A stretch of DNA of 12,532 nt from Candidatus Aenigmatarchaeota archaeon (GTDB lineage: Archaea; Aenigmatarchaeota; Aenigmatarchaeia; QMZP01): contig JBDRSV010000021.1 in assembly GCA_043824495.1 (NCBI GenBank), forward strand, positions 1 through 12,532, read 5' to 3'. Below, piece after piece: positions 1 through 12,532 of this stretch; position 1 is the first letter of the stretch; every line of letters starts with the position of its first letter. Made by a program: the position numbers and the translations under genes. The notes beneath the pieces are model-generated. The model was not told the DNA's origin, did no database searches, and saw only the letters and a program-made list of their open reading frames with translations.

Positions 1-7
1 ATTTGGA

Positions 8-1645
8 ATGCTTTGGGTTATTGTATTACTTTTCTTACTGTTAGTTGTATCTTTCGCTGGCTTAGCACAAGCAGATCCACAAGTTGAATGTGGCTCTACA
101 CCTACAGATGGATGTGTGGTCACAACCGACACCACATTCACCCCAGGAACATACATTTTACCTAACGGTATTTCCTTAGGAGCAAATGACGTTACAGTGG
201 ATTGTAATGGAGCTACATTAAGAGGTAGTTTCAGTGTTTCAGCCGCGGGCATTTTCATGGACAGTAAAAGCGGTAACACTATAAAGAATTGTGTTATTGA
301 ATTTTATGATGCGGATGATTTTTCAACTGCTCTTCAGATAATAAGCTCGGATAACAACATAATAGAAAATAATGTGATTCAGTTTAATCGCCATGGAGCT
401 TGGTTAATGTTAGGATCTTCTAGTAACGAGATAAAAAATAATAACATTAAATTTAATAACGGTGACGGAATTAAACTTCAGGGCGTTTCAGGAAACGACG
501 TTTACCAAAACAATTTAATAGATAACGTGAATCAAGTATCCGACACGGAAACAAACAATTGGGACGGAGGAGATTACATGATCGGTGGAAACTATTGGAG
601 TGATCATCCTTGTGCTGATACAGAAGAGCCTTATGATATTTGTGACAATATCTATACTTCAGGATTAGTTACAGATAATTTCCCTTTCGAATTCCAGGAT
701 GGGTGGGATCTAAATAGACCTCCTATAATGAATACAATTACAAATAAGAATGTGAACGAAGGACAGACACTTCAATTTACAGTGTCTGCAGTAGACCCTA
801 ACAGCGGAGATACATTATCATATACAGTTATATCGGGTCCAGGTTCTATGAATGGAAATCAATATTTGTACACACCTGGTTGGGATTCCAATCATAATAA
901 CGAGAATTATGGTATTACAATAGAAGTGGCTGATGTTCATGGAGGAACGGATAATGATACTTTCCAAATAACAGTTACCGATGTAAATAGAGCTCCAATA
1001 TTAACTGATCCTGAACCAAATTTAGTGATAAACGTTTTAGAAGGGGAAGTAGCAGTAATTTACGCTGATGCAATAGATCCAGAAGAAGATGAAATAATTT
1101 ATTCTGTTTCAGATCCTCAGGAAAAAACAGACTTTGTATTAACTGTTATTCAGAGTGCTCTTTTTGAATGGCAAACTGACTGTAATAGTGCTGGAACTTA
1201 TGAAGTCACAGTGATGGCAGAGGATGATATGAACCCACCAATGCATGATGATATACTTGTTACAGTTATAGTTGAAGAGGCATTAGCAGATTCTCCTAAT
1301 TGTGCTCCAATGTTATATCCGATCCGAGACATTAATTCAAATGAGAAGACCACAATAGTAATTTATCCAAAAGCCATTGATTTCGAAGGAGATCCAATAA
1401 ATTATAGTATTAATTCAACGTTGTTCACCTGGACAGGTTACTCTTGGTACTGGATTGTGAGTACCCATGATTCTGGGGAATACGATTTCACAGTGACTGC
1501 AGACGATGGACAAGTAAATCCAGTGACAGAACAAACAGTTCATGTTTCTGTGAGTAATACGTGCAGGATATTCAACAAGAAATTATGGATGTGGGATTGC
1601 GATCTTTATTATTTGAACCCAAGTAACCATGTAGCTCTCAAATAA
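8..1645 (+). CDS. Secreted right-handed beta-helix (NosD/CASH-like) protein with three cadherin-like Ig repeats; may be 5'-truncated by the window edge
   Basis: Hydrophobic signal peptide ending AQA; Asn-ladder repeats (NTIKNCVI, NIIENNVI, NEIKNNNI, NDVYQNNL) closed by the NosD-type GGNYWSD motif; three N-x-(A/P)-P...E...D-x-(D/E)...D repeats. The frame is open upstream of the ATG (ttt gga atg) and the signal lacks a basic n-region, so the true start may precede position 1. Confidence 0.8.
   Translation: MLWVIVLLFLLLVVSFAGLAQADPQVECGSTPTDGCVVTTDTTFTPGTYILPNGISLGANDVTVDCNGATLRGSFSVSAAGIFMDSKSGNTIKNCVIEFYDADDFSTALQIISSDNNIIENNVIQFNRHGAWLMLGSSSNEIKNNNIKFNNGDGIKLQGVSGNDVYQNNLIDNVNQVSDTETNNWDGGDYMIGGNYWSDHPCADTEEPYDICDNIYTSGLVTDNFPFEFQDGWDLNRPPIMNTITNKNVNEGQTLQFTVSAVDPNSGDTLSYTVISGPGSMNGNQYLYTPGWDSNHNNENYGITIEVADVHGGTDNDTFQITVTDVNRAPILTDPEPNLVINVLEGEVAVIYADAIDPEEDEIIYSVSDPQEKTDFVLTVIQSALFEWQTDCNSAGTYEVTVMAEDDMNPPMHDDILVTVIVEEALADSPNCAPMLYPIRDINSNEKTTIVIYPKAIDFEGDPINYSINSTLFTWTGYSWYWIVSTHDSGEYDFTVTADDGQVNPVTEQTVHVSVSNTCRIFNKKLWMWDCDLYYLNPSNHVALK
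713..1555 (+). repeat. Three tandem cadherin-like/Ig-like protein repeats (about 90-105 aa each)
   Basis: Units begin at 713 (NRPPIMN...EGQTL.FTVSAVDPNSGDTLSY), 986 (NRAPILT...EGEVAVIYADAIDPEEDEIIY) and 1298 (NCAPMLY...EKTTIVIYPKAIDFEGDPINY). Confidence 0.8.
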
Positions 1646-1694
1646 TTAGATAATTGTAGCTAAAGTATAACATTTACTAATTCTTAATCTACAT

Positions 1695-1714
1695 AATATA
1701 AAGAGTATTTGGAG
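1695..1714 (+). promoter_or_regulatory. Candidate archaeal TATA box for the surface glycoprotein gene (plus a GGAG element)
   Basis: TATAAA at 1697-1702, 25-30 nt upstream of ATG 1727; GGAG at 1711-1714. Confidence 0.45.
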
Positions 1715-1726
1715 ATGTAGTTAGCT

Positions 1727-4700
1727 ATGCGATTAAAACTCGCGATTTCACTCGTGGTTGCAGTAATTTTGTTCTTATCAGTTACTAGTATTTACGCTCC
1801 ACAGTCCAGTGAACCTGTTATTCAGCAATATTGCACAGAATTTTTTTCATGTTTAGAGAATGGAACAGGAATAACATGCCAATGCGACCCTATAAATAAA
1901 AGTGATAATATATACGTAAACGGGTCCATCGGAAGTTATTTGGTCACAACATCGGGCACAGGATCTGCTATAATCAATGCTTCTTTTAATCAGAGTAGTA
2001 TTCCAGATGGAAGTAATATAACAAATGTTACATTGTTTATGGAGTGGGCTTCTAGTCATGACACAAGCGTAACGTGTTCAATCGAACTTTATACTGGAAC
2101 ATGGGAAATAGTTAATACCACATGTTTAACTACAGAGGACAACTATTCATATAATTTAAATTCCTTTATAGACACCGAGATAAAAGCCGAAAGTTTAATG
2201 ATAAGAGTTAATGTGACAAGTCTTAGTGGAACCAGATGGTTGATATTAGATAATATTTATGTCAACGTTACATACCTCCCGCCACATAGAACAAACAACT
2301 ATAACTTAACATATTCTAATGGTAGTATTGTTCCTGATGGGTTGGTAGTGTATAGGAATGAGACATTTAATGCATCTGCTTATTGGGAGACTGATAATGT
2401 TTACAATGCGCTTGTTGAACACAATGGAACAGGAAGCTTTGTGAATTATAGTTTTAATGAGAGTGCAGGATTCTATCCGCTTACTGGCAACTGGTCTAAT
2501 TATACATTAAATTTAAGCAATGGTACACTGTTTTCCACTCCTGGTATCATCGTATTTAGAATGCACACGGAGGATGAATATGGTCAATGGAATAGTACAC
2601 AGGTTGATCACTACTTGGCTTTGTGGGGAGAGAATCAGTTGACTAATCTAACATTCGATTCTACTACACTTATCAATGGTTCTAGTTCTGTTGTTTATTG
2701 TAATGTAAGTGATGTGAATACATCTGCTGCTATTGGTGGTTACAATGTATCCTTCTATCAAAACGATGTCCTGTGGAATTATTCTCTTACAAATGCTAGT
2801 GGTATATCCAATGTAACTTATGTGGATAGTTCAACTGCAGCTCAGAATATTACATTCAAATGTAATATAACATCTGATTCTAGCTTGTTCTACTTCTCAT
2901 CATCAGTGTACGAACAGTCAAGTAATGTCAGCATAGTGACGATTAACACAATAAATATGACAGTAAATTATTCCATCTATAACAGAGGAGAAAACGTGAC
3001 ATTCGTTTTGCTAGATAACTATAACAATACAATCAGCAATGTTTCTTGGAACATTACGTGGATTAATTATACTGAAACTGTGGAGATTATTTATGACCAA
3101 ACAAACGAAACTTATTATCATACAATAAGCGACACTGAAAACGTAGGGAATCATACAGTGCTAGTTAATGTAACTAAGAATGGAGAATATTTTCAATCTA
3201 ATTGGACATTTAATATAAGCTCAACTCTTATAGCTAATTTTTCTTATCCACCAGAAAACACAACGTATGTTATAGACACACCTATAGCTGATCCTCAAGT
3301 TCAAGTTTTCAATATAAGAAATGAAAGTTTGGGATATAGCATCACATCGGTTTTTGACTGTCCTGGTGTAGGTACGGTAGCACTGTCAACACAAGATTAT
3401 GTGATTTATAATTCAACAACGGATTGTGATGCCCCTTCAGCAGCAGGAGCGTTTAACTTAATAGCGAGAATGGGAGTTATTGGAGACTCGAGGAACAATT
3501 TAAATGTTACCTTGTCTTTGATAGCTGTTAATCCTGGACAGAGTGTTAGATACTCCAACATAACTTATGCGTCTAATGGGACAAACATAACCGATGGCGA
3601 TCAGTTCTATAGAAGTGATATTCTTAATATTACAACTTTCTGGAATACCAGTAACGTAACACTTGCCTATGTAGAACACAACGGAACAGGAAGTTTTGTG
3701 AACTACACGGTGAATGATACTAATGCTTCTGGTTATTATCCTACTTTGGGTAACTGGAGTAATGGAACTCTTAATTTAAGTGATTTCACAAGATTCCTAA
3801 AAGCAGGTAATATAGTTGTTAGAATGCATGCCCATGATGTATATGATCAAACAAATTCAACAGTAGATCATAATTTCTCTTTCTGGGGAGATGCCAATGT
3901 TTCTGACTTTGATTATGATGGTTCTTCGATAATCAATGGAAGCAGCATAAACTTCTATTGTAATGTAAGTGATGTCAACACGTCTTCAATACTAGAAAAT
4001 TATAATGTGACTTTCTATCAAAATGGTGTTCAGTTTAATTATTCTCTTACAAACTCAAGTGGAATAGCTACTGGGTTGTACACTGATAGTTCCACAGTTA
4101 ACCAGAATATTACTTTCAAATGTAACATAACAGATCATGCTCCAGTTTTCTATAATAATTCAGCTGGAAGTGAAGCAGGATCCAATGTGAGTGTAGTCAC
4201 CTTGAGTACAATCAACTTAACAAACAACATGACAGTAAGTAATGCGACCGTGTATAACCGGGGAGAGAACATGACTATAGCTGTTCTGGACTCTGATAAT
4301 AATACTGTGAATTCTCTTTCATGGAATGTGACCATTGTCAAGTTTAATGAAACCGCAAATATCACGTTCAGCCAGACAAATGATACATACACATACACAC
4401 TGAATACAACGGAACCAGTTGGTAATTATTCTATATTTGTGAATGTGAGTAAAGGAGGAAACTATTTGGAGACCAACTGGACATTTAATGTGTCTAATGA
4501 ATTGTCAGCAACATTCTACAAACCACTTGAAGGCTCGTCAATAGCTACTAGTGGAATCATAACAGATCCTGTTGTTGTGATATTAAATGCTAGAAGTGAA
4601 AACTTGAGCTACATTGTTAATGTTTCTGTAGAATGTCCTAATACTGGTGGATCACTTGCTAACACAACAGCTAATGCAACAAACACCACATATGAGAATG

Positions 4701-5971
4701 CAGGTTTAACATGCACTGCTCCTTCAAGTGCGGGGGCATTCCAGATTATTGCTAACACAAGTGATACTTCTGGTAATTTAGGTAACGGTACAGTGGGTCT
4801 AACAGCAACCGCTTCTGTTACAGTTGTTACTGGTGGCGGAGCTGGTGGAGGATCAGCTCAGCCACTCAACTGCACTTGTGATGAATGGGTAAGTCAGGAA
4901 TGTGGAGCTGGTGGATGTGATGTTAATTCCATATTCCAAACCAGAACATGTAGTCCTTCTGCTTGTTCAAATGAAACACGGTGTGTGGCTTCTCCAAGTT
5001 GTATTGGTGTTCGTGATTTCGAATTTAATGTGAGTACAGAAGAGATAACGGTAGTGCAAGGAAATAGTGATACTGTTGTGGGTTCTGTTATTAACACTGG
5101 AGATTTCTTATTGGATATGAATGTTACAATACAAGCTGATTGTTGTGAAATAAATCCTATTGAAGGATTCACATTAGAACCAAAGGAAACAAAAAATTTC
5201 CCTGTGAATATTCATGTTCCTCTATCACAAACACCAGGAACTTACGTAGCTACGGTACAAGCTATTACACGAACATTAACAAAAGAAAACTCGGTTAAGA
5301 TCATAGTTCAGCAGCATCCTTTGATACCTAAGATTAAACAGATGGAATCGAAGTTAGTGGAATTAGAAAGACTTATAGCAGATAGCAGAGACGCTGGTGT
5401 TCCTGTGGCTGAGTTAGAAGAGTTAGCAGGAAACATAGAAACTGCAATAGGATCAGCTAAAGAAGGGATACAACAAGACAATTTGGACAAGCTTGAATCT
5501 CAAATAAACTTCGCAGAGAGTAATGTAGGATTAATAGAAACACGATTGGCTCAATTGGGAATAGTTAAGATTCTGGCTGAAAATAAATTCGGGATAGGCG
5601 GAGCATTTTTATTTGGGTTGTTTTTTGCATATTTGTTTTCCCAGGTAGTGATTCCTTACATGAGACTGGGAAGAAGTATAGGAAAACTTCTAGGCGAAGA
5701 GAAAGAACTTGTTGGAACAAGACAAGCAACAGAAAAACAATATTTCACAAGAAGGATAGATGAAAAAACATTTAACACAATTATGATAAGTGGACAAGGT
5801 AAAATACTCAAAGCGCGTTCTCAGTTGAAAATAATGAAAGAAGAACGAAGCAGCTTGATTAAGGCAAGACTTACACCAAAGGCTTTGTTCAACTGGCTTA
5901 AGTCTGGACCAAAAAAACTTGGTGGAAAATTCAGAAGAAACAAGAGACAAGAATTCATGTTCCAAAGATAA
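1727..5971 (+). CDS. Giant single-pass cell-surface glycoprotein (S-layer/adhesin-like)
   Basis: Signal peptide; about 100 N-X-S/T sequons by hand count; duplicated beta-rich region; Gly linker (4832-4855); 8-Cys thrombospondin-like module (4871-5002, W..C..C...QTRTC); Ig-like NEW3/CARDB-type domain (V.NTG...PGTY); helical stalk (~5315-5560); TM helix (5588-5662); basic tail of about 100 aa. Confidence 0.85.
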   Translation: MRLKLAISLVVAVILFLSVTSIYAPQSSEPVIQQYCTEFFSCLENGTGITCQCDPINKSDNIYVNGSIGSYLVTTSGTGSAIINASFNQSSIPDGSNITNVTLFMEWASSHDTSVTCSIELYTGTWEIVNTTCLTTEDNYSYNLNSFIDTEIKAESLMIRVNVTSLSGTRWLILDNIYVNVTYLPPHRTNNYNLTYSNGSIVPDGLVVYRNETFNASAYWETDNVYNALVEHNGTGSFVNYSFNESAGFYPLTGNWSNYTLNLSNGTLFSTPGIIVFRMHTEDEYGQWNSTQVDHYLALWGENQLTNLTFDSTTLINGSSSVVYCNVSDVNTSAAIGGYNVSFYQNDVLWNYSLTNASGISNVTYVDSSTAAQNITFKCNITSDSSLFYFSSSVYEQSSNVSIVTINTINMTVNYSIYNRGENVTFVLLDNYNNTISNVSWNITWINYTETVEIIYDQTNETYYHTISDTENVGNHTVLVNVTKNGEYFQSNWTFNISSTLIANFSYPPENTTYVIDTPIADPQVQVFNIRNESLGYSITSVFDCPGVGTVALSTQDYVIYNSTTDCDAPSAAGAFNLIARMGVIGDSRNNLNVTLSLIAVNPGQSVRYSNITYASNGTNITDGDQFYRSDILNITTFWNTSNVTLAYVEHNGTGSFVNYTVNDTNASGYYPTLGNWSNGTLNLSDFTRFLKAGNIVVRMHAHDVYDQTNSTVDHNFSFWGDANVSDFDYDGSSIINGSSINFYCNVSDVNTSSILENYNVTFYQNGVQFNYSLTNSSGIATGLYTDSSTVNQNITFKCNITDHAPVFYNNSAGSEAGSNVSVVTLSTINLTNNMTVSNATVYNRGENMTIAVLDSDNNTVNSLSWNVTIVKFNETANITFSQTNDTYTYTLNTTEPVGNYSIFVNVSKGGNYLETNWTFNVSNELSATFYKPLEGSSIATSGIITDPVVVILNARSENLSYIVNVSVECPNTGGSLANTTANATNTTYENAGLTCTAPSSAGAFQIIANTSDTSGNLGNGTVGLTATASVTVVTGGGAGGGSAQPLNCTCDEWVSQECGAGGCDVNSIFQTRTCSPSACSNETRCVASPSCIGVRDFEFNVSTEEITVVQGNSDTVVGSVINTGDFLLDMNVTIQADCCEINPIEGFTLEPKETKNFPVNIHVPLSQTPGTYVATVQAITRTLTKENSVKIIVQQHPLIPKIKQMESKLVELERLIADSRDAGVPVAELEELAGNIETAIGSAKEGIQQDNLDKLESQINFAESNVGLIETRLAQLGIVKILAENKFGIGGAFLFGLFFAYLFSQVVIPYMRLGRSIGKLLGEEKELVGTRQATEKQYFTRRIDEKTFNTIMISGQGKILKARSQLKIMKEERSSLIKARLTPKALFNWLKSGPKKLGGKFRRNKRQEFMFQR
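2288..4815 (+). repeat. Internal tandem duplication, two units of about 420 aa (~1.26 kb)
   Basis: VEHNGTGSFVNY at ~2417 and ~3674; YCNVSDVNTS at 2699 and 3959; NYSLTN, QNITFKCNIT, YNRGEN, NWTFN and APS.AGAF each recur at a 1257-1287 nt offset; exact 20-nt match tattgtaatgtaagtgatgt in both units. Confidence 0.95.
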
Positions 5972-6010
5972 ACACAAAACTTCTTTAGGAGGCTTCTTAA
6001 TAATTAATAT

Positions 6011-6742
6011 ATGACAGAAAGAACCCGAGTTTCTACGGGAATCCACGGTCTTGACGAAAAAATGCAAGGCGGATTTTTTAGAGGAAGTGTAAACTTACTC
6101 ACAGGTAAGACTGGTACGGGAAAAACTGCTTTCTCCTCATCTTTTATTAGACATGGTGCTATGATAAACGAGCCAGGATTATATGTAACAACCGAACAAC
6201 GAGCGGAAGATATCAAAGGCGATATATTTTCAATGTTTAATTGGGATTTTGCAGAACTAGAAAAAAAGAGAATGGTTAAATTTATTTCGATAAAACCAAT
6301 ATTCCCATCAAGAACAACAGCATTAGAAGATGTGAATAAAATTGTTAAATTGTATATTTCTAGTATTCTAGATCAAGTTAAAACAAACATGGCTGAGATT
6401 AAAGCACAGAGAGTTGTAATAGATTCTATTTCTATAATTGAGATGTTCATAAGAGATGAATATTTATCAAGAGTGGCTTTAATGCAGTTAATAGATAACA
6501 TAAGACAAACTGGAGTCACGTCGTTAATAACAGGAACTATACCAGAAACATCAGAAGCTCTTTCAGGTGGAGGAATAGTAGAATATATAGTAGACTCTGT
6601 GGTCAAACTAGACTTCGTTCCTATTTCAGAAGAATTCAAAAGAACACTCACGATAAGAAAAATGAGAAGAACAGATCACTCAACAATGATACATCCATTT
6701 GAAATGGCAAAATTTGGAATACAATTAATTGAAATTGAGTGA
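6011..6742 (+). CDS. KaiC-like/RAD55-family RecA-superfamily ATPase 1 (single domain)
   Basis: N-terminal TGIHGLD, Walker A GKTGTGKT, Walker B RVVIDS, Arg finger RKMRRT, C-terminal HPFEM..FGI; carries EQ at the usual EE position. Confidence 0.92.
   Translation: MTERTRVSTGIHGLDEKMQGGFFRGSVNLLTGKTGTGKTAFSSSFIRHGAMINEPGLYVTTEQRAEDIKGDIFSMFNWDFAELEKKRMVKFISIKPIFPSRTTALEDVNKIVKLYISSILDQVKTNMAEIKAQRVVIDSISIIEMFIRDEYLSRVALMQLIDNIRQTGVTSLITGTIPETSEALSGGGIVEYIVDSVVKLDFVPISEEFKRTLTIRKMRRTDHSTMIHPFEMAKFGIQLIEIE
6108..6126. repeat. 19-nt exact inverted repeat shared with 10575-10593 (Walker A codons of both KaiC genes)
   Basis: agactggtacgggaaaaac at 6108-6126 is the reverse complement of gtttttcccgtaccagtct at 10575-10593. 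Confidence 0.9.
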
Positions 6743-6746
6743 AATT

Positions 6747-7175
6747 ATGGTTAACGGACGCGCTTTAATCGCAATTATTATTATCGCAATAGTTTTCTTA
6801 GTTGGAATAAAAGCTCTCAATGCAACATCAAGTAAAGTGTGCTCTATAGACATTGATTGTGTTATATACAAAACACAGTGTTGCACAGAGTGTGACATGG
6901 GTGAATCTGTGAGTAAATTCTATACCGGGCCATTAACAATAGAAAAAGCTGTTTACTGCTCTACAACAGTCATGTGTCCTAAGATGGATTGTATTGATTT
7001 ACCAATCATAGATCCGGTTTGCAATCAAAACATGTGTGATACAAAAATTAATTGTGAAAAAACATGCGATGCTCTACACAAACAATTAGAACAATTTGAA
7101 GGTAGAGAAGGATTCGAAGATTACATTCCTCAACGGATAGACGAATTTAATGAAGAATTCGGTTGCAATTGTTAA
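6747..7175 (+). CDS. Small membrane-anchored or exported Cys-rich protein (14 Cys), possible class III (pilin-like) signal peptide
   Basis: ATG at 6747, 4 nt after the KaiC1 stop, preferred over the overlapping TTG at 6729; MVNGRA-LIAIIIIAIVFLVG hydrophobic N-terminus; C.xDxDC...CC..C...C.....C....C...C....C...C...C...CNC pattern. Confidence 0.75.
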   Translation: MVNGRALIAIIIIAIVFLVGIKALNATSSKVCSIDIDCVIYKTQCCTECDMGESVSKFYTGPLTIEKAVYCSTTVMCPKMDCIDLPIIDPVCNQNMCDTKINCEKTCDALHKQLEQFEGREGFEDYIPQRIDEFNEEFGCNC

Positions 7176-7176
7176 T

Positions 7177-7227
7177 TCTGGAGTATTCCAAAAGAATCAT
7201 ATATAAGGGGTTTGGACTATTCATAAA
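7177..7227 (+). promoter_or_regulatory. BRE-TATA promoter of the wHTH-V4R-GGR-UbiA operon, flanked by two related semi-palindromic sites
   Basis: Purine-rich aaaagaa (7190-7196), then TATATAA (7200-7206) 23-29 nt upstream of ATG 7229; sites TCTGGAGTATTCCAAAA (7177-7193) and TTTGGACTATTCATAAA (7211-7227) match at 13 of 17 positions. Confidence 0.6.
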
Positions 7228-7228
7228 T

Positions 7229-7507
7229 ATGGAACTTTTTACAGAGACGAGAGAAATCAAAGACAAAAAAACAAAAGAGGTTTTTGAGGCTATAGTTTCT
7301 AATTGGCCAGCTAATCCAGTAGAGGTTGCTGGAGCTTTGGATGATGAAGGGAAAGTAAAGACATTATCAGCAAAATACTTGTATCATTTTAAGAAACTAG
7401 AAAAATTAAACAAAATCCAAATGAAGAAACTGGGAAATACTTACATAGCATGGCCTTCTGATGTGGAAAAGATTAGAGTAGCCCATGAAATTTTAAGAGA
7501 TGATTAG
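7229..7507 (+). CDS. Small winged helix-turn-helix protein (ArsR-like putative regulator), 92 aa
   Basis: Start reassigned to ATG 7229 from the promoter spacing; PVEVAGAL...LSAKYLYHFKKLEKLNKIQMKKLGNTYIAWP fits helix-turn-helix followed by a beta-hairpin wing. Confidence 0.65.
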   Translation: MELFTETREIKDKKTKEVFEAIVSNWPANPVEVAGALDDEGKVKTLSAKYLYHFKKLEKLNKIQMKKLGNTYIAWPSDVEKIRVAHEILRDD

Positions 7508-7508
7508 A

Positions 7509-8075
7509 ATGTTTGGAGTGATGAAAAAGCTTTTGATGGCAAGACAGATTAAATTTGAAGAGGGACGTATAGTGCTTTTTGGTCAGAGAATTTTCATGAT
7601 ACCAACGTATAGTTATATCACTTTACAATTGAAACTAGAAGAGTCTGGGTTAGCGCATTTAATTTATCATAGTACAAAAGATTTGGGAAAACAGTGGACA
7701 CTCGATCTTCAGAAAAACTACAAAACAAATCACAAGTATGTTGTAGATTGGGGAATAAACATAGTCAACCTAGCTGGATATGGTGTTGCTGAGACTGTTA
7801 AAGATGATCCAGAAAATAATCATTCTGCTTTTAGATTAAAAGATTCTGCTACTGCCGAATATGTGTTAAAGGCATTGAAAAAGAAAAGCGAATACCCTGT
7901 ATGCCATTTATTCAGAGGAATGATAACAGGAACGTTTTCCGTTTTATATAAAACAGATTTGGATGGGATAGAAACTAAATGTAAAGCAATGGGATATCCA
8001 CATTGCGAATTCATACTCAAACCTAAAAAAGAGTTTGACTTGACTGACAAACAAATCAAAAGGCAGTTAGGATGA
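7509..8075 (+). CDS. Stand-alone V4R (4-vinyl reductase) domain protein
   Basis: C-terminal PVCHLFRG...GIETKCKAMGYPHCEF matches the V4R C...E-x2-C-x7-C signature. The start is either ATG 7500 (overlapping) or ATG 7509 (1 nt after the wHTH stop, preferred). Confidence 0.85.
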   Translation: MFGVMKKLLMARQIKFEEGRIVLFGQRIFMIPTYSYITLQLKLEESGLAHLIYHSTKDLGKQWTLDLQKNYKTNHKYVVDWGINIVNLAGYGVAETVKDDPENNHSAFRLKDSATAEYVLKALKKKSEYPVCHLFRGMITGTFSVLYKTDLDGIETKCKAMGYPHCEFILKPKKEFDLTDKQIKRQLG

Positions 8076-9157
8076 TGGAAAAAGACGTTGTCATAATAGG
8101 AGCAGGGGTAGCCGGTTTATATCTATCTAAAATGCTTGAAAGAAAGGGCATTAGTTACATCACTCTTGAGAAGAATTATTTTGTTGGTAAATATGGAAAC
8201 AGAGTGATCAATAAAGATGTTTTTAGAAAGGTTGGTCTTAGATATGATGATACAATAAGACCAATTAAAAAAATGAATTTCTATTCTCCTTCTGGTATTG
8301 TACTTACACATTCTAGTGAAGATAGAGGATTTGTTGTAAACCTAAGAGAAGTTGAAAAAACATTGTACAGATCCATAATAAACAAAGACAACATAAGGCT
8401 AAGACAAAGTGTATCTAAAATAGATTTAGAAAACGGTGTGGTCAGAACACAAGAACTTGAAATAAAAGCTAAGATTATCATATTGGCATATGGTGGAGTT
8501 CAAAAAACATTTAATATAACTCCAGAAAAACCAAGATTAGCTTTGTGTTATGCACATGAAGTGGAAGGAAATGATGATATATCAATAGTACTAGATAACA
8601 AAATAACTTCTGGTTTCTATGGATGGATAATTCCAATACATGATGGTACAATAGAGATAGGATTTGGAACAACAACCCCAAATGGAATTAATTTTAAAGA
8701 TGCGTTATACAGGTTGCCTCAGTTGTATAAGTATAAAGATGCAAAGGTAGTGGAAAAACTTGGGGGATATATTCCAATATCAGTTGTCAAACAAAAGAGC
8801 GGTAAGAATTGGATCCTGATAGGAGATGCATCTGGAGGAGAACCGATGTTGGGAGGCTCTATACACAAAGGTATAGATGAAGCTATACTAGCGTCTTTTG
8901 TGATAGAGAAATACTTAAATAATATTGTAGTTTCTTTGGAAGAATATGACGAGTTATGGAACTATATTAAATTGAATATAGACAAACAAGAAAAAGTAAG
9001 AATGCTTTTAGATTCGTCAGAAAATCATGAAATTGATACTAGTTTTAACATGTTACTGAAGAAACCGGTGAATGGAGAAGGTCTAATAAATGACATGTTC
9101 AAAAACATTATATCAAACCTAGAAACAGTGAAAAGAAATAAAATGGTAACTTATTGA
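8072..9157 (+). CDS. Geranylgeranyl reductase-like FAD-dependent oxidoreductase (divergent)
   Basis: Rossmann DVVIIGAGVAG...E; YGWIIP resembling YxWxFP; GGYIP; LIGDASG...GGSI; ATGA overlap with the V4R stop. Several GGR motifs are degenerate. Confidence 0.75.
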   Translation: MMEKDVVIIGAGVAGLYLSKMLERKGISYITLEKNYFVGKYGNRVINKDVFRKVGLRYDDTIRPIKKMNFYSPSGIVLTHSSEDRGFVVNLREVEKTLYRSIINKDNIRLRQSVSKIDLENGVVRTQELEIKAKIIILAYGGVQKTFNITPEKPRLALCYAHEVEGNDDISIVLDNKITSGFYGWIIPIHDGTIEIGFGTTTPNGINFKDALYRLPQLYKYKDAKVVEKLGGYIPISVVKQKSGKNWILIGDASGGEPMLGGSIHKGIDEAILASFVIEKYLNNIVVSLEEYDELWNYIKLNIDKQEKVRMLLDSSENHEIDTSFNMLLKKPVNGEGLINDMFKNIISNLETVKRNKMVTY

Positions 9158-10015
9158 ATGTTTATGGCTATCACATTAGAAAATTTCAAGAATCTAGTAT
9201 TGCCCCAATATCTCATTGTAATTCTATTCAGTTTATTCTCTAGTTATATTGTTATATCAGGTACGCTTAGTTTGTTTTTAGTGTTACCATTCTTAGCTAT
9301 ATCCTTTGCAATGTTCGCGTTGAATATAACAAATAATATAGTTGATATTGATCTAGATAAAATAAACAAACCTAAAAGGCCTCTACCTTCAGGTAAAATG
9401 TCTGTAAAAGAAGCTAAGATGCTTGTTGTCGTATGTGTTTTTCTATCGCTATTATTTTCCTCTTTGACTAACTGGATAACTTTTGTAATGATTATAGTGT
9501 TTCATATACTTTCTGTTCTGTATTCTATTCCTCCACTAAGACTCAAAAGATTTCTTTTCGCAGATAATATTATAGGTAGTATAATATATGGTGCCTTCCC
9601 TTTTGTGATTGCTTGGTCCCTCTTATCAGAAGAATTCTCTATAATATTTTTGATATTTTTCAGTGGACTAATATTTGCAATTGCATCAATCAAAGATTTA
9701 GAAGATGTTAAGGGAGAAAAAGAAAAAGGAATAGACACGTTGCCCATTAGAATTGGTGTAAAGAATTCTATTTTATTTACAGTGTCAATAATGTTTGTGG
9801 TATTGTTAATGATGTTTGCATCGTCTTTGTTAGGTATGATAGATTTTATTTACATTTATCCTTCTCTGGTTTCTTTGTTAATTTGGATTTTGTTTTATGT
9901 TAAATCTCGAAAAGTTAATATAGAGAAAAATGTAATTACACAATCCAAAATAATGACAACAAGTATGATAGTCGTGGCTGTTTATTATGTTTCTTTTGCT
10001 TTAGCAAGTCTATAA
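9158..10015 (+). CDS. UbiA-superfamily membrane prenyltransferase (DGGGP synthase-like)
   Basis: N59xxxD63xxxD67 followed by INKPKRPLPSG; YSIPPLRLKR; KDLEDVKGE...G..TLP; about 8-9 hydrophobic segments; ATG directly abuts the GGR stop (alternative ATG at 9164). Confidence 0.9.
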   Translation: MFMAITLENFKNLVLPQYLIVILFSLFSSYIVISGTLSLFLVLPFLAISFAMFALNITNNIVDIDLDKINKPKRPLPSGKMSVKEAKMLVVVCVFLSLLFSSLTNWITFVMIIVFHILSVLYSIPPLRLKRFLFADNIIGSIIYGAFPFVIAWSLLSEEFSIIFLIFFSGLIFAIASIKDLEDVKGEKEKGIDTLPIRIGVKNSILFTVSIMFVVLLMMFASSLLGMIDFIYIYPSLVSLLIWILFYVKSRKVNIEKNVITQSKIMTTSMIVVAVYYVSFALASL

Positions 10016-10684
10016 TTCAGGTTTCTTTACAACGATTCCGTGCTTGGTTATGTTGAATGGATATACATCTTTCCCGTGATTTGTTCCTCTCATTTTTCTT
10101 ATAACCAAACTTCTTGCAGAAACTTCTCCCAGACCAAGATAATTGAGTATTATTACACTGTCTGTTGCGAATTCTTCTACACCGAATCTAGAAAGAGCTT
10201 TAGAACTCTCTGGTATTTCTGAAGTTAAAATGGATGTGCATCCAACTCTTTTTAGAGTTCCAATCAAGTTCATTATCCTTCTTCTTATCTGAGCTAAATT
10301 CTCTATAACTAATCCCATTATTGCGGTCGAATCTATTACAAGTCTCGTTGCTTCCATATTGGTTATTTCATCTGCTAGAACAGCTCCAAGATTATTTACT
10401 TGTGCAGGATCATGGTAAATTATTTTACAAAGACCTTTTTTTTCAAATTTTTCAAAGTCCCAACCAAACAAAGAAGAGTCTTGTTTTATGTCCTGTGGGC
10501 TTTCTTCCAGTGAAATGTAAACACAACTTTCACCTCTTTGTAATCCTTCCCATAAGTATTGAGAAGAAAATATTGTTTTTCCCGTACCAGTCTCTCCTGT
10601 TAAAAGATTAACTGAACCTTGAATAAATCCACCTTCAATCAAGGCGTCCAGTCCAGGGATTCCCGTAGGTGTTCTTTTTATCAT
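10010..10684 (-). CDS. KaiC-like/RAD55-family RecA-superfamily ATPase 2 (single domain)
   Basis: TGIPGLD, Walker A GETGTGKT, YISLEE, Walker B RLVIDS, SRFGVEEFATD, Arg finger RKMRGT, YPFNIT..GI. Confidence 0.93.
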   Translation of the reverse strand: MIKRTPTGIPGLDALIEGGFIQGSVNLLTGETGTGKTIFSSQYLWEGLQRGESCVYISLEESPQDIKQDSSLFGWDFEKFEKKGLCKIIYHDPAQVNNLGAVLADEITNMEATRLVIDSTAIMGLVIENLAQIRRRIMNLIGTLKRVGCTSILTSEIPESSKALSRFGVEEFATDSVIILNYLGLGEVSARSLVIRKMRGTNHGKDVYPFNITKHGIVVKKPEL

Positions 10685-10705
10685 AATTTATACTTTGTTT
10701 ACATT

Positions 10706-10720
10706 CCTTAAAACCATTTC
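10706..10720 (-). promoter_or_regulatory. BRE-TATA promoter for KaiC-like ATPase 2
   Basis: Minus strand reads GAAATGG-TTTTAA-GG; TTTTAA (plus 10708-10713) lies 24-29 nt upstream of the ATG at 10684. Confidence 0.55.
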
Positions 10721-10731
10721 TGCTCCCAGAA

Positions 10732-11775
10732 TTAATCTATAATGTATAGCTGGCGTCTCATTTCATTAACTTTAGATTCTACACTAGAAACATCAAAATC
10801 GTTCTCTGCTGACATCCTAGAATTACCAACACTGTGAAAGAAATCGGTCATTTCTGGTGTTTCTGGCATGAATACTCCTATATCTAAACCAACCGTGCCC
10901 GAGACTGCTGGTTTAACTATGTGGTTTATGGCAAAATTTCCTGGATTTTGATAATACTCATTCAAAGCCATTGGAGCAGCATAACCAACGCTTATACTAT
11001 ATATCAATAGCTTGCTGATCTCATCAGCTTCACTGAATGCTATGAGATCTTCAGGATCTCTAGAAGCAATACCTTCCATTAATACTACAGCTGAATCCAG
11101 TTTATCTGCGGATTCTTCCATGAGTCTATACATTGCATCCTTGAAAACATCTTCGGATCTTATATCTTCTAATGCTTTTTCTGAAGTCAAACTTTCTCCT
11201 ATTTTATTTGTAATCCCGCTTATGACCAACTTGGTAACAAAATCTTTTCCGTAATCAGCTAACGTCTTACCAGCTTCTGCCACTATATGGGCTTTACCTG
11301 CAGTGCTTGATGGAAGAAGAGAAAATAAAAGTCCTGTAACTTTTTGTGTTGCATCTAAAGTGAATTCTGCAAGATTTGTTGTTGCAAGAAATTCCCTGTA
11401 TTTAGCAGATGTTTCTTTGGTTCTGTTTATCAAATCATCTTGTTTGATGTATTTACACATTCTAGCTGCTGATGTGATTGTGTCGCAAATATCAGGGCCT
11501 ATAGAACCAGGCAATATATCATTATTTTCATCAACGATCAACCAAAGTTGATTTAGATTGCCTTCTCCATGATTGTTCACTACGAAGTGAGCTCTGTAAA
11601 TATTACCATCGTGTGCTATTCTATATCCCTGGAATAAACCGAGATGATCAGGATGGTATTTGATAAAATCTGTATAACCAGGAACTTGTTTTTCAAATGG
11701 AATGGCTTGAGCTGTAGCTGCACTTGGCCGAAGGGCTAATGGAATGCTCAATAGTGAGTATTTTCCTATTTTCAT
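10732..11775 (-). CDS. Hypothetical protein (347 aa), possibly exported; no recognised family
   Basis: Long ORF filling the gap between KaiC2 and the prenyl synthase with 47-49 nt intergenic gaps; signal-like N-terminus ending ATAQA; mostly helical-looking C-terminal two thirds. Confidence 0.7.
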   Translation of the reverse strand: MKIGKYSLLSIPLALRPSAATAQAIPFEKQVPGYTDFIKYHPDHLGLFQGYRIAHDGNIYRAHFVVNNHGEGNLNQLWLIVDENNDILPGSIGPDICDTITSAARMCKYIKQDDLINRTKETSAKYREFLATTNLAEFTLDATQKVTGLLFSLLPSSTAGKAHIVAEAGKTLADYGKDFVTKLVISGITNKIGESLTSEKALEDIRSEDVFKDAMYRLMEESADKLDSAVVLMEGIASRDPEDLIAFSEADEISKLLIYSISVGYAAPMALNEYYQNPGNFAINHIVKPAVSGTVGLDIGVFMPETPEMTDFFHSVGNSRMSAENDFDVSSVESKVNEMRRQLYIID

Positions 11776-11788
11776 GATTAATTCTGAA

Positions 11789-11811
11789 CCAAAGGCTTTT
11801 AATTATTAATT
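11789..11811. promoter_or_regulatory. Compact divergent promoter region (shared AT-rich TATA element)
   Basis: 49-nt gap between two divergent ATGs; plus strand CCAAAGG-C-TTTTAA (TTTTAA 11797-11802, 23-28 nt before ATG 11825); minus strand TTAATAATTAAAA at a similar distance from ATG 11775. Confidence 0.5.
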
Positions 11812-11824
11812 CCAATAGCTGTGC

Positions 11825-12532
11825 ATGGAAGAAGACATTCTGGATTATTTGTCAAACAAAAGAATAATCATTGATTCTCTAATCAAAACATATTTACCAA
11901 AGAACATAGATAAGAACTTCACTAATTGGGCCTTTGGAAAATCAACTTACAAATTTGATCTAGATGCAATAAACAATTCTATAACAAGACCTATATGGGA
12001 TTTCCTAGAGAGAGGTGGGAAGAGGTGGAGACCTGCCATGTTCCTGTTGATAGCAGAAGCCCTCGAAGGAGATTTAAATAAAATAACCGATTTTTGTATT
12101 GTTCCGGAATTAGCACACGAAGGTTCCATAATGATAGATGATATTGAGGATATGGGAGAAACAAGAAGAGGTAAACCGTGCACTCATAAAATATTTGGAA
12201 TTGATATTGCAATAAATGCTGGAAATATGATGTATTTCCTTCCATTATTAGTTTTCTTGAGAAACAAGGACAAAATAGACCAAGACATGCTCATGAAAGC
12301 CTATTACGTGTATTCACAAGAAATGATAAATCTCAGTGTAGGTCAAGGAATTGATATTTGGTGGCATAAAGGTAAGAAAGATGATATTGAAGAAGAAGAA
12401 TATTTACAAATGTGTGCTTACAAAACGGGCACACTGGCTCGCATGGCTGCTAAATTGGGAGTTGTTTTATCCGGAGGAACCGAAGAACAAGAACAAAAAC
12501 TAGGAAAGCTAGCAGAATCTATTGGGGTTGCG
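11825..12532 (+). CDS. trans-Polyprenyl diphosphate synthase (IdsA/GGPP synthase-like), 3'-partial; absent from the ORF track
   Basis: Translated by hand, 236 codons open to the window end: MEEDILDYL...RGGKRWRP...HEGSIMIDDIEDMGETRRGKP...NAGNMMYF...GQGIDIWW...YKTGTL. Contains the GGKRxRP, FARM (DDIED, 12137-12151), RRG, GQxxD and KT motifs. Confidence 0.95.
   Translation, partial: MEEDILDYLSNKRIIIDSLIKTYLPKNIDKNFTNWAFGKSTYKFDLDAINNSITRPIWDFLERGGKRWRPAMFLLIAEALEGDLNKITDFCIVPELAHEGSIMIDDIEDMGETRRGKPCTHKIFGIDIAINAGNMMYFLPLLVFLRNKDKIDQDMLMKAYYVYSQEMINLSVGQGIDIWWHKGKKDDIEEEEYLQMCAYKTGTLARMAAKLGVVLSGGTEEQEQKLGKLAESIGVA

Follow-up and report, generated by a model that had tools for sequence, protein, structure and literature searches.

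In the regulators DmpR, MopR and PoxR, a sensor, an AAA+ ATPase domain and a helix-turn-helix (HTH) are combined in single polypeptides that act on sigma-54 RNA polymerase; sigma-54 is, to our knowledge, absent from the archaea. In bacteriochlorophyll synthesis, the V4R protein BchJ has been suggested to hold substrate or product beside BchG and BchP, which belong to the UbiA and geranylgeranyl reductase (GGR) families, respectively. V4R and winged-helix (wHTH) proteins are reportedly among the partners of archaeal KaiC-like ATPases. The latter have been termed 'signal transduction hubs', at least as cited in PMC5847659 (Makarova, Galperin & Koonin 2017). In the methanogen regulator MsvR, HTH and V4R are fused; the homodimer represses transcription from its own promoter by way of inverted repeats, which occur in two or more boxes, and its DNA binding is modulated by three cysteines of V4R (PMC3729527). 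The literature searched contains no description of the module considered here, and none linking KaiC or V4R with UbiA, GGR or prenyl synthase genes.

The window analysed is the whole of a 12.5-kb contig from the genome (∼1.0 Mb, 80% complete) of a DPANN archaeon of the Aenigmatarchaeota. The features of the locus are:

6011-6742, + strand: KaiC1, KaiC-like ATPase (PF06745, E 2.9e-56, 190.9 bits)
6747-7175, + strand: Cys-rich small ORF with an N-terminal membrane anchor (ORF and translation)
7179-7190, no strand: candidate operator O1, palindrome TGGAGTATTCCA
7199-7206, + strand: TATA-like box of the wHTH operon promoter, ATATATAA (assigned by position only)
7213-7224, no strand: candidate operator O2, imperfect second copy TGGACTATTCAT
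7229-7507, + strand: small winged-helix protein (wHTH), 92 aa (AF2 model and Foldseek)
7509-8075, + strand: stand-alone V4R protein, 188 aa (PF02830, 53 bits, cut-off 31)
8072-9157, + strand: divergent GGR-family flavoprotein (TIGR02032, 108.7 bits, below the cut-off of 158.8)
9158-10015, + strand: UbiA-family prenyltransferase (PF01040, E 3e-41, 141.7 bits)
10010-10684, - strand: KaiC2, KaiC-like ATPase (PF06745, E 5.7e-67, 225.9 bits)
10732-11775, - strand: orphan 347-aa ORF with a signal-peptide-like N-terminus, an insertion between KaiC2 and IPPS
11825-12532, + strand: short-chain trans-polyprenyl diphosphate synthase (IPPS; IdsA/GGPPS-like; PF00348, 144.4 bits)

The gene content, strands, coordinates and junctions of the original prediction hold, although the ORFs at 6747-7175 and 10732-11775 had been overlooked. 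Pfam and NCBIfam gave no match for either, and neither the fetched loci nor the rest of the genome contain a homologue; the Cys-rich ORF is probably co-transcribed with KaiC1, and the best Atlas score of the 347-aa ORF, 0.78, is at an uninformative level. The wHTH and V4R genes are separated by a 1-nt spacer (stop 7505-7507, V4R ATG at 7509), the V4R start being placed at 7509 rather than 7500 because orthologues likewise begin MF..KKLL. V4R and the GGR-like gene share an ATGA overlap (V4R stop 8073-8075, GGR ATG 8072-8074), and the GGR-like and UbiA genes abut with 0 nt between them (GGR stop 9155-9157, UbiA ATG 9158); all four genes follow a single TATA-like promoter. UbiA and KaiC2 are convergent, with touching stop codons (CTA|TAA, 10010-10015), and the starts of KaiC2 and IPPS lie 1.14 kb apart.

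The wHTH protein is without a Pfam or NCBIfam match. Its AF2 model (pLDDT 85) shows the winged-helix topology H-H-H-wing-H, with AF1382, CzrA, SmtB, CadC and ArsR as best Foldseek matches (probability 1.0, TM 0.5-0.6), and residues W26, P27, Y52, H53, W75 and P76 are invariant across the family. The protein is a plausible DNA-binding output and a predicted autoregulator, with a probable operator at its own promoter. O1 (TGGAGTATTCCA) is a 12-bp palindrome directly upstream of the BRE/TATA, the TATA-like element ATATATAA being centred ∼26 nt ahead of the ATG at 7229. It departs at a single position from the family consensus TGGAATATTCCA, and is the sole match in the window, where 0.22 would be expected. 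The exact consensus is found 36-39 nt before the wHTH ATG in eight relatives, and occurs 15 times in 1.56 Mb of fetched, partly overlapping loci, against an expectation of ∼0.3 per Mb. The second copy, O2 (TGGACTATTCAT), has three mismatches to the consensus and lies between the TATA box and the ATG; orthologous promoters carry a degenerate copy at the same position (GGAATATTCT, GGATAATTCT and similar), with the TATA-like element between both copies. Moreover, wHTH subfamilies with another recognition helix have another palindrome at the same position (TTCACATATGTGAA or TTGCAAyTAGTTGCAA). Sites with at most one mismatch number 9 in this genome against 8.3 expected, and a scan of the genome placed the operator at no promoter other than that of the wHTH gene, those of KaiC and IPPS included; nothing therefore ties the wHTH protein to the KaiC2 or IPPS promoters. 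Together with the recurrent linkage described below, these data support a core that is a self-regulated operon, resembling a split MsvR, with an accessory UbiA and a GGR-family flavoprotein as its cargo.

The AF2 model of the V4R protein (pLDDT 92) is matched along its full length by the phenol-sensor domain of PoxR, MopR and DmpR (TM 0.76-0.78, E 1e-13), and matches MJ1460 and Bet3 also. The expectation that V4R is a domain of the hydrophobic-ligand type is consistent with this predicted fold, which is that of the hydrophobic/aromatic-ligand sensor domain of those regulators (TM 0.77). The protein has a conserved motif, (C/D)...E-x2-C-x7-C, that aligns with the three conserved cysteines of MsvR (spacings of 24 and 8 residues versus 26 and 8 in MaMsvR), and MsvR is its best V4R-type NCBIfam match (E 5e-6). 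The Cys/Glu/Cys/Cys residues could feasibly sense oxidants or metal as an MsvR-type switch instead of sensing a lipid, with the operon modifying quinone-like antioxidants or other prenylated compounds in response to stress. The UbiA protein indeed scores nearly as well against NCBIfam models for homogentisate phytyltransferase and chlorophyll synthase as against those for digeranylgeranylglyceryl phosphate (DGGGP) synthase (DGGGPS), and a UbiE/COQ5-type methyltransferase is among the genes that follow wHTH-V4R at one locus, L121. However, the MsvR match amounts to 26 bits against a cut-off of 220, and most orthologues have Asp in place of the first metal-site Cys, a better fit to a structural metal site as in MopR and PoxR than to a thiol switch. 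An MsvR-like thiol switch is therefore unlikely to be general, and the redox or metal explanation as a whole seems quite improbable.

Both Asp-rich motifs of the cassette UbiA align with those of Methanocaldococcus jannaschii DGGGPS (6M31), and the protein scores below every NCBIfam equivalog cut-off; the genome encodes other UbiA-type copies, DGGGPS-like on contig C14 and MenA-like on contig C18. Similarly, the TIGR02032 score of the cassette flavoprotein is lower than that of the best paralogue in the genome (166.9 bits, contig C15). Judged by these scores, the cassette UbiA and flavoprotein are accessory paralogues, with canonical-scoring DGGGP synthase and GGR genes on other contigs, and the original proposal that the locus tunes membrane lipids finds no support here. 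The further suggestion that lipids taken from a host are remodelled is likewise unsupported; the lineage encodes an isoprenoid-lipid pathway of its own, with genes for HMG-CoA reductase, IPPS, CarS, GGR and a DGGGPS-like protein in this genome, while 35 of 41 relatives have GGGPS. Nor does the flavoprotein appear degenerate, as had been supposed. It retains GAGVAG (GxGxxG) and the GD motif, and the KYGNR that replaces K-x-C-G-G is found likewise in the closest relative, L096, indicating that the protein is divergent and not decayed. The GGR-family genes of different cassettes are not mutually orthologous, the window and L096 having a type without the conserved Cys and L041, L112 and L120 a KPCGG type; such an enzyme has therefore been recruited repeatedly. 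The IPPS gene loses its 3' end at the contig end; its translation has the first Asp-rich motif, DDIED, and within NCBIfam it is matched best by IdsA and GGPP synthase.

The recurrence of these linkages across the phylum, which the original prediction had put forward as a test, was borne out in many gene orders, with wHTH and V4R genes found repeatedly with KaiC, UbiA, GGR-family and polyprenyl-synthase genes. Among 38 unique Aenigmatarchaeota wHTH loci, which as related genomes are non-independent samples, a V4R gene adjoins the wHTH homologue in 32. Genes within 6 kb include a KaiC-like one in 28, one for UbiA, a GGR-like protein or polyprenyl synthase in 22, and both kinds in 18; a rough estimate for a 13-kb stretch taken at random from a 1-Mb genome is <10%. 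Counts for IPPS are inflated because one set of loci was picked around this gene; without those loci, an isoprenoid enzyme is near 17 of 33 wHTH anchors. Linkage is kept through at least eight different gene orders, and at L137, in a record titled 'Ca. Iainarchaeum', the genes around wHTH-V4R include two for IPPS, two GGR-like ones and one for UbiA. Alternatively, V4R might be no regulator but a carrier or chaperone for the hydrophobic compound that the UbiA and GGR-like enzymes use or make, with KaiC2 driving loading or extraction at the expense of ATP and the wHTH protein alone exerting transcriptional control. V4R is translationally coupled to the enzymes, the V4R/BchJ, UbiA/BchG and GGR/BchP families all score in NCBIfam, and the V4R fold also resembles Bet3/TRAPP subunits, one matched entry being titled as covalently bound to a palmitoyl group. 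Such a carrier is nevertheless unlikely: KaiC adjoins V4R in 16 of 20 V4R loci sampled phylum-wide, UbiA and GGR genes being absent from most of these, the wHTH-V4R adjacency has its counterpart in the fusion of both modules in MsvR, and structurally V4R comes closest to the sensor domains of transcription activators.

KaiC1 and KaiC2 are single-domain KaiC-like ATPases and paralogues (41% identical). The translation of KaiC1 has a Walker A (GKTGTGKT) and a Walker B (RVVIDS) motif; across 16 KaiC2 orthologues, neither the two Walker motifs nor the catalytic Glu vary. Only KaiC2-type genes are conserved beside the cassette in close relatives, and with no operator at the KaiC or IPPS promoters the envisaged relay through the KaiC pair finds no support. 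By contrast, the genomic partnership of the KaiC2-type ATPase with V4R and with the cassette is conserved: the ATPase gene converges on UbiA at seven loci, and is co-directional with V4R, 3-15 bp apart or overlapping, at eight. In seven families it is divergent from IPPS, and the spacers of relatives (only 49-196 bp) hold no conserved motif. The associations of the wHTH-V4R cassette, KaiC2 and IPPS are separable, KaiC2-IPPS pairs without V4R or wHTH being found at four loci and cassettes without IPPS nearby at three. Alternatively, the locus could comprise two or three unrelated units held together by inherited synteny in compact 1-Mb genomes, namely a wHTH-V4R-enzyme operon, KaiC2 (with KaiC1) as a general signalling ATPase, and a housekeeping IPPS. 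This would suit the separable associations, the absence of a shared operator from the KaiC2 and IPPS promoters and of a motif from their spacers, the single-copy and therefore housekeeping character of IPPS in most genomes of the phylum, and the 24 of 40 IPPS-centred loci, phylum-wide, with no KaiC, V4R or wHTH within 8 kb. However, the convergent KaiC2/UbiA junction and the KaiC-V4R adjacency outlast many rearrangements, even in families with IPPS elsewhere, and the close co-directional KaiC2-V4R pairs likewise speak against this reading, leaving unrelated units with a small but appreciable probability.

Taken together, it seems reasonably likely that the wHTH, V4R, GGR-like flavoprotein and UbiA genes form a self-regulated, probably ligand-responsive operon. 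Judging from the conserved operators, a wHTH dimer would bind O1, abutting the BRE/TATA, and more weakly O2, over the transcription start, thereby controlling its own operon, most likely as a repressor. By analogy with MsvR, the co-translated V4R protein would correspond to the sensing half of a regulator that, in methanogens, is a single wHTH-V4R polypeptide, and binding of a hydrophobic or aromatic, possibly prenylated, ligand may alter DNA binding by the wHTH protein. The regulated UbiA and GGR-family enzymes would attach, and perhaps reduce, a prenyl chain supplied by the neighbouring IPPS, presumably yielding a specialised product. In the weakest step of this scheme, KaiC2 might use ATP to process the signal on its way from sensor to output, in the manner of the AAA+ domain of DmpR and MopR. 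Archaeal KaiC-like ATPases are poorly understood, and the linked prenyl-enzyme copies offer a concrete, testable output for them.

With regard to described systems, the resemblance to BchJ, BchG and BchP, in that all three families score in NCBIfam, is one of analogy only; every score falls well short of its cut-off, the bacteriochlorophyll pathway does not include wHTH or KaiC partners, and nothing else noted at the locus points to tetrapyrrole metabolism. The archaeal ether-lipid enzymes (GGPP synthase, DGGGP synthase (PDB 6m31) and geranylgeranyl reductase) share with the locus the families PF00348, PF01040 and TIGR02032, the UbiA Asp-rich motifs and the GGR FAD motif, but in the cassette, UbiA and the flavoprotein are additional paralogues that reach no equivalog cut-off, the flavoprotein lacks the conserved Cys, and higher-scoring DGGGPS-like and GGR genes lie elsewhere (C14 and C15). 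As with the proposed KaiC hubs, single-domain KaiC-family ATPases are encoded next to putative sensor and output proteins. The sensor domain of DmpR, MopR and PoxR (PDB 6iy8, 5kbe and 5fru) superposes on the whole of V4R, the Cys/Glu/Cys/Cys motifs align, and the same set of functions (sensor, ATPase and HTH) is present, known here as separate genes only: the ATPase is a separately encoded KaiC-like protein of the RecA superfamily and the HTH a separate winged helix. MsvR differs in being a single polypeptide rather than separate, translationally coupled genes, in its operator (TTCGN8CGAA versus TGGAATATTCCA), in its association with oxidative-stress genes rather than prenyl-enzyme cargo, and in its methanogen rather than DPANN host; V4R here falls far below the MsvR cut-off, and its orthologues mostly have Asp for the first Cys. 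Nonetheless, the two have in common an HTH module paired with a V4R module, V4R cysteines at a spacing comparable to that of the C/E/C/C motif, and autoregulation by a homodimer, predicted here, via inverted repeats in two or more boxes at their own promoter.

The window is one complete contig of a Candidatus Aenigmatarchaeota genome of ∼1.01 Mb (G000; 29 contigs, 80% complete), and its genes were mapped from an ORF listing together with Pfam and NCBIfam scans.

Genes of the window
8-1645, + strand, surface-type protein with NosD/beta-helix, Big_9/Big and PKD-like domains (Pfam/NCBIfam)
1727-5971, + strand, 1414-aa protein of no family (ORF, Pfam/NCBIfam)
6011-6742, + strand, KaiC1, KaiC-like ATPase (PF06745)
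6747-7175, + strand, Cys-rich, membrane-anchored ORF
7229-7507, + strand, wHTH, winged-helix protein of 92 aa and no family (ORF, fold model)
7509-8075, + strand, V4R protein (PF02830)
8072-9157, + strand, GGR-family flavoprotein (TIGR02032, below cut-off)
9158-10015, + strand, UbiA (PF01040)
10010-10684, - strand, KaiC2, KaiC-like ATPase (PF06745)
10732-11775, - strand, p347, an orphan ORF of 347 aa
11825-12532, + strand, IPPS, polyprenyl diphosphate synthase truncated by the contig end (PF00348)

The wHTH, V4R, flavoprotein and UbiA genes are tightly packed into one operon, the promoter of which carries paired palindromes that are conserved. The ORF coordinates bear out the 1-nt spacer, ATGA overlap and 0-nt junction that the original prediction had given for these genes, and the other genes that it described are likewise present; the Cys-rich and 347-aa ORFs had been overlooked. 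Neither of these two ORFs nor wHTH has a Pfam or NCBIfam match, the window has no Rfam or tRNA match, and the best score of p347 against the ESM Atlas (0.78) is uninformative. At the 3' end of the operon the convergent stop codons of UbiA and KaiC2 abut (CTA|TAA, 10010-10015), leaving no space for a terminator, and a near-zero convergent junction between the same two genes is found also in the related loci L039, L111, L112 and L115, so that the two transcripts may overlap as antisense.

To examine whether this arrangement recurs, 61 relatives were searched with the V4R protein as anchor, 201 genomes of the phylum with the Pfam V4R model, the phylum at large with IPPS and 185 579 species genomes with the wHTH family (a six-sequence alignment). 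Approximately 100 loci were fetched and scanned with HMMs built from the window proteins and their first matches. Among 38 unique wHTH genes, V4R lies within 6 kb of 32, any KaiC-like gene within 6 kb of 28 and a KaiC2-type gene within 6 kb of 22; at least one of UbiA, GGR-like and IPPS genes is found within the same distance of 22, and both a KaiC and an isoprenoid enzyme within that of 18. With the loci chosen on IPPS left out, an isoprenoid enzyme is near 17 of 33 wHTH genes and KaiC near 23 of 33. By a rough estimate, fewer than 10% of random 13-kb windows would include a gene of this kind if a 1-Mb genome carries a handful of them. KaiC2-type ATPases and prenyl-chain enzymes are thus recurrently linked to the cassette, which was the check put forward with the original prediction.

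The layout of the window, in which KaiC2 converges with a run of wHTH, V4R and an optional flavoprotein and UbiA, is found again in L037, L039, L111, L112, L115, L120 and L124, and the same genes are found in other orders also. These are wHTH-V4R-UbiA-flavoprotein in L096; wHTH-KaiC2-V4R, followed by UbiA and a flavoprotein, in L076; IPPS-IPPS-GGR-wHTH-V4R-GGR-UbiA in L137 ('Ca. Iainarchaeum', contig JAGGVJ010000038.1); and IPPS divergent from a KaiC2-V4R pair that precedes a GGR-family gene, in L046, L049, L053, L078 and L079. No KaiC is present within the 12.5 kb examined at L137; elsewhere in that genome there are ten KaiC-family matches, including one at the extreme start of another contig. 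Seven families have the divergent KaiC2-IPPS pair, which is missing in most others sampled and occurs also without V4R or wHTH; in one family the cassette is present and IPPS is distant. V4R adjoins some KaiC in 16 of the 20 V4R loci found phylum-wide. These associations are separable. Homologues of the surface-type protein at 8-1645 lie close to the KaiC2-IPPS pair in L061 and L062.

Both ATPases score well above the PF06745 cut-off of 26.6 bits (KaiC1, 190.9; KaiC2, 225.9), share 41% identity and are single-domain proteins of 243 and 224 aa, respectively. Their translations carry Walker A, catalytic-glutamate and Walker B motifs, as GKTGTGKT, TEQ and RVVIDS in KaiC1 and as GETGTGKT, LEES and RLVIDS in KaiC2; G30, G33, G35, K36, T37, E60 and D118 of KaiC2 are invariant across 16 orthologues. 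Unlike the cyanobacterial circadian KaiC, which has two tandem domains (∼500 aa) and KaiA and KaiB partners, neither protein is double-domain, and Pfam and NCBIfam scans revealed no KaiA or KaiB gene in the window; scores against the circadian-KaiC models NF006799 and TIGR02655 are far under cut-off. The notion of a KaiC pair acting with the cassette is not supported, in that KaiC2 alone is conserved with it, and KaiC1-type genes are not conserved beside it in close relatives. In the closest metagenomic relative, L096 (V4R identity 56%), the region 5' of wHTH (L096:7436-9623) holds glycosyltransferase, shikimate-kinase-like and SPASM-domain ORFs rather than KaiC1 and the Cys-rich ORF.

KaiC1 may instead belong with the 1414-aa protein, the C-terminal part of which has a basic tail preceded by a coiled coil and a membrane helix. 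A homologue of its residues 1199-1391 is found at L078:11150-12295 (- strand; E 5e-13), immediately 5' of a KaiC1-type gene in G076, which is a genome from another family, and it is this neighbourhood that points to the membrane protein, as opposed to the wHTH operon, as the partner of KaiC1.

The two small proteins at the head of the operon were characterised by profile and fold comparison. V4R scores 53 bits against PF02830 (cut-off 31), and its model (pLDDT 92) matches the phenol-sensor domain of PoxR, MopR and DmpR over its whole length in Foldseek searches (TM 0.76-0.78, E 1e-13, ∼190 columns), with weaker matches to MJ1460 and Bet3/TRAPP subunits. The Cys/Glu/Cys/Cys metal-site motif is present in the alignment to PoxR (C, E155, C158 and C166 in the window protein), and across 17 orthologues takes the form (C/D)...E-x2-C-x7-C, in which E, C and C are invariant and the first position is C or D. 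The AF2 model of wHTH, built on 16 homologues (pLDDT 85), has a helix-helix-helix-wing-helix topology (DSSP: H13-24, H30-36, H43-59, E63-68, E71-76, H77-91). Every one of its top Foldseek matches is a winged-helix regulator (AF1382, CzrA, SmtB, CadC and ArsR; probability 1.0), with E values of only ∼1e-2 and TM scores of 0.5-0.6, and the best PDB profile match is 5duk (E 0.014). As judged from the models, then, the V4R and winged-helix fold assignments hold, whereas membership of a sequence family does not for wHTH. Co-folding of KaiC2 with V4R (alignments A3 and A4) returned a score of 0.00, which weighs neither way.

Next, the upstream regions of 39 wHTH genes (38 relatives and the window) were aligned on the start codon. 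Genes of the subfamily to which that of the window belongs have a palindrome of 12 bp (consensus TGGAATATTCCA) 36-39 nt 5' of the ATG, immediately upstream of a TATA-like box, and a degenerate second copy follows the box; the two copies flank the TATA box in the window as follows, and are kept in relatives.

Putative operator copies at the wHTH promoter (upstream-region alignment)
7179-7190, O1, window sequence TGGAGTATTCCA
7213-7224, O2, degenerate second copy between TATA box and ATG, window sequence TGGACTATTCAT

The exact TGGAATATTCCA palindrome occupies the same position in L037, L038, L056, L120, L121, L122, L124 and L129, and occurs 15 times in the 1.56 Mb of fetched loci, which partly overlap, against ∼0.3 per Mb expected. 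Other wHTH subfamilies (L040, L048, L050, L052, L054, L055; L051, L058; L111, L112, L115) have palindromes of their own at the same promoter position, namely TTCACATATGTGAA, TTGCAAyTAGTTGCAA and TAGCTATAGCTA-like sequences, of which the first two track a different recognition helix (NIKKISYHIKELEK, NVSK(I/V)RYHF). This covariation of wHTH subfamily and palindrome makes the family a natural system in which to follow how DNA-binding specificity evolves. From their sequence, the paired palindromes appear to be the signature of a dimeric autoregulator, and since the sites lie on both sides of the TATA box and extend over the start point, they suggest that wHTH represses at the predicted operators.

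Across the genome, sites with no more than one mismatch occur at chance frequency (9 versus 8.3 expected), and the sole site in promoter context in G000 is that of wHTH itself, such that a wider regulon was not found. No intergenic site with two mismatches or fewer is located near KaiC1, KaiC2, p347 or IPPS in the window, and alignment by eye of 13 divergent KaiC2-IPPS spacers revealed no common motif. Since the operator is absent from other promoters, including the regions 5' of KaiC and IPPS, the output that can be read for wHTH is its own operon, comprising V4R, the flavoprotein and UbiA. Further exact or near-exact sites were found in relatives (L120:14969, L121:11943 and L122:12643). That at L121:11943 is a second exact TGGAATATTCCA, at the start of a transglutaminase-like ORF; in this locus (G135; 9753-12574) the genes that come after wHTH-V4R are an AMP-binding-like ORF, a UbiE/COQ5-type methyltransferase and the transglutaminase-like ORF, so that this family of regulators may drive cargo of other kinds too.

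As to the enzymes of the operon, UbiA scores 141.7 bits against PF01040, and its Asp-rich motifs, NNIVDIDLD and KDLEDVKGEKEKG, align to 6M31. It is under all NCBIfam equivalog cut-offs (PRK12882, 91.5 bits versus 296; PRK12884, 117.7 versus 269), and G000 has two further UbiA genes, on contigs C14 and C18. The C18 paralogue is MenA-like, whereas that on C14, which adjoins aIF2-beta, scores 246.7 bits on the DGGGP-synthase model, and the UbiA of the window is hence not the best DGGGPS candidate of the genome. Similarly, the flavoprotein scores 108.7 bits against TIGR02032 (cut-off 158.8), compared with 166.9 bits for a paralogue on contig C15; a phmmer search of the PDB with the operon protein gave no match at E 1e-3. 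Given the higher-scoring paralogues on C14 and C15 and the sub-cut-off scores, the UbiA and flavoprotein of the cassette are accessory paralogues and not the housekeeping ether-lipid enzymes. Motifs of the GGR structures are the FAD-binding GxGxxG, the conserved Cys in K-x-C-G-G, YxWxFP and GD. The flavoprotein keeps GAGVAG (GxGxxG), FYGWIIP and LIGDASGG, and has KYGNR, with the Cys replaced, where relatives have K-x-C-G-G. This same variant is present in the closest orthologue, in L096, and with GxGxxG and GD kept it argues for a divergent protein rather than the decayed one implied by the earlier label 'degenerate'. The flavoproteins of the cassette belong to different GGR subfamilies across loci, which indicates that such an enzyme has been recruited more than once.

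IPPS scores 144.4 bits against PF00348 (cut-off 27) and its translation contains DDIED as the first Asp-rich motif, the second being past the contig end. A possible duplication of this gene by the assembly was rejected, as the match on contig C11 (G000:C11:12522-13040) is a second polyprenyl-synthase paralogue that shares 36% identity with the window copy across 78 residues; a single copy is found in most genomes of the phylum. G000 carries HMG-CoA reductase, CarS, a DGGGPS-like gene and GGR, and searches of this 80% complete genome for GGGP synthase (PF01884) and the G1P-dehydrogenase-type Fe-ADH_2 (PF13685) found neither. Since 35 of 41 relatives have GGGPS, among them the sole other genome searched of the same genus, the gap is probably due to incompleteness. 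The suggestion that lipids taken from a host are remodelled is unsupported in light of this gene complement.

KaiC-like hubs, V4R sensors, wHTH autoregulators and MsvR are all established building blocks. In the literature searched there appears to be no prior description of a KaiC-type ATPase associated with a split MsvR-like pair, of UbiA, GGR-family and IPPS genes as cargo, or of a readable operator covarying with wHTH subfamily. Archaeal KaiC-like ATPases are widespread and abundant, and to our knowledge an input or output has been established for almost none. In the present case the tie of a KaiC-type gene to a ligand sensor, a DNA-binding protein with a readable operator and a defined enzymatic cargo (prenyltransferase and reductase-family flavoprotein) holds over many genomes and gene orders, which turns the vague idea of a 'signalling hub' into feasible experiments, for which four small soluble proteins and 60 bp of DNA would suffice. 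The association points, moreover, to isoprenoid compounds being tailored under regulation in DPANN archaea, for which membrane biology is a central question in view of their symbiotic lifestyle. In the scheme that we favour, wHTH would bind O1 and O2 and repress, and V4R would sense a hydrophobic or aromatic ligand and modulate wHTH. The operon enzymes would convert the diphosphate of the neighbouring synthase to a specialised prenylated, perhaps partly saturated, product. KaiC2 might process the signal, this being the weakest step.

The proposed modulation of wHTH by V4R rests on the precedent of MsvR, in which HTH and V4R are fused, the protein's own promoter is repressed via inverted repeats, and V4R cysteines modulate binding (PMC3729527). 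As with MsvR, inverted-repeat boxes (the predicted O1 and O2) are located at the regulator's own promoter. However, the box sequence differs, MsvR is one polypeptide whereas two separate genes are present here (7229-7507 and 7509-8075), and the MsvR equivalog NF053755 reaches 26.3 bits against a cut-off of 220, over the V4R part only. In DmpR and MopR, a sensor of V4R-type fold, an ATPase and an HTH are combined in one chain, as opposed to the three separate proteins encoded here, and by analogy that combination renders a three-protein version plausible. It is conceivable, if on balance rather unlikely, that V4R, the KaiC-like RecA-type ATPase and wHTH together constitute an archaeal counterpart of DmpR/MopR, in which V4R would bind a prenylated or hydrophobic metabolite and this ligand would gate the KaiC ATPase, which would in turn remodel the wHTH-operator complex and set the level of the accessory prenyltransferase and reductase. 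Such a counterpart, if real, would amount to a feedback loop for isoprenoid-lipid tailoring in DPANN archaea, and would for the first time define a path from input to output for a KaiC-like 'hub'.
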